Below are positions 1 through 64,000 of a stretch of DNA of 64,000 bases, piece by piece. The translations under genes and the position numbers were made by a program. Source of the DNA: Fibrobacteria bacterium (GTDB lineage: Bacteria; Fibrobacterota; Fibrobacteria; UBA11236). Every line of letters starts with the position of its first letter. Position 1 is the first letter of the stretch. The DNA lies in NCBI GenBank assembly GCA_041746255.1, contig JBGTHM010000115.1, positions 32,001-96,000 of the forward strand, read 5' to 3'. The notes under the pieces are model-generated. The model did no database searches and was not told the origin of the DNA. It was given only the letters and a program-made list of their open reading frames with translations.

Positions 1-564
1 ATGACGGGGAAAATCGCAGCGGAGTTCCGTTCCCAATTGTCGAGGTGGAAATTCAATTACCAGCGCAGCGCTAACATTTTGAGCTGGCTGGCCGAAAGCT
101 ATCCCCATTTCACGGACGAAAATTTCACCATTTTGAACGAGAAGGATCCGGATAAACCGTTGATCATGTTACTGAAGTACCGGCATAAATTCCTTTTCCA
201 GGCGCATATGGAGGAATTCGTGCACTACCCCAAACTGGAGTTGAGTTTTCTGCGCTATCCCAAACCCCAGTCCCGTAAAGCCCCCATCTATATTCCCCAT
301 GAAGTGGAAATAAATTCCCAATGGATTTACCGCATTCCCAGCGGTTATGCCTGGAGGTCGCTATCGTTGGACCGTGAATTTTCAGGCCGGAATCTGCATT
401 GGAAATTGTCGATTAACCACGCGAAACCGGAAGAAATCCTGATCTTGCAGAATTGGCAGGTTTCTCCCTTTCTGGCCTCGCCCGACGAATACGAGGCGAT
501 ACGTAAGGAGTGGGACTCGATTCTGGGTAGTGCTGAGCTCAAATTGATGTTAGTCCGCAAATAA
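1..564 (+). CDS. 3' part of a larger protein, probably DUF3857/transglutaminase-like (DUF3858-type C-terminus); 5' end likely outside window
   Basis: ORF open from base 1. Ends with beta-rich segments and '[15 protein letters not shown]...LMLVRK', like C-termini of DUF3857/3858 proteins. Confidence 0.45.
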
Positions 565-685
565 GCGGTTTTCCCACACCCGGATAAGCCACCCCGCCGC
601 GCGCTTTTCTCCCCCGCCCAGACCAGGTATTCCCCGCGAATTTTTACCTTTGCTCCTATTCAGAAAAATCATTCGGGAAGGACTC

Positions 686-2365
686 ATGACCACTCCATTG
701 AACAAATTCAGTTCGCGCCTCACCCAAAACGTGGACCAGCCCGGCTCCAAAGCCATGTTGTACGCCCTGGGACTTAGCGACGACGATATGCAAAAGGCCC
801 AGGTCGGCATCGCCTCCACGGGTTACGAGGGCAACCCCTGCAACATGCACCTTAACGATTTGGCCAAGCATATCAAGGGCGGCGTGCAGGAAGCGGGTCT
901 GCTCGGCCTCATCTTCCATACCATCGGGGTGAGCGACGGCATTTCCATGGGTACCGAAGGCATGAACTATTCCCTGCAATCGCGTGACCTGATTGCCGAT
1001 TCCATCGAAACCGTAATGGCTTCGATGTGGTATGACGCCAATATTTCGGTAGTGGGATGCGACAAGAACATGCCGGGTTCGGTGATGGCCATGGGAAGGA
1101 TTAACCGGCCTTCCATCATGGTTTATGGCGGCACCATTTTACCGGGTCATCTCGACGGCAAAACGCTGGACGTGGTTTCGGCCTTCGAAGCCTATGGAGA
1201 ATATCTCTCCGGAGCGAAAACCGAAGCCGAGGTGAACGAAGTCTTGAAGCATGCCTGTCCGGGCCAAGGCGCCTGCGGCGGCATGTACACGGCCAATACC
1301 ATGGCCTCGGCCATCGAAACCCTGGGTCTCACCCTTCCCTATGGCTCATCGAGCCCGGCGGTAAGCGATGAAAAATTCCGCGAATGCCTAAGGGCGGGAG
1401 CGGCCATCCGCGTATTGCTGGAAAGGGATATCAAACCGCGCGACATCATGACGCGCCAAGCCTTCGAAAATGCCATGGTGATTGTCATGGCTCTGGGCGG
1501 CTCCACCAATGCCGTGCTTCACCTCATCGCCATGGCCAAATCCGTCGACGTGAAACTCACCATCGACGATTTCCAGAAAACCAGCGACCGAACTCCCTTT
1601 ATCGCCGACTTGAAGCCCAGCGGCAAATTCGTGATGGAGGATTTGCACAAAGTCGGAGGCGTGCCCGCCGTACAGAAACTCCTGCTCAAAGAAGGCTTGC
1701 TCACGGGCGATTGCCTCACCGTAACCGGAAAAACCCTGGCGGAAAACCTGGAGGATTTACCGGGTTTAACCGCAGGACAAAAAATCATTTATCCCCTGAG
1801 CCAACCCATCAAGGCTTCCGGGCATTTGCGCATCCTCTATGGAAACCTGGCTCCCAAGGGCGCCGTCGCCAAGATCACGGGTAAAGAAGGGCTTTCCTTT
1901 ACCGGCCCCGCACGCGTGTTCGAATCGGAAGAAGAATGCATCCTGGCTTTGGAGCAAAAACGCATCCGGGCCGGCGACGTGGCCGTCATTCGTTACGAAG
2001 GCCCCAAGGGCGGTCCGGGCATGAGTGAAATGCTCAAGGTCACTTCCGCCATCATGGGCGCGGGACTGGGAAAATCGGTGGCTTTGCTCACCGACGGCCG
2101 CTTTTCCGGAGGCACGCATGGATTCGTTGTCGGGCATATCACGCCTGAAGCCCAGGAAGGAGGAACCATCGGCTTATTGGTCGACGGCGACGTAATCACC
2201 ATCGACGCCGTGAAAAATTCTTTGGAAGTGGATCTCACCGAGGCGGATTTGGCCGAGCGGCGCAAAAGTTGGAAGGCTCCTCCCTATAAGGCGGTGAAGG
2301 GGACGTTGTACAAATACATCAAAACCGTGAGCCCCGCCTCCGAAGGTTGCGTCACCGACGCCTGA
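686..2365 (+). CDS. ilvD: Dihydroxy-acid dehydratase
   Basis: Motifs [55 protein letters not shown] at 686 follows AAGGA. Confidence 0.97.
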
Positions 2366-2373
2366 GAATTGCC

Positions 2374-3558
2374 ATGCAGCCATTAAGCGCCCGGTCACAG
2401 GGACTGAAGCCCTCGCAAACAGTGGCCATCGATACACGCTATAAGGAGCTGAAATCCCAGGGCGCGGATATCATCAGCCTGGCGGCGGGTGAACCGGATT
2501 TCGATACACCCGAAGGCGCAAAAAACGCGGCCATCGATTCCATTCGGGGGGGCTTGACCAAGTATACGGCCGTAACCGGCTTGCCGGAATTGCGTAAAGC
2601 GCTCTCCATCCATTTACAGGAAAGCCGCGGCGTGGCTTATTCACCCGAAGAAATCGTGGTTTCCGGCGGGGCCAAAACCTGCGTGTTCAACGCCTTGCAG
2701 GCCCTATGCGATGCCGGCGACGAAGTGTTGGTTCCTTCGCCCTACTGGGTGACCTATCCGGAGTTGGTGCGTTTTGTAGGCGGCGTACCGGTGATTCTGC
2801 CGACATCGCCCGCATCCGGTTTCAAAATCTCCGCCGCTCAATTACGCGACGCCCTTACTCCTCGCAGTAAGGCTCTGATGCTTAATTCTCCCAGCAATCC
2901 CACGGGGGCGATGTATACTGAAGATGAGTTGGGTGAGATCGCGGAAGTGCTGGTGGAGAATGACCTGTACTGCATATCGGATGAGATTTACGGAAGCCTT
3001 TGCTACGGGGATGCCCACCACACCAGTCCCGCGGCGGTAAGTTCAGACATGCGGGAGCGCACCCTGCTCATCGACGGCTTTTCCAAAAGCCATGCCATGA
3101 CGGGATGGCGACTGGGTTTTCTCGCCGCCCCCCTATCCATCGCCCGTACGGTGGCAAGCATTCAAAGCCAAACCACGCACCACCCGGCCAACGCCTCGCA
3201 AATCGCGGGCCTGGCGGCGCTGAAAGACGGCGGCGCATTTACCCGTGCCATGACCCGGGAATTCACGCAACGCAGAAGTTACGTGCTCGATCGCTTGGCC
3301 GCCCTGCCGGGCGTAAGCGCCTTTCCGCCCCAGGGCGCGTTCTACGTCTTCTTTTCGGTGCGGGAGGCGTTAGCCCGCAAAGGCGGCGTGTCCTCGTTGG
3401 ATTTCTGCCGGTATTTGCTTGAGGAAAAAGGCTTGGCCCTGGTTCCCGGCGAGGGATTCGGCATGGAAGGCTTCGTACGCCTTTCCTTCGCGGCCTCTCC
3501 GGATAATTTACGCCTGGGTCTTGATCGCCTGGAAGCGGGCCTGCAAGATTTCCTATAA
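2374..3558 (+). CDS. PLP-dependent class I aminotransferase (aspartate aminotransferase-like)
   Basis: GEPDF, NSPSNPTG, SDEIY, FSKSHAMTGWRLG (PLP lysine), RLSFA. Confidence 0.93.
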   Translation: MQPLSARSQGLKPSQTVAIDTRYKELKSQGADIISLAAGEPDFDTPEGAKNAAIDSIRGGLTKYTAVTGLPELRKALSIHLQESRGVAYSPEEIVVSGGAKTCVFNALQALCDAGDEVLVPSPYWVTYPELVRFVGGVPVILPTSPASGFKISAAQLRDALTPRSKALMLNSPSNPTGAMYTEDELGEIAEVLVENDLYCISDEIYGSLCYGDAHHTSPAAVSSDMRERTLLIDGFSKSHAMTGWRLGFLAAPLSIARTVASIQSQTTHHPANASQIAGLAALKDGGAFTRAMTREFTQRRSYVLDRLAALPGVSAFPPQGAFYVFFSVREALARKGGVSSLDFCRYLLEEKGLALVPGEGFGMEGFVRLSFAASPDNLRLGLDRLEAGLQDFL

Positions 3559-3615
3559 TTAACCGCATCACAGACCGACGGCGCGGGTTCCGCCGGATGC
3601 GTGGAAAGGACTCGC

Positions 3616-5079
3616 ATGGAATACAGCAGAGTGCAGGATTTCCAGATTCATCCCAATCAACCCGCGCAATTCGCGGGATACCAAATCCTGGAGCATCTGG
3701 GCAAGGGCGGCATGGGCGATGTTTACAAAGCCCTGCAAATCGGCTTGGATAGGACCGTGGCCCTGAAAATCCTGCCTTCCCTCCTCGCCCGTAATCCCCA
3801 ATTTTCCGAACGTTTTTTCTCGGAAGCCTATGCGATTTCACGACTCCAACACCAGAATATCGTAACCATCTACGACTATGGCGAAGAAAATTACCAGAAA
3901 TACATCGCCATGCAATACGTGCAAGGCCCCACATTAAGCCAATTGCTTAAGCAAAACGGTCCGCTCAATTGGCCGCGTATCATCCACATCACCAAGCAAA
4001 TCGGGCGCGGACTCAAATATGCGCATCAAAGCGATATCGTCCATCGCGACATCAAATCCGGCAACATCATGGTGGAGGCGGGAGATCGCGTCTATATCTC
4101 CGACTTCGGCATTGCCAAGGTCATCGACGCCCCCAATATTACGACTACGGGCATGACCATGGGCACACCGGAATATATGGCGCCGGAACAATGCCAGGGC
4201 GGAATCGTAGACGGACAAAGCGACATTTACGGTCTCGGCATCATCCTGTTCGAACTGGTTACGGGAAAGCCTCCCTTTTTGGCCGACACCTCGCTGGCCG
4301 TCGCCTTCAAGCAAGTTCACGAAGCGCCGCCGCTGCTCAGCCAAATCAGGCGCGACATACCGCCCCGGCTGGAACTCATCGTGGCCAAGTGCCTGAAAAA
4401 AGATAAGGCCGACCGCTATAAAAATGCCGATGAATTATTACACGATCTCGACTCGGTGGATAAGCCCTCCCCTATTCAGGTAGATGTTCCCGCCGCCCCG
4501 AGCAACCAGCGTATTACCGACCGCCGGGAAATGCCCCGGCGACGGGGGCTGACACCGCAAATCCGTCGGCGGGTGGAATTCCTTCAACCCGTATTGATAG
4601 TCATCTTGTTTCTGGGTCTGGCCTATGCCTGGATTCGCCCCACGGCGAACCCCGGCTTACACCTTGCCTCGCCAGTAGCCGCGGAAGGAAAAATATTTTC
4701 CGACGGTGTCGGCGAATATCCCCCGCAACTAGCGGTCGATGGAGACCCCACCACCGCTTGGGTAACCCTTCCTTTGAACGTAACCGCGGATGCGGAGTTA
4801 CGCCTGCCGGTGCCCCCAGGACATTTACTGATGGGAATCACCCTGGAGGTGGGACCGGCGGGAGAAAGCACCGGCATCCTGCTCGGCGCCCCATCCCGGG
4901 TAATCGTCGGGTTACGGGGGGAAGAGCCGCGCCCGTTTGATTTACTCGCCACATCCGCTCCACAATACCTTCCCTTGTCTGGTTCGACCTCAGGCGATGT
5001 GTCCCTGCGTTTCGAAGCTCCGGAAAATTCGCCGCCTCTGGCGGTACGCGAACTGCGCCTGGCCCTGCTCCCGCTCTGA
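3616..5079 (+). CDS. Hanks-type Ser/Thr kinase with one TM helix and an extracytoplasmic discoidin/F5/8-like domain
   Basis: LGKGGMG, VALK, HRDIKSGN, DFG, GTPEYMAPE. TM 'VLIVILFLGLAYAWI'. 'AVDGDPTTAW' discoidin-like motif. AAGGA precedes ATG 3616. Confidence 0.9.
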   Translation: MEYSRVQDFQIHPNQPAQFAGYQILEHLGKGGMGDVYKALQIGLDRTVALKILPSLLARNPQFSERFFSEAYAISRLQHQNIVTIYDYGEENYQKYIAMQYVQGPTLSQLLKQNGPLNWPRIIHITKQIGRGLKYAHQSDIVHRDIKSGNIMVEAGDRVYISDFGIAKVIDAPNITTTGMTMGTPEYMAPEQCQGGIVDGQSDIYGLGIILFELVTGKPPFLADTSLAVAFKQVHEAPPLLSQIRRDIPPRLELIVAKCLKKDKADRYKNADELLHDLDSVDKPSPIQVDVPAAPSNQRITDRREMPRRRGLTPQIRRRVEFLQPVLIVILFLGLAYAWIRPTANPGLHLASPVAAEGKIFSDGVGEYPPQLAVDGDPTTAWVTLPLNVTADAELRLPVPPGHLLMGITLEVGPAGESTGILLGAPSRVIVGLRGEEPRPFDLLATSAPQYLPLSGSTSGDVSLRFEAPENSPPLAVRELRLALLPL

Positions 5080-5080
5080 A

Positions 5081-5476
5081 ATGACGGTCTTGCGCGAAAA
5101 CCATAAGCAACTGGGCGCGCGCGGCGAAGCCCTGGCTCTTGAGCATTTGCTGGGCAAGGGCTACCGCTTGCGCGAAAAGAATTTCCGCAACCGCGCGGGC
5201 GAAATCGATCTGATCGTGGATTCGCCCGAGGGCACCCTGGTATTCGTGGAGGTGAAAACCGACCGCTCCGGCCAGGCGGGAATCCCCGAAGGCTGGGTGC
5301 AGGCCAAAAAAATGCGCCAACTGCAAAGACTGGCCCAACGTTTTTGCCATGAAAGAGGGCAGACGGAGCGGGACATGCGTTTCGACGTAGTGGGCATCAG
5401 CCTGCGTGAGAACGGTGCTCCCGAAATCCGCCACCTCGAAAATGCCTTTTTACCAGACGCCTCGGGCTATTATTGA
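5081..5476 (+). CDS. yraN: YraN family (UPF0102) nuclease-like protein
   Basis: LGARGE, GEIDLI, LVFVEVK, MRFDVV, HLENAF. Confidence 0.9.
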   Translation: MTVLRENHKQLGARGEALALEHLLGKGYRLREKNFRNRAGEIDLIVDSPEGTLVFVEVKTDRSGQAGIPEGWVQAKKMRQLQRLAQRFCHERGQTERDMRFDVVGISLRENGAPEIRHLENAFLPDASGYY

Positions 5477-5587
5477 AACGCGGCGCATACCCCATCGTCG
5501 TCCCGCCGAAATTTATATTTTCCCCGCAGCGTGGCCCGAAACGCGTCGACGCCCGCTTCAATGAAAAGGTTCTACCGGAATTTACCC

Positions 5588-6205
5588 ATGCCAACAGCCA
5601 CTCGCATCGAATTGCACCCGGTAACTCCGCAGTCACGCTTCATCCGGCGCATCCATGAAATCCTGGAGAAAGACGGGCTCATCATCTATCCCCTGGACTC
5701 GGGCTATGCCTTGGGCTGCAGCGCCCGCTCGCGCAAGGCCGCCAATCGGCTTTACCAACTGAAGGGCACCCGCACGAAATACCTGACGGCGCTGGTGGCG
5801 GCTGATTTCAGCATGGTCTCGGAGTTCGCTAAAGTAGATAATTATGCTTACCGTTACATGAAGCATATGCTTCCCGGCCCGTATACTTTCATTCTGCCGG
5901 TGGCGCATCAAGGCAAACGCATCCTGGACGTTAACCGGACGGAGGTGGGAATCCGTATGCCCAACAGCGCATTTTTGGCGGCGCTTTACGAAATTGATCC
6001 TTCGCTGGTGTTGCTGGCCACATCCGCGCGCGTCTCGGACGAGGAGGCGATTCAGGACCCTGATGATATTGAAGCCAAATATGCCGGGCAGGTGGATGCT
6101 ATTGTCGACATGGGGCCCATACCGGTGCAGCCGACTACGATTATTTCGCTTGTGGGTGGGCAGCCGGAAGTCTTGCGTGAGGGTGCGGGTCCGATTCCAG
6201 GTTGA
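5588..6205 (+). CDS. Sua5/YrdC/YciO family protein (threonylcarbamoyl-AMP synthase-like, YciO-type)
   Basis: LHPVTPQ, YPLDSGYALGC, LPGPYTFIL, VGIRMP, ATSA, PTTII, LREGAG. Confidence 0.85.
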   Translation: MPTATRIELHPVTPQSRFIRRIHEILEKDGLIIYPLDSGYALGCSARSRKAANRLYQLKGTRTKYLTALVAADFSMVSEFAKVDNYAYRYMKHMLPGPYTFILPVAHQGKRILDVNRTEVGIRMPNSAFLAALYEIDPSLVLLATSARVSDEEAIQDPDDIEAKYAGQVDAIVDMGPIPVQPTTIISLVGGQPEVLREGAGPIPG

Positions 6206-6244
6206 ATAGCATTCGGTGGGATGGGCTCAATTGTGCTTGTGGAG

Positions 6245-6440
6245 ACGGCGCTGCGGTCCGGCTCCCCAGGCCGGGGAGATTTTTCCGGCACGCTCCGCCC
6301 ATTCCGCTTTGCGATGCGGTTGCCGACGCAACTCGCCCGCTTCGCGGGCTCAGACAGGCGCCGGTCAACCTTCGCAAAGCGGGGGCTTCGCTGACGCCTC
6401 CAAAATCGCCTCGGCAGGGGCCTCCGGTCCGCAGCGGTGT
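6245..6440. repeat. ~195-bp nested imperfect palindrome (REPIN/MITE-like intergenic element)
   Basis: Paired arms cgctgcgg (6249)/ccgcagcg (6429), gatttt/aaaatc, ccgctttgcga (6304-6314)/tcgcaaagcgg (6372-6382), ggttg/caacc. Apical hairpin gcccgc-ttc-gcgggc lies inside aactc...tcagaca. Confidence 0.7.
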
Positions 6441-6524
6441 TTGCGTGGCACCGGCCTTTTTGTCGCTATCGGAATCGGGGGTATCCTTGTAGTTTGTGGC
6501 CCCGCGTTATTTGGAGTGCCGACC

Positions 6525-7907
6525 ATGAAATTTTATGCCTCTGCCATACTATGCTTATCCCTTTTGTTTTCTCCCGGGCTTATCCAGGCGGAGTTCGCCC
6601 ATCCCGGGCTCTTTCTCGACTCCGCGGAAATCGCCTCCATCCGTTCTCGCGTCGATTCCGGTGAGCAACCTTGGAAGCAAGGCTATGATGCTCTCATCAA
6701 GGAGGCTGACGCCGCTTTACAGCAGAGCGACCTCAGCGTCACGTTCCAGGGGTCGAAGGGAAATGACTATTTCACTGAACAACCCTATTGCGGTTGGTCT
6801 ACGACCAATAGCCCTTGTGGAACGTCTTGCTGCGACGGGAAAATCAATCCCCAGGCCGACCGCGCCGATTATAAATCCGTTTCCGATTTAAGCCGCAGCG
6901 TAAGAACACTGGGTTTGGCCTATGCGCTATCGGGCGAATCGCGCTATGCCGATAAAGCCGTAACCCTGTTACGCGCCTGGTTTATCGCTCCCGCGACGCG
7001 TATGAATCCGAAAATCACCAATAACCAGTCGCAAATCGAGCTTTACATCACCATTCCGGGGATTTATTACGGTGCGGATTTGATATGGCACCATTCGGGA
7101 TGGTCGGAAAAGGAGCGTGAGGATTTCCAGGCTTGGACCGCGACATTTATGCAAGACGTTAAAGCGAGATCGCATGGAACCAACTACGAGAATTGGCGTT
7201 TGGTGCTGCTTAGCGCAGGTGCTTATATCGGTGGAGATTCTGCTCTGCTCGACGTGGCTTTCGAAACCTGGAAAAACAAGATTCGCGACCAGGTAAATGC
7301 CAAGGGTGAATTGACGCCCGAATTGGATCGCACCAAGTCCCTTGATTATTCCACTTATGCCCTGAATGCCATGGCGCAAACCGCGGAAATCGCCCGCCAC
7401 CAGGGAATCGATCTCTACAACTATAAACTGAATGACGGGAGAGGCTTGGAATTGGTGCTCGATTACCATGCACCTTTCATCGTGAATCCCGGCAATTGGA
7501 CTCACCCGCAAATCGACGCATACAAAGGGGAAAATGGCGCCATCTATGAATTAGCCTATTCGATATGGCAGAAGCCTGCCTATAAAGCGGTAATCGACAA
7601 GCTGGGCCGTCCGCTTAATGAAATCCGTACCCTGGGGTTGACTACCCTCACCCACTCCTTCGGAATTCAAGGGACGACATCGATTCAAGTGGAGAGTTCT
7701 CTCCCTGGCAGCAAATTTCAGGGGAATAAACTCTTCATAGGCGAAGGAGCTGCGCTTCCACTGCAAGACATGCACAACCCAGCATCGCTACGCGACATGC
7801 AAGGACGTATTTTCCAACCGGGAGAGAAGCCTGCGCGGGGAGTGTTCGTTATACCCGAGGTGGCCGCTCCCGACAGAATCGCAGAACCCGATACCGCGAG
7901 CTATTGA
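6525..7907 (+). CDS. Secreted alginate-lyase-family (PF05426-like, (alpha/alpha) barrel) polysaccharide lyase with short C-terminal tail
   Basis: Signal peptide, FAHPG, LGLAYALSGE.RYA.KA, WF..PATRMNP, ELDRTKSLDYSTYAL. GGAG precedes ATG 6525. Confidence 0.8.
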   Translation: MKFYASAILCLSLLFSPGLIQAEFAHPGLFLDSAEIASIRSRVDSGEQPWKQGYDALIKEADAALQQSDLSVTFQGSKGNDYFTEQPYCGWSTTNSPCGTSCCDGKINPQADRADYKSVSDLSRSVRTLGLAYALSGESRYADKAVTLLRAWFIAPATRMNPKITNNQSQIELYITIPGIYYGADLIWHHSGWSEKEREDFQAWTATFMQDVKARSHGTNYENWRLVLLSAGAYIGGDSALLDVAFETWKNKIRDQVNAKGELTPELDRTKSLDYSTYALNAMAQTAEIARHQGIDLYNYKLNDGRGLELVLDYHAPFIVNPGNWTHPQIDAYKGENGAIYELAYSIWQKPAYKAVIDKLGRPLNEIRTLGLTTLTHSFGIQGTTSIQVESSLPGSKFQGNKLFIGEGAALPLQDMHNPASLRDMQGRIFQPGEKPARGVFVIPEVAAPDRIAEPDTASY

Positions 7908-8776
7908 AAATTGAATCCCAGATTAAAAGCGGTATAATGGATCCAATTCTCGGAATAACCGTCTCCCGGCCCCCTAAAATTCGGGTTATTCGATCGGCTT
8001 CCTCCACCGATATAGCGAATTCCGGCGAAGGGCTGAAAGTAAGGCTTCATGCCCAACCCGAGCCTTAACCCCGCGCCGAGAAAGGTACCTACTCCGTCGT
8101 CATCGCCGTCTATAAAGAATCGCGTGGGCACATAAATACCCTGCGCATCTCCCGCCAGCCAAACCCTTTTTGGAAAAGGGGCACGGAAACGGAAATTAAG
8201 CAAAGGAACCGGACCCATATTTCGGCGCGAACGAAAAAGCGCGCCGTCTAAGGAGGCGAATTCGAAAAGCGCGCGCCGCAATTGCAGGGAAAACCCTAGG
8301 GAAAGTTCCGAACGGGGCGCCTGAAAAAAATCGTAGAGATAGGATAGGCGGTAATAGGGAAAGCTGTACAGCAATCTTACGGGAGTGGCCTCGGGAAAAA
8401 CCAACCCGTCAACGGTCACATCGCGATCGAGGTTCACGCGGGTTTCCAATTCCAACGGCTGGTATAAAAACAGAAATCGGTGCCGTCCCTTCAAACCGAT
8501 TTCCGCTTCATAACGCGCGAAGGGAAATACCAGGTCCTGTCCGCCTTCCTCCACGTAGTCGAAAAGGGTTCCGTTCCCGCCCAGTTGGATTTGATTTTTC
8601 ACGGGGAGCAATAACCCGGCTTCCATCCCCAGCCGGAATTCCACCAGCGAAGGTCTTTCGGCCAACAATAGCGTAGATCCGAAAATTTTCTCCCGCACCC
8701 AATCCAATATCTCGCCGAAATCCTGCGCCTGGGTTCCCGTAGAAAACAACAACATTAACGCCATGCAAAGCTTCAT
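7901..8776 (-). CDS. Putative outer-membrane beta-barrel protein
   Basis: Signal peptide, amphipathic strands, aromatic C-terminal strand 'FNLGFNFQ'. Confidence 0.65.
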   Translation of the reverse strand: MKLCMALMLLFSTGTQAQDFGEILDWVREKIFGSTLLLAERPSLVEFRLGMEAGLLLPVKNQIQLGGNGTLFDYVEEGGQDLVFPFARYEAEIGLKGRHRFLFLYQPLELETRVNLDRDVTVDGLVFPEATPVRLLYSFPYYRLSYLYDFFQAPRSELSLGFSLQLRRALFEFASLDGALFRSRRNMGPVPLLNFRFRAPFPKRVWLAGDAQGIYVPTRFFIDGDDDGVGTFLGAGLRLGLGMKPYFQPFAGIRYIGGGSRSNNPNFRGPGDGYSENWIHYTAFNLGFNFQ

Positions 8777-8892
8777 CAATTCACCCCGTATCCTCGCCTT
8801 ACAGGCAATGCGGGAAAATTAGATTTTCGCAATCTTGAACGCGAGAATTAAAGCCGGAAGTACCCATCACTCCGTAATTTTCCCTAAGGGAT

Positions 8893-11340
8893 TCACAAGC
8901 TGGAGCTACTGAGCGCCTTCGGTAAATCGATTCCCACACCGAATTGCACGTAGAGATAAGGGGAGTCTTGATTCAACCCCCCCAAGCCGGCGCGTACGGG
9001 ACCGGCCGGCGAGGCCCAATCCAGGCCCGTTTCCCAATAGTATTGACGCGGAGTGATTTCCATCCCATGTTGTGCATGTAATTTTTCCATGCCATCGCCC
9101 AGCCTTTCAAATGCACCGACTCCCAAAAGCAAAGTCCACCGTTTCCAGGTTGGCCGCCAATTTACTCGGGCGTTCAGGAAATATTCGGATAAAAAAGGCA
9201 ACATCATCGCGGTATTTTGGAAGGAGAGGGCCTGCGCCTCACCCAAGACCAGGATTTCGGGAGGGAATTTGACTACTGGATCCAAATCCGACCAATAATA
9301 ATGGCCATGCATGGCCCAGTCACCCCAATGTAAATCCACGCCGGCCTCACGCACTTGCGAAGGCGGTTTGGGCGCTCCGAAAAGGATTTCCGGGTTTCGA
9401 TGTTTATAGCGTAGGAAAAATTGGTGCGTCGCCTTTAAAAAGTCTTTCGGCGAACGAATGCGGATTTCCTGGGTAAAGTCGGTGGAAAGATAGGAACCAC
9501 TGGGTATGACCAGGATGGGCAGAATCTCAGGCGTCTCGATTTCGACATCCTCGTCCTTATACAAAATTTCCACGCGGGCAATTTGAGTCGAGAATTCGAG
9601 GGGGGAATCGGGGAAAAGCCGTAAAAAAAGTTCGCCCTGGTCCAGTTTCACATCGGTGGAGATGGCGCCGAGTTTCCGTAAGGCCCGTGTGGGCTCCGGA
9701 TGAAGCCACTCCTGGATATACCTGCGAACTCCAAATTGCAGCGTTACCGGATGCAAGGGATGCGCGAAAACTTGTCCTCCGTAACCGCTCCCTCTGCCTC
9801 CGAGAGCCAATGCGCCGTCGACCACGAAAGGAACGTAAAAGGGCTCCGCCCACGTCAGCCTCCCGAATGCCTGGGTATTCCGGCCGCTTAGCCAATTCCC
9901 TCCACCCTGAAGGGTGATTTTCGATTTTTCCATCCCCTCGAATAACAAAGAGGAGCGCCCAATCACCGAATCGCGCACCCAGGAAACATCCAGGTTACTA
10001 TAAAACCCGGAAAACGCCAGCGATTCCATCGCCACCCGGTTCAATTCGGGAGTCTGTTTTTTTGATTCCCGTTGCAACATGTCCAGCAGCAATTGCCTGC
10101 CTCCCGACGCCAATTCATCCACCGACACATGTTCAATGCCCAAGGGAAGCCGGGCGGAAGCCATGGTTTTCCCGTCCCCCTCTTTTTTTCCCAACACCGC
10201 CCGCAACACGTCCATCATTTCCAGAACCGCGACATATCCCCGCATCCGCCACGCTTCGGGCTTCAACCTCTCCGCGGAATCCAGGGGAGGAATCACCGGT
10301 ATTTCCAAAATTTTATCCTCGTTACCGCTCCAACTCTGTTGTGAAGACCTTCGTTTCACCTGCTGGTTGAGAGAATCGATCCAAGGCGGATCGCCATGCG
10401 AGAAACCCGGAACAGCGCCGCTACCGGAACGGAAATCGACGATAAGCAACCTGTCGAAAGTGAAAGCGGAATCCCGCAATATCGGCATATTCCCGGAGAC
10501 CAAGGAGCCCGATGTCAGGAAAGAGCGGTACTGCCTCTCTCGAACCCACTCGCTTGGAAGCACCGAAGCCTTGAGCAATTCCTGCAGTGAACCGCTGCCC
10601 GCAGTGACGATATCCCCCGTACGGGTATCGGTCATTTGTAAATACAACTTGCGGCGCGTATGCTCCAATCGATCCACGGGCCCACCCGGCGCCTCGTGAC
10701 TCACTTGCGCCATCAGCCAGGCGGCATGCACATGCTCCGATGTCAGTGTGCTGGGACGGGTTCCCAAACGTAAATTTTCACCGCTACCGCTGATATTACC
10801 CAGCCGGTATTCCAATTGGGGACGACCATGCCGCCGAAAAAAATCGGCGGGCCCTGTAGGCGGAACCCTTTCCAAAGGACGAAAATAATAGCCGGGATCG
10901 CGCTCCAGCAATCGCACACCCAATTCATCCAAGGGATAATCGACGGCCCAGGCGGCGCCCAGCAAGGCGGATATCCCCTCCGCCAAAACCACATCGGGCT
11001 CCAGTCCATAATCGCGCATGGCTTGCAATGCGCCCAATTGGGTAAACAGCAACCAATTATCGCTGCTGAGAAACAGCACGTTGCCATGATGCTCACTTCC
11101 CGGAAGCGCTTTCTGGGCTCCGGAGTCCGGCACAGAAACGGCCGCCGTATTGTGCGGTTCTGGCTGCTCAGGAGGCTTTGGTAAGCTCGTGCCTACGGTG
11201 TCTTCAGCTTGTTCGGGAGGGTCGGGAAGGTTTTCCGAGGTATCCAGCGTTACGAACGCGAAGGAAGAGGTCACCAGCAGGGCTAGAGTCCCAAAAGCCA
11301 GGGCGGTTGTGTTTTTCCGGGATCGCTTTTTAATTTGCAT
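8893..11340 (-). CDS. PlpD-like patatin + POTRA-like + beta-barrel protein with degenerate catalytic motifs
   Basis: 'LFLSSDNWLLFTQLGALQAMRDYGLEPDVVLAEGISALLGAAWAVDYPLDEL' parallels the patatin N-terminus. C-terminal 'SPAGPVRAGLG...LYVQFG' is typical of PlpD/Omp85 barrels. Confidence 0.65.
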   Translation of the reverse strand: MQIKKRSRKNTTALAFGTLALLVTSSFAFVTLDTSENLPDPPEQAEDTVGTSLPKPPEQPEPHNTAAVSVPDSGAQKALPGSEHHGNVLFLSSDNWLLFTQLGALQAMRDYGLEPDVVLAEGISALLGAAWAVDYPLDELGVRLLERDPGYYFRPLERVPPTGPADFFRRHGRPQLEYRLGNISGSGENLRLGTRPSTLTSEHVHAAWLMAQVSHEAPGGPVDRLEHTRRKLYLQMTDTRTGDIVTAGSGSLQELLKASVLPSEWVRERQYRSFLTSGSLVSGNMPILRDSAFTFDRLLIVDFRSGSGAVPGFSHGDPPWIDSLNQQVKRRSSQQSWSGNEDKILEIPVIPPLDSAERLKPEAWRMRGYVAVLEMMDVLRAVLGKKEGDGKTMASARLPLGIEHVSVDELASGGRQLLLDMLQRESKKQTPELNRVAMESLAFSGFYSNLDVSWVRDSVIGRSSLLFEGMEKSKITLQGGGNWLSGRNTQAFGRLTWAEPFYVPFVVDGALALGGRGSGYGGQVFAHPLHPVTLQFGVRRYIQEWLHPEPTRALRKLGAISTDVKLDQGELFLRLFPDSPLEFSTQIARVEILYKDEDVEIETPEILPILVIPSGSYLSTDFTQEIRIRSPKDFLKATHQFFLRYKHRNPEILFGAPKPPSQVREAGVDLHWGDWAMHGHYYWSDLDPVVKFPPEILVLGEAQALSFQNTAMMLPFLSEYFLNARVNWRPTWKRWTLLLGVGAFERLGDGMEKLHAQHGMEITPRQYYWETGLDWASPAGPVRAGLGGLNQDSPYLYVQFGVGIDLPKALSSSSL

Positions 11341-11342
11341 TC

Positions 11343-11669
11343 ATGCACGTATTACTGGTTTACATTACTACTCAAGATAAGTCCGAAGCCAGAAAAATAG
11401 GGGCCGCCCTGGTGAAAAACCGCCTGGCGGCCTGCGTGAATATTCTGGAGGGAATGGAATCGATTTATTGGTGGCAGGGCAAGCTGGAAGAAGGACACGA
11501 ATGCGTTCTCATCGCCAAAACCGTAGAGGAGAAATTTTCCGAACTCCAGGCCATGGTGCTGGAACTCCACAGTTATTCTTGTCCCTGCGTGATTTCCGTA
11601 AAAGTGGAGGCGGGTAATCCGGATTACCTTGCATGGATAGCCGCCGAATGCGGAAGTCAGCATGCCTAG
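11343..11669 (+). CDS. cutA: Divalent-cation tolerance protein CutA
   Basis: LAACVNI, SIYWWQG, HSYSCPC, GNPDYLAW. Confidence 0.93.
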   Translation: MHVLLVYITTQDKSEARKIGAALVKNRLAACVNILEGMESIYWWQGKLEEGHECVLIAKTVEEKFSELQAMVLELHSYSCPCVISVKVEAGNPDYLAWIAAECGSQHA

Positions 11670-12219
11670 GGTATTCGTGGGAATCGACCTGCCCCGCCCC
11701 ACCAAAGATGAAATCGCCGAGGTGGCGCAGGGTTTGATCGGCGCGCGATGGACGGACCCGGATAATTACCATGTGACCTTACGCTTTCTGGGGGATTTAA
11801 GCAGCCCGGATTTGCAAGCCCTTCGGGAAAGGCTGGGGAGTCTCCGTTGCCCAAATTTTCCTTTGCGTATTCGGGGCATGGGTCATTTTCCTCCCCGGGG
11901 TCAGCCGACAACTTTATGGGCGGGAGTAGAGCGCTCGGATGAGTTGGTTTCCCTCCGTAACCGGGTGGAACGCCTGGCCGTAAAAATGGGCTTCCCCGGC
12001 GATTCCCGCAATTTCTTCCCGCATATCTCGCTTGCGAATGTGAAGGGCGCACGTCCCGATCAGGTGGGCTTGTTTCTGCAAAATTTTTCGCTTTTCGAGG
12101 CGGAAGTGATTACCGCCCGGGCCTTTAGCTTATACTCCAGCTTACTGACTTCGGAGGGCCCTGTTTATACCATTGAAGCCGAATACGGCCTGGACGGCGA
12201 GCCGAACGGGGATGATTGA
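11662..12219 (+). CDS. thpR: RNA 2',3'-cyclic phosphodiesterase (2H phosphoesterase)
   Basis: Two HxT/S motifs: HVTLRFLG and PHISLA. Confidence 0.92.
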   Translation: MPRVFVGIDLPRPTKDEIAEVAQGLIGARWTDPDNYHVTLRFLGDLSSPDLQALRERLGSLRCPNFPLRIRGMGHFPPRGQPTTLWAGVERSDELVSLRNRVERLAVKMGFPGDSRNFFPHISLANVKGARPDQVGLFLQNFSLFEAEVITARAFSLYSSLLTSEGPVYTIEAEYGLDGEPNGDD

Positions 12220-12253
12220 TTTAGCCGCGAGGTCGGTCGCGAAGCGTTGAAGT

Positions 12254-13060
12254 TTAGAGGAAATCGCGACGGTTAAACCACAGGCAGGTAATCAGCAATA
12301 TGGCCCCTATGAACGACATGCCATAAATCGTGGTCAATACCAGATAATTCTCCGGAACCGGCAAATCATAGACCACTCTCCCCCGGATGTTGAAATTTTC
12401 CAGGTTGGGAATGAAATAATAGGTGGCTTTCGCGATGCCTTCCGTCCACGGGGAAACCTCAGGGTTACCGGGGAGACGGCTGCCGTATTTTTTAATGAAG
12501 GCGATGTGGTTCAAGATATCCCCGGAAAGGTGGCCCGCCACATAGACGCCCAGGGTAAATACCGCGCTCAGGGTCGGAGTGGAAAAGGAGGAGAACAGCA
12601 GGGCCACGGCCACGATCACGGCCATTTCCCAATAGATCAGGTAAATCGCTCCCAGTAGTCGCCAATCGGGGTGATAGTGTCCGAACCATAAAATGGCATA
12701 GAAGAAAACCGTCATCACCGACAAATTGATCAGCAACACCGCCAGCAATCCCAGGTATTTGCCGACAATGAAATACCAGCGCGGAATGGGCTTGGCGAGC
12801 AAGGTCAAAGCCGTTTTACGCTGAATTTCCTTTTGCACCAAACCGATGCCTACGAAAATGGACATGAGCAATCCGCTGATGGACATGACCGCCAAGGTGA
12901 AGTCCTTAATGACTTTTTCGGCGCCGAGTACCGACCATTCCCCCAGCACCAGGGAAAAACAAATCAGCCCCAAGGCGAAAATCACCAGATTATAGAGGAT
13001 TTTATCGCGGACTGTTTCGCGAAACGCATTGAAGGCAATGGTACTGATCGCTTGTATCAT
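12254..13060 (-). CDS. ABC transporter permease (PilI-like)
   Basis: NAFRETVRDK, EIQRKTALTLLAKPIPR...GKYLG, about 6 TM segments, ends FNRRDF. Confidence 0.85.
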   Translation of the reverse strand: MIQAISTIAFNAFRETVRDKILYNLVIFALGLICFSLVLGEWSVLGAEKVIKDFTLAVMSISGLLMSIFVGIGLVQKEIQRKTALTLLAKPIPRWYFIVGKYLGLLAVLLINLSVMTVFFYAILWFGHYHPDWRLLGAIYLIYWEMAVIVAVALLFSSFSTPTLSAVFTLGVYVAGHLSGDILNHIAFIKKYGSRLPGNPEVSPWTEGIAKATYYFIPNLENFNIRGRVVYDLPVPENYLVLTTIYGMSFIGAILLITCLWFNRRDFL

Positions 13061-13959
13061 ACTTTCGCGACCTCCTGCGCCAATACGTCTTCCAGGGAGC
13101 CACGTAACGGTTCCATCTGTTCGATTTCCAAATTCTTATCCAGGGCGAATCGCAGGAATTCCCGTTTGGAGGCGGCCGTCGAGCAATGGATGTGGAATTG
13201 ATCAGTCGTTTCGCAATCCGCGGGCAATTCGCCCGTCGGTAAGGGCTGCGAAAGCCGTATTTGAAAACCGTCGGAATGGTCTCCGATGACTTCGGATACC
13301 GAACCTTCGCGTCGGATACTTCCGTCCACAATCATGGCTATGCGAGTGCAAATGGCTTCGACATCACTGAGCACATGCGTGGAATAGAACACCGTGGTTC
13401 CTTCCCTGTGGAGACGCTGCAGCAGAAGGCGGACGTCGCGCCTTCCCATGGGATCGAGCCCCGACATGGGTTCGTCAAAAATGACTGCCTTCGGACGCGA
13501 AATCAGCGCCTGGGCCAATCCGACCCGTTGCAGCATCCCTTTACTGTACGACCGCAATCTCCGCTCCAGCCAAACCGGATCGGCGCCGGCCAAAGCCGCC
13601 GATTCTTCGATTCGCTGCTGCAATTCACGACCCCGGAGTCCGCCCAATTTGCCGTAGAACCGGAGTAACTCGTGGCCGGTAAGATAATCGTAGAAATAGG
13701 GCTGCTCGGGCAGATAGCCGACATATCGGCGGCTTTCGGGATGGCCTGCCGGTCGACCCATCAACATGACCTTTCCCGAAGTGGCCTTCAATAAACCCAG
13801 GACCACCTTGATTGTGGAGGATTTTCCGGAACCATTAGGCCCGATAAACCCGAACAAATCTCCCTCCCGTACTTCCAAATTGATGCCTTTCAAAGCATAT
13901 ACGGGTTTGCGCAAAAATTCGGGTTTAAAGGTTTTGCGCAAATCGGAAATTTGAATCAT
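13057..13959 (-). CDS. ABC transporter ATP-binding protein (PilH-like)
   Basis: Walker A GPNGSGKS, signature YSKGM, Walker B IFDEP. Confidence 0.93.
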   Translation of the reverse strand: MIQISDLRKTFKPEFLRKPVYALKGINLEVREGDLFGFIGPNGSGKSSTIKVVLGLLKATSGKVMLMGRPAGHPESRRYVGYLPEQPYFYDYLTGHELLRFYGKLGGLRGRELQQRIEESAALAGADPVWLERRLRSYSKGMLQRVGLAQALISRPKAVIFDEPMSGLDPMGRRDVRLLLQRLHREGTTVFYSTHVLSDVEAICTRIAMIVDGSIRREGSVSEVIGDHSDGFQIRLSQPLPTGELPADCETTDQFHIHCSTAASKREFLRFALDKNLEIEQMEPLRGSLEDVLAQEVAKV

Positions 13960-14270
13960 CCGCCTCTTCCCTTTCTTTTTCCCATCCGGTGCCGATAAAA
14001 GAGGATGCGACCCAGAAAGTATGACATCGCACCCGCCATCAATAGGTATTTCCCCAGTAAATTAGCGTCTATCACGAAATCATCGTATTGCAAAGGGTGA
14101 TTTCGGGAGAGATAAAAACATAATCCGGCCAATAGAATCGAGACGAATCCACCTATAACCAGAGTCCGGCTGAGCCGTTCGGTCCAGGGTGGTTTTTCGA
14201 AAAGCGCCTCCTGAGGCGACAATCTGGGTTTTCCGGACGGCATGGAATGGTTTTCAGGTTTTTCACTCAT
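13956..14270 (-). CDS. Small two-TM membrane protein, hypothetical
   Basis: Two hydrophobic segments. Stop overlaps the ABC ATPase start by 4 bp. Confidence 0.65.
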   Translation of the reverse strand: MSEKPENHSMPSGKPRLSPQEALFEKPPWTERLSRTLVIGGFVSILLAGLCFYLSRNHPLQYDDFVIDANLLGKYLLMAGAMSYFLGRILFYRHRMGKRKGRGG

Positions 14271-14399
14271 TGCATTTTCCTTTTATCGGGGAAAAGAATT
14301 CAAGGTTAGGATCGGTTTTTCCAAGTTAACAATTCCGGAGGGACGAATCCGCCGACTTTAACCCTTTCGGGCGTGAATAAGCGTATGCGTGAACGAATA

Positions 14400-15071
14400 T
14401 CAATGGAGATCTTCGGCCCGCACCCTGACTCCACCGAACTGCTCGAGCAAATACACAGCCTGGCGGATAGGATCCGATTCCTTGCTTCGCGCCAGACTTT
14501 CCGCTCCTTGCAGGATCAAGGGGAAGGTCCGGTACAAATCGAGCTTCCAACCGCCGCGTTCATTCACAAAATGGAAAACGGGAACCCGATCGGCTTTCGC
14601 AAACCCTAATTCCGCCGAATTACCGAAAACATGGTAGTTTCCCAGACCGCCTTTCAAGATGCTGCTCTTGACGGTCGAATTATGCATAACGGCTTTCTCG
14701 AGGATGGACATGGGAGTGGGTATGAAAGCGGGATTAAGGCGCTGCTCCACGCGTAAGGCCACAACCGTCAGCACTTCAAAGAAGGGGCGTTCCCGCAATC
14801 TGTCCGCCTTCTCGGCCCGGGCCGAATAACGCATGTCTTGCAGCCATTCCTGTGTCCGGGTGGAAAGCCCCTGCAATACCGCTTCGGAATTTCCCGCCTG
14901 GACGGCCTGGCGGAAAGAGAGGAAGAACTTCTCCACCGCCGCCGCGGCTTCGGGATCCGACTCCGCCACCCGCTGGGAAGCGCTTCCTCCGGCACATCCC
15001 ACAAGCAAAGCCGTCACAACGAGCAACAGGGCAGGAAATAAGGAGTTACTTCCTCTTAGCACGGCTCTCAC
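14400..15071 (-). CDS. Hypothetical lipoprotein
   Basis: Lipobox LLVG-C, 'ERGGWKLD' NTF2/DUF4878-like ending motif. 4-bp overlap with the upstream gene. Confidence 0.7.
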   Translation of the reverse strand: MRAVLRGSNSLFPALLLVVTALLVGCAGGSASQRVAESDPEAAAAVEKFFLSFRQAVQAGNSEAVLQGLSTRTQEWLQDMRYSARAEKADRLRERPFFEVLTVVALRVEQRLNPAFIPTPMSILEKAVMHNSTVKSSILKGGLGNYHVFGNSAELGFAKADRVPVFHFVNERGGWKLDLYRTFPLILQGAESLARSKESDPIRQAVYLLEQFGGVRVRAEDLH

Positions 15072-17398
15072 CGCAGATTATCCTCTAAAACGGCCAGCCG
15101 ATTCGCGAAAGCAGCGCGTTTCTTTTCCCAACTTTTTCGACTCCATTCGTCGTCGGGTCGGAACTGTTTGTGCGTGAAAAAATCCAGGAAATCCGCCAAG
15201 GCATCCCTGTCAAAGGGGTTTTGGAAAATGAGGTAACCTTCGGCAATAGCCAATGCCTCGTCGATATTCCGGTTATCGATGTTCGTATTTTCCCGCCACG
15301 TCCAATAGGCCAAGGCCGCCGCTTCCGCCTCCACTCCTTGCTGTAATCCCAAAGCCTTCAGTGCGAATCCCCGGGCCATTTGCGGGTTGGATTGGATTTC
15401 CGGTTGCCGCAACAGAAAATCCAGGGAAAGTCCGTCCAGTTCTTCGCTGTCAATACGGTACAACATGGCCTGCAAGGCTTCCACACGCTCTCCCTCCCGC
15501 AAGAGACAACCTGCGAGCAAAATCGCCATACCCCCGGAAAGCCTCCTTTCGCGGCTGTATAGTCTGATGAAATTTATGGCGCGAGCGTATTCCCCGGATT
15601 GATAAAGGCTGCGTAAATATTCCAGCATCTGGCTTTCGTACACCTGGTGTTTCAGGAGAAATTCCGACATGACGGAATCGGCGTCGGAATCCTGGGACTT
15701 TATACCCGTCCAATAGCGGTATTCCCAATCCGGGAAATGCAATCCCGTTCCTGCCGACCTGCCGAGATGGTGGATGACGTCCGGTAAATCCTTGCCGGAG
15801 GAATGCGCCAAAAGGTATTGCAAATACGCTTCGCTTTGGGCCTCCGCATCTTTTCCGAGAATTCCAATCACTTCGTCATAACGGGAGTCCGGAACGACAA
15901 CGGCAAGAGTATTGTAAAGACGGCTCCAATCTTCTCCAAAGCGAGTCCATCTTTGGTCGTCCCAGATATCGTAGGTATTGACGTCGTAGGTTACCAGCGT
16001 GCGTAAAACCTCATCGTATCCGAAAACCGCCAGCACATGGCCCGGTATGAATGTCAGCACGGGAATACCGGCATCGATAAGCCGGAATAAATCCTCCATT
16101 TTTCTCAACGGCAAAACCAGATTCCGGAATCCCCGCGATTCCGCGAAGAAAACCTCGTCCGTCATAAGGCTTCCCTGTTCCAATTGCGTGATTTCGGCTC
16201 CGATATGCCTGGCTCCCGCCCGATCACCCCAAAAGTTTAAAATGAGTCCCAGCGAATTCGGAACGCAATAGGCGCTTTTGTATTCCGTCTTCGCTTCGAT
16301 GCCCGGTATCACCACCCTGCGGCTACGTTCCCCGTCCGCGGTATCCAACCTGTCCTTGAAATCATGCGCATCCAAAAGCAACTGCGATTGCCGGTTATGC
16401 TTGACGATCATGGACACGAACGCTTCTTTCGCCTCTAAGATTTTCCCGTTCTTGCGATGGAGCAAACCTAAACGGAATTGCAGATAAGACTTCAGCGATG
16501 CCGATTCGGATCCTTCCAAGGCGCGTGAATAGAAGGGTACGGACCAATGCGTCATCCCCTGCTTTTCAAAATATTGTCCCAACAAAAGCGCATAGCTTAC
16601 CGGGGTGCCGGTAAAGAAGGTTACACCGGCCATGGACACCAGCAACGCACCCATGCGCCGGCCGAATCGCCCGGTAAAGCGTCGGTTGAACGACAAAGCT
16701 CCCTTCGAATCCTGGAAAGCGAGAATGACGGGAGGTAAGGCGATTAGCCATAACAAGAGGAAAAGGGATTGCCGCGTGGTCTCAAACCAGGAAGGAAACA
16801 AACCCAAAGAGGCGACCTGCCAAAAAGGAACGACTACGGCAATGAGGAATAACTGGTAAATCACCATATGTGTGGTGAATGCCAGCAGGCAAAATCCCGC
16901 GAAACCGGGAACCGTGGGCGCTTTGCCGAAACGTGCGAGCGGCAGCGCGCAGAAAAAAACCAACAAAATCAGGGAAGTCCAAGCTACGCCCAACCCGGTG
17001 GAGATTCCCTCCAAGGAGGCGTTAACCGGATAATACCGGCTCCATAACGCATCCGCCAGCCATTGTTCCCAGGCAGCCCACATGAGCGCGGGAGGGGCGG
17101 CCGCCAGGGTAACGGCGGCGGCGATGCGGAGCGTGTTGATTCTCCGTTGCGGATGCGGCTGACGAGGCCCGGAGTGGCGTGCTATCAGATAAAGGAAAAA
17201 GGGAAGATTCCAAAACAGGTATCCAGCGGGCGGCAACCACCAGGCGGGCGACCAAATCAGCAGCAGATAAGGAGGAAGTCCGCCCAGAAGGAAAATCCGC
17301 TTCATCCGCCGGGAAAATTCCGTTCCCATGAAGAAAAGCGCCGCCCAGGGTCCGCCCAATAGCGCCAACAAGCTTGCGAAGCGGGGCAGTTTTGTCAT
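15068..17398 (-). CDS. Multi-pass membrane protein with TPRs and an intact C39-like cysteine peptidase domain
   Basis: Several N-terminal TM helices, YCVPNSLGLILNFWG (Cys), GHVLAVFGYD (His), TYD (Asp). Confidence 0.7.
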   Translation of the reverse strand: MTKLPRFASLLALLGGPWAALFFMGTEFSRRMKRIFLLGGLPPYLLLIWSPAWWLPPAGYLFWNLPFFLYLIARHSGPRQPHPQRRINTLRIAAAVTLAAAPPALMWAAWEQWLADALWSRYYPVNASLEGISTGLGVAWTSLILLVFFCALPLARFGKAPTVPGFAGFCLLAFTTHMVIYQLFLIAVVVPFWQVASLGLFPSWFETTRQSLFLLLWLIALPPVILAFQDSKGALSFNRRFTGRFGRRMGALLVSMAGVTFFTGTPVSYALLLGQYFEKQGMTHWSVPFYSRALEGSESASLKSYLQFRLGLLHRKNGKILEAKEAFVSMIVKHNRQSQLLLDAHDFKDRLDTADGERSRRVVIPGIEAKTEYKSAYCVPNSLGLILNFWGDRAGARHIGAEITQLEQGSLMTDEVFFAESRGFRNLVLPLRKMEDLFRLIDAGIPVLTFIPGHVLAVFGYDEVLRTLVTYDVNTYDIWDDQRWTRFGEDWSRLYNTLAVVVPDSRYDEVIGILGKDAEAQSEAYLQYLLAHSSGKDLPDVIHHLGRSAGTGLHFPDWEYRYWTGIKSQDSDADSVMSEFLLKHQVYESQMLEYLRSLYQSGEYARAINFIRLYSRERRLSGGMAILLAGCLLREGERVEALQAMLYRIDSEELDGLSLDFLLRQPEIQSNPQMARGFALKALGLQQGVEAEAAALAYWTWRENTNIDNRNIDEALAIAEGYLIFQNPFDRDALADFLDFFTHKQFRPDDEWSRKSWEKKRAAFANRLAVLEDNLR

Positions 17399-20031
17399 CG
17401 CGACGTTCTCCCACTCCGCTCAAGCCATCTTTCATGCAAGGACGCCGCAGCCGAATCATTCCTTGAGCGCGCGATTTCAGCCATCATGGCATGGGTTTCA
17501 GGCATGCCTTTATTCAGTTTGAGACTTTTTTCCAACCAGGGCCGCGCCGCTCTCGGCTTACCTTTCCATAAAGCCAAGGCGCCCTGCATGGTCAGGTAGC
17601 GGGGTTCGTTTTCAAAGCCTTGGCTTTTCGCAAGCGCATGTGGGAGTTCCTCCATGTTACCGGATTTAAACAGGGTCCAGGCCAAGCGATAATGGCTATG
17701 CGAATGAATACCGGGCTTCATTCCAATTGACCGTCGCAACAAGGGTACGGCCGTTTCCCAATTTCCCATGCGCATGTGCAAACCGGCCAGTGAGTCGACG
17801 AAATCGGACTCATAGGGATCCAGTTCATGCAATACCCGGTAAACGTCCAATTGTAAACTATCCTGAAACCTTCTTTGCGCATAGGTCGCGGGTCCGCTAC
17901 TTTGCGAAGACCAACCCATCAATAAAAACCGGCCTAAAGCGCCGGTCCGGATTTTTCTCTTTACATTCGCCTCCGTATCGGAATCGAGCTGGAGGTCGTG
18001 AAACCACGCGGGAATGCCCGGAGCCTCAAACAGGCTGAGGTAACTCCGGGGATCGCCTTTTTTTTGCATATGGAGATTCCGCAAATAGACCATGCGCGCG
18101 GCGACATATTCACTCGGAAAAAGCGCATAGGCCTGGCGGTAATCTTCAGCCGCTTTAGCGTAATCGCCGTATTGCTGATACCTCAGATCACCCAGCTCAA
18201 CCAGAAAAGCGGAGCGGTTTTCCTCCTCCGAAACAAAAGCGCTATCGCCTAAAATGACTCCGACTCCGCCGATGTCGTGCAAATGGTTTTCCAGTTCCTG
18301 CGCCAGGATGAAGCGGCGCAAACCCGATTCGCCGGCATCCACGCTGCGTTGTGAGGCCCGGCTACTGTTTTCCGTATCCTTCGCCGGAGCGAACAAATCG
18401 TCCCGATCGCCCCAAAGTACGCGAGGCTTGGCCCTTCGGCTGTCGTAATCCAGGTAGTAATAGCCCTTTCGCACGGGGTCATAACCGCAAAGCGCCACCC
18501 AATGGCCATGCCGATAGAGATAGGGTATAAGTCCCTTCCCCAAAGCCTGCCGCAATAGTTCTCCATTCAGAAACGCCGCCGTTGACGGCACTCCTAATTG
18601 TCTGAGCACCGGAGACAGTGCGGGAAGGGTGGAGATGTCGGGCAAGGAAATATGCAGGGTGGTGGAAATGTCCAACAATCGGGTTTTAATACGTAGGTCA
18701 TCTTCTCCCGGATTCAAATAGGCGATTGCGCTTAATAGACCGTACCAATCGGTGTTCAGATAATTTGCCGGCTGTATCGCAGGAACATCGAGCAAAAGAG
18801 CCGTATCCGCCAGATTCCCATGGTTGTGGGCCTGCCAGTTTTCCTGCATGCTCACGGCTTCGAAATGGTGGCGCCCATGGTATTCCCTGCGTCCGCTGCG
18901 GGCCACCCACTTTTCCAATCGCTTTTCCGCCAGATCCACTCTTCCGGATTGGTAAACCCTTTCCAGAAGGTTCTTTTCCCATTCCGGCGCCAGATACGCT
19001 CCGGGGGTGCGTTTCAATTGCAGGCTCAAGGCGGCATCACGAAGACCGTAAGCCCGCTGCTCACCCAGAAGCGTTCCCATTCCCGCAAGATAACGGTTCC
19101 AATGTCCGCTATAAAACATCAGATTCAGGTAAACCAGAAGGATGGGAAGTCCCAGGCTCATGGCGCGACGGAGAAAGACCCCCGTCCCGGGTGCGCGTAC
19201 CAGATAGGCGATCCCCATCAGGGCGCCTGATCCGTAAAAAGCGATTTGCAATCCTTTCCGAAAACTTAACTCCGGAGCGAAGTCGAAAAACAACGGTTCC
19301 CGCGATGCGGCGCCTAAAAATTCCAGCACACCCTGGTCGATTTTTTCCCAGAGAACAATCCACACCAACAGGATGGGAAAGGCCGCATAAAAGAAGAGTA
19401 ATTGACGGAGGCCGAAGCGGAAGTTTTTGGTATGGACCCAAACCGATCCCAAAAGGACGATGGGTGTAGCCCATAAGGACCAGAAAAGCGATTCGGTAAA
19501 AACCGCGCTCGGCAAATGAATGGAAAAGGATTTCATCTCGCCCAGCATGCGCAGCAAACCCCAAAAATAAAACGGAGGGTAAACCGCCAGGGCAATCGAA
19601 AGCAGCGAGTGGCTGAACGGCGCTTTGGGCTTGGCCGTCATTTGGCCGGAAACAGAGGATTGACTCGCGCCCTGCAGAAAACCCTGCGGGTCACGCCTGG
19701 CAAAGTGGATACCGGAAAAGAGGGAAAAGCCAAAATGGAAAAGCAACAACAACAGATTAGGCACGGGTAACAAAAAAAGCGCGGAGCAATAGGCTACCGT
19801 GAAGGCCGTCAGTAAGGCCAGGTTGCGCGCCGCGGGAAAACCCGGATCACGCCGGGCTCGCTTGCCTATCAGCAGGAAACCCGGTACGAAAGGCCCTAAA
19901 AGCAAGCACAGCAAGACAAGAGGAGCCCGCTTGAAAAAAATTGAAAAAGCAACCCGCGCAGAATCCAGTTCGGTTCTCCAGACAAATAAAATCAAAATCG
20001 CCGGCTGCCTTGCCGCCGAACCCGCCGGCAT
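17395..20031 (-). CDS. Multi-pass membrane protein with TPRs and a degenerate C39-like domain (start uncertain)
   Basis: N-terminal TM helices, LLDVPAIQ..., GHWVALCGYD...YLD. No Cys at the nucleophile position. C-terminal TPRs. Confidence 0.6.
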   Translation of the reverse strand: MPAGSAARQPAILILFVWRTELDSARVAFSIFFKRAPLVLLCLLLGPFVPGFLLIGKRARRDPGFPAARNLALLTAFTVAYCSALFLLPVPNLLLLLFHFGFSLFSGIHFARRDPQGFLQGASQSSVSGQMTAKPKAPFSHSLLSIALAVYPPFYFWGLLRMLGEMKSFSIHLPSAVFTESLFWSLWATPIVLLGSVWVHTKNFRFGLRQLLFFYAAFPILLVWIVLWEKIDQGVLEFLGAASREPLFFDFAPELSFRKGLQIAFYGSGALMGIAYLVRAPGTGVFLRRAMSLGLPILLVYLNLMFYSGHWNRYLAGMGTLLGEQRAYGLRDAALSLQLKRTPGAYLAPEWEKNLLERVYQSGRVDLAEKRLEKWVARSGRREYHGRHHFEAVSMQENWQAHNHGNLADTALLLDVPAIQPANYLNTDWYGLLSAIAYLNPGEDDLRIKTRLLDISTTLHISLPDISTLPALSPVLRQLGVPSTAAFLNGELLRQALGKGLIPYLYRHGHWVALCGYDPVRKGYYYLDYDSRRAKPRVLWGDRDDLFAPAKDTENSSRASQRSVDAGESGLRRFILAQELENHLHDIGGVGVILGDSAFVSEEENRSAFLVELGDLRYQQYGDYAKAAEDYRQAYALFPSEYVAARMVYLRNLHMQKKGDPRSYLSLFEAPGIPAWFHDLQLDSDTEANVKRKIRTGALGRFLLMGWSSQSSGPATYAQRRFQDSLQLDVYRVLHELDPYESDFVDSLAGLHMRMGNWETAVPLLRRSIGMKPGIHSHSHYRLAWTLFKSGNMEELPHALAKSQGFENEPRYLTMQGALALWKGKPRAARPWLEKSLKLNKGMPETHAMMAEIARSRNDSAAASLHERWLERSGRTSR

Positions 20032-20149
20032 GGTTGCCGGTATTTCGGATATTGTACTTAATGTACAAAGCGGGTGGGAATGCCGAAGACCTCAACCCCA
20101 CAGGCTTATCAAGGTTGACAACAAAATAAAAATCCAAAAGTAGGCCAGG

Positions 20150-20312
20150 AAATGCGGTGATTGCCAGAATTTCGGGGCGCTCTCCTTTTCAAATCGCGCA
20201 TACCCAAACGATGCTTCCACAGTTCACCTCCTTGTGCGGGATTCAGGCAGCTGAGTCCTGGAATCGAACCCTTCTATCCCATGGGCGTAAGACGCTATTG
20301 GCGGCACAGGGG
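20150..20312 (+). ncRNA. ssrS: Probable 6S RNA
   Basis: Folds by eye into a rod with a central bubble (gtgattgcca/tggcggcac, cgcgcat/atgggcg, cgat..ttcca/tggaatcg). 3' end GGCGGCACAGGGG resembles the 6S 3' motif. TTGACA at 20115-20120. Confidence 0.6.
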
Positions 20313-20411
20313 TAAGCTAATTTTTCGGGGGAGAATGGGGAAGTTTTTTCACCGAGAACGGTAATGCGCCTTCAAGCACGCGCATAAGTCATTGATATCA
20401 AGGATTTTATG

Positions 20412-22286
20412 TCAAATAGCGGCGGTTTTGACGGAAGTGCGTGCCTGCAAGTGAAAAAGCAGTCCGGAAATGTCCGCGGGAGTGACTCCGGCGATACGTT
20501 GGGCCAAACCCACCGTGAGCGGCCTTCGCACCGCCAACTTTTGCCTAGCCTCGGTGGAAAGCGCATGGGCGGCGGCATAATCAAATTCCGCGGGTATCCT
20601 CAATTCCGAAAGTCGCCGGGTTCTTTCGATTTCCCGTAATTGCCGCTCGTAGAAACCACGGTAACTTTCCGACGCCTCTAGATTAAGTAATTCCCCGCGG
20701 TCCAATTCGGTGGTCCACCCGGTGAGCGCAAGCAATTCCCGCATCCCGACATCCGGTCTTTTCAGCAAGGACAAAGCGTCCGTGGGAGCGGACAGAGGGC
20801 TGAATTCCCGGCCCGCGAAGGTCTCGGTAAAAGTTTGCGGTGCAACGCGAAAATCCTTCAACCTGCGCCGCAGCGCCTCGATACGGCTACGCGAAGCTTC
20901 AAAATTGCGCAAGACATCTTCATCCACCAAACCCAGATTCCGGCCTTTTTCAAGTAAACGCTCCTCGGCATTGTCCTGACGCAGATGCAAACGGTATTCC
21001 GCGCGCGAAGTAAACATGCGATAGGGTTCGTCCAGGTCGGTGCTTACCAGGTCATCGCACAAAACCCCGATATAGGATTCACTGCGCGCAAGTAGAAAAG
21101 GCTCCTTGTCGGCCAGCCGTAACGCTGCGTTGATACCGGCCATCAATCCCTGCGCGGCCGCTTCTTCATAACCGGATGTTCCATTGACCTGCCCGGCGAA
21201 GTAAAGCCCGGGCATATCGCGGCACTCCATGGTGGGATGCAATTGCAAGGCATCGACGGAATCGTATTCCACGGCATAGCCGTAGCGGATGACCCGGCAG
21301 GCCTCCAGTCCCGGTACCGTGCGTAAGGCCCGGTCCTGAATCTCGGCAGGCAAGCTGGAGGAAAACCCGTTCACATAAATGCGGTTGTTTCCCAGCCCTT
21401 CCGGTTCGAGAAATAAGTGGTGGGAAGCCTTGTCCGCGAAGCGACCGATTTTATCCTCGATGGAAGGACAGTAACGGGGCCCGATTCCACTAATGGCGCC
21501 GGTAAACATGGGGCTTTCGTCAAACCCCTCGCGTAAAATCGCATGGGTGTTTTCGTTGGTATGCGTTATCCAGCAAATCGCCCGGTTTTTCAGCGGCTGT
21601 TGTGTGCGGAAAGAAAAGGGAAACGGAATTTCATCCCCTTGCTGCTCTTCCACACGGGAATAATCCAGCGAATCGGCCACAAGCCGGGCCGGGGTTCCGG
21701 TTTTGAGGCGGCGCGTTTGCAAGCCTTGTTCCCTCAGGGTTACCGATAAACGTTCCGCCGCCGGCTCCCCTACCCTGCCGCCAGGGATGGGATTGAGACC
21801 CGTATACATAACCGCGCCGAGAAAGGTGCCCGAAGTGATAATGAGCGCCCGGCAGGCGAGCTTGCCGCCATTGCTCAAATCCAAGACGAAGCCGCCATCG
21901 GGCTGTCGCGTGAAATCCAACAGCTCACCCCCGATAAGCGCAAGATCGGGCATGCGGCGCAAATAGGCCTGCATGAAGCGCGCATACTCCTCCATGTCCA
22001 TTTGGGCGCGAGGCCCCCAAACCGCCGGACCTTTGGAGCTATTGAGCATACGGAATTGAATGCCCGCGGAATCCGCCGCCAAACCCATCAAGCCCCCGAG
22101 CGCGTCCAAGTCGCGTACGAGCTGTCCTTTGGCGACACCGCCTATGGCCGGGTTGCACGACATGCGCCCGATGGCCTCGACATCCAGGGTGACCATCGCC
22201 GTGGTGCGTCCCAGTTTCGCGGAAGCCCACGCGGCTTCAATGCCGGCATGGCCGCCGCCGATTACGACAACTTCGAATTTCTGCAT
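20412..22286 (-). CDS. mnmG: tRNA U34 carboxymethylaminomethyl modification enzyme MnmG (GidA)
   Basis: VIGGGHAG, MSCNPAIGG, GPRYCPSIEDK, AGQVNGTSGYEEAAAQG, EPYRMFTSRAEYRL. Confidence 0.97.
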   Translation of the reverse strand: MQKFEVVVIGGGHAGIEAAWASAKLGRTTAMVTLDVEAIGRMSCNPAIGGVAKGQLVRDLDALGGLMGLAADSAGIQFRMLNSSKGPAVWGPRAQMDMEEYARFMQAYLRRMPDLALIGGELLDFTRQPDGGFVLDLSNGGKLACRALIITSGTFLGAVMYTGLNPIPGGRVGEPAAERLSVTLREQGLQTRRLKTGTPARLVADSLDYSRVEEQQGDEIPFPFSFRTQQPLKNRAICWITHTNENTHAILREGFDESPMFTGAISGIGPRYCPSIEDKIGRFADKASHHLFLEPEGLGNNRIYVNGFSSSLPAEIQDRALRTVPGLEACRVIRYGYAVEYDSVDALQLHPTMECRDMPGLYFAGQVNGTSGYEEAAAQGLMAGINAALRLADKEPFLLARSESYIGVLCDDLVSTDLDEPYRMFTSRAEYRLHLRQDNAEERLLEKGRNLGLVDEDVLRNFEASRSRIEALRRRLKDFRVAPQTFTETFAGREFSPLSAPTDALSLLKRPDVGMRELLALTGWTTELDRGELLNLEASESYRGFYERQLREIERTRRLSELRIPAEFDYAAAHALSTEARQKLAVRRPLTVGLAQRIAGVTPADISGLLFHLQARTSVKTAAI

Positions 22287-22372
22287 GAGGGAATAACCTT
22301 GGAAGCCCGGTAAATCGCGAGGCCGGAATAAAACTACTATTCCGGCGGAAACCCTCCAAAAGGAGCCCTGCC

Positions 22373-22870
22373 ATGAGACCGCGATTCTGGTTGATGAAAA
22401 CCGAGCCTGAAGCCTTTTCCATTTGGGATTTGCGCAAAAGACCGCGGAAAACCGAAGGTTGGGACGGAGTAAGGAATTACCAGGCCCGCAACAACCTGCA
22501 GGCGATGCAAAAAGGCGACAAGGCCCTGTTTTACCATTCCAATGCCGCACCTGCGGGGGTAATCGGGATTGTCCGCATTTCCAAACCCGCCTATCCGGAT
22601 GTTTGCGCCCTGAACCCGGAATCCAAGTATTATGATGCCCGGGCCAAACCGGATAAAAACCCCTGGGTGATGGTCGATGTCACCTTTGAAAAGGAATTCT
22701 CGCGGCTGATTCCCTTGGCGGAATTGCGGCAAATCCCCGGACTTGAGAAAATGGAGGTGCTGCGGGTTGGCTCACGCTTGTCGGTACAGCCGGTTACGGC
22801 GGAAGAGTTTTCCCTCATTTCAGGGTATGCGGAGGGAATCCAAGCCGGATCGGCTTTGCAAGGGCGCTAA
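22373..22870 (+). CDS. EVE domain protein
   Basis: WLMKTEP, WDGVRNYQARN, FYHS, SRLSVQPV. Confidence 0.92.
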   Translation: MRPRFWLMKTEPEAFSIWDLRKRPRKTEGWDGVRNYQARNNLQAMQKGDKALFYHSNAAPAGVIGIVRISKPAYPDVCALNPESKYYDARAKPDKNPWVMVDVTFEKEFSRLIPLAELRQIPGLEKMEVLRVGSRLSVQPVTAEEFSLISGYAEGIQAGSALQGR

Positions 22871-22893
22871 AACCCATTTTTGCTCAAAATCCT

Positions 22894-22920
22894 TAAGTTT
22901 GGAGTGTTCCATTCCGATAT
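22894..22920 (+). promoter_or_regulatory. Candidate sigma28 (FliA)-type promoter
   Basis: TAAG-N15-TCCGATAT against consensus TAAA-N15-GCCGATAA, about 50 bp upstream of ORF 22971. Confidence 0.4.
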
Positions 22921-22970
22921 ATAAGTAAGGCCCCGGACGGAAATCACCGTGCCGTGGCTACTTTTTGGGA

Positions 22971-23288
22971 ATGCAAATGGAACAGTTGAATCCAGCCGGA
23001 AATCCCTCTCCCCTTATCGGGAATGTGGAGTCCTTGGATAACGACGTCGCCGCCCGGGATTATCACCTGCAGCAGCGTGATGAGCGCATGCTGGAAGAAT
23101 TACGTGATAGTTTGAACAAAAAGAAAAAAAAGCGCAAAGAAAAAGAAGACGAGAAGGCCGGCGAAAAGGAATCCGAAGAAGAGGCGGGCGAAGACCATTA
23201 CGAGCCTCAGCGCTTGACCCGGAAAATCTGCTGGCAGTATGACCAGCAGGGCCGTAAAATTCCCATGTTCCGCCGCCCCTATATGTAA
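22971..23288 (+). CDS. Small, highly charged hypothetical protein
   Basis: K/E-rich low-complexity centre and a C-terminal 'YDQQG'. Fills the gap between EVE and cmoA. Confidence 0.6.
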   Translation: MQMEQLNPAGNPSPLIGNVESLDNDVAARDYHLQQRDERMLEELRDSLNKKKKKRKEKEDEKAGEKESEEEAGEDHYEPQRLTRKICWQYDQQGRKIPMFRRPYM

Positions 23289-23357
23289 TCCCCCGTCATT
23301 CGGCCCCAGCGCAAGGGGCCATTGGTGTTTCCACCCCGGACTGCTAAATTTACGCCC

Positions 23358-24092
23358 ATGGGCGAATCCTCCCGCGATAACATCTATTCCCTCCCCCTGG
23401 ACAAAATCGAGCCGTTTCGCTTCGACTCACCGGTGGCCGACGTTTTCGACGATATGGCGGCTCGCTCCATTCCCTATTACTCGGCTCTGCACGACGCCGC
23501 TGCCAGCCTCTCCCGCCACTTCCATTCCGGCCAGGCCGCGATTCTCGACCTCGGCTGCTCCACCGGCTCCATGCTGGTGCGCGCCTCGCTGGCCTTGAAC
23601 GATCCCCGGGCGGAATTTATCGGGGTCGACGCCTCCGAGGCCATGGTGCGCAAATGTCGGGAGAAACTTGCGGGTTACCGTCTTCCGGGAACCTTCGCTT
23701 TGGCGCATTCCGATTTGCTGAACTATGCGGCCCCTCCCGCAGAAATCGTCTATCTCCATTTCGTGCTGCAGTTTTTGCGGCCCGAGGATAAACCCGCCGC
23801 CCTTGCCCGCATCGCGCAAACCCTGCTTCCCGAAGGCGCGCTCTTTCTTTCGGAAAAGATCCGGCAGGACGATGCGAAAGCGGAAGCCTGTTTCACCGAG
23901 GAACATTTCGCCTATAAGCGCAGCCACGGATATTCCCGGCTGGAAATCGCGCAGAAGCGGGATGCCCTGGAAGATGTATTGCGCCCCAACACCCTAGCGG
24001 AATTGACGCGCCTCCTGGAACAGGCCGGCTTTTCCCGCATCCAGGTCTATTTTCAATGGCTAAACTTTGTCTCCATTCTGGCAATACGATAA
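23358..24092 (+). CDS. cmoA: Carboxy-S-adenosyl-L-methionine synthase
   Basis: FRFDSPVADVFDDM, DLGCSTG, LQFL, LSEK, GYSRLEIAQKR, FQWLNF. Confidence 0.93.
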   Translation: MGESSRDNIYSLPLDKIEPFRFDSPVADVFDDMAARSIPYYSALHDAAASLSRHFHSGQAAILDLGCSTGSMLVRASLALNDPRAEFIGVDASEAMVRKCREKLAGYRLPGTFALAHSDLLNYAAPPAEIVYLHFVLQFLRPEDKPAALARIAQTLLPEGALFLSEKIRQDDAKAEACFTEEHFAYKRSHGYSRLEIAQKRDALEDVLRPNTLAELTRLLEQAGFSRIQVYFQWLNFVSILAIR

Positions 24093-25080
24093 AACCCCCG
24101 AACTGGATGCGCTGCTCGCCTTGCGCCGCAGCCGCGGCAAAGGATCCGTCGACCGGGAAAATTTACTGGCCGCCCTTAGAGACGGCGACAAGCGCCTGCT
24201 GGCCCGGGATTGCGATACCTTCCGTCGCAATCACGAAGCTCTGCCAAAATGCGAGCCTTCTTCCATGCATATGAACCTTCCCGCCATTACCCTCGGGACT
24301 GCCGCGGACTTCGAAAAATGCGGCGTGGATATCTGCGTTCTGGATAAAAGTATTCGCGACCTTATTCCCTGGCGCAAAGGTCCCTTCAATCTCTTCGGTA
24401 TATACGTGGACGCCGAATGGCGCTCCGACCGCAAGTGGAATCGCCTGGCGCCCTTTCTTCCGGACCTGTCCGGAAAAACCGTCGTCGATATCGGATGCAA
24501 CAACGGATATTATTTGATGAAGCTGGCGGCTCTGGGGCCCAGCGTGGCCCTGGGCATCGACCCGGTATTCCGTTTCCGTTTTCAATTCGAATTGATGCGC
24601 AAATACTGCCCGCTTCCCAACCTGCGCTATTGGCCGCTGGGCATCGAGCATCTGGCGTGGCTTCCCGGTCAGTTCGACCTGGCGCTATGCATGGGCGTAC
24701 TCTATCATCAGCGTTCGCCGCTCGATAGCCTGCGAAACCTGAAACTCTGCCTTGGCGAAAATTCACGGCTTATCCTCGAAACCCTCGTGATACCGGGAGA
24801 CGGGGAAACCTGCCTGTCACCCCAGGCGACTTATGCGAAGATGGGAAACGTGCATTTCATTCCCACGCGCCGCACGTTGCTGGGCTGGATGCGGAAAACC
24901 GGATTCAAGCAGCCGGAAATCATTGATGAAAACCATACCTCCACGGATGAACAACGTCTCACGGAATATTGCCCTCCGCCGGCGCAAACCCTTGCGGATT
25001 TCCTCATGCCCGGCGACCCAACCCGCACGGTAGAGGGCTACCCCGCCCCCCTCCGGGTTATTATTACGGCTCAAACCTAG
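24067..25080 (+). CDS. cmoB: tRNA U34 carboxymethyltransferase
   Basis: PWRKGPF, DAEWRSDRKW, DIGCNNGY, MGVLYH, YAKMGNV, TVEGYPAP. Adjacent to cmoA. Confidence 0.93.
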   Translation: MSPFWQYDKTPELDALLALRRSRGKGSVDRENLLAALRDGDKRLLARDCDTFRRNHEALPKCEPSSMHMNLPAITLGTAADFEKCGVDICVLDKSIRDLIPWRKGPFNLFGIYVDAEWRSDRKWNRLAPFLPDLSGKTVVDIGCNNGYYLMKLAALGPSVALGIDPVFRFRFQFELMRKYCPLPNLRYWPLGIEHLAWLPGQFDLALCMGVLYHQRSPLDSLRNLKLCLGENSRLILETLVIPGDGETCLSPQATYAKMGNVHFIPTRRTLLGWMRKTGFKQPEIIDENHTSTDEQRLTEYCPPPAQTLADFLMPGDPTRTVEGYPAPLRVIITAQT

Positions 25081-25183
25081 GGCTAATTCCTCAAAGCGTT
25101 TGAAAAAACGCCTCCCATCCGCAAACTTCCCGCCAAACTGCTCAAATCCTTCTAATCAAACATAGTGGAAAAAGATTGTCGCC

Positions 25184-25202
25184 GGGCGAAGCCCGCCCCT
25201 AC
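25184..25202 (-). repeat. Single GTAG-family REP-like palindrome
   Basis: Minus strand reads GTAGGGGCGGGCTTCGCCC (GTAG foot plus GC-rich hairpin). Intergenic. Confidence 0.35.
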
Positions 25203-25236
25203 AATGGAAAATGAGAAATAACCAGGTTGGATCATT

Positions 25237-25764
25237 ATGCTAACGAATAAACCGAATAAATTGACCCACCGCAAAGTCTGGTCGCCTGCGGAGCTGGCCC
25301 TGCTGCAACGCCAGGATCCCAAGGCTTTCCTGCTCGCGAAGTCCCATGCCAAATTAACCCGGCCCTCGCAGGCCCCGTCCCTGCTTTTAGCCCATGAGAA
25401 AAAGCTGAAGGTCAAGCGCACCAGTCTAAAACCCTTTTTAATGCCGGTTTTGGGAACCGTAGCCCTGGCCCTGGGAGTTTGGCTATGGCCTACCAATGAA
25501 AATGCCGCTTTGGCCCCGGCTGCCGCAAGCAAGGTGACTCCGCTTTCCGAACCGGCCGTGGAATTGAGCCCCAATCAACAAGCCTTATATTGGACTTACG
25601 CTCTCTACGACTTCGACAGACTCAAAGAGGATTTCCGGGTTCCCGCGCACACGATAGTCGACCATACCCATGCCTCCGCGGCGCTGCAGGCGCTGATGCC
25701 GTCCATCGATCGTCCGACCCGATACATAATCGACCGGTACATACCCCAGGGCAGGAAAATATGA
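25237..25764 (+). CDS. Bitopic membrane protein of unknown family, pilin-cluster accessory (copy 1)
   Basis: Basic N-terminus, one TM, Pro-rich linker, 'LSPNQQALYWTYALYD'. ATGA overlap with the PilV-like gene. Paralog at 28845. Confidence 0.75.
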   Translation: MLTNKPNKLTHRKVWSPAELALLQRQDPKAFLLAKSHAKLTRPSQAPSLLLAHEKKLKVKRTSLKPFLMPVLGTVALALGVWLWPTNENAALAPAAASKVTPLSEPAVELSPNQQALYWTYALYDFDRLKEDFRVPAHTIVDHTHASAALQALMPSIDRPTRYIIDRYIPQGRKI

Positions 25765-26147
25765 TAAGGCCGCAAGCCGGATTTTCCATGTTGGAAGTGT
25801 TGGTCTCCATGGTCATCGTGGGGATATTGGCCTCGTCGCTTTTCTACTTCCTTTCCGCCCAGAACAAAATGGGAATTATGACCACCGATATGACCAACGG
25901 ACTGAATTTCGGCAAGCAGGCCATGGACTCCCTCAAAGTACTGGACTATTCCGAAATAGCCGCCGGATCGGACATCATTCAGGAACGCTATATCCGGAGC
26001 TGGACCATCACCACGGTGAGCGATGACATGGGAGTGCCGATGGGACGTAAGCGCATCGATGTCAACGTTTTCTGGCCGCTCACAGCCGATCACGGAGTTT
26101 CCATGGTAACCCTGTTAAGCGACGATGAGTTCAAGGAGAATCAATGA
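25761..26147 (+). CDS. Type IV minor pilin, PilV-like (copy 1)
   Basis: Class III signal QAG|FSMLEVLVSMVI with E5. Ends 'KRIDVNVFW'. Confidence 0.85.
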   Translation: MIRPQAGFSMLEVLVSMVIVGILASSLFYFLSAQNKMGIMTTDMTNGLNFGKQAMDSLKVLDYSEIAAGSDIIQERYIRSWTITTVSDDMGVPMGRKRIDVNVFWPLTADHGVSMVTLLSDDEFKENQ

Positions 26148-26902
26148 ATACCGGGGGCAAAAGAGCGGATAGGGGTTTCACCCTGGTGGAAATCCTGATC
26201 GGCATGCTGATCAGTTCCGTCGTCCTCACCGGGCTCTACCGAATGTGGCTCAGCAGCAGCGAGCAAAGCGTACAGCTTCGCCAGAAAATCGAAGTGCGCA
26301 ATCAAATCACCCTGGCGAGCAAAAACCTGCAATCGGCCATAACCCTGGCGGGTTTCGGCATGCAGGGTGTAAAGAATATCGAGAAATTCGACGGTGTGGG
26401 AACCGACACCCTGCTGATTTTTTCCAACAAAAGCAGTCATCAAACTGCTTTGGGCGTGAGTTATTGGTCCGGGCAAGATCATTTCAATGTTTCGGATCCC
26501 TCCATTTTTTCCGGCGCGGCCTATATCGCGATAAAAGATGACGCGGGCGGCGAAATCCGTAAAATCACCTGGAAAAATTCCAACAATATCGGCGTGGAAG
26601 AAGCCATCGGCCGTAATTTCGATATGGATAACAGCATCGTCATGCCGATCTTCCTCGACAAATACTATACCGATCAAACCCATCAGAAACTGATGGCGGT
26701 TTCCAATGGCGCGGGCCGCATCATAGGCCACAACCTTACCAATTTCCAGGTGGCTTTCAAGGATAAGGACGGCGTTTCCACTTCGATTGTCAATGATATC
26801 CGTTCCGTCACTTTTTCGTTTACGGGAGTCTTTTCGGCCAAGGAAGGCGCAATCAGCAATATCAACTTCACTACTACGGCCATCCCACGGAATCTGATCT
26901 AA
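26144..26902 (+). CDS. Type IV minor pilin, PilW-like
   Basis: RG|FTLVEILIGM, 'ITLAGF', C-terminal 'TTAIPRNL'. Confidence 0.85.
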   Translation: MNTGGKRADRGFTLVEILIGMLISSVVLTGLYRMWLSSSEQSVQLRQKIEVRNQITLASKNLQSAITLAGFGMQGVKNIEKFDGVGTDTLLIFSNKSSHQTALGVSYWSGQDHFNVSDPSIFSGAAYIAIKDDAGGEIRKITWKNSNNIGVEEAIGRNFDMDNSIVMPIFLDKYYTDQTHQKLMAVSNGAGRIIGHNLTNFQVAFKDKDGVSTSIVNDIRSVTFSFTGVFSAKEGAISNINFTTTAIPRNLI

Positions 26903-26968
26903 CCGGGATAGCGGGAAAAAATTGAAGGGGATTACACGAGTCGAATGAACCCTGTCCGGAGGAAAACC

Positions 26969-27853
26969 ATGAAAAATATGAAGTCATTCATCACCACCAT
27001 CCAAGATCATGTGAAAAAAGGCATTTCTCCCGGGGAACGGGGAGCCGGGTTGCTTTCGGTAGTGACGGGCATGGGCGTCGTCGCCGCCATGGTACAAGGT
27101 TCCTTGTATTACCAGGCCAAAACCAGCAATGACTTCATCGCCGGCGAAGCCCATAAAACCTTGGCCCGCGAAATGGCCGAGGCCGGCATCGAAGCCAATA
27201 TCGCCGATATCGGGCTGGGAAACCTGACCATTACCGCCAACATGAACGGACATCCCTCTTACCGGAATGAACCGCTCGGCTCGGGAACCTATAGCACCGA
27301 CCTCTATGCCGTAAGCACCTCCGAATCCACCGATACGGTGGATGTGAAATCCACCGGACAATTCCGGGGAGGGGCTCATTCCATCTTCGCCCGGCTCAAG
27401 GTCAACAAATATCTGGACACGGTAAAAGTGGTGGATGCCGTTACGGTTCTGGTGCCAAGAGAAGTGACCACGACAACTTCCGTTCCCACCACGGTAACCA
27501 CCACGACGCAACTGTCGCCGGGCGACATGCCGGCCTTGGACCAGCAGCCCGCCTATGACGCCTGCATGGCTTCCGGAAACGTGCAATGCCAAATATGCCA
27601 CTTGCCGCTTGGAAATGTAGACAACCGAAGAGTTGTCGATGTCGCACGGCCGTCGGTTAAAACCCATATCGATCATCATGGAGATTATATCTCCACCGAC
27701 GGAACCTGTGACATGTACGATCCGGTGGAAACCATTACGACCACCTATGTTGAGGTTACGGAAACGGTAACCGTCATGGATGAAGTGATTACCGAAGCCG
27801 AAATCGAACAGATTCAAGAGCGTGCGCGCGTCCAGGTGCTATCCTGGAAATAA
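26969..27853 (+). CDS. PilX-like minor pilin with Thr-rich stalk and CxxCH/His-containing inserted domain (copy 1)
   Basis: ERG|AGLLSVV (no E5), MAEAGIE, VKSTG, C-terminal 'LSWK'. CQICH at 27587-27601. GGAGG precedes ATG 26969. Confidence 0.8.
   Translation: MKNMKSFITTIQDHVKKGISPGERGAGLLSVVTGMGVVAAMVQGSLYYQAKTSNDFIAGEAHKTLAREMAEAGIEANIADIGLGNLTITANMNGHPSYRNEPLGSGTYSTDLYAVSTSESTDTVDVKSTGQFRGGAHSIFARLKVNKYLDTVKVVDAVTVLVPREVTTTTSVPTTVTTTTQLSPGDMPALDQQPAYDACMASGNVQCQICHLPLGNVDNRRVVDVARPSVKTHIDHHGDYISTDGTCDMYDPVETITTTYVEVTETVTVMDEVITEAEIEQIQERARVQVLSWK
27167..27213 (+). repeat. 47-bp perfect direct repeat, second copy at 28074-28120
   Basis: cgcgaaatggccgaggccggcatcgaagccaatatcgccgatatcgg is identical in both PilX-like genes. 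Confidence 0.85.
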
Positions 27854-27875
27854 CCAGAAAGCGAAGAGGGGAATT

Positions 27876-28760
27876 ATGGAAAAGCTGAACTCATTCATTG
27901 CCCGTCTTGGATTTCGGCGCCGCACCCCGCGGCTGTCCGGAGAGTCGGGGGCCGGCTTGCTGTCGGTGGTTACCGGTATGGGGGTGGTGGCTGCCATGGT
28001 TCAGGGTTCCCTCTATTACCAGGCTAAAACCAGCCATGCCTTCATTGCCGGCGAGGCCAATAAAACCTTGGCTCGCGAAATGGCCGAGGCCGGCATCGAA
28101 GCCAATATCGCCGATATCGGAATCGGGTCGCTTTCCATTACTCCGAATATGGCCGGATACGCCACCTATCAAAATGAACCCCTTGGGGGCGGGGGGTTTA
28201 CCACTCTGCTTACCACGGTGGGTACTTCGGAAATCGCGGATACCGTCGATTTGAGTTCCACGGGGATGTTTCGAGGTGGAACCCACTCCATTTTCGCTCG
28301 CCTACGTGTGGGCAAGTATATCGATACCTCGGTGGTAATCAATATGAATACGGTGATTACGCCTCGGGATTCGGCATTTACCGAATTGGTACCGTCCGTC
28401 GTTACTACAACCACCCAAATGGACCCACATGACATGCCCCCACTTTCAGAGCAGCCTGCCTATGATGCCTGTATGGCTTCCGCCGCAGTTCAATGTCAAA
28501 TTTGCCATCTTCCCCCAGGAAATGTGGAGAATCGTCAAGTTATCGACGTCGCTAAGCCTTCTATCCGTACCCATATAGACCACCACGGGGATTATGTAAC
28601 TACGGACGGCTCATGCGATATGTATGACCCGGTGGAAACGACGACAACCATCTACAATACGGTAACCGGTACGGTAACGGTAATGGATACGACCTCCATT
28701 TTTGAAGAGGATTTGACGATTAGCGAACGGTCCCGCGTCAAAATCCTTTCCTGGAAATAA
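27876..28760 (+). CDS. PilX-like minor pilin with Thr-rich stalk and CxxCH/His-containing inserted domain (copy 2)
   Basis: ESG|AGLLSVV, MAEAGIE, CQICHLPPGN at 28494, HIDHHGDY, C-terminal 'LSWK'. Colinear paralog of 26969. Confidence 0.8.
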   Translation: MEKLNSFIARLGFRRRTPRLSGESGAGLLSVVTGMGVVAAMVQGSLYYQAKTSHAFIAGEANKTLAREMAEAGIEANIADIGIGSLSITPNMAGYATYQNEPLGGGGFTTLLTTVGTSEIADTVDLSSTGMFRGGTHSIFARLRVGKYIDTSVVINMNTVITPRDSAFTELVPSVVTTTTQMDPHDMPPLSEQPAYDACMASAAVQCQICHLPPGNVENRQVIDVAKPSIRTHIDHHGDYVTTDGSCDMYDPVETTTTIYNTVTGTVTVMDTTSIFEEDLTISERSRVKILSWK

Positions 28761-28844
28761 GGCGGCGGCCGGAAAAGGAGAATTGCATTTTCCCCGGGCC
28801 GCCCATATAATCGGAGCAGACCCTATCCGGCATGGAAAGCCTTG

Positions 28845-29303
28845 ATGAAACCGACGGCGATACATAAAAAAGAGGAGCTGCTGGTCAAAATGCGGGGCCG
28901 TTTGGCCCGGCCCATGGCGCCCTCTCCTCCCAATGGAAAATCCCTTAAACGCAGAAAAGCCAAGGGTTCTTGGTTCTGGCCCATAACCGTTTTCGTCGCC
29001 CTCGTGCTGATCAGCGGCTTATGGGTCGGAAAGGACCTCCAGGGAAATACCGCTCCGGCCGCCCCGTCCCCCATCTCTCCCTTGCCCTCTCCCCCTCCGG
29101 AACTTTCGGTCAATGACCAGGCTTTTTATTGGGCTTATGCCCTTTATGATATGGAAAAATTCAGGGAAACTTTTGGCGCCCAAAGCCTGGTAGCCGTCAA
29201 CTCGCACCAGGCCAAGGAAAATTTGAAAACCCTGCTTCCGCAAACCACCGATCGCGTTCGCTATTTAATCGGGCGTTATCTTCCGCCAGGGGGACTACCT
29301 TGA
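28845..29303 (+). CDS. Bitopic membrane protein of unknown family, pilin-cluster accessory (copy 2)
   Basis: 'LSVNDQAFYWAYALYD' and 'RYLIGRYLP' match the 25237 product. Stop overlaps the TTG start of the next gene. Confidence 0.75.
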   Translation: MKPTAIHKKEELLVKMRGRLARPMAPSPPNGKSLKRRKAKGSWFWPITVFVALVLISGLWVGKDLQGNTAPAAPSPISPLPSPPPELSVNDQAFYWAYALYDMEKFRETFGAQSLVAVNSHQAKENLKTLLPQTTDRVRYLIGRYLPPGGLP

Positions 29304-29686
29304 CAAGAAATCAGGCCGGATTCAGCATGCTGGAAATCCTGGTATCCATCGTGGTTTTCAGTTTGATGTCCACTTCCATTTTTTATTTCCTGTCCACGCA
29401 AAACAAATTCAGCGCCAATAGCAACGACATGACGCGAGGGATCAGTTTGGGCAAACTGACCATGGATTCGCTGAAGGTGGTCGATTATGACGCGCTTACC
29501 GCGGGTTCAGATACGGTTGGGGAAAGGTTTATCCGCACTTGGAGCGTTTCGCCCCAAACCAACGAGGATAATACCCCGAAAGGCCGGAAATTACTGCAAG
29601 TGGTGGTCTTTTGGCCGCTGACGGCGGAACAAACCATGAGTTTTACCACCTTGGTAGGCGATGACGAATACAAGGAGGACCGCTAA
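29300..29686 (+). CDS. Type IV minor pilin, PilV-like (copy 2)
   Basis: QAG|FSMLEILVSI. Shares MDSLKV, AGSD, GRK, FWPLTA and DDE with copy 1. Confidence 0.85.
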   Translation: MTRNQAGFSMLEILVSIVVFSLMSTSIFYFLSTQNKFSANSNDMTRGISLGKLTMDSLKVVDYDALTAGSDTVGERFIRTWSVSPQTNEDNTPKGRKLLQVVVFWPLTAEQTMSFTTLVGDDEYKEDR

Positions 29687-30180
29687 CGGAGGATTTTCAA
29701 ATCGCTGACCCAGACGGTACGATTGCCATCGGTGGTTATCGACAAGGTATAATCCCCGTCTGATAGGAATTCCACCCGGTACCAGCTACCTTGGCCTATC
29801 AAATCATCATCGGAAGTCGGCATTTGCAGGAGATCGCCCGTCACATCCCGATAGCCGATTTTAAATATACCCACCGGAACTTTAAAGTTTTTCGACTGAT
29901 TTGCAGGGATGGATCCTAAGGTTTTGAACACCGGCGCGCCATGGATGTTTTGCACGTTTGCGGAGAAAAGCAGGAAAGTAAGCTCTCCCGGGTCTTGAGT
30001 CTTTTGATTGAGGATTTTCAAATTCGCTTCCTGAGTTCCGGCGGGCGGAGCGGGACTTTTGGATTCATCAATCTCGATGGCATCGCATCCGCACAGCGCG
30101 AAAACCAAGCATAACGGGAAAAACCAATTTATCAGGCGCTGCGAAGCCAAGTTTTTCGGAGCGAAGAATTTTATGGACAT
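29683..30180 (-). CDS. Hypothetical lipoprotein (beta-sandwich-like)
   Basis: Lipobox LCG-C. AGGAG precedes the ATG. Confidence 0.7.
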   Translation of the reverse strand: MSIKFFAPKNLASQRLINWFFPLCLVFALCGCDAIEIDESKSPAPPAGTQEANLKILNQKTQDPGELTFLLFSANVQNIHGAPVFKTLGSIPANQSKNFKVPVGIFKIGYRDVTGDLLQMPTSDDDLIGQGSWYRVEFLSDGDYTLSITTDGNRTVWVSDLKILR

Positions 30181-30225
30181 ATCAGTCTCCTTGAACCAGC
30201 CTATTTTACCATATTCCCACCCCGA

Positions 30226-31362
30226 TTATCCGGAATAAACCCTTTCCACCCGGTTTCCCAGCGAGCAGATGATATCGTAGGGATGGGTTTGCTTGATGCG
30301 CGCCCAATCCTCCATGGTAATTTCCTCCTTGCCGGAACGCCCGGCAATGACCACGGTATCGCCGACCCGCGACTTTGGACATTCCCCCAAATCGACGGTG
30401 ATATAATCCATGGACACCCGACCGATAATCGGGCAGCGTTTTCCACGTATCAGCACTCGCCCCGAATTGCTGGCGGCGAGGGGAATCCCATCGGCATATC
30501 CCGCCGGAATGGTACCGACCCAGGTATCGCGCATCAGTGTGTGAGTGCAGCCGTAGCCTATGGTAAAACCCGCGGGCAGCAGCCTTTTGGAGAGGAGCCG
30601 GGATTTGAGCGATAAGGAGGGCTTGAGGTGGTAGCGGCGGCATCCCTCCAAATCAAAAACACCGTAAAGATTGATGCCCGGCCTGACCATATCGAAATGG
30701 GTTTCCGGAAAATTATTGATGGCATCCGAATTGGCCAGATGCACCAGAGGGAATACAATACCCTGGGCTTCCAGTTCATGCAAGAGCCGAGAAAAAAGCG
30801 TGACCTGCTCCCGGGTTTTAGCATGTTGGGCATTGTTCGCATTGGCGAAATGGGTATAAAAGCCTTCGATTTCAAGCCCGGGAAGGCGAAGAATCTTGAG
30901 TATGACTGCGGAAGCTTCGAAGTGCGGTAGCCCCAAGCGCCCCATACCGGTGTCTACTTTGATATGCACTTTGGCTTTTTTCCCCTGGCGAACCGCCTCG
31001 GAGGAAAGCTTTTTGGCAATGGCCAAATCACCCACGGGGCAAATTATTCCAGCCCGGACACAATGCTCCGCCTCATCGGCCAGCAACCCCCCGATAATCT
31101 GTACCGGCTGCTTCACTTTACGCCGCAAAGCGATGGCCTCTTTCGCCTCCGCCACGCCGAACCGCGCGGGCGCTTCGCCGGCAAGCGCTGCCGCTATCCG
31201 GCCCGCGCCCAACCCATACGCGTCCGCCTTGAGAATGGGCATGACCAGGGCGGGCGCCACTGAGGCTCGGATACGCCGGAAATTTTCCCGGATGGCATCG
31301 AGGTCTATTTCCAACCAGACTCGCGATTGCACCGGGGGTGTGGAAAACCGGCTTTCCGGCAA
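30226..31362 (-). CDS. alr: Alanine racemase
   Basis: LKADAYGLG, KVDTGMGRLG, VRPGINLYG, GYADG, GRVSMD. Probable TTG start at 31362 after AGGAGG. Confidence 0.95.
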   Translation of the reverse strand: MPESRFSTPPVQSRVWLEIDLDAIRENFRRIRASVAPALVMPILKADAYGLGAGRIAAALAGEAPARFGVAEAKEAIALRRKVKQPVQIIGGLLADEAEHCVRAGIICPVGDLAIAKKLSSEAVRQGKKAKVHIKVDTGMGRLGLPHFEASAVILKILRLPGLEIEGFYTHFANANNAQHAKTREQVTLFSRLLHELEAQGIVFPLVHLANSDAINNFPETHFDMVRPGINLYGVFDLEGCRRYHLKPSLSLKSRLLSKRLLPAGFTIGYGCTHTLMRDTWVGTIPAGYADGIPLAASNSGRVLIRGKRCPIIGRVSMDYITVDLGECPKSRVGDTVVIAGRSGKEEITMEDWARIKQTHPYDIICSLGNRVERVYSG

Positions 31363-31581
31363 GAAATCCTCCTGGAGTTGGGAATACCGTGCGAACGCTA
31401 GATATCTTAGGTAAATTAGTAATCTTGAAACCACCTCTATTTCGGGAAAGCTTACAGCTCTCTCGATTTATGGGAAGCGATGAATTATATTCCTGGAGGA
31501 GTTTCAACCACCGCCCTCAAGTCGGGTCATGAACCCGTAACGGTTTAATTGCAACTAAACATTAATGGGAAAAAATCCGTT

Positions 31582-32766
31582 ATGACGCTTCGCTCCGGAA
31601 CTAATCTATCGTTCGCTTGGGTGCTCTTGGCTCTTCTGGTTTCGGCCGGCGCCAAGGAAAAATTCGAGGAAAGGGATTTTTCCGGTCAAGGTTTTACCGG
31701 CCGCGATTTAAGCGGAATGGTATTCAAAGATTGCAATTTGGAAAACGCCCGCTTTAACCAGGCCATGGGTAATAAAATATCCTTCGAGGGCTCCAAAGGA
31801 TCCAAGATCAATTTCAATAGCGCACATTTCGGCCAAAGCTCGTTCCGCAACGTCGAATTCGGAGACGGCGAATTCCGGGGCGCCGATATCCGGGAAAGCG
31901 ATTTCAAAAACGCAGCGTTGCCTCGGGCTGATTTTCAGAGAGCGGTTTTGGCGGGTTCCAATTTCGGCGGCGCCGATCTCAAGGCCGCCAATTTCATCGG
32001 CGCTAAATTCGTCGAGAAGGCGCGCTTCAACAAAGCCGATTTGGCCGGCGCCCGGTTCGGAGACAGCGGGCTGGAAAGGGTCGATTTTTCCGGCGCCAAT
32101 CTCGACGGCGTCAACCTTGTAGGCGCCAAGTTGCAAAATTCGGATTTCCGTTTGGCAAGCGTCAACTCCATCCAGCTGAAAGGCGCGAACCTTTCCGGGA
32201 CGGACATGCGCAAACTGGCATTCCACAATGCTGATCTTTCCGGCAGTAATCTGGTGGAAGCCGATTTCAGGCGTGCCACATTTGAGAAATGCAAATTCGA
32301 TGGAGCGGAATTCGGGTTTGCGAAAATGGCCTCCACCCGCTTTACCGAATGCACTTTCGTTCGAGCCGCGTTTTTCAATACGCAAATGAAGGGCGCCGAT
32401 TTTTTCGCCGCGAATCTGGAGGAAGCCATCTTCGGTGGTAAGAGCTTGGACAAAGTCCAATTTCTGGATGCGCGTATGGACAGAGCCAAATTCCAGGTGG
32501 GAAAGCTCAGTAATATCGATTTTTCCGGGTCCAGTCTGCGCAATGTCGACTTCACCGGCGTCAGGCTTATCAATTGCAATTTCACCAATGCCGATTTGAC
32601 CGGGGCGATTTTTTCGGCGGCGTTTCTCACGGGTTGCGATTTCCGGGACGCCAACTTAAGCCAAGCCCAATGGGAGCCGGAAAACCTGCAAAAAAACCTG
32701 TATAACTCTTCCACACGTTTCCCCAGCGGATATACGCCCCATCCCAAGCAGATGCGGGCCCGATAA
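31582..32766 (+). CDS. Secreted pentapeptide-repeat protein
   Basis: Signal-peptide-like N-terminus followed by continuous A(D/N)(L/F)xx repeats. Confidence 0.9.
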   Translation: MTLRSGTNLSFAWVLLALLVSAGAKEKFEERDFSGQGFTGRDLSGMVFKDCNLENARFNQAMGNKISFEGSKGSKINFNSAHFGQSSFRNVEFGDGEFRGADIRESDFKNAALPRADFQRAVLAGSNFGGADLKAANFIGAKFVEKARFNKADLAGARFGDSGLERVDFSGANLDGVNLVGAKLQNSDFRLASVNSIQLKGANLSGTDMRKLAFHNADLSGSNLVEADFRRATFEKCKFDGAEFGFAKMASTRFTECTFVRAAFFNTQMKGADFFAANLEEAIFGGKSLDKVQFLDARMDRAKFQVGKLSNIDFSGSSLRNVDFTGVRLINCNFTNADLTGAIFSAAFLTGCDFRDANLSQAQWEPENLQKNLYNSSTRFPSGYTPHPKQMRAR

Positions 32767-32788
32767 TAGTACACAACAAGAGTAAATC

Positions 32789-34087
32789 ATGCGTCGCAAT
32801 ATCCTGCATCCCGGTGCTACCGAATTGGTTTATGAAATCCGGGAAATTGTAAAAAAAGCCCAACTCTTCCAAGAATTGGGAGTGGAAATTTTTTGGGAAA
32901 ACATCGGTGATCCTGTTCAAAAAGGGAGCAGGATTCCGGAATGGATGAAGGATATCGTCGGTAATTTGGTAAAACAGGATTCCAGTTACGGCTATTGTCC
33001 GACCCGAGGCGTGTTGAGTACCCGAAAATTCCTGGCGCAAGCCAACAACTCGTTGGGTGGCGCGCAAATCGGGGCGGATGACATCTTATTTTGTAACGGC
33101 CTGGGCGATGCCATTTCCACTTTATACCAATTCCTGGATCCCGGCGCCCGTATCATCGGGCCTTCGCCCGCCTACTCCACCCATTCCTCAGCCGAGGGAA
33201 GCCACGCGAGCCAGCCACCGATTACCTATAATCTGCTGCCGGAAAACGGTTGGTTTCCGGATATGGATGAGCTTCGCAACCAGGTTAAATACAATCCGAA
33301 TATCGTTGGGATTCTCATTATCAATCCCGATAATCCCACCGGCATGGTCTATCCGGAAAATACTTTACGTGAAATCGTAGCATTGGCCCGTGAATATGAC
33401 CTTTTTCTGGTAGCCGACGAAATTTACACCCACATAACCTATAATGACGTCGAAGCGGTTCCCATAGCCAAGGTGATTGGCGATGTTTGCGGTATATCCC
33501 TTAAGGGAATTTCCAAGGAATTGCCTTGGCCGGGATCGCGCTGTGGATGGATGGAGTTTTATAACACTAATAAAGACAACGAATTCGGTCGTTTAGTTAA
33601 AGCTTTGGAAGATGCGAAAATGCTGGAAGTGTGTTCCACCACCTTACCACAGATGGCCATTCCGGAAATTTTGAGCCATCCGGAGTACGCCGCGTATAGA
33701 AAAAACCTCAATTTGGATATTCAACGCCGTGGCGAAGTGGTTTACCAGGCATTGAAAGACATCCCCCAACTCATTGTGAACCGGACCTATGGAGCTTTTT
33801 ATACTTCCATTATTTTTCGCGCCGGCACCTTGAAATCCCACCAGAAGCTCGAAATCTCAGATTCCCGCATACAAATGCAATTGGAAAAAATGGTGGAAGG
33901 CGTCGCTCTCGACAAGCGCTTTGTCTACTATATGCTGGCAGCCACCGGAATATGCATGGTTCCCATTTCCTCCTTCTGCTCCGGATTAATGGGGTTTAGG
34001 GTTACCTTACTGGAGGAGAATCAGGCCAAATTGGAGTGGTTGTATGCGAAACTCCAAAAAAGCATTGTGGAATACCTGGCTTCATAA
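32789..34087 (+). CDS. PLP-dependent class I/II aminotransferase
   Basis: ENIGDP, INPDNPTG, ADEIY, GISKELPWPGSRCGW, FRVTLLE. Confidence 0.9.
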   Translation: MRRNILHPGATELVYEIREIVKKAQLFQELGVEIFWENIGDPVQKGSRIPEWMKDIVGNLVKQDSSYGYCPTRGVLSTRKFLAQANNSLGGAQIGADDILFCNGLGDAISTLYQFLDPGARIIGPSPAYSTHSSAEGSHASQPPITYNLLPENGWFPDMDELRNQVKYNPNIVGILIINPDNPTGMVYPENTLREIVALAREYDLFLVADEIYTHITYNDVEAVPIAKVIGDVCGISLKGISKELPWPGSRCGWMEFYNTNKDNEFGRLVKALEDAKMLEVCSTTLPQMAIPEILSHPEYAAYRKNLNLDIQRRGEVVYQALKDIPQLIVNRTYGAFYTSIIFRAGTLKSHQKLEISDSRIQMQLEKMVEGVALDKRFVYYMLAATGICMVPISSFCSGLMGFRVTLLEENQAKLEWLYAKLQKSIVEYLAS

Positions 34088-34105
34088 GCTTGAAACGCCC
34101 TTTTC

Positions 34106-34287
34106 TGGGGGCAAATCCTCCCAAATCAATTGTTTGCGCAACTCCTTTGAAATCAATATCTTAGCGAAACCTTGACTACGGAAGGGAAAGACTGGGGCGA
34201 CATGACCCCGGAACCACCCGGAGGTTGAATGGGAAAAGGCCTTATTTTCTTATATTTTGAAAGCAGCTCTTTGGCCCAAACTTTGCT
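34106..34287 (+). promoter_or_regulatory. sigma54 promoter with IHF-like sites and candidate upstream activator palindromes
   Basis: TGGCCCAAACTTTGCT (GG-N10-GC) at 34272-34287. WATCAANNNNTTR at 34124-34136 and 34151-34163. TGGG-N10-CCC(A/G) at 34106-34123 and 34193-34210. Confidence 0.7.
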
Positions 34288-34347
34288 TATTCTAGCTCCA
34301 TTATGGGTATAGTGTTTTCCCTATTCCCGGGTTTTGGAAGGTAAATC

Positions 34348-34770
34348 ATGAAGAAACTTTTTTCCGCCATCGGGTTCAGCGCAGGCCTGACGATATGTGC
34401 CATGGCACAGGGGAAACCCACTGTTACCCCACCTGAACACGCAGAAAATCGCAAAGAGGAGGCCCGCAAGTATTTTGAAGAGGCGTTGTCCAAAATGCCT
34501 GCTGAAGTCGCAGTAAAAGTACAGGCAGCCCGTGAAGCGGCCAAAGCCGCCAAGGCTGATGTGGAAGAAATGGTTTCCAAAGGAAAATCGAAAGAAGAAA
34601 TCGAATCCATGATTGCCGAGAAACGCGCAGCCGCGCGACAGAATTTGGACAAGGCACTGGAAGATCTGGACAAGGTGCCTGAGCAGGCTAAGGAAAGTGT
34701 CGCAAAGGCCCGGGAAAAAATGGCGAAACGTCTTGCCGACCGGCAAGAGCGAGAAGGAAAACCTGAATAG
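34348..34770 (+). CDS. Small secreted alpha-helical (A/E/K-rich) protein
   Basis: Signal peptide ending AMA|Q, mature part helical/coiled-coil-like. AAGG RBS. Confidence 0.8.
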   Translation: MKKLFSAIGFSAGLTICAMAQGKPTVTPPEHAENRKEEARKYFEEALSKMPAEVAVKVQAAREAAKAAKADVEEMVSKGKSKEEIESMIAEKRAAARQNLDKALEDLDKVPEQAKESVAKAREKMAKRLADRQEREGKPE

Positions 34771-34809
34771 AGCCCCCTGAAATCGTTTCTGATTCGACCC
34801 ATCGTTAAT

Positions 34810-34841
34810 GCGGGAAGGAGTAATCCTTCCCGCTTTTTTTT
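34810..34841 (+). terminator. Rho-independent terminator
   Basis: gcgggaagga-gtaa-tccttcccgc followed by T8. Confidence 0.85.
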
Positions 34842-34957
34842 CGGAATATGAGTATAATTGACTTTGTTGAATTATACCGTGAACCCCTATTTCGGTATTC
34901 CGGTAAGTCAATCCTCATTGGACCTTTAAAGGAATCGAGCGAGATTTTACCAACCTT

Positions 34958-35683
34958 ATGCAGCTTGGCAAAATAATAGCCGATTTACGCGTAAAGGCGA
35001 TTATTCTCCTGCTGCCCTTTACCCTGATTTCCGCACCCATTACCAACAAGGAAATCGGCTTCACCATCGACCTCCCCTTATCCTGGCGACAACATATCGT
35101 CTCTCCGGGTACGCATGCCATCTTGCGGGATACGACCGGTGGGCATAAAAGCGTGATTTCCATCGAAAAAATCCTCATCGATAAAAACGTCGATCCCACT
35201 CCCTCAGCCTGGGTCCGCTCCCAGTTTCTGGCATTCAAATTATTGGTCGAGCATAGTGTTTACCCTTTCGGCGCCATCCTTTTTTACGACTCCACCTCAT
35301 CCGCCCAGTTGGGCGCTCTGTGGTCTCCCGAGCTTTACGCGGAGTTCTACCATTCCGACAACAAGCCCACCCAAGCCGAGTACGTACGCTATGCGGCCAT
35401 TTCCGATTTCGGGTATGAAATAATCGCCTATGGAGACTCACTCGATATGGCCACTAATATCGTTTATTATGCGGACTCTTTGATTTCCACCCTTGTTTTG
35501 TCATCACCGCAAAATGTTTCCTTACTTAGAAGCCAACACAGCCGACCATTCACCGTCGGAAAAGGTGGCCGGATTTGGGTGGATGTATTGGGGAAGTCAC
35601 AGCGACATATAGAGGGGAAAGGGCTTTCACGGCGCCTTTATCCCGTTTTGGGGGAAGGTAGCACCCAAAAGGCTCCCCACTAA
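34958..35683 (+). CDS. Secreted hypothetical protein with short C-terminal tail
   Basis: Hydrophobic N-terminus, 'GFTIDLPLSW' (PsbP-like start), tail 'IWVDVLGK'. Confidence 0.65.
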   Translation: MQLGKIIADLRVKAIILLLPFTLISAPITNKEIGFTIDLPLSWRQHIVSPGTHAILRDTTGGHKSVISIEKILIDKNVDPTPSAWVRSQFLAFKLLVEHSVYPFGAILFYDSTSSAQLGALWSPELYAEFYHSDNKPTQAEYVRYAAISDFGYEIIAYGDSLDMATNIVYYADSLISTLVLSSPQNVSLLRSQHSRPFTVGKGGRIWVDVLGKSQRHIEGKGLSRRLYPVLGEGSTQKAPH

Positions 35684-35774
35684 CCTATCCAGGTTCTCAT
35701 TGGGTGTTTTTTTCGCCGTTTCCGGCAGAGGCTAATGCAATTGCGGTCACCTTTCACAGCGAACCGGTAACAGC

Positions 35775-37328
35775 ATGCCGATAGGAGTCATACTACTGCT
35801 GCTAACCATGGTTGCATCGGGTCGAGAGCCGGAATCGCCACTGGCTTTGTCGCTGGAGCGGGCCGGTAAAGCTCTGGAAATGAGGCAATGGGATGAAGCG
35901 GTTGCCCAATATATCGAAGCCTCCCATCAGGGAATGTCGCAAGACAGCCTCATGTATTTTCTGGCCGGAACCGCACTTGCAAAAGGAGCCGCCGACACGG
36001 CGCTGGTTTTCAACTTTGCCATCGGGTTCCAGCCGAAAACACCGCTGCATACTGCTGCAATCAATCAGCGGATGCGTATTTACACGGAATTAGGGATGGA
36101 AAGTGAGGTTGCAAGACTTCAGGATAGCCTGGCATCCCCTTTTCGGCGCGACGTTGCGTCCTGGTTTCCGAAAGGGAAGTTGCGATTGGGAAGCGGGTAT
36201 TCCCACGAAACGGTAGTGGAGGAAGCCTTGTTTCCCGACCGCCCCGGACCCGATGGACCGCCCAATGCGGTGTTACAAGGCCATTTCCGTCGCTTACAGG
36301 CGGGCTTGGAATGGAGTGTGGGGTTGGGAAAAACGACCACCCTGGAAATCGAAAGCGGGTATAGGAGCTTCAAGGCCATTTACCGCGACTCCTCAAAAAG
36401 CGACTTGGGCGTGGAATTACGCATGACGCGCTTGTGGAAACATCTATTTGCCGGATTGGGTTTTTGGCGCGTCGACAATGGGTACAACCCGGTTTCACAT
36501 TTACAGCGAAGCGATATCTCCCTGGTAACCTTAACGCGAAAAAGCCTGCACCTCGCCAATCTAGGCTTCGAACGCGACTTCTATGGCGACCAACGCCGTA
36601 AACATGAGATGCTTTGGGCATTGTATTATTGGGATTTGAATATCGCCACCGCCGAAGGTTTCAACTTGACGGTTTCGGCGAATGGCTATTTCGCGGATGC
36701 CCAGCGCATGGAGAGATTGAAGATAATTTTCGTGGAAAGTGGAACCATGGGACGGACGGAACATTTCACCGACCGCACATTTACGCAACGGGTTCCCGGC
36801 AACCGTTTTACCTCCGCGGTCAATTCCCTCAATTATTTTGAACGGGAGGATCAGGTTTCCCGACTCGATTATTGGGCGGTAAGCGTTGCCCCAGCCTATA
36901 CCCATCCCCTATTCTCGCGATGGGATGGGTCCATCCAAGTGGGATTTTCGGCTTTTTACTATCCCCGTGATTTCGTCTGGCAGCAAATTTCCCCTGTCAT
37001 CCCCATCCCCTCACTCCCCCTGACGGTAGCCTATAGCCGACTTGAAGGTCGGTATTTTTATGTGGATGAGCAGAAAATAGGCGGAGACGACCTCTTCAAT
37101 GAGGACACACCGGTTTTCGATTTACAAAAATATTCCCAAAAGCGCGTGGATCTCTCCTCGGAACTCACCCTGACCCTCAAGCGGAAAACCCTCCGCTGGG
37201 GCACGCTCGAATTCCGTTCCCAAGCCCGATACCTCCATTCCAATCTCGCAGAGCATGCCCCCGTGGAAATACCCAAGTGGGATATTGGCGTCGGTTTTGA
37301 CTGGCGTAACAAATGGGAGTTTTTGTAA
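35775..37328 (+). CDS. TPR-containing putative outer-membrane beta-barrel protein
   Basis: Signal peptide, N-terminal TPR-like helices, amphipathic strands, aromatic C-terminus 'WRNKWEFL'. Confidence 0.65.
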   Translation: MPIGVILLLLTMVASGREPESPLALSLERAGKALEMRQWDEAVAQYIEASHQGMSQDSLMYFLAGTALAKGAADTALVFNFAIGFQPKTPLHTAAINQRMRIYTELGMESEVARLQDSLASPFRRDVASWFPKGKLRLGSGYSHETVVEEALFPDRPGPDGPPNAVLQGHFRRLQAGLEWSVGLGKTTTLEIESGYRSFKAIYRDSSKSDLGVELRMTRLWKHLFAGLGFWRVDNGYNPVSHLQRSDISLVTLTRKSLHLANLGFERDFYGDQRRKHEMLWALYYWDLNIATAEGFNLTVSANGYFADAQRMERLKIIFVESGTMGRTEHFTDRTFTQRVPGNRFTSAVNSLNYFEREDQVSRLDYWAVSVAPAYTHPLFSRWDGSIQVGFSAFYYPRDFVWQQISPVIPIPSLPLTVAYSRLEGRYFYVDEQKIGGDDLFNEDTPVFDLQKYSQKRVDLSSELTLTLKRKTLRWGTLEFRSQARYLHSNLAEHAPVEIPKWDIGVGFDWRNKWEFL

Positions 37329-37331
37329 ACC

Positions 37332-38003
37332 ATGAAAAAAACCGGTATTGCGATCCTGCTCCTGGTGCTTTCCACCCTGATGCTGACGGCCTGCCAACCC
37401 GACGATGTTGAGAAGGGTAATATCAGCCTTAGCTTGGGTGATTACCCGCGCGCCATGGCTTTTTTCGAGGCTGCCTTACAAGAACGTCCTGATCATGCCG
37501 AAGCACGGTTGGGCATGGGAAAAGCCCTTCTGCAAAAGGCCATGGACGGCAACGATGACCCTCGTATTTGGGACCAGGCCATGCTCCACCTTGAGGCGTT
37601 TCGAACCCTAGCGCCGGACCATGGAGCCCAGTCCCTGTTAAGCCAGGCGTACACCGAGAAGGCACGCTTCCTACTCGACCGTTCCGACACCCTCTCGGCC
37701 CTCAAATCCCTGGCCCGCTCACGTGATATCGATCCCGAAGACGTGGCGGCCATCAATCTGGCGGGCATACTCTATTGCCGCCTGGGCCAACCCGACAAAG
37801 GCGAGACTCTTTTCTTTTCCGCGCTCGCCCTGGATACTGCCAACGCTTCTGCCAATTTCAACCTCGGCATGTTGAGTTGGCAACGTCAAGACTACGAAGG
37901 GGCCCGCGATTTTTGGTCGAAAGCATTGAAGAACGCGCCGCAAGACGAAGACATTCTCTTCTGGTTCGCTCTTTCTGAAAAGCACCTCCAGGATATTCCA
38001 TGA
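37332..38003 (+). CDS. TPR lipoprotein
   Basis: Lipobox LTA-C and multiple TPRs (ARLGMGKA, AINLAGI, ANFNLGML). Confidence 0.85.
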   Translation: MKKTGIAILLLVLSTLMLTACQPDDVEKGNISLSLGDYPRAMAFFEAALQERPDHAEARLGMGKALLQKAMDGNDDPRIWDQAMLHLEAFRTLAPDHGAQSLLSQAYTEKARFLLDRSDTLSALKSLARSRDIDPEDVAAINLAGILYCRLGQPDKGETLFFSALALDTANASANFNLGMLSWQRQDYEGARDFWSKALKNAPQDEDILFWFALSEKHLQDIP

Positions 38004-39382
38004 TTCCCCGGTTGCCCAAAGGCTTTTCCCACCCCATGCGTATCGGTGAAGGCGCGTTTTCGTCGGTTTACCGGGTGCGCCAAAAGGCATTGGATAGGTG
38101 GGTGGCCATCAAGATGCATAAGCAAAATGGTGTGGAAGAGCGCCGTGAGCTTTTGAAGGAAGCGCGCCTGCAGGCCGGTATGGGTATACCGTGCATTCCT
38201 GCGGTATTCGACGCCTTCGAATGGCGCAGCCAGGTTTGCATAGTTATGCAATGGGTGAAAGGGGTGCCGCTCACCCTCCTCATCTCGCGGCTCACCACCG
38301 ACCAACAACGTTTGGCGCTGGCAGACGCGTTTATCACGGCCCTGGCGCATTTGCACCGCGCGGGCTACGTCCATCGGGACATCAAGCCCGCCAATGTTTT
38401 GGTATCGCCCGACGAAGGCCTTTACCTGGTGGATTTCGGTTTCACCAAAAACGCATCCGGTGGAGCGCTCGAATCCGTTTCCGGCCATATCAAGGGAACG
38501 CCGGCTTTCATGGCCCCGGAAATTTTCCAGGGGCGCCCTGATATCGACTGGATGCGAACCGACATTTATTCGGCCGGTAAACTCCTGAATCAACTGCTTC
38601 CCCGCAATTGGAATCCTGAATTTCTCTCCAGCCTGGTGGAAGACGAACCCGCCCGCCGCCCCGCCTCCGGCATGGAGGTGATGGAAAGGTGGCGCCTGTT
38701 GCCCGATATGAAATTGGGTTCCGGCGCCATAGAATGGCAAAGCCTATCCGCCCAGTTGGCCTCGGACCTTTTGGCGAAAAACCTCTACCTGGCCGCCCGC
38801 CAATTGGGGGGAGCCGGCCGTACCGACGAATCCTATTGGCTGGTAACCGAATGCCTGGAGGAGAACTCTGAGTTTCCCGATGCGCTCGACTACATGGCAT
38901 CACTGCCTCAACTGGGACGCCGTGCAAGGCGACTGCGTATGGCGTGGATTTCCAGCGGCAGTCTTGTGATAATATTTTTGATAATAGGAGCCTTTTTAAT
39001 CGGAAAGCAAAACCAGCCTTCCGACTCCGGATCCAAACCAGTAATCGCCCAGGCTAATACCTTTCTTCTGCCGCAATCCGACTTGGGTTATTCCGGTCTT
39101 AACCTACCGTTACATGAGGTCGGCACACCCGCGCAATCTTTCAACGCCAGCCTGTTAATCGTAGGAGAAACAGGAACCGCCGTTTTGCGGGTGGACGGAA
39201 ATGCAGCCGCATTCCAATCCGGCAAGCCGGTGGCCATCCCCTATGGTTTACGTCGAATCCAGCTTTACTCGGATGAACGCGAAATCTTCAACGAACAAAT
39301 TTCATTTCTGCCTTTTCAAACGCGGTTGCTTAAAATATCTGCAATGACGTCGAACCAAAGGAATTCCCGGCATGACCCTTGA
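38000..39382 (+). CDS. Membrane Hanks-type Ser/Thr kinase with C-terminal periplasmic (PEGA-like) domain
   Basis: IGEGAFSSV, VAIK, HRDIKPAN, DFG, GTPAFMAPE. TM 'LVIIFLIIGAFLIG'. 'AVLRVDG'. Confidence 0.88.
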   Translation: MIPRLPKGFSHPMRIGEGAFSSVYRVRQKALDRWVAIKMHKQNGVEERRELLKEARLQAGMGIPCIPAVFDAFEWRSQVCIVMQWVKGVPLTLLISRLTTDQQRLALADAFITALAHLHRAGYVHRDIKPANVLVSPDEGLYLVDFGFTKNASGGALESVSGHIKGTPAFMAPEIFQGRPDIDWMRTDIYSAGKLLNQLLPRNWNPEFLSSLVEDEPARRPASGMEVMERWRLLPDMKLGSGAIEWQSLSAQLASDLLAKNLYLAARQLGGAGRTDESYWLVTECLEENSEFPDALDYMASLPQLGRRARRLRMAWISSGSLVIIFLIIGAFLIGKQNQPSDSGSKPVIAQANTFLLPQSDLGYSGLNLPLHEVGTPAQSFNASLLIVGETGTAVLRVDGNAAAFQSGKPVAIPYGLRRIQLYSDEREIFNEQISFLPFQTRLLKISAMTSNQRNSRHDP

Positions 39383-41180
39383 AGTCTATCCTGCTCTTTT
39401 AAATCTCGAGACGCATACGGAAACCTCTTTGAAAGGACGCATATTCACTTTCGGCTCTTCGCAAAGCTGCGGATTGGTATTGCCCCGTGAGTGCCCGGAA
39501 CGATTGGGCCACTTCCTTTTCTCCAACGGACGCTACCAAATCCAATCGCTCAACAGCGGCTCCGTACGGTTCAACGGCAAACCCGTGCAAGCGCCCATGG
39601 AGATGCGGCATGGCGATGAAATCGATTTGGCCGGCCGGGTTTTCCGGTTTCTGGAGCGGGCCGATGCTCCGGAGTCGGGTCCGGATGAAGACCCCGTGGG
39701 GGAGTTCATCGAAATCATGGTGGGACTATTGCAGGAGAGACGTCCTGATGGTTTCGATCGCTTGGTCGGAAGCGTATCGCGCATTCTCAAATGCGATGCC
39801 GCCCGCCTGGTCGGCGAGGATCCCGTCCGGGAAGAACGGGTGACACTGGCCCGTTACCCCAGGGAAAGCGGGCTGGAGCGTTTTTCCAATCGCGCCATAG
39901 ACTGGGCCCGGGATGCGGAGAAAACCGTCCTGATGCATCAGGCCGATTGGAATGACGAAGCCGATGAAGGCGGATCCGCCTCGTCGCTTACTTCCCTGGA
40001 AAAAAACCGGGTCAGCTCGATTCTTTGCGCACCCCTGGCCGAACAGGGACAGGTACTCGGCTATCTCTATCTGGACCGGCTTAATCGCGACATGCCGTTC
40101 ACGGAAAAGGACAGGCGCTTCTGCGATCTGCTGCGGCCCCTGTTCGAGGAAATCCTGCGACAGAGAAAAGAATGGGCGCGGCAAAAGGAAACCATCGCCC
40201 GGCTCCAACAAGCCGGTGGCGCGGGTGGAAGCGTCATCTATGGCAGCCGAAATATGATCGAAGTGATGGAATTGGCGGGACGAGTGGCGGCCACCGATTC
40301 GACCGTACTTATCAACGGCGAAACCGGCACGGGTAAGGAAGTACTCGCCCGTTTCATCCATGCCCAGTCGCGGCGGGCCGACAAACCCTTTCTTGCCATC
40401 AATTGTGGGGCCATACCGGAGAACCTGATTGAATCGGAGTTGTTCGGTTATGAAAAAGGCTCCTTCACCGGCGCCACCCAGCAGAAAAAAGGCCTTTTCG
40501 AATCGGCGCAAGGCGGAACGGTTTTCCTGGACGAAATCGGAGAATTGACCCTGTCATTGCAAGTCAAGTTGTTGCGCGTGTTGCAGGAAGGCTGCATAAC
40601 CCGAGTGGGCGGCAACGAACCCTTGGCGGTCAACGTCCGCATCTTATCGGCCACCCACCGCGATTTAACCCGCGAGGTGGAGGAGGGCCGGTTCCGTCAG
40701 GACATGTATTTCCGGCTTAATGTACTCCAATTGAATTTGCCGGCGCTGCGGGAACGCGACGACGACATTTTGCTCCTGGCCGATTATCTGCTCAAAAAAT
40801 ATTGCCAACAATTCGGCTTGCCGCTGAAACAACTTTCCGCCTCCGCCCGTAAGGAGTTGATGCTCTATGCCTGGCCGGGGAATATCCGGGAATTGGAAAA
40901 CGTGATGCAAAAAGCCATTCTGCTTTCGACTTCCCGTTTGCTGGGTGCATCCGATTTACCCCTGCGGCAATCCCCTTTCGCACGGAAATCTCCCGTAACG
41001 CCAGGGTTTCTGACTCTCAAAGAAGCGCGGGCGGCGGCGGAAAAAGACGCCATTACCGCGGCCATGCAACGTTGCCGGGGAAATATTTCGCAGGCCTCAC
41101 GGCTTTTGCAAATCGATCGAAAGTGGCTGATGAAAATGATGCAGGAATTGGAAATCGACGCGGATGCTTTCCGCGAATGA
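39372..41180 (+). CDS. sigma54-dependent activator: FHA-like, GAF, AAA+ and Fis-type HTH domains
   Basis: N-terminal FHA-like fold, SILCAPL...LYLD (GAF), GETGTGKE, ESELFG, GSFTGA, FLDEIG, WPGNIREL, GNISQASRLLQIDR. Confidence 0.92.
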   Translation: MTLEVYPALLNLETHTETSLKGRIFTFGSSQSCGLVLPRECPERLGHFLFSNGRYQIQSLNSGSVRFNGKPVQAPMEMRHGDEIDLAGRVFRFLERADAPESGPDEDPVGEFIEIMVGLLQERRPDGFDRLVGSVSRILKCDAARLVGEDPVREERVTLARYPRESGLERFSNRAIDWARDAEKTVLMHQADWNDEADEGGSASSLTSLEKNRVSSILCAPLAEQGQVLGYLYLDRLNRDMPFTEKDRRFCDLLRPLFEEILRQRKEWARQKETIARLQQAGGAGGSVIYGSRNMIEVMELAGRVAATDSTVLINGETGTGKEVLARFIHAQSRRADKPFLAINCGAIPENLIESELFGYEKGSFTGATQQKKGLFESAQGGTVFLDEIGELTLSLQVKLLRVLQEGCITRVGGNEPLAVNVRILSATHRDLTREVEEGRFRQDMYFRLNVLQLNLPALRERDDDILLLADYLLKKYCQQFGLPLKQLSASARKELMLYAWPGNIRELENVMQKAILLSTSRLLGASDLPLRQSPFARKSPVTPGFLTLKEARAAAEKDAITAAMQRCRGNISQASRLLQIDRKWLMKMMQELEIDADAFRE

Positions 41181-41182
41181 TT

Positions 41183-42112
41183 TTAATCGCCGGATTCGGA
41201 GGTGTCGGCATTGGTATCCGGCTCCACCACTACGGGACCGGATCGCAATTCCCTCCAACGTTCGTCCGTCAAGCGCCTTGACAGGGAGTCGAGTCGTGCC
41301 TGGTCGCCATTGTTCGATAGGGTATCGGTGGGAATTTTAAGTCCTCGAAAGAGAGCATAATTGCGTTGCACCCGCGCCCGATGGCGGTTGTATGCCCAGT
41401 TGGGGCGTCGCGGATCCCATTTCGTGGGGCTGGGAAGCAAACTTACCAGGGAGAGCATTTCTTCCTGTGTCAGCTGATTCGGTAATTTGGAAAAATAATG
41501 CTCACTTGCGGACCGGACACCGAAAATTCCCCGGTCGAACTGGGCTACATTCAGGTATATCTCAAGAATTCTTTCTTTACTCAGGTAATTTTCCAGTAGC
41601 AAGGTTATCACCGCCTCCCGCATTTTACGCGTCAGCTCTTTATCTCCGCTCAAATAGAGGTTTTTCGCCAGTTGCTGGGTTATGGTGCTGGCGCCTCGGG
41701 CGTTTCGTCCCGACTGGTGGTTCGCGACTATGGCGAATTCGATTTGTTCGATATCGAATCCCTGATGCGAAAAGAATTTACCGTCCTCGGCCACCAAGAC
41801 CATTTCACGCAAGGCTTTGGGAATACTATCGAGGGGGCTCCACTCCCACCGTACGCCGCGCTCCTCGTCGGTAAGGGAGGAGTCGGAACGGAGATCCGCC
41901 CGTTCCGCTTCAATGAAGGCGGTAGTGGGCGGGTTGATATCCCGCAAGACGCGAATGTCCCAAAAGTGGAAATAACCGGTAACCTGGATGACCGCCCAAA
42001 TCATGAAAACCAGCAAGGCTCCCAGCGCGATTTGGTAGAGAGTCCAAAAGGAAATCCATATCCCTTTAAAAAACAGGAAAAGAATGCGGATTATGCGAAA
42101 AATAGTCGGCAT
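41183..42112 (-). CDS. mtgA: Monofunctional peptidoglycan transglycosylase
   Basis: AEDGKFFSHQGFD, RGASTITQQLAKNLYL, RKMREA, KERILEIYLN. Confidence 0.9.
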   Translation of the reverse strand: MPTIFRIIRILFLFFKGIWISFWTLYQIALGALLVFMIWAVIQVTGYFHFWDIRVLRDINPPTTAFIEAERADLRSDSSLTDEERGVRWEWSPLDSIPKALREMVLVAEDGKFFSHQGFDIEQIEFAIVANHQSGRNARGASTITQQLAKNLYLSGDKELTRKMREAVITLLLENYLSKERILEIYLNVAQFDRGIFGVRSASEHYFSKLPNQLTQEEMLSLVSLLPSPTKWDPRRPNWAYNRHRARVQRNYALFRGLKIPTDTLSNNGDQARLDSLSRRLTDERWRELRSGPVVVEPDTNADTSESGD

Positions 42113-42231
42113 AGGTCGTTAACAAAGCTTTTCGAGCCCGCTGGCGAATGTAGTTTTATACCGATTCACTGCGTAGTGGATATTGCTACTTACCCGGCAT
42201 CGACTAAAGTTTCAGGCGGAGAAATTCAAAA

Positions 42232-43005
42232 ATGACGCGCTTCAGGCCCTGCATCGATATCCATGAAGGCAAGGTGAAACAAATCGTGGGCGGCAGCCTC
42301 TCCGATTCGGGCGAGGGTCTCAAAACCAATTTCGTTTCGGACCAAGACCCGGCCTATTTCGCGGATTTGTACCGTAAAGACGGCCTCACCGGGGGGCATG
42401 TCATTCAATTGGGGCCCGGAAATACCGCGGCATCCCTGCAGGCATTGGCTGCCTATCCCGCAGGAATGCAAATCGGCGGCGGCATCGACCTGGATAACGC
42501 GGAAACCTTTTTGCAGGCGGGAGCCAGCCATGTCATCGTCACGTCCTGGATATTTCCGCAGGGCCGCCTGGATTGGAAGCGCTTGAAGTCACTTACGGGC
42601 CGAATTGGCCGGGAACGGCTGGTGGTCGACTTGAGCTGCCGCAGGGTGGCGGATGGCTGGAACGTAGCCATGAACCGATGGCAGACCGTGACCGACACAG
42701 CCCTGAATGCCCAGCTTTTTGAATCGTTAGCGCCTTTTTGTGACGAGTTTCTGGTGCATGCCGCCGATGTGGAAGGCCATTGCCGGGGTATCGACCTGGC
42801 CTTGGTCAGGCATCTCGCCGAAATCTCTCCCCTACCCGTCACTTATGCCGGAGGCGCGAATTCACTCCAGGATTTGCAAACGGTGGCCACGGAGAGTTCG
42901 GGGAAAGTCGACCTATCCATCGGCAGCGCCCTGGATATATTCGGAGGAAACCTCATCCGCTACGCGGACTGCGTCGCCTTCAACCCCGGCTCCGCCCTAC
43001 CGTGA
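42232..43005 (+). CDS. hisA: ProFAR isomerase, eukaryote-like (His6-type)
   Basis: FRPCIDIHEGKVKQIVGGSL, GGHVIQLG, DLSCR, HAADVEG, IGSALDIFGG. Confidence 0.93.
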   Translation: MTRFRPCIDIHEGKVKQIVGGSLSDSGEGLKTNFVSDQDPAYFADLYRKDGLTGGHVIQLGPGNTAASLQALAAYPAGMQIGGGIDLDNAETFLQAGASHVIVTSWIFPQGRLDWKRLKSLTGRIGRERLVVDLSCRRVADGWNVAMNRWQTVTDTALNAQLFESLAPFCDEFLVHAADVEGHCRGIDLALVRHLAEISPLPVTYAGGANSLQDLQTVATESSGKVDLSIGSALDIFGGNLIRYADCVAFNPGSALP

Positions 43006-43877
43006 CATTTCTGTTACCCCAGCGCCAGCCGGTGTATTCCGGCGGGAACCGCGCCAAGACCATGGACTATTCCCTGGTCCTCTCTTCGGAAGGGTTCCGC
43101 CATTGGATTGAGTTCGACGGGCAAGACTACCACTTATTGGTGGAGGAACAGGCGCTTGGTCAGGCCCAGGAGGTCTTGAACACCTATAATCGGGAAAACG
43201 AAGACTTCAACCAACCGGAAGAGGCCCCTCTGGCTCTGGACCTGTACCTTTCACCGCTAGCCATATTGCTGGTTCCCACCTTCGTTTATTTCGCGGTAGG
43301 CTATAGCGATGCGCCCGTATGGTTGCAAAGACGAGGGATGGCGGATAGTCTCGCAATTCTGGCCGGCGAGTGGTGGCGAACCCTGACGGCATTGACACTG
43401 CATGCCGACCACGCGCATTTTTTCGGAAACCTGGTATCGGGCTATTTCATTCTCAACCTGCTCAACCACCGATTGCGCCTGGGCTCCATGCTTTTAGGCC
43501 TGACCCTGATTTCCGCAGCCACCAATGGGCTGGTGGCTTGGTATGCCCACTCGCCCCATTTATCCTTGGGATTCTCCACCTTCGTCTTTGCCGCCCTGGG
43601 TCTTTTAGCGGCCGTGGAAACGCGCCATTGGCGTACCATGCCTTTAAAAAACCTGAGACAGGTCACACCGCTACTGTCGGCCTTTTTCCTGGCGGTGATG
43701 ATGGGACTGGGAGAGCGCGCGGATGTGCGGGCCCACTTTTTCGGATTTTTCCTGGGTATGTTCGCGGGATTGATCTTCTACCGCAAGGAAGTGACTTTTC
43801 CCCCCTGGATGCAGGGAGCGATGCTGATACTGGGTTATTCCCTTTATGGGCTGGCCTGGTTTCTGGCCCTCGCATAA
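43002..43877 (+). CDS. Rhomboid family intramembrane serine protease
   Basis: EWWRTLTALTLH, HFFGN, GFS (Ser), AHFFG (His). GTG start overlaps the hisA stop. Confidence 0.88.
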   Translation: MTFLLPQRQPVYSGGNRAKTMDYSLVLSSEGFRHWIEFDGQDYHLLVEEQALGQAQEVLNTYNRENEDFNQPEEAPLALDLYLSPLAILLVPTFVYFAVGYSDAPVWLQRRGMADSLAILAGEWWRTLTALTLHADHAHFFGNLVSGYFILNLLNHRLRLGSMLLGLTLISAATNGLVAWYAHSPHLSLGFSTFVFAALGLLAAVETRHWRTMPLKNLRQVTPLLSAFFLAVMMGLGERADVRAHFFGFFLGMFAGLIFYRKEVTFPPWMQGAMLILGYSLYGLAWFLALA

Positions 43878-43883
43878 ACCGCC

Positions 43884-44924
43884 CTATTCGGGTAGGTGCG
43901 TGGGTAGGAGAACATGGTCGACCTTGAAAATCTTGGCGAATAGTGCGACCCGCATCCACATTCCGTTTCGCTCCTGACGCCAGTATTTCGCGCGAGGGTC
44001 TTCATCGATGGCCGGATCGATTTCGTCGCGGCGCGGAAGCGGGTGCATGATGACACCATCTTGCTTGAGCATGGACAGCTCTTTAAGCCCGAACCGGAAG
44101 CGGCTGAAATCCGTCTCCCGGGATTCACCCTCCAAGTCGTGTTCATCCTGGATACGGGTAACATATACCGCATCGAGGTCGGGAAGCGCCTCGTGCAAAT
44201 TCTCGGTTTCGAAAAAATTCACGTTATGGAGTTGGAGATGATCCTTGATGTCTTGCTCCATCCGAAAGCCCGGAGGCGCGATGAACACCAGTTTGACGTC
44301 CCGGTAATTCTTCATGAGGTAACTTAAGGACCGGACGGTTCTACCTCGCTTCAAATCGCCCATCATGCCGATGGTTTTACCATCAATCCCGCCGCGATGT
44401 TTGAAACTGCGCATGAGGGTGTAGATATCGAGCAAGGCCTGGGTGGGATGCTGGTCCTTGCCGCTTCCCGCATTGATGATGGGCACCCGTCTTTGCACAT
44501 GATCGAAGAGGTCCGCGGCTGCCTGGGTCCTACCTTCCACCTGGGTGCGCATGACCACCACATCCACATAAGAGCTGAAAGTGCGAATGCTGTCGAGAAA
44601 GCTCTCTCCTTTCACCTCCGAAGAGGTGGCGGGATCGCGGATTTCGCTGGTTTGCATGCCCAAAACCTGACAGGCATTATTGAAGGAAAGAAAGGTCCGG
44701 GTCGAAGGCTGGGTGAAATACAGCATGGCCCGTTTGTCGGCCAGTAGCGTTCGCAGGAACATCAGTCCCTCCCGCTGCTTGGCGAACCTTCGGATGGCGG
44801 TGGTCAACGAACACAACTCATCCAGCAAGGGCCGGGTGAATTGCTGGGTTTTCAGGACATGAAAAAGTTCGGAAGGATTGGCAGGATGGGAAGGGTCGGT
44901 AGGGTCGGCTTTGGCTTGGGTCAT
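43884..44924 (-). CDS. pyrB: Aspartate carbamoyltransferase catalytic subunit
   Basis: PSTRTFLSF, KGES, HPTQALLD, GDLKRGRTVRS, TRIQDE, MHPLPR. Confidence 0.95.
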   Translation of the reverse strand: MTQAKADPTDPSHPANPSELFHVLKTQQFTRPLLDELCSLTTAIRRFAKQREGLMFLRTLLADKRAMLYFTQPSTRTFLSFNNACQVLGMQTSEIRDPATSSEVKGESFLDSIRTFSSYVDVVVMRTQVEGRTQAAADLFDHVQRRVPIINAGSGKDQHPTQALLDIYTLMRSFKHRGGIDGKTIGMMGDLKRGRTVRSLSYLMKNYRDVKLVFIAPPGFRMEQDIKDHLQLHNVNFFETENLHEALPDLDAVYVTRIQDEHDLEGESRETDFSRFRFGLKELSMLKQDGVIMHPLPRRDEIDPAIDEDPRAKYWRQERNGMWMRVALFAKIFKVDHVLLPTHLPE

Positions 44925-44949
44925 ATCGACCCTGGAAAATAATTACAAA

Positions 44950-46476
44950 TCAGATCTTTTCCAGCATCCCCAGATTCAGCTTGGAAAAACTTTTGCCGTC
45001 ATAGGTTATTTGCACCGCCATTTCGCTATTTCCGTCCACTTCCACGGTTTCCAGGTGGACCGGGCGGTCCCACAAATATTGGATTTGCCGCATTACCTGG
45101 CGGGAACTGTCTTCGTCCAACGACATCCCTTCATAATAATGCTTGAGGTAAAGCTCACTTTTTCCGCCATAATCGCCGTCTTCCACCTTAATCAAGGGGA
45201 TGCCGGAATGGGCGAAGGAGCGGACAATGGTGTCTTTAATCGACCTCCAATCGGTTTCCTCCACCACAAACTCCTCCACATTGCCCCGGTTCTTGGACTG
45301 GTAAATATACAGTTGGGCGTCTTCAACCACCTCTTTGTTCATGAACTCGTCCAGAAAAAACCAATCCATATGGGTCCGGCGCACTTCAAACACTTTTTCC
45401 AGGCCTTTGCCCACTTTGAGGTCGATGTCCCATTTGTCCGGCGATTCGTCGCGTTCCCATTCGGGCCCGAATTGTCCGGTGTTATAGCGTTTCTCGATAT
45501 TCAAAAAGGTTTTGATTCCCAATAAATACGGGTTCATCCCGAAGGGATTGCTGGCCAAGACCCGGGAATTGTACAGATTGTAAAAACCGTGCTCTTCCTC
45601 GCTTAAAAAACCGTCTTGAAAGAGACGGGACATGATGCGCATATGCCAGAAAGAGGCCCATCCCTCGTTCATCACCTTGGTTCGGCGTTGCGGCATGAAG
45701 TATCGGGATTGTTCCCGGATGACGCTGAGAATATCCAACTCCCACTCGTCGAATTTACGCGGGGAGTGGCGCATGACGAATTCCATCAAATCGGTTTGCG
45801 GTTCAGCGGGGATTTTCTTCTTGGCCTGTTTGATCTCCTGTCGCTTCTCCTCGAAGGTTTTTACGTTTTTCTGTTTCTCAAAATCGAACATGTCCCCGTA
45901 TTTTGCCGTTTTCTCTTTGGGACGAATCAGGGGTTCGGCCTTCTTCTCTTCGCGCGCCGACCTATCCGCGCCGAGAAAATCGGTGTCGACGTTCATCTGG
46001 ATGGACTGGGCGGCGTCGATAAGCTTTTCCACCTCGTTAATGCCGTAAGCTTCCTCGTATTTGCGCATACGGGAAGCCGATTCGCTGGCGGAAGTCACCA
46101 TATCCTTGCGGGTAGGAACGAAATGCACGTTGTTTTTCATGAAATCGTTATGGCCGTAAACATGCGCCATCACCAGGACCTGGATAGGATACGGATTGTT
46201 GCGCATCAAAAAGGCCCGGGAAGGGTTTGAGTTGAGCACCACTTCATAGGGAATGCCGCCGGAATATTCGTATTGCGTGCGCTGCTTTTCGAAATCGCGC
46301 CCGAAGGACCAATGGGAATAGTTGACGGGCAGATTATAGGACATGATTTCCAGCATTTTCTGGGCGGGAATCACGTCGAATTCCTGGGGATAGCAATCCA
46401 ACCCGTATTCGCTTACGATTTTCTGGATATGATTGTCCGCTCTCACGAGCCGCTTCAAGTCGTTTTTCATAGTCAC
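44950..46476 (-). CDS. spoVR: SpoVR/YcgB family protein
   Basis: HWSFG, YEVVLNSNP, AHVYGHNDF, TKVMNEGWASFWH, NPYLLG. Confidence 0.92.
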   Translation of the reverse strand: MTMKNDLKRLVRADNHIQKIVSEYGLDCYPQEFDVIPAQKMLEIMSYNLPVNYSHWSFGRDFEKQRTQYEYSGGIPYEVVLNSNPSRAFLMRNNPYPIQVLVMAHVYGHNDFMKNNVHFVPTRKDMVTSASESASRMRKYEEAYGINEVEKLIDAAQSIQMNVDTDFLGADRSAREEKKAEPLIRPKEKTAKYGDMFDFEKQKNVKTFEEKRQEIKQAKKKIPAEPQTDLMEFVMRHSPRKFDEWELDILSVIREQSRYFMPQRRTKVMNEGWASFWHMRIMSRLFQDGFLSEEEHGFYNLYNSRVLASNPFGMNPYLLGIKTFLNIEKRYNTGQFGPEWERDESPDKWDIDLKVGKGLEKVFEVRRTHMDWFFLDEFMNKEVVEDAQLYIYQSKNRGNVEEFVVEETDWRSIKDTIVRSFAHSGIPLIKVEDGDYGGKSELYLKHYYEGMSLDEDSSRQVMRQIQYLWDRPVHLETVEVDGNSEMAVQITYDGKSFSKLNLGMLEKI

Positions 46477-46503
46477 CTATCCCCATCCCATGATGGGATT
46501 ATT

Positions 46504-47865
46504 CTAATGCTTTTTCTCTCTTGAGAAAAAAACTTTGAGCGCCGGATAGACATGGGTTTTATTCTTGACCACCACTCCCGCCAAGGGCAGGTCTTGCCGC
46601 TGCGCCAGATAATATTCGAAATCGGAATCGCGATACGAAGTATACCGTTCCAGATTGAAGGTTTCTTCGAAACTTTTCATCAATTGTTGGCCATAGGCGA
46701 CCTCGGTACGGATTTCTCCATAGCCCAGCATATTGACCCTTTTTTCCAATAGCTTGCGGGCCGCATGCATGGTTTTGCCCGGATCCCAATCCTCGCCGTC
46801 GGAGAAATGGAAAGCGTAAATATTCCAATGACTGGGCGGGTATTCGTTGTCTATGAGCTGCGTGGCCATTTCATAGGCCGAAGCGCAAACCGTACCGCCG
46901 GATTCGCCTTTATGAAAGAACTCGTCTTCGTCCACCAGCTTGGCTTCGGAGGTGTGCGCGATGAAACGGATTTCCACCTTCCGGTATTTATGCTTCAAAA
47001 ATTGAACCATCCAGAAGAAAAAACTGCGGGCCAAATACTTTTTGGTGGTGGACATCGAACCCGATACGTCCATCATGGCCAGGATCACGGCATTGCTTTG
47101 GGTTTCCACATCCTCTTTGAGAACGCGGAAGCGCAAATCGTTTTTATTGATGAAGGGCTTCAGCTGGTCGGATTCCTCCGCCAGCTCCGATTCGTCTTGC
47201 AGTTTTCTGAGAAGTTCCAATGCCTTGATATAATCGCCACGCATCTTATTCAGGGCCTTGGTGCACAAATCAACCGGCTTTCCGCTTTCCTGCACCAATT
47301 GCGCGAGGGTTCCGGAACTTTTTTTAATGGCCTCGCGTACCGTTCTTTTCTTGTCGAGATTCGCTTTGATGCCGGTACGTTCGATGTTCTCGAAATTCCA
47401 TCCGGAGGGAACCAGGGTTTCCGCGATGTCTTTGCGGCGTAAATCGGGAAGCTGCAAATCGTCGAGCATCATGGAAATCAGTTCTTCGATATCCACCTCG
47501 GTTTCGAGATAATCGCTACCGGGGCCTTCGCCCGCCTTGCCGCCTTTTCCGGGCCCCTGTCCTTCTCCCTGTCCGGGAATGGGCCGCCTTCCGATTACGT
47601 CGCCTTTGCCTTGTTTCCCATGCCCGAGACCGTATTGTCCCCCGCCCTCGCCGGATCCTTTGCGGCGGCCATATTTGAATTCATAGGATTTGACCCCGCG
47701 GATGGGAATCTTGACGGTTTGGCCTTTGCGCTTCGTGATGATGGATTCTTCCGAAATCACATCCGCGATATTTTCGCGTATGCTTTCGCGGACTTTGCCC
47801 TGATGCCTGGCGACATCCTCCTGTCCGCGTTTCGAAAAGTCCCAGTCCACTTCCCTGACGGTCAT
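46504..47865 (-). CDS. yeaH: YeaH/YhbH (DUF444) vWA-domain protein
   Basis: Gly-rich linker, MMDVSGSM, FIAH, ESGGT, WNIYAFHFSDG. Confidence 0.9.
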   Translation of the reverse strand: MTVREVDWDFSKRGQEDVARHQGKVRESIRENIADVISEESIITKRKGQTVKIPIRGVKSYEFKYGRRKGSGEGGGQYGLGHGKQGKGDVIGRRPIPGQGEGQGPGKGGKAGEGPGSDYLETEVDIEELISMMLDDLQLPDLRRKDIAETLVPSGWNFENIERTGIKANLDKKRTVREAIKKSSGTLAQLVQESGKPVDLCTKALNKMRGDYIKALELLRKLQDESELAEESDQLKPFINKNDLRFRVLKEDVETQSNAVILAMMDVSGSMSTTKKYLARSFFFWMVQFLKHKYRKVEIRFIAHTSEAKLVDEDEFFHKGESGGTVCASAYEMATQLIDNEYPPSHWNIYAFHFSDGEDWDPGKTMHAARKLLEKRVNMLGYGEIRTEVAYGQQLMKSFEETFNLERYTSYRDSDFEYYLAQRQDLPLAGVVVKNKTHVYPALKVFFSREKKH

Positions 47866-47912
47866 GCTATCGCCTCCCGGAGCGTTCGCGCCTTGACGCG
47901 AACGCCTTTAAC

Positions 47913-49889
47913 CTATTCTTCTTTGCGCAGCACTTCGCCCACGTATTGCAGCAATTGCTCGGCGTTCCGCTCCGAATAACCCTTCGATTTAAGCGCGTCG
48001 ATGGCGTCTTGCCGCCGCTTCATGGCCTTGGGATCCTTTTTGTTGGGATCGGCTATGGTCAAGCTCACCACGTTTTTCAAATCGGCCATCAGCTTGCGTT
48101 CGATGGCTTCGTGCAGCGGCTGGTAAGATTTGAAATCGAAATCCTTGCCTTGATCCAAAGCATCCGATTTGAAAACGAAAATCCCCTGACGGAATTCCCG
48201 CTTGGCGTTGTCGGAGACGCCTATCATCTCTTCGATGCTGCGCAGCAGTTTTTCGTCGGGCTCGTGTTCTTCGCCGGTAACCGGATCGGTGATTTTCTTC
48301 TTGAGGCAATACGACGTGGTGTTCTTGATGTAATTGTCGAACAAGGCCTGCGCCTGGTCCTCGTAGGCGAAAAGGAAGGCCCGATTGACCTCCTTCTTGG
48401 CGATTTCGCGATACTCCGCGTTCACGCTGCCCTTATCGGCCATAAGCAGACGCAGATAACGTTCTTCCTCCTCTTCGGAAAATCCGATATGGTGGCCGAA
48501 ATTGTGGCGCATGGCCCTGAGCAAATCGAGCGGGTTGATGCTGCCGTCCTTTTCCTTTTCGGACAGGGCGACGTTAATGGCGTTGACCACGAAACGGGGT
48601 GAAATTCCCGACATGCCTTCGCCTTTTTTCTTGCCTTCGAGGCGCAGCGACTTCAAGTCCACCGGGTCTTTTTCCTGCTCCATCACGGACTCGCCATTGT
48701 AATACTTCATCTTTTTGATGAGGTCGGGGCAGAGATTCGATTCGACCAGCCGGGTCAGCACCGCGAACATGGCGGCCACTTCCAAAGTATAAGGGGCGAT
48801 ATCCATATGCGAGAATTGCGAACTGGCAATCATCTTCTTATAGATTTTCACTTCGTCTTCTACCCGCAGGCAATACGGAACGTAAATGGGATACATGCGG
48901 TCGTGCAAGGCTTCGTTTTCCTTGTTCGACTTGAACTTTTCGAATTCGGTCTGGTTGGTATGCGATAGAATGACCACGTCCGTATAGATTTGCGGAAAGC
49001 CGGGAGCCTTGATTAATTGCTCTTGCGCCACCGTGATGAGCACATAATGGAATTTGATGTCGCATTTCAGGATTTCGATGTATTCAATCAGACCGCGGTT
49101 GCTGATTTCCAATTCGCCGTCGAGATTATAGGCGCGCGGATCGGTCTCTCCGAATTCGGTGATCTTGGAAAAATCGACATGGCCTATCAATTCGGAGATG
49201 TCCTGATTCTTGGGATCGCTGGGCTGGAAGGTGCCTATGCCCCGGCGGGCGCGCTCGGAAAGCGTGATTTGTTTGACCTTGTACTTCTCCCAGAGCACAT
49301 TGCCCTTCTCGTCGCGGTATTCCGGAGTGTTGATGAGACGGTAACGGCAAATGGGGCACAAGTCGCCGTCGATTTTGGTTTTGAGAACCTCTTCCCATTT
49401 GGGACGGTCGGACCGGGGAATCAGATGCAGGGGATCCTCGTTCATCGGGCAGCCGTCGATGGCATACATGGGAAGCTTGGCGCTGAATTCTTCCAGGCGG
49501 CGTTTGAGCAGGGAGGCGATGGAGGATTTTCCGGAGGAAACCGGACCGACCAGGATGAGGATGCGCTTTCCGGTTTCCGTGCGTCGTGCGCCGGCATGGA
49601 AAAACTTTACGATATCGTGGATGGATTCCTCTTCACCGAAAATCTGGCCGTCGAAGAATTTGTAGCGGACCAAATCTTCATATCCGGGAAGTTCATTTCG
49701 TGTGGAAGGTGGTTCGGTGCCTTCCGAAATAATCATGTCATAGATGCGGGAAGGCGCGGACATGGCCAATCCCGGCTTCGCTTGCACAAGCTGGAGGTAA
49801 TCCAGACAGGTGCCCTGCCAGGAACTGGCTGATTTTTTCGACCTCGAGCTATCGATTATGGATTGAAAATCTTCGTTTTTATCCGACAT
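47913..49889 (-). CDS. yeaG: PrkA/YeaG AAA+ serine kinase
   Basis: GPVSSGKS, CPMNEDPL, GIGTFQPSDPKNQDISEL, SNRGL, NEALHDR, GISPRF. GGAGGGG RBS. Confidence 0.93.
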   Translation of the reverse strand: MSDKNEDFQSIIDSSRSKKSASSWQGTCLDYLQLVQAKPGLAMSAPSRIYDMIISEGTEPPSTRNELPGYEDLVRYKFFDGQIFGEEESIHDIVKFFHAGARRTETGKRILILVGPVSSGKSSIASLLKRRLEEFSAKLPMYAIDGCPMNEDPLHLIPRSDRPKWEEVLKTKIDGDLCPICRYRLINTPEYRDEKGNVLWEKYKVKQITLSERARRGIGTFQPSDPKNQDISELIGHVDFSKITEFGETDPRAYNLDGELEISNRGLIEYIEILKCDIKFHYVLITVAQEQLIKAPGFPQIYTDVVILSHTNQTEFEKFKSNKENEALHDRMYPIYVPYCLRVEDEVKIYKKMIASSQFSHMDIAPYTLEVAAMFAVLTRLVESNLCPDLIKKMKYYNGESVMEQEKDPVDLKSLRLEGKKKGEGMSGISPRFVVNAINVALSEKEKDGSINPLDLLRAMRHNFGHHIGFSEEEEERYLRLLMADKGSVNAEYREIAKKEVNRAFLFAYEDQAQALFDNYIKNTTSYCLKKKITDPVTGEEHEPDEKLLRSIEEMIGVSDNAKREFRQGIFVFKSDALDQGKDFDFKSYQPLHEAIERKLMADLKNVVSLTIADPNKKDPKAMKRRQDAIDALKSKGYSERNAEQLLQYVGEVLRKEE

Positions 49890-50123
49890 ATTATGTCTCC
49901 CCTCCCCTGATTGCATCTACGCCTGGTCTGGACGGCACCGGATTGCTCCGGGCGGAAATGCCGTCTTTCCCGATTTATGCCTGCGAGTCCTATCCGTTCA
50001 TATGATATACCACGCAAGCACTCGAATTCATCCTTTGTGTTATTTGAACCCAAGAAAAAATCCGGTAATTTTTCTAGCTTCACCCTCTAAAATATCAAAT
50101 TTGGAACCTGGAGGACAGAGCTT

Positions 50124-51356
50124 GTGGCCAGAATCAATGCCAATTTTCAAAAACTGAAGGCCGGATACCTTTTCCCGGAAATCGGAAAGCGGGTGCGACA
50201 ATATCAAGCCTCCCATCCGGAAGCGCGTATCATCAGGCTGGGAATCGGAGATGTGGTTCTACCCCTTCCCGCGCCAATCATTAAGGCCATGCATGCCGCC
50301 GTGGATGAAATGGCAGTGCGCGATGGTTTTCACGGATACGGCCCTGAACAGGGATATGACTTCCTTTTACAGGCCATTTCCGACCATTATCGTTCCCAGG
50401 GGGCGGAAGTCGCTCCGGACGAGGTTTTCGTCTCCGACGGTTCCAAATGCGATACCGCCAATATCCAGGAGATTTTCGCCCTGGAAAACACCATTGCCGT
50501 CACCGATCCGGTTTATCCGGTATATGTGGATACCAATGTAATGGCCGGGAGAACGGGAGCCGCCGACGCATCGGGCCGTTACGCCAATTTGGTGTATATG
50601 CCGACCACCGCCGAAAACGGCTTCGTGCCCGAATTGCCCAAAGGCCATGTCGACTTGATTTACCTGTGCTCGCCGAATAATCCTACCGGGTCGGTGATGC
50701 CGCGCGAGTCGCTGCAGAAATGGGTGGATTTCGCCCGTAAGAGCGGCTCCATCATCCTATTCGACGCCGCGTATGAGGCATTCATTACCGAACCGGGGCA
50801 AGTGCATTCCATTTTTGAGCTGCCGGGAGCGCGGGAAGTCGCTATTGAATTCCGCAGCTTCTCCAAAACCGCCGGGTTTACGGGGACTCGCTGCGCCTAT
50901 ACCGTGGTACCCAAGGAGTTGAAAGCCCGCAATGACAAGGGGGAGGAAGTAAGCGTGCACGGCCTGTGGAACCGGAGGCAAACTACCAAGTTTAATGGTG
51001 TAAGCTATCCCATCCAGAAAGCGGCCGCAGCGGTTTTCCGGCCGGAGGGCGCGCGGGCGGTGCGGGAGAACATCGACTATTATATGCAAAACGCCGCTAT
51101 CATCCGCGACGGGCTCGCGCAACTGGGATTCAAAGTCTACGGCGGGGTCAACGCTCCTTATATCTGGTTGCAGGTGCCTGCCGGCGAAACTTCCTGGGAA
51201 TTTTTCGACCGCTTGCTGAGCGAGGCCGAGGTAGTGGGAACGCCCGGGTCTGGTTTCGGAAGCGCCGGAGAAGGTTATTTTCGCCTGAGCGCCTTCGGCT
51301 ACCGGGAAAATGTGGAGGAAGCGATAGAACGCATCAAGAACCGCCTGAGAAAATAA
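50124..51356 (+). CDS. dapL: LL-diaminopimelate aminotransferase
   Basis: [47 protein letters not shown]. Confidence 0.96.
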
Positions 51357-51507
51357 TTCCACTGTAAAAGACCAGGATTTGGGGTTGTTACACCCCATAC
51401 TTTCACAGTTATTCGATTAAAAGCGATGGCGGACTTAGGGAAGACGACTCAGTGAGTTACCTTTGCACATGCGGGGAAACTCTTCAACACCCCCAAGGAG
51501 TGTATTT

Positions 51508-52041
51508 ATGGTCAAATATGGCCTGATTCTGTCATTTTTTCTGATTCTTTCCACCACGCGCGAGGCGCAGGCACAGGGTAACCTCGGTCTCGGCTTCGTG
51601 CTGGGAAACCCGACTGCCCTGAGCTTGAAATATTGGTTGTCGAAAAACAACACTGCCCTGGATTTCGCGCTAGGCACAGGAGGCTATCGCGGACGTTATT
51701 GCCATACCCACAACGGTAATACACATTGCCACAGGCGCGGATACGGGTACAACGATTTCCATATCGATGGCAATTACCTGTTCCACTATTTTTTCCGGTC
51801 CAGCGAAAAAATCGGGTTTTTCTACGGACCCGGCATCGCCATTGAAACCGGAAACCATTATTATGACCACCATGAAGATTACGACGGGGACTTCCGGGCG
51901 GGTCCGCGCGCTAAATTTGGCGTAGTCTGGATTCCGAAAGCCGTACCGCTTGACGTCTTTTTGGAATTGGCGCCCACATTCTATGTCATTGGCGGAGGCA
52001 ATACCGTCCACGGAGGCCTAGGCGTCCGTTTCTGGTTCTGA
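51508..52041 (+). CDS. Small outer-membrane beta-barrel (DUF3996-like) with His/Cys-rich loops
   Basis: Signal peptide, GLGFVLGNPTALSLKYW, PLDVFLELAP, C-terminal GVRFWF. AAGGAG RBS. Confidence 0.75.
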   Translation: MVKYGLILSFFLILSTTREAQAQGNLGLGFVLGNPTALSLKYWLSKNNTALDFALGTGGYRGRYCHTHNGNTHCHRRGYGYNDFHIDGNYLFHYFFRSSEKIGFFYGPGIAIETGNHYYDHHEDYDGDFRAGPRAKFGVVWIPKAVPLDVFLELAPTFYVIGGGNTVHGGLGVRFWF

Positions 52042-52042
52042 T

Positions 52043-54724
52043 TCAGCCTCTTGCGGACGGCACCGCCGGTGCCGTCCGCATTTTCTCTTCCCCACCCGAC
52101 CGCGCCAGATAATCCAAATAGGCTCGGCCATGTTTGCCCTGAATCTCACTGATTTCGCGAAACGAATCGCTTTGTCCCGATAGCGAAGAGGGCGTAATCC
52201 ACGCCAGCCCGGTGAATATCGGAATATGCATGAGCGGAAATTGGCGTCCCAATCGCAACCAGAAATCCTGGTCACCAATGGCTTTATACCGCCCGTCGAA
52301 ATAACCAATTATCGCGTGCGCTTCCCGTTTCCACATGGGATGCGGACCGACGCGGCAATTGTAGAGCAAATCGCGAAAGCTGTATTCCGGCCACAAAAAA
52401 ACGCCTCCATAATTCCTGCTCGGCGTATGCGATCCGAATTTTTCATGGGGAATGTCGGTAAGGTGCGAGTCGCCGTATACCAATGCCACTTCCGGATGCT
52501 CTTCCAGAGCGTTGCGCATGATGCGATAGGCGTCCGGGTTCAGTCGATCGTTGGTACTGAAAGGCGTTATGAACTTGCCGGAAGCCATTCGTGCGGCGAT
52601 ATTCCAGGCCGGATAGATTCCGATGCGCTCCGGAGTGCGCAGGTAACGGATATTGTCGTATTCCCGTTGGAATTCGCGGACGATTTTTTCTTCATCCTGA
52701 GGAGAATCCGCGTCGACGATTATGATTTCCAAATCGTCGGAAAGCGTTTGGCCTTCCAAATCCTCCAGACACTCCCGCATGAATTCGGCGGAGTTATACG
52801 TGGATACGATGGCGGAAACGGCATACTCGCGCCTGACGTAATTTTCATCGCTGCGCCGGCTTTGCGCGATAATGGAATCGGCCCATTTTTCTTCAACGGC
52901 GATATGGGCGCGCAAGACCGCGTCATGCACGGGATCCTGATCCAGAAAAGTGAAATAGAGCCCGCCGGCTTCCGCGAGCAAATTGCAAGCCTCCAGGGCG
53001 CGGCCCAATTCGAGCACCGCCCGGGCGTCGGTAGGATCGGATTTTACGGCGGACAGCAAATACGGTAACGCCTCGCGAACATCACCCCGCGCAAAAAGGT
53101 CTCGCCCGCGCTTGTGATTTTCCCCGGCATCGGCGTCGACAGACTCGGCACTGGGCGTTGTCTTCGTTTTAATCGACTCTGCCCGCATCGGCGCGGACGG
53201 CGCTTCGGCTTCCCCCAGGTTGGAAATTTCTTCGCGAAACCGGGGCCGATTCCTTTCCAAATGCCTACGCGCGCCGGCGGCCAATTCCTGCTGGCCAATG
53301 GCTTCCGCGACCGAAAGGAGGTGCCAATGCACACGCCAATGGGGAAATCCGTTTTTGATGGCCTCCATGAATTCTACGGCGGCTTCGGCCATGCTACCCA
53401 TATGCTTCATCACCAGGCCCGCCCAGAACCGAAGGTAGGGGTCCGTGGGAAAGCGCTGCCGATAGGCTCCGATTCCGCTCAGGAATGCCAGGCGGCTGGC
53501 CGACGCGATTTCATTATCCGCTTCGCATGCTTCTTCCAGGGTAGCGGGGTCGCGGCTTTTCGCATAGCATGCTCCGGCATCTCCCAGGGTTTCCAAAAAG
53601 ACCCGGGCGCCGGCGCCTGTCTCCGAAGGCGATACGAAGCCTTCTCGGCTTTTTTTCGGGCGCTTGAGCATGCTGCCATAGAGGGCATCCATTTTTCGGG
53701 CCGCGTTTTCGGCGCCGAAAATCTGTTCGGCATAGGTCCTGGCGTTGCTTCCCATTCGCACCCTTTCGGCCGGGTAGTGGAAAAGGTATTCGATGGCTTC
53801 GCGATACTCTTGCGGCGAATGCACCACCATACCGGTGAATTCATTGACCACCAGGCTTTTCACGCCGCCATGGGGAAACACCACGGGAGGAATGCCCGCA
53901 TACATGACTTCCTGAAGGTTCAGCTCCGCCGCGGCGTAGGTATCCACGCACAGGGGGTATCCGTACACATCCAGCACAGCCAGTACTTCCCGGATGTCTT
54001 CGACATACCCTTTGATCTCGAACCTGTTCGCAACGCCTAAGGCGGAAGCTTGCGCACGCAGCGAGTCCATGGCGCCGCCCGTACCGCACACGATGAAGCG
54101 GGACTCGGGAACACGCACGGCGGCCGACAAGGCCACATAGTCGGGATGCATTTTCAGGAAATCCACCGTTCCGATATATCCCACATTGAAACCGGAATGC
54201 GCGCGTTTTCCCAGCCCTTCCAGACGGGAAAAATCGGCCGCGTCGTAAACCATGGAAACGCGTTCCGATCGAGCGACGGGATCCATGGAATTGAAAACCT
54301 CCAATTCCCGGAAAGAATAGGGATTGCAAGGCACGTTGACGTCGGCGAGGGCCGCGAGGCGCGGGGTGATGATATGGGGAATACGATCTCCCGCGACATG
54401 GTAAAAAACCATCAACCGCATGGGCGGAAGGGAGCCGCAGAACAAATCATACATTTCCGGCACGTTCCACCAATGCAACTGGACGATGTCCGCGGCTGCC
54501 ATTTCGCGCAAGAGGGTTTCCCGATCGGGCGCCGACAGGATTCGCATCCCCGCAAGTCGCGCCAATTCAGCGGCCGCGGGTTCGACCGGCAGCAGGGACG
54601 CCACCGAATGACTATGCTTTTCACCGGATTGCGAATCGGACCCCGAATATTTCGCCATGGCGATCATCGATCGCGCCGCTCCGCCCAAAGTCAGGCCGTG
54701 GATGATGTGGAGTATGTCGGCCAT
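52043..54724 (-). CDS. Multidomain glycosyltransferase (GT4 + TPR + GT2)
   Basis: N-terminal GT-B (LTLGGA; ELNLQEVMYAGIP), central TPRs, C-terminal GT-A (VSAIVSTYN, IIVDADS, GDQDFWLR). Confidence 0.88.
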   Translation of the reverse strand: MADILHIIHGLTLGGAARSMIAMAKYSGSDSQSGEKHSHSVASLLPVEPAAAELARLAGMRILSAPDRETLLREMAAADIVQLHWWNVPEMYDLFCGSLPPMRLMVFYHVAGDRIPHIITPRLAALADVNVPCNPYSFRELEVFNSMDPVARSERVSMVYDAADFSRLEGLGKRAHSGFNVGYIGTVDFLKMHPDYVALSAAVRVPESRFIVCGTGGAMDSLRAQASALGVANRFEIKGYVEDIREVLAVLDVYGYPLCVDTYAAAELNLQEVMYAGIPPVVFPHGGVKSLVVNEFTGMVVHSPQEYREAIEYLFHYPAERVRMGSNARTYAEQIFGAENAARKMDALYGSMLKRPKKSREGFVSPSETGAGARVFLETLGDAGACYAKSRDPATLEEACEADNEIASASRLAFLSGIGAYRQRFPTDPYLRFWAGLVMKHMGSMAEAAVEFMEAIKNGFPHWRVHWHLLSVAEAIGQQELAAGARRHLERNRPRFREEISNLGEAEAPSAPMRAESIKTKTTPSAESVDADAGENHKRGRDLFARGDVREALPYLLSAVKSDPTDARAVLELGRALEACNLLAEAGGLYFTFLDQDPVHDAVLRAHIAVEEKWADSIIAQSRRSDENYVRREYAVSAIVSTYNSAEFMRECLEDLEGQTLSDDLEIIIVDADSPQDEEKIVREFQREYDNIRYLRTPERIGIYPAWNIAARMASGKFITPFSTNDRLNPDAYRIMRNALEEHPEVALVYGDSHLTDIPHEKFGSHTPSRNYGGVFLWPEYSFRDLLYNCRVGPHPMWKREAHAIIGYFDGRYKAIGDQDFWLRLGRQFPLMHIPIFTGLAWITPSSLSGQSDSFREISEIQGKHGRAYLDYLARSGGEEKMRTAPAVPSARG

Positions 54725-54847
54725 TTGGAGTTTCCCTTTTCCGATGCGGAAACGGCCTCGCGAAGCGGCCTTTTTCCACGGGCTTGATGGTACGATTTTA
54801 TCATTTCCCAGCCGCAGGGTAAAGGACGGGATGCTTAGGGAGAAGCG

Positions 54848-56143
54848 TTATCGTTTTCCCGTGCAATAAACCAATATGCGAGGACTATTCGGAGGCGGGT
54901 TGGGAAATTCTATGGTTTCGATTTTACGGAAGTGGGGCTCGAAAGCCTTTCGGAACGATTCCAGAGTATACCAAGCCGGAAGCGGATCGGGAAGCCTTCG
55001 GACGCCCCCCAATCCATTGGGCATGAATTCGGTCAACAATCCTTCGGTCGAATAGGAGGACAATACCTCGGCAATATGTGCGAAAGGAAATCGCTGACCC
55101 AGCGATAAATGATGCGAAAGCGCGAGGGCCAGCGCCATGTCTCCGCTGACGGGCGAATTTTTCTGTGGAGCCGAAAGGTCCCGTATCGCTCCGGTGATGG
55201 ATAGGTTTTCCGGCACCTGCTTGAGCATGCCGTGCAAGCGCTCGATGGCCCCTTCATCGAAATCGGCGGCGAAAGTTTGCGCTCCCATCCGCGCCGCCAG
55301 CAGGGAAAAACGGCCTGCATTGCACCCCAAATCCACGACGCGTTTGGGCTTGGCATTGGCGAGCACGGTTTTGATGGCGTGGTTGCGGCCATTGGACTCA
55401 TCTAAGTCGGCAGTCGGGCCTTTGCCTCCGGAATGGTATTCCTTCCAAAAAGTGTCCAATTCCGGAAATTCAATATTCGTCACGAAAGCACGCGCCGTTC
55501 GCAGCCAAGCTTCGCGACTTGCGGAAACCGGTTTCAAATTGATCTTCTCGCCTACCAGCGCGGAAAATTCGACGTCGGAAAGCCCTCCCGCATGCGACAA
55601 TATCCTGCAAATGCGACCCAGTGCCGGGCTTTTGGCATAGAGTAGGAGAGGATAGAGAAAATTGTTGGCGAATTCGGCTGGGAACGACTCATTGGGAGGC
55701 AGGTTACCTAGCGGGAGTATGGATCCCAGATCTATCCAAACCGGCGCGCCTCGGCCTTGCTGTTGAATATTGGCGGAATGGTAATCGATGGTACCCATGC
55801 CATATTTCAAAAGTTCGATGTTGAGATCCAGTACGCATAAAGCCGCGTCCTTGAGAAAAGTGCGGCTCCAATCCCCCGCTTTGGTGATAAAAGGAATCTT
55901 TCGATGGTGCAATACTGAAGCGAAACCCGGAACATGCAAATCCGTAGGACGCGTTTCCACCAGCAGGCCCGAGCGGACCAGATTTTCGATTATCCCTTTG
56001 CGAAACAATTCATCCATGAACGCCGCGGAGGCAGGATAAATCGCGCGATAGAACTCCCCTTCATGCTCGAATACCCGCCCATGCGGGTCGAGGAACCGAA
56101 CACCCATCCATTTGACCGATTCGGGCGCCAGGGTTGTGGCCAT
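54848..56143 (-). CDS. NoeA-like SAM-dependent methyltransferase-domain protein
   Basis: 'FLDPHGRVF', LKDAAL, WIDLGS, DLGCNAGRFS, LALALSHHL. Confidence 0.7.
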   Translation of the reverse strand: MATTLAPESVKWMGVRFLDPHGRVFEHEGEFYRAIYPASAAFMDELFRKGIIENLVRSGLLVETRPTDLHVPGFASVLHHRKIPFITKAGDWSRTFLKDAALCVLDLNIELLKYGMGTIDYHSANIQQQGRGAPVWIDLGSILPLGNLPPNESFPAEFANNFLYPLLLYAKSPALGRICRILSHAGGLSDVEFSALVGEKINLKPVSASREAWLRTARAFVTNIEFPELDTFWKEYHSGGKGPTADLDESNGRNHAIKTVLANAKPKRVVDLGCNAGRFSLLAARMGAQTFAADFDEGAIERLHGMLKQVPENLSITGAIRDLSAPQKNSPVSGDMALALALSHHLSLGQRFPFAHIAEVLSSYSTEGLLTEFMPNGLGGVRRLPDPLPAWYTLESFRKAFEPHFRKIETIEFPNPPPNSPRILVYCTGKR

Positions 56144-56329
56144 GTGGACATCCTTTATTCATCCGTGATCTTACCGACTTATGGGATAAGACCGATTGCC
56201 TGAACCGTAGTGTAACAGAAATGGACGGTAAAAATCCACCGATAGATAATACCCTGACAATCCTTGCCTCGACCCGGCCCGCTATGTTTTAATGGGAAAG
56301 CATGGCGTCATAACGCCTCGGGAGGGAAG

Positions 56330-57340
56330 ATGCGAATTAAACACGAACCCGGAAATACGACCGGGATTGAGGCGGCGAATAAGGACGGGCTTGAAGCCAG
56401 TGGGCCGCAAGAAATAGATCGCTTGATGGCCGAATGCATTCAGGCTCTGGAAAGCGGAAAACATCAACTCGCTTTCGAAACCGTCCAGCGAGCGAAATCC
56501 CTGCGGCAATTACGGCAAGGCCTCGATTATCTTCGGGCGCTCTGTTTTATCAAACTCGGCCGTGCGGGCGATGCCCGCGAATCGCTGGAAGAGGAACTGC
56601 GGCATTTTCCCGGTAATCGGGAGGCTTCCACCCTGTTGGCCGATTTGCGCGCACGGTTTCCCAACCATTTCGTCGCTTCCGTGAAAGACGAGGAGTTTGC
56701 GGCTTTGCTTCCCCGCATCCGCAAATACACCATGGTTCCTGAAATCCGCCTTTACTCCCTGTTTGCGCTGGCCCGCCAGGCTTGCCGCCAGGGAATTCCC
56801 GGGAATTTCGTCGAATGCGGCGTCGCGGGCGGGGGTTCTTCGGCCATGCTCGCATGGATAATCAAGAACCATAGCGCAATTCCCCGCCGTCTGTTCGCCT
56901 TCGACTCCTTCGAAGGCATGCCTGCGCCCACCGAACACGATACCCATGCCGGCATGCATGCCGATAGTAGCGGCTGGGGCACGGGAACTTGCGCAGCCCC
57001 GGAAAGCAGCCTGATGGAGATTTCCGGAATTTTACAGGCTTCCGAATTGGTGCGTCCCGTAAAAGGGTTCTTCAAGGATACGTTGCCTCTCCATCGGGAG
57101 GAAATCGGTCCCATCGGATTATTGCATTTGGACGGTGATTGGTATGAATCCACTCGGGACATACTCGACAACTTATACGACCAAGTCGTTCCGGGAGGTT
57201 TTCTGCAAGTCGATGACTACGGACATTGGGAAGGCTGCAAACGCGCCATGCACGAATTCGAATCCCGACGCGGACTCAAATTCGATTTGAAATCCATTGA
57301 CGGCGAAGGGGTCTGGTTTCAGAAACAACCCGTAGGCTAA
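56330..57340 (+). CDS. TPR + TylF/MycF/NovP-family O-methyltransferase
   Basis: GNFVECGV, FDSFEGMP, KGFFKDTL, LHLDGDWYEST, DDYGHWEG. Confidence 0.9.
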   Translation: MRIKHEPGNTTGIEAANKDGLEASGPQEIDRLMAECIQALESGKHQLAFETVQRAKSLRQLRQGLDYLRALCFIKLGRAGDARESLEEELRHFPGNREASTLLADLRARFPNHFVASVKDEEFAALLPRIRKYTMVPEIRLYSLFALARQACRQGIPGNFVECGVAGGGSSAMLAWIIKNHSAIPRRLFAFDSFEGMPAPTEHDTHAGMHADSSGWGTGTCAAPESSLMEISGILQASELVRPVKGFFKDTLPLHREEIGPIGLLHLDGDWYESTRDILDNLYDQVVPGGFLQVDDYGHWEGCKRAMHEFESRRGLKFDLKSIDGEGVWFQKQPVG

Positions 57341-57343
57341 TCG

Positions 57344-59671
57344 CTACGCATCTTTTCCCGCTGCATCAGACCGTCGGGTCATTTCCGCCAACATTTCCCT
57401 GGCCTTCTCATGTTCGGGCCAAGCGGTCAAAAGGTCCCGAAGCGTCTGCGCGGCTTCGCCTTCACGATTTAGGCGATTCAAAACCAAGGCCCGCGCGTAG
57501 GGGTATTCCGGACGCCCCATCCCTCCCGATATTTTATTGTCGATGAGTCGCAGGGCTTCTTCGTTCCGGTCTGCTCCGATGCATTCCAAAATATCCATCA
57601 AAGCCAAACCGCTGTCGTCTTCATCCGCCGGATTCGTCGCCGACTTCTCCGCCGGGATCGAGGGCGGCCCGCTGGGCGAAAATGCGGCTTCGAGGTATAA
57701 ACCCAACCATTGTTCCGATGTCCCGGGTTCACCTTTATTGCGATAAGCCGCCGCCAATTCCTGATAAGGCTCAGGCGCCGAGGGATTGATTCGCATGGAC
57801 TCCAGCGCTTTGGCGATTTGTGCCACCGGGGTATCCACCGGAGTAGCCGCCGTGGGCGGGCTGCTTTTATGGGAATCATCGGGGGCTGCTGGTATAGGAC
57901 CGGTATCTATGCCCAGCAGCCTGAGTGTTCGCAGCACAGCCTCTTCGGGTGGAGCGATGATAGGTGTGAAACCGGAAGTGAGCGGTTCGGCTTCGGCCTT
58001 CAGCCGTCCGTCCTCGCCTTGCGTCACCGAAATTGCCTGGTAACCGCTGCGCCTAAGCAAATACCGCAAGCCCGTAACGGTAAATAATATTCGAATCTCT
58101 GCGTCCCGGACATAATCACGGAGCCCTCCACCGCCGATGCAGGGAGCGTCCACGGCAATACGCGATTCCTTTTCCCGTGAATTCCGAAAACGAACCAAGG
58201 CCTCGTGAGGATGCAGGATTCTTTCCAACCCGTTCAGGCGGGTCGGCTGGCCGTGAACCTCGTTCGAGACCGGTGAGTCCCATTCCGGCGGAGGATGTAA
58301 ATCCTCCGCTCCCCGGAATGCGCTGCCGCAGACGCGGCATATTTCAAATTTTTCCGTTACGGAATTTAAATCCGGCAGGGGTAATTCATGGCACGATGTT
58401 TCCATCGAATCGCAAGCCGGGCAAGCTTGTCCGCTAGAGACGGGGGGCTTTGTCTCCTCCACTCGCCCGAATACCGCCAAACCATCCCCGCTTTTACCCA
58501 AATAGAAGGTGTCGAAAGCTCTCCAGAGGATTTCCCGCAACACCGAAGCGGGCAGGGCGTCGCGCAAACCCAGATAGCGATCCACGTAGGCCTTTTGCTC
58601 GGCCGAGACTTTTTCGAGAGGTTGCAGGAAAGGTTTGACGTCCCAAGGATTACCGAACGGCCTTTGGGCAGCTTTCAGAATGACGCTCTCAAAAGCGGAT
58701 GCGCGCGCCAGGTCTCCCTCCCATTTTAACAGGGCGAGAAAATCCCCGGGCGTCTTCACCTTGCGACCGATCAGTTTCCTTAAGCCCTGGATTTCCACCG
58801 GGAATAACCCCGCCTGCGCGAGGCTTTCCAGGGAGGTGGAGTCGAGCATGTAATATCCGATCAAATCCTTCCAGACGATTTCGCCTTTGGGATAGGACAG
58901 CTCGCCGCCCGAATTGATCATGGAAACTTCCTGTTCCCCCCACAGGAAAAACGGCAGCCCCATTTCCACCGCATAAAAACTGGCTGTTCCGACTTCATTT
59001 GAAGTGACGTATTTATGCCGGGAGAGGATGCGATAGAATCTTTCCGTAAACCCGTCGTCGTACATATGGCCGGCGCAATAAACCGGGAAACCTTCCTCCA
59101 GAAAAATTGAGTGAAGTCCGTGGAGAATATCCTTCCAGTACAGGCATATGCTGACGGGTTGCCAGCGTTCGGGAATGGCTCGCAAGTCGCGGCAGTATTT
59201 TTTCCAGTCGATGCCGCTTACGCGGATGTGATGGGTGCTATGGCTGGGAAAGGCCACCGTGCCTTGGGCGTCTTTTGCCTTTTGGAAACCGTGCAGGCGG
59301 CGGCAGTAGACGAACGGCGCACCCATTACGGCGCAAGGTTTAGCCACGAATTCGCGGGTCACTTGGGCGCTGACCGCATGGTGAAACAAAAGGATGGGCG
59401 CTTGTGAAGCCATGTCCATCTGACTGGCCACCAGCGAGCGCGAGGGACCGTGGTCGATTTGCGCGCATAACGGCAGGGTGTCGGGATAGCCGACGAAACG
59501 TTTCAGCCATTTTCCCAACCCGTATACCTGTTCGGACCAAATGGGGCCGTGGGTGGGATGAGGCCGATCCTTGGCCACCTCCTGTAATTCGGAAAGAGTC
59601 ATACCCATGGCGGTATTTCCCTTCATGCCTGAGCTCGAGGCGGCCTTCCCCTCATCGCGATCAGTCGACAT
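57344..59671 (-). CDS. Hypothetical multidomain protein: possible glycosyltransferase N-terminus, Zn-ribbon (CPAC...CRVC), C-terminal TPRs
   Basis: Start overlaps the pseI stop. 'GTVAFPSHST', 'CLYWKD', 'TSNEVGTASFYAVEMGLPFF' have a GT-B-like pattern. Confidence 0.55.
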   Translation of the reverse strand: MSTDRDEGKAASSSGMKGNTAMGMTLSELQEVAKDRPHPTHGPIWSEQVYGLGKWLKRFVGYPDTLPLCAQIDHGPSRSLVASQMDMASQAPILLFHHAVSAQVTREFVAKPCAVMGAPFVYCRRLHGFQKAKDAQGTVAFPSHSTHHIRVSGIDWKKYCRDLRAIPERWQPVSICLYWKDILHGLHSIFLEEGFPVYCAGHMYDDGFTERFYRILSRHKYVTSNEVGTASFYAVEMGLPFFLWGEQEVSMINSGGELSYPKGEIVWKDLIGYYMLDSTSLESLAQAGLFPVEIQGLRKLIGRKVKTPGDFLALLKWEGDLARASAFESVILKAAQRPFGNPWDVKPFLQPLEKVSAEQKAYVDRYLGLRDALPASVLREILWRAFDTFYLGKSGDGLAVFGRVEETKPPVSSGQACPACDSMETSCHELPLPDLNSVTEKFEICRVCGSAFRGAEDLHPPPEWDSPVSNEVHGQPTRLNGLERILHPHEALVRFRNSREKESRIAVDAPCIGGGGLRDYVRDAEIRILFTVTGLRYLLRRSGYQAISVTQGEDGRLKAEAEPLTSGFTPIIAPPEEAVLRTLRLLGIDTGPIPAAPDDSHKSSPPTAATPVDTPVAQIAKALESMRINPSAPEPYQELAAAYRNKGEPGTSEQWLGLYLEAAFSPSGPPSIPAEKSATNPADEDDSGLALMDILECIGADRNEEALRLIDNKISGGMGRPEYPYARALVLNRLNREGEAAQTLRDLLTAWPEHEKAREMLAEMTRRSDAAGKDA

Positions 59672-60713
59672 TTTCAATCAAGTCCCAGTCCATGGGTGTG
59701 CCTTTGGCTATATCCCTACGAGCGCGACGATTCATCACCTCGTCAAAATGGCGGGTATGCATTCCGTTTCCGGGACGGATGGAACGCACATTCTCGGCGG
59801 TGAGAATCTCCCCGGCCCGGATATCCCTTACGGCGAAAAGCGAGCGGCGGAAAATCCGGCTTTCGGCTTCTTTCGGGCTGGAACCGTATCGGACTTTTCC
59901 CAAAGCCTTTTCCGTCATCCGTATAACATCCATCATTTCCTTGAACTCGGCGGGCTCCATCGAAAAGGAGCTGTCGGGTCCGGGTACGGCGCGCGAAAGC
60001 GTGAAGTGCTTCTCAACGATGCAGGCGCCCAATGCCACCGCCGCGACGGCGACGCCGGATCCCAGAGTATGATCCGACAATCCAACCGGAACCCCGAAGG
60101 CTTCCGCCATATGGGGAATGGTCCGCAAATGCATTTCTTCCGCCGAAGCGGGATAAGCGCTGGTGCATTTCAACAGCGCCAACGATTTGGCTCCAGCGTC
60201 ACGCGCCGCTTTCACAGCCTCCTCGATTTCACCCAACGTGGCCATTCCCGTGGACATCAGCACGGGCTTGCCGGTGGCCGCCACTTTCCGTATCAAAGGG
60301 ATATCCACCAATTCGAAGGAGGCCACTTTATAGGCGGGAACATCCATCGCTTGCAGAAAATCCACGGAAGTGGAGTCGAAGGGCGAGGAAAACAAATCCA
60401 TGCCCAAATCATCGGCCACCTGTTTCAATCGAGGCTGCCACTCCCAGGGCGTGCAAGCTTCGCCATAAAGGTCGTACAGCCGCTTACCCGACCAAATCGT
60501 ACCTTTGATCCGGAAAATTTCGGAGTCGCAGTCCAGAGTGATGGTGTCGGGTGTATAGGTTTGCAACTTCACCGCATCCGCTCCCGCCAGCTTGGCGGCC
60601 TTGATCAATGCCAACGCTTCGTTTAAGTCCTGGTTATGGTTTCCGGAAATCTCGGCGATTACATAAACCGGATGACCGGCACCGATTTTCCTATCCTTGA
60701 TTTTAAATTCCAT
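59661..60713 (-). CDS. pseI: Pseudaminic acid synthase
   Basis: IAEISGNHN, KLQTYTPDT, TPWEW, KVASFE, LKCTSAYP, GLSDHT, EKHFTL, C-terminal SAF domain RRSL..RPG. Confidence 0.92.
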   Translation of the reverse strand: MEFKIKDRKIGAGHPVYVIAEISGNHNQDLNEALALIKAAKLAGADAVKLQTYTPDTITLDCDSEIFRIKGTIWSGKRLYDLYGEACTPWEWQPRLKQVADDLGMDLFSSPFDSTSVDFLQAMDVPAYKVASFELVDIPLIRKVAATGKPVLMSTGMATLGEIEEAVKAARDAGAKSLALLKCTSAYPASAEEMHLRTIPHMAEAFGVPVGLSDHTLGSGVAVAAVALGACIVEKHFTLSRAVPGPDSSFSMEPAEFKEMMDVIRMTEKALGKVRYGSSPKEAESRIFRRSLFAVRDIRAGEILTAENVRSIRPGNGMHTRHFDEVMNRRARRDIAKGTPMDWDLIENVD

Positions 60714-61311
60714 TTTCCCGCCGTTTTTGTTCCTGTGAAAGGTTTCGGCCGATTATTTCGCTTATCGCCGTATCCCACCCATTTTCCTTAAGGAGGGATT
60801 CGTACTTTTTCTTGTCCTTACCGCGGTGGATGGAGCCTCCCGGCTCCTGTTTTTTTCGTCCGGCCTTTCCTGCCATTAATCGGGGCCAAGTCCGCGTGAA
60901 GAGATCCAACATGGCGTCGTCCAACTTCCGGTAGGTGGTGGCCAGGGTTTCGCCGGTCGGGGAAAAGGTTAATTCCTGTTGGGCGATAATGTCCCCGGTA
61001 TCCAATCCCTCATCCATATAATGAATGGTGCATCCCTTCGGAGTATCGTCCAGGAAGCTCCACAAGTTGGGATCGGCGCCGCGATTCCAGGGCAGCAGCG
61101 AGATATGCAAATTAATGATTTTTCCTTCCAGGTGGCGGATCACTTCCGCCGGAAGGATATGGCGATAACGGTAGCTGACCACGAAATCAATGGCAGCGGT
61201 TCTGAGGTATTGCACGTCGAAAGGATTCTCCGTCTCCTCGACTTGGCAGCCGGAGGCCAGCAGTATGGGCGTCACGGGCGAAGGCAGGCTTCCGATGAAT
61301 AAAACCTTCAT
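60703..61311 (-). CDS. Sugar N-formyltransferase (Fmt-like)
   Basis: SYRYRHIL, INLHISLLPWNRGADP, TIHYMDEGLDTGDII. Confidence 0.85.
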   Translation of the reverse strand: MKVLFIGSLPSPVTPILLASGCQVEETENPFDVQYLRTAAIDFVVSYRYRHILPAEVIRHLEGKIINLHISLLPWNRGADPNLWSFLDDTPKGCTIHYMDEGLDTGDIIAQQELTFSPTGETLATTYRKLDDAMLDLFTRTWPRLMAGKAGRKKQEPGGSIHRGKDKKKYESLLKENGWDTAISEIIGRNLSQEQKRRENGI

Positions 61312-62399
61312 GTATTTGCCCCCGTTATGGCATCCACCAGTAAGGCGCATCCCCTACCGTCGATGAGTGCGCGTCCGTTGCGGCTGGATTGCAGACGGGC
61401 AGAGCGATTCAGCGCCAATTCGGCTACCGATGCCAAAATTCTTTCCTGCATTAACCCGGCATGCCATCCCAAATTCCGGGCTATGCCGCGGTGCATCAGG
61501 CTGGCGGCGATTTCCTTCTGGTTGTCCGCCAGCGTCACCGTCAAAAAGGGAAGGCCCATGAACGCCATCTCCCAACAGGTGCTACCGGCGCCCGAAAGGG
61601 CCAGGTCCGCCCACTTCATGGCTTCCGGCATTCCCCCGGCGCCGTCCCAAAACGTGAACCGGGACGGAAAGGAACGGATGGCCGATCGCAAATCATCCCC
61701 ATGGGGATTCGCCGCGCCCAGCACCACCTTCACTTCCGGCTCAACTCCCAATGCGGACTGCAGGTCCTGCAACGCCTCCAGTACCTTGAGGGTTATGTTA
61801 TCGGGATCGGATCCCCCCATGGTGACCAATACCTTTTGCGCCGTCATGGGCAGGCTCCGCTCCCACGACGCTTGCCGGAGAAATTCCCGGCGCAACAAGG
61901 CGTAGCCGCAACCAAGCAGCCGGAGCGGATTACCTTCGCACACGTAGCCGAGTCCGGGCGCATGCAGGTTCGCGTTCAGTAAAATATCGGCGCAGTACTT
62001 ATCCAAGTGCGCCGTATCGTCAATGACCACCGACCTGAAGCCGTGGCCCCGGATGGCGGCTTGATAATGGGAGTCAAAATGGTATCCGTCCAAGACCAGC
62101 CAGGTGTCCGCGCCGCCGCGACTTGCGCGGCTTTCCTCCAGGGCCGCCAAAGTGACTTTCACATCCTCGTTATTGGGATGAGGAGCCTTGATCTCCAGGC
62201 AGGTAAACCCTTCGCCCGCCAGTCTCTCACGAAGTTTTCCGCCCTCCCATGCGCCGATGAATACGACTTCCCTCCCCCGCATTTTCCATTCCTGCGCCAC
62301 GGCCAGGCAACGCATGACATGGCCCGTACCCATGCGCGTAGTGGAGTCGGCACGGATGAACAGGGTGTCGTTTAGGGGACTGATTAGGCTGTCCTGCAT
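61308..62399 (-). CDS. pseG: UDP-2,4-diacetamido-2,4,6-trideoxy-beta-L-altropyranose hydrolase
   Basis: RAD...GTGHVMRCLA, LDGY, TMGGSDP, AGSTCWE, ADNQ, IDGRG. Confidence 0.88.
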   Translation of the reverse strand: MQDSLISPLNDTLFIRADSTTRMGTGHVMRCLAVAQEWKMRGREVVFIGAWEGGKLRERLAGEGFTCLEIKAPHPNNEDVKVTLAALEESRASRGGADTWLVLDGYHFDSHYQAAIRGHGFRSVVIDDTAHLDKYCADILLNANLHAPGLGYVCEGNPLRLLGCGYALLRREFLRQASWERSLPMTAQKVLVTMGGSDPDNITLKVLEALQDLQSALGVEPEVKVVLGAANPHGDDLRSAIRSFPSRFTFWDGAGGMPEAMKWADLALSGAGSTCWEMAFMGLPFLTVTLADNQKEIAASLMHRGIARNLGWHAGLMQERILASVAELALNRSARLQSSRNGRALIDGRGCALLVDAITGANT

Positions 62400-62421
62400 G
62401 GTTCTCAGCGCGTTTTACCGG

Positions 62422-62544
62422 TTACCTATGGATGAGGATGCCTTTAATCAGCACCCGATCACGGGATGAATCGGGTTGGTTGCGCATGATGTAATCATCT
62501 CCGAAGAATCCTTCGCAAAAGATTTCCTGGTCGGTTTTTTTCAT
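62422..62544 (-). pseudogene. Truncated N-terminus of a pseudaminic-acid-associated methylase
   Basis: MKKTDQEIFCEGFFGDDYIMRN resembles the family start (TxQExFWxGxFGxxYxxRN) but stops after 40 aa. Confidence 0.55.
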
Positions 62545-62569
62545 GGCATCCCCCCGGGCGCACCCTGGA

Positions 62570-63298
62570 TTAATATTTCTTCTGCTCGATATGGCCGTTG
62601 AGCAAAGCCCAGTCCGGATTTCTTTCCGCCGCTTCCAGACAGTCTTCCAGAACGAATTCCGGTTTGCGGGGATAAACATCCTCCAGGATTTTCCGGATCA
62701 GCAGTAAATCCTCCGGCGTGTCCACCGTCCAACGATGGTGGCTCAAAACCCGCTCATGCCGGATCGATCCGAGACGAAACCGTGAAGGTTGCGAATGGAT
62801 AAAGGGAGTGACATGTTCCCTTTCATAAGGTGATTTCGCCTCGGCGAAGGCCTGGGATAAGGCGTGAAAAGAGAAGGCTTCGCAATCCAATCCCCGGGGA
62901 TAGGTTCTTTCCAGAATATTGGAGACATAATCCAGTTCCGGATTTTCCGAATGGTGACGGAGTACCCGGTCCACCACTTCGGGATCGATCAACGGGCAAT
63001 CGGATGTGACCCGAACCACCCTTTCCGCCCCATGCTCGGCCGCAGCGCCATGAAAGCGGCTCAAGACATCGTATTCCGAGCCTCGGTAGTATGCGATGTT
63101 TTTTCGCAGGCAGTATTCCACCAGCACATCGTCTTCGGCGTTCACCGTCGTCGCGACCACTACCTGTTGCGCCAAGGTGACCCTTTGCAACCTTTCCAAA
63201 TGGAATTCCAACAAGGGCTTTCCCGCCGCCAGCAGCATGACCTTGCCGGGCAAGCGCGTCGAAGTCATCCTCGCCTGGGTGATGATTACGGTCTTCAT
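62570..63298 (-). CDS. SpsF-type cytidylyltransferase (probable CMP-pseudaminic acid synthetase role)
   Basis: QARMTSTRLPGKV, RGSEYDVL.R, RVTSDCPLIDP, YPRGLD, REHVT, WTVDTPED. Confidence 0.85.
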   Translation of the reverse strand: MKTVIITQARMTSTRLPGKVMLLAAGKPLLEFHLERLQRVTLAQQVVVATTVNAEDDVLVEYCLRKNIAYYRGSEYDVLSRFHGAAAEHGAERVVRVTSDCPLIDPEVVDRVLRHHSENPELDYVSNILERTYPRGLDCEAFSFHALSQAFAEAKSPYEREHVTPFIHSQPSRFRLGSIRHERVLSHHRWTVDTPEDLLLIRKILEDVYPRKPEFVLEDCLEAAERNPDWALLNGHIEQKKY

Positions 63299-63999
63299 GC
63301 CAGGATTGCCCCCAATGCCGCAACCACCTTATCCTGGTCCGCTTCGGTCAAATCGAAAAACAAGGGAAGGCTGATGGCGTCCCGGTAATAGGCTTCGGCC
63401 ACCGGAAAGTCTCCGTCCCCGAATCCGAGTCCGCGATAATAGGGTTGGGTATGCACAGGAATATAATGGACATTGACGCCGATGTCGGCACGACGCAATT
63501 CCTCGAAAACCTGCGCGCGGTTTTTTCCGCCCTGTCCGGGTAGCAGACGAATAACGTATAGGTGGAAAGCCGAGCGGACATCGGCATGCCTTTGTGGAAG
63601 CCGGAGCGGCAAACCGGACAACAGCCTGTCGTAACGATCCGCCAGGTAATTCCTCCTTTCCACGAATTGATCCAATCTTTGCATTTGGCTGCATCCCAGC
63701 GCCGCCTGAATTTCGGTCATGCGGTAATTGAATCCCAGTTCAATCTGCTGATAATACCAGGAACCATGGTTCTCCCCTACCATTTCGGCGGGATTCCGAG
63801 TGATGCCGTGCGAACGCAACCGCACCAGCCGCGCATGCAACTTTTCATTATTCGTCACGATCATGCCGCCCTCGCCGGACGTCACGATTTTAACCGGATG
63901 AAAACTGAATACCGTCATGTCGGAAAATTGGCATGAGCCGACGGGACGCCCCAAATAGCGTCCCCCCAACGCATGGGAAGCGTCCTCGATGATGACGAT
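63295..63999 (-). CDS. pseC: UDP-4-amino-4,6-dideoxy-N-acetyl-beta-L-altrosamine transaminase (5' end outside window)
   Basis: IIEDASHALG, FSFHPVKIVTSGEGG, LRSHGITR, LGFNYRMT, VNVHYIPVH. Confidence 0.9.
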   Translation of the reverse strand: MVIIEDASHALGGRYLGRPVGSCQFSDMTVFSFHPVKIVTSGEGGMIVTNNEKLHARLVRLRSHGITRNPAEMVGENHGSWYYQQIELGFNYRMTEIQAALGCSQMQRLDQFVERRNYLADRYDRLLSGLPLRLPQRHADVRSAFHLYVIRLLPGQGGKNRAQVFEELRRADIGVNVHYIPVHTQPYYRGLGFGDGDFPVAEAYYRDAISLPLFFDLTEADQDKVVAALGAILA

Positions 64000-64000
64000 G

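Follow-up and report, generated by a model that had tools for sequence, protein, structure and literature searches.

The closest described systems to the pilins reported here are GspK/XcpX, the cap pseudopilin of the type II secretion system (T2SS; 3ci0, 5vtm), and PilX/PilK of type IVa pili. The two pilins that we call XA and XB (together, X) are encoded in a 64,000-nucleotide stretch of DNA from a Fibrobacteria bacterium, analysed as a whole and referred to below as the window. Like GspK/XcpX and PilX/PilK, they lack Glu5 and are encoded third, after I- and J-type genes, and like GspK/XcpX they carry a large insert within a pilin fold that aligns from α1 to the C-terminal strand in the predicted structure. 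The last strand of GspK is provided in cis, as described in PMC13533445, and that of X is predicted to behave likewise. Unlike GspK/XcpX, X has no sequence-family match, and its insert is a predicted β-ribbon stalk with a disulfide/His knob instead of the GspK insert domain; moreover, the cassette opens with a fourth conserved gene, U, and the H-type pilin is missing.

Two other groups of tip proteins resemble X in their design. CpaL, at the tip of the Caulobacter Tad pilus, has a pilin-like N-terminal domain, a middle insert and an extreme C-terminal strand that goes back to the sheet (PMC13533445), although its middle part, unlike that of X, spans ~470 residues and consists of other domains, so that the likeness is one of described topology. 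In the modular type IV pilins, including Streptococcus sanguinis PilB (vWA) and PilC (lectin), CofB of ETEC and ComZ of Thermus, the pilin bears a functional module that it displays at the tip, and many of these modules are without database signatures (PMC8179133). Whereas those modules are attached through a short linker, that of X interrupts the pilin ahead of its last strand, and it is carried on a long, rigid-looking hairpin. XA and XB can be regarded as a novel form of modular tip pilin.

Results

XA and XB are encoded in a U-V-W-X cassette (Table 1) which recurs in the same order across 16 related loci, 14 of them labelled Fibrobacter-group, with one to three tandem cassettes each; some of these loci are cut by contig ends (L012 is without its first U, and L017 consists of X only). 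The cassette is lineage-specific. An ortholog of U lies 5' of V in the related loci, and in 13 of the 16 an ortholog of the predicted 165-aa lipoprotein separates X from alr. U1, which is 39% identical to U2, gave no Pfam or NCBIfam match and no usable lead in the ESM Atlas. V1 matches N_methyl (PF07963, E = 1.5e-07) and TIGR02532; V2, 52% identical to V1, matches N_methyl with E = 1.7e-06, and W does so with E = 3.7e-08, next to weak matches to prepilin-peptidase-dependent protein and HpsC. Tandem X genes occur in this window and in 5 of the 16 loci, the other 11 having one knob-bearing X per cassette. As for filament machinery, the genome has nine T2SSE-ATPase matches, three secretins and one prepilin peptidase, with filament machines on contigs C7, C88, C122 and C123. 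No PilY1 was seen among the 56 window ORFs scanned, as the first-pass annotation had remarked on reading the window; a genome-wide search with PF05567 (PilY1) returned 0 matches, but is uninformative, its control being silent in every genome.

Table 1. Positions (numbered within the window) of the cassette genes, their neighbour and the parts of the X proteins
Feature	Position	Strand	Description
U1	25237..25764	+	175 aa, one predicted membrane helix; opens the cassette; no known family
V1	25761..26147	+	128-aa minor pilin, GspI/PilV type, G/FSMLE (slash, cleavage site; Glu at +5)
W	26144..26902	+	252-aa minor pilin, GspJ/PilW type, G/FTLVE
XA	26969..27853	+	294-aa putative cap minor pilin, GspK/PilX class, with predicted stalk-and-knob insert; likely start ATG 26969, GGAGG upstream
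XA ascending arm	27407..27526	+	residues 147-186; Thr/Val-rich, T12 V9 of 40; AF2 strand 135-180
XA knob	27527..27721	+	residues 187-251; family-specific helix and predicted β-β-α C-H/PPGN/H-x3-H-G-D/C module
XA descending arm	27722..27829	+	residues 252-287; AF2 strand 253-293
XA terminal β-strand	27830..27850	+	residues 288-294, VQVLSWK; rejoins the pilin sheet in the AF2 model
XB	27876..28760	+	294-aa XA paralog, collinear, gapless; likely start ATG 27876, GAGGGG upstream
XB arms	28314-28433, 28629-28736	+	collinear with XA
XB knob	28434-28628	+	collinear with XA
XB last strand	28737-28757	+	collinear with XA
U2	28842..29303	+	U1 paralog; begins a second, truncated cassette
V2	29300..29686	+	128-aa V1 paralog, followed by neither W nor X
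Predicted lipoprotein	29683..30180	-	165 aa, convergent with the cassette, conserved neighbour

The two X proteins are 66% identical (196/298), with the cleavage-site sequences ...ERG/AG and ESG/AGLLSVV..., Ser at +5, the motif AEAGIE and a common C-terminus, LSWK. Among the X homologs, Gly25 at -1 and AEAG.E are invariant, and position +5 is Ser, Thr or Gly, followed by a hydrophobic stretch. Since these features recur in the orthologs from the 16 related loci, they are not due to chance. The first-pass annotation had described tandem X paralogs with a prepilin N-terminus lacking E5, Thr/Val runs, a four-Cys insert and an SWK end, and had placed the end of the pair at 28760, all of which proved correct. 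It had also called the knob far more conserved between the copies than the stalk. The knob is indeed better conserved, at 77% (50/65) against 50% (20/40) for the ascending and 56% (20/36) for the descending arm, but "far more" is generous. The N-terminal helix is the most conserved region of all (93%, 55/59). In XA, the four Cys are residues 199, 207, 210 and 247 and the four His are residues 211, 233, 236 and 237; the knob motif proved to be as annotated, except that the spacer between GN and HIDHH, which had been given as 15 residues, measures 16 in the translation.

Neither XA nor XB matched a curated family (0 Pfam and 0 NCBIfam at E ≤ 0.1, T2SSK, PilX_N and gspK included), and therefore we claim that they work like GspK/PilX, not that they belong to that sequence family. 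The AF2 model of XA, built on an MSA of 15 sequences, has a mean pLDDT of 82.9, a helix from 25 to 83 and a four-stranded sheet. Using VIA-align against 48,161 PDB chains, the model aligned with GspK (3ci0_K, Z 10.1, rmsd 3.3, 97 residues aligned), S. sanguinis PilA (Z 9.7), the modular pilin ComZ (Z 8.4) and XcpX (5vtm_X, Z 8.0, rmsd 2.5, 86 residues aligned), scores that are modest, come from a predicted model and lie near the common range of the tool, where the best Z is typically 7-8. Foldseek retrieved nothing for the whole model at E ≤ 0.001. Judged by predicted fold and gene order, XA and XB are GspK/PilX-class (PilK-class) cap minor pilins; they had been read as PilX-like from the outset, a reading that the E5-less N-terminus, the V-W-X order and the alignments with GspK and XcpX support. 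At the level of the model, strand 253-293 returns to the pilin sheet in cis with its last residues. This terminal strand shows the top conservation in the family (majority fraction 0.85, with L291 and W293 invariant and LSWK as a whole nearly so), and its role, the GspK-type supply of a strand in cis, is described in PMC13533445; the alternative source of such a strand is PilY1. Complex prediction of V, W and X with X as partner gave scores of 0.81, 0.82 and 0.81, but a control in which W was replaced scored 0.64, and the prediction counts neither for nor against binding.

Modelled by itself, the knob is predicted with good confidence (pLDDT 92.8, pTM 0.78) and adopts a β-β-α topology. The family profile matches 1,358 representative proteins at E ≤ 0.001, and most of the 150 matches listed are confined to profile positions about 194-238, which occur in 1-13 copies. 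The first-pass annotation had mentioned a small ICHxPPGN...HGD...C module without the upstream Cys; this module is real and widespread, and we collected 373 generic copies of it. Other matches in the carriers include SprB, Big_9, cadherin-like, T9SS-tail and DUF4114 families as well as weak, sub-threshold LPXTG anchors, and a crude heuristic finds a signal-peptide-like start in 82 of 124 carriers. The ~40-residue module is widespread in mostly secreted or surface proteins of many phyla, and, like the modules of modular pilins, it also occurs outside pilins, here in hundreds of proteins. Pfam/NCBIfam scans of 28, 35 and 20 carriers placed no family over the module, profile searches of PDB sequences gave best E values of 0.24 and 0.51, both for unrelated proteins, and the ESM Atlas provided no usable lead for the knob. 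In the literature searched, we found nothing in print on the module or on this type of Fibrobacter minor pilin. Because our searches of Pfam, NCBIfam and PDB turned up no counterpart of the module, we propose it as a candidate for a new domain family; no earlier description of this type of knob module was found in family scans or literature.

Over the 373 copies, C25, H26 and H48 are each conserved in 99% and D54 in 95%. The near-invariance of His and Asp suggests that they may form a metal or ligand site. We weighed this against the same architecture with a metal-free knob, in which His and Asp would be structural or make direct contacts with a ligand within a disulfide-stabilised adhesin domain. 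Disulfides alone often hold extracellular mini-domains together, and the pilin family itself shows some freedom at the His positions: in 10 of 47 knobs V, I, Q, T, P or R replaces the second His of the HH pair, and the L017 knob has F, F and V in place of H233, H236 and H237 yet retains the fold-defining Cys, G-D-Y and the PPGN-type turn. Against a metal-free knob, the His and Asp residues are conserved in copies from unrelated proteins at a level with the Cys pair, no His or Asp is missing from the two copies devoid of both Cys, and a helix that follows a β-hairpin and bears H-x3-H has a classic metal-binding spacing. We regard the metal-free knob as unlikely, though credible.

In the AF2 model, the two Thr/Val-rich runs that flank the knob correspond to two long strands (Table 1), with a pLDDT of 75-95 over the strand blocks and 75-90 in the arms. 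The arms shorten together in the shorter homologs (r = 0.996, n = 11 sequences), with lengths of 40/50, 25/33, 26/37, 30/38, 15/24 and 8/19 over six length classes, and the anchor-to-anchor spans were 56-59 and 51-55 residues in all 29 full-length homologs measured, exactly 58/53 in 21 of them. The predicted hairpin and the concerted shortening of its arms support a stalk and knob, i.e., the two runs are modelled as one long β-hairpin bearing the knob. The earlier proposal of a long β-hairpin projecting the knob, for which structure prediction had been named as the check, is thus supported by the model and by the covariation in arm length. It is improbable that the runs instead form a wider sheet or barrel with a second chain, be it XA joined to XB, several X, or W, or that the ribbon is a modelling artefact. 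The top Foldseek rows, albeit weak with E values of at least 0.016, are oligomeric assemblies with long hairpins (phi29 and Andhra tails, MspA and the lysenin pore), X is in tandem here and in some related loci, and the alignment behind the model is shallow. However, concerted arm shortening fits pairing within one molecule, and the arm pLDDT argues against an artefact. XA-XB pairing cannot be general because most loci carry a single X per cassette, and we set aside obligate XA-XB pairing on that ground. An analogous arrangement is known from bovine ultralong CDR-H3 antibodies, in which the binding head is a small knob with disulfide bonds, presented by a two-stranded β-ribbon stalk; the family and organism are unrelated and no homology is implied, and the stalk of X has about twice as many residues. 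An isolated ribbon of ~10 nm would be unusual and might need a partner.

The knob had first been proposed to hold heme c on its CxxCH motif, as a redox centre at the pilus tip serving in electron transfer, redox sensing or mineral contact, with two disulfides among the four Cys as the fallback. XA and XB both have the motif, as do 42 of the 45 knobs of the family, an extra His could act as the distal ligand, and the genome has two CcsA-like hits (PF01578) and one ResB-like hit (PF05140), the latter beside one of the former on C76. CcmE was not found in the genome, and the CcsA-like and ResB-like genes make a System II maturation pathway plausible; the genome thus probably encodes a maturation system for cytochrome c, and this check therefore does not discriminate. 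The pattern of Cys conservation favours the disulfides. The 42 knobs have all four Cys, the other three lack both C199 and C207, and none has lost one alone; P0015 is a further case in which the first Cys of CxxCH and the YDAC Cys are both gone. The first Cys, whose conservation had been suggested as a check on heme, is thus lost always together with its YDAC counterpart, as expected of a disulfide pair, and the equivalent position in the 373 generic copies is V in 51% and I in 30% (81% together). The Cys of C-H and the closing Cys are likewise kept or lost jointly: among 291 generic copies both are present in 287 and neither in two (the remaining two have the second Cys one residue outside the scoring window), and 313 of 327 module cores have exactly two Cys. 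Neither XA nor XB matched a cytochrome family in Pfam, and the knob model found only 10 of 48,161 chains at Z ≥ 2 in a wide VIA-align search (best Z 2.6) and a best Foldseek E of 2.9, although a missing PDB match does not exclude a cytochrome-like fold. Together with the occurrence of up to 13 tandem copies of the module in adhesin-like proteins, these observations make a heme centre very improbable, and the apparent heme motif has most likely arisen by chance, CxxCH being created where two predicted disulfides overlap. Least plausible of all is a derived His-Me (HNH-like) β-β-α finger that binds or cuts nucleic acid at the tip, as in DNA uptake: the knob model has the β-β-α topology, a His that ends strand 1, a turn with Asn and a helix with H-x3-H resemble colicin-type HNH, and competence-pilus tip pilins do bind DNA, but hhalign of the knob against 11 PF01844-type regions from related genomes (one subtype, small alignments) gave a probability of 0.9%, Pfam scans of 35 short carriers returned no HNH at E ≤ 5, and tandem arrays of up to 13 copies in adhesin-like proteins are not enzyme-like.

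Discussion

With moderate confidence, we favour an explanation in which XA and XB are cap pilins with a strand in cis, a hairpin stalk and a two-disulfide, ligand-binding knob without heme c. XA and XB would cap a type IV filament, with V and W as PilI/PilJ-type partners, as fold homology and gene order suggest. X would complete its own pilin sheet with its last β-strand in cis, like GspK and CpaL, so that a PilY1-type adhesin would not be needed. The insert would separate this strand from the main part of the pilin sheet, and its stalk would form an antiparallel two-stranded β-ribbon which, with ~30 free residues per arm at ~3.3 Å per residue, may reach ~10 nm. At its end, the 65-residue knob would combine a family-specific helix with the ~40-residue β-β-α module, in which C-H ends strand 1, PPGN makes the turn, H-x3-H-G-D lies on and after the helix and a Cys closes the unit. 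C210-C247 would be the staple of the module and C199-C207 an extra staple of the X family, their overlap giving rise to CxxCH and hence no heme c. The knob would then stand in for the tip adhesin, binding its ligand at a distance from the tip of the filament. In the least certain step, His211, His233, His236/237 and Asp239 probably build a site for a divalent metal or ligand.

It is tempting to speculate further that the unit is an unrecognised extracellular metal-binding mini-domain of β-β-α fold, with a His3/Asp site and a one-disulfide staple, repeated in surface proteins of many phyla. In the Fibrobacterota family, just one copy would be set on a rigid β-ribbon of ~10 nm at the filament apex, where it would serve in place of PilY1 as a receptor that needs metal to bind its target, whether a mineral or metal, a polymer or DNA. 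In this full form the proposal is tentative, and we consider it unlikely, though credible.

The case of X offers a worked caution, since two overlapping disulfides can produce a conserved CxxCH, and the ~40-residue Cys/His/Asp module is a tractable target for structure determination and metal analysis. For the family itself, the arrangement would amount to a distinct design among type IV filament tips, in which an adhesin-like head is built into the cap pilin directly ahead of the strand that licenses assembly, and is carried there on a β-ribbon of conserved length.

The cassette and its distribution

The two pilins XA and XB lie within a tight run of plus-strand genes, U1-V1-W-XA-XB-U2-V2, and are 66% identical with zero gaps. 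Neither matches a Pfam or NCBIfam family at E <= 0.1. The sequence features described in the first-pass annotation are all present in both, except that the spacer ahead of HIDHH is 16 rather than 15 residues long. In the related loci each cassette begins with U, a predicted single-pass membrane protein that has no match in Pfam, NCBIfam or Atlas; the predicted lipoprotein has no family match.

Open reading frames of the pilin cassette and other genes in the window
Feature	Coordinates	Strand	Description
U1	25237-25764	+	ORF
V1	25761-26147	+	prepilin methylation motif with Glu at +5, PF07963 E 1.5e-07
W	26144-26902	+	prepilin methylation motif with Glu at +5, PF07963 E 3.7e-08
XA	26969-27853	+	ATG start, GGAGG upstream, product 294 aa
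XB	27876-28760	+	ATG start, GAGGGG upstream, product 294 aa
U2	28842-29303	+	ORF, paralog of U1
V2	29300-29686	+	prepilin methylation motif with Glu at +5, PF07963 E 1.7e-06
Predicted lipoprotein gene	29683-30180	-	165 aa; convergent with V2, then alr
Pentapeptide-repeat protein	31549-32766		405 aa; ordinary
PrkA / DUF444 / SpoVR gene triad	44950-49916	-	ordinary

The second cassette is truncated (28842-29686): V2 runs straight into the convergent lipoprotein gene, and both W and X are missing. U2 is 39% identical to U1 and V2 52% identical to V1, and the XA/XB tandem may be a remnant of two cassettes. Third-position identity between XA and XB is 73% over codons 61-90 (27149-27238 versus 28056-28145) and 20-53% elsewhere, which may reflect gene conversion or else a strong constraint acting on alpha1; at the protein level the two helices share 93% of their residues.

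Just 15 relatives turned up in a word-indexed search across 5.8 billion proteins. Scanning one genome per species gave 18 loci, 16 of which encode X family members; the remaining two (Planctomycetaceae and Bacteriovoracaceae) have the knob core alone in common. Fourteen family loci are labelled as Fibrobacteria, Fibrobacterota or Fibrobacteres MAGs, one as 'uncultured bacterium' and one (L003) as 'uncultured Bifidobacteriales'. L003 is the closest related locus, sharing the entire cassette and the upstream cmoA and cmoB with the window at 50-70% identity, and probably represents a Fibrobacterota contig that was mis-binned or mislabelled. In a 201-genome sample of the phylum, full-length matches were confined to the window's own family (12 of 21 other genomes including the unpublished G194, 11 of 20 without it); family f3 gave none in 78 genomes, and matches in families f14 and f15 were limited to the N-terminal pilin part. 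The U-V-W-X unit is kept across the 16 loci in one to three tandem cassettes each, some cut by contig ends (L012 is without its first U, and L017 consists of X only). The lipoprotein gene and alr lie downstream in 13 loci, the other three stopping at contig edges, and X is tandemly duplicated in five.

By marker content the window's own genome is 100% complete, and XA and XB are its only X genes. Filament machinery is found elsewhere in it, with nine T2SSE-ATPase hits, one prepilin peptidase and three secretins. Five further prepilin-like gene groups lie on contigs C7, C28, C32, C34 and C122, among them a set of three genes (C28) and a major-pilin-like gene of 132 aa (C34). Three loci combine a secretin with an ATPase (C7, C122 and C123), and C88 carries a PilB/PilT-like pair.

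X resembles cap pilins with a built-in last strand

Throughout the X family, Gly at -1 is invariant, Glu at +5 is absent and the motif AEAG.E is kept. The AlphaFold2 model of X (15-sequence alignment, mean pLDDT 82.9) contains a long helix (residues 25-83) and a small sheet (93-132). When it was aligned to 48,161 PDB representatives, the top matches were cap and minor pilins, namely GspK (3ci0_K; Z 10.1, rmsd 3.3, 97 residues aligned), S. sanguinis PilA (7o5y_B; Z 9.7), ComZ (6qvi_A; Z 8.4) and XcpX (5vtm_X; Z 8.0). These matches support the earlier PilX-like reading; with such modest Z scores and with silent sequence families, we say that X works like GspK/PilX but claim no membership of that family by sequence. 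A 2026 paper (PMC13533445) shows that PilK-class pilins require a final beta-strand, which PilC/PilY1 provides in trans and which GspK and CpaL provide in cis; in CpaL it comes after a large middle insert. The topology of X is CpaL-like, with the last strand, VQVLSWK, downstream of the insert; it is the best-conserved stretch of the family (majority fraction 0.85). No PilY1 gene was seen among the 56 window ORFs scanned and, because X is predicted to supply its own last strand, none would be needed. The insert would thus sit at the place of a tip adhesin.

The insert had been read as a knob on a beta-hairpin stalk, and the model agrees: residues 135-180 pair with 253-293 (block pLDDT 75-95). 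Anchors could be placed in 29 of 37 distinct full-length homologs, the regular expressions missing eight. The anchor-to-anchor spans, each comprising a stalk arm and the adjoining part of the knob, were 56-59 and 51-55 residues in all 29 and exactly 58 and 53 in 21, even though conservation is only about 50%. In shorter relatives, with paired arms of 40/50, 25/33, 26/37, 30/38, 15/24 and 8/19 residues, both arms shorten together (r = 0.996, 11 sequences, two near-identical). This behaviour independently supports the modelled hairpin. If ~30 residues of each arm are free, the ribbon would extend over ~10 nm.

The knob cysteines behave as two independent pairs

All four Cys (in XA, C199 of YDAC, C207 and C210 of CxxCH, and the closing C247) occur in 42 of 45 distinct family knobs, a count that leaves out two generic module copies passed by the filter. 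In the other three knobs the YDAC Cys and the first Cys of CxxCH are gone together (F/A, F/A, W/A), and no knob has lost one singly; P0015, a related protein, is a fourth double loss. Among generic copies of the module in other proteins, the position of the first CxxCH Cys holds Val in 51% and Ile in 30% of 373. Both core Cys are present in 287 of 291 copies; two have neither, yet keep every His and Asp, and two have the closing Cys one residue later. Exactly two Cys are found in 313 of 327 module cores. Such pairwise keeping and loss indicates two independent pairs, C199-C207 and C210-C247, which, judged from sequence, are most simply read as disulfides of an exported protein, with CxxCH most simply a by-product of their overlap. 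The covariation thereby favours the disulfides that had been offered as an alternative to heme c at CxxCH. Heme attachment is very unlikely, as the first Cys is lost together with the YDAC Cys and replaced by Val or Ile in generic copies. CcmE was not found in the genome, and a System II cytochrome c maturation system is probably present, so the argument against heme is the covariation and not missing machinery.

The knob carries a widespread module

Searched with the profile of the X family, 1.84 billion representative proteins gave 1,358 matches at E <= 0.001. Among the 150 matches listed, about a dozen are full-length relatives and most cover only profile positions ~194-238, corresponding to a module that is often present in 2-13 tandem copies in proteins of up to 2,896 aa. 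The consensus of 373 copies is K[VI]T[IV]-C-H-[IV]-P-P-G-N-P-x-N-x-x-T-I-x-[IV]-x3-A-x2-A-H-L-x-H-G-D-x-L-G-x-C, with C25, H26 and H48 conserved at 99% and D54 at 95%. No Pfam or NCBIfam model covered it in the 28, 35 and 20 carriers scanned. Domains borne by carriers are SprB, Big_9, cadherin-like, T9SS sorting, DUF4114, DUF5666 and DUF4215, along with a weak LPXTG-anchor match below threshold, and 82 of 124 carriers have a signal-peptide-like start by a crude test; at the sequence level, this suggests an extracellular location.

The model of the knob by itself, built on 24 sequences drawn from the window and the loci, is confident (pLDDT 92.8, pTM 0.78) and comprises a helix (17-24), two strands (29-34 and 44-49) and a second helix (50-56). 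Against solved structures it gave a best Z of 2.6 and Foldseek E >= 2.9, and the knob has no sequence match among them. A possible likeness to HNH fingers gained no support when the knob alignment was compared with 11 PF01844-type regions (hhalign probability 0.9%). Because its His and Asp are near-invariant and H-x3-H lies on the helix, the module has a candidate metal or ligand site; the loss of three of the His from the L017 knob and the variable second His of HH (10 of 47 knobs) count against a universal His site.

X variants of ~400-650 aa occur in sister cassettes (L008:6506-8017, L011:4529-6031, L012:880-2826, L014:4787-6010 and L015:6504-8033), with the N-terminal pilin part of X, a different large insert and, close to the C-terminus, a single generic C-H/PPGN/H..HG module; their relatives P0032 and P0039 show weak DUF4394/DUF6923-like matches in the insert. 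Since the module stands beside another insert in the ~500-aa variants, it is a recurrent payload of these pilins. Altogether, the original observation is confirmed, and XA and XB are modular cap pilins of a new form, bearing a module that is widespread yet unannotated.
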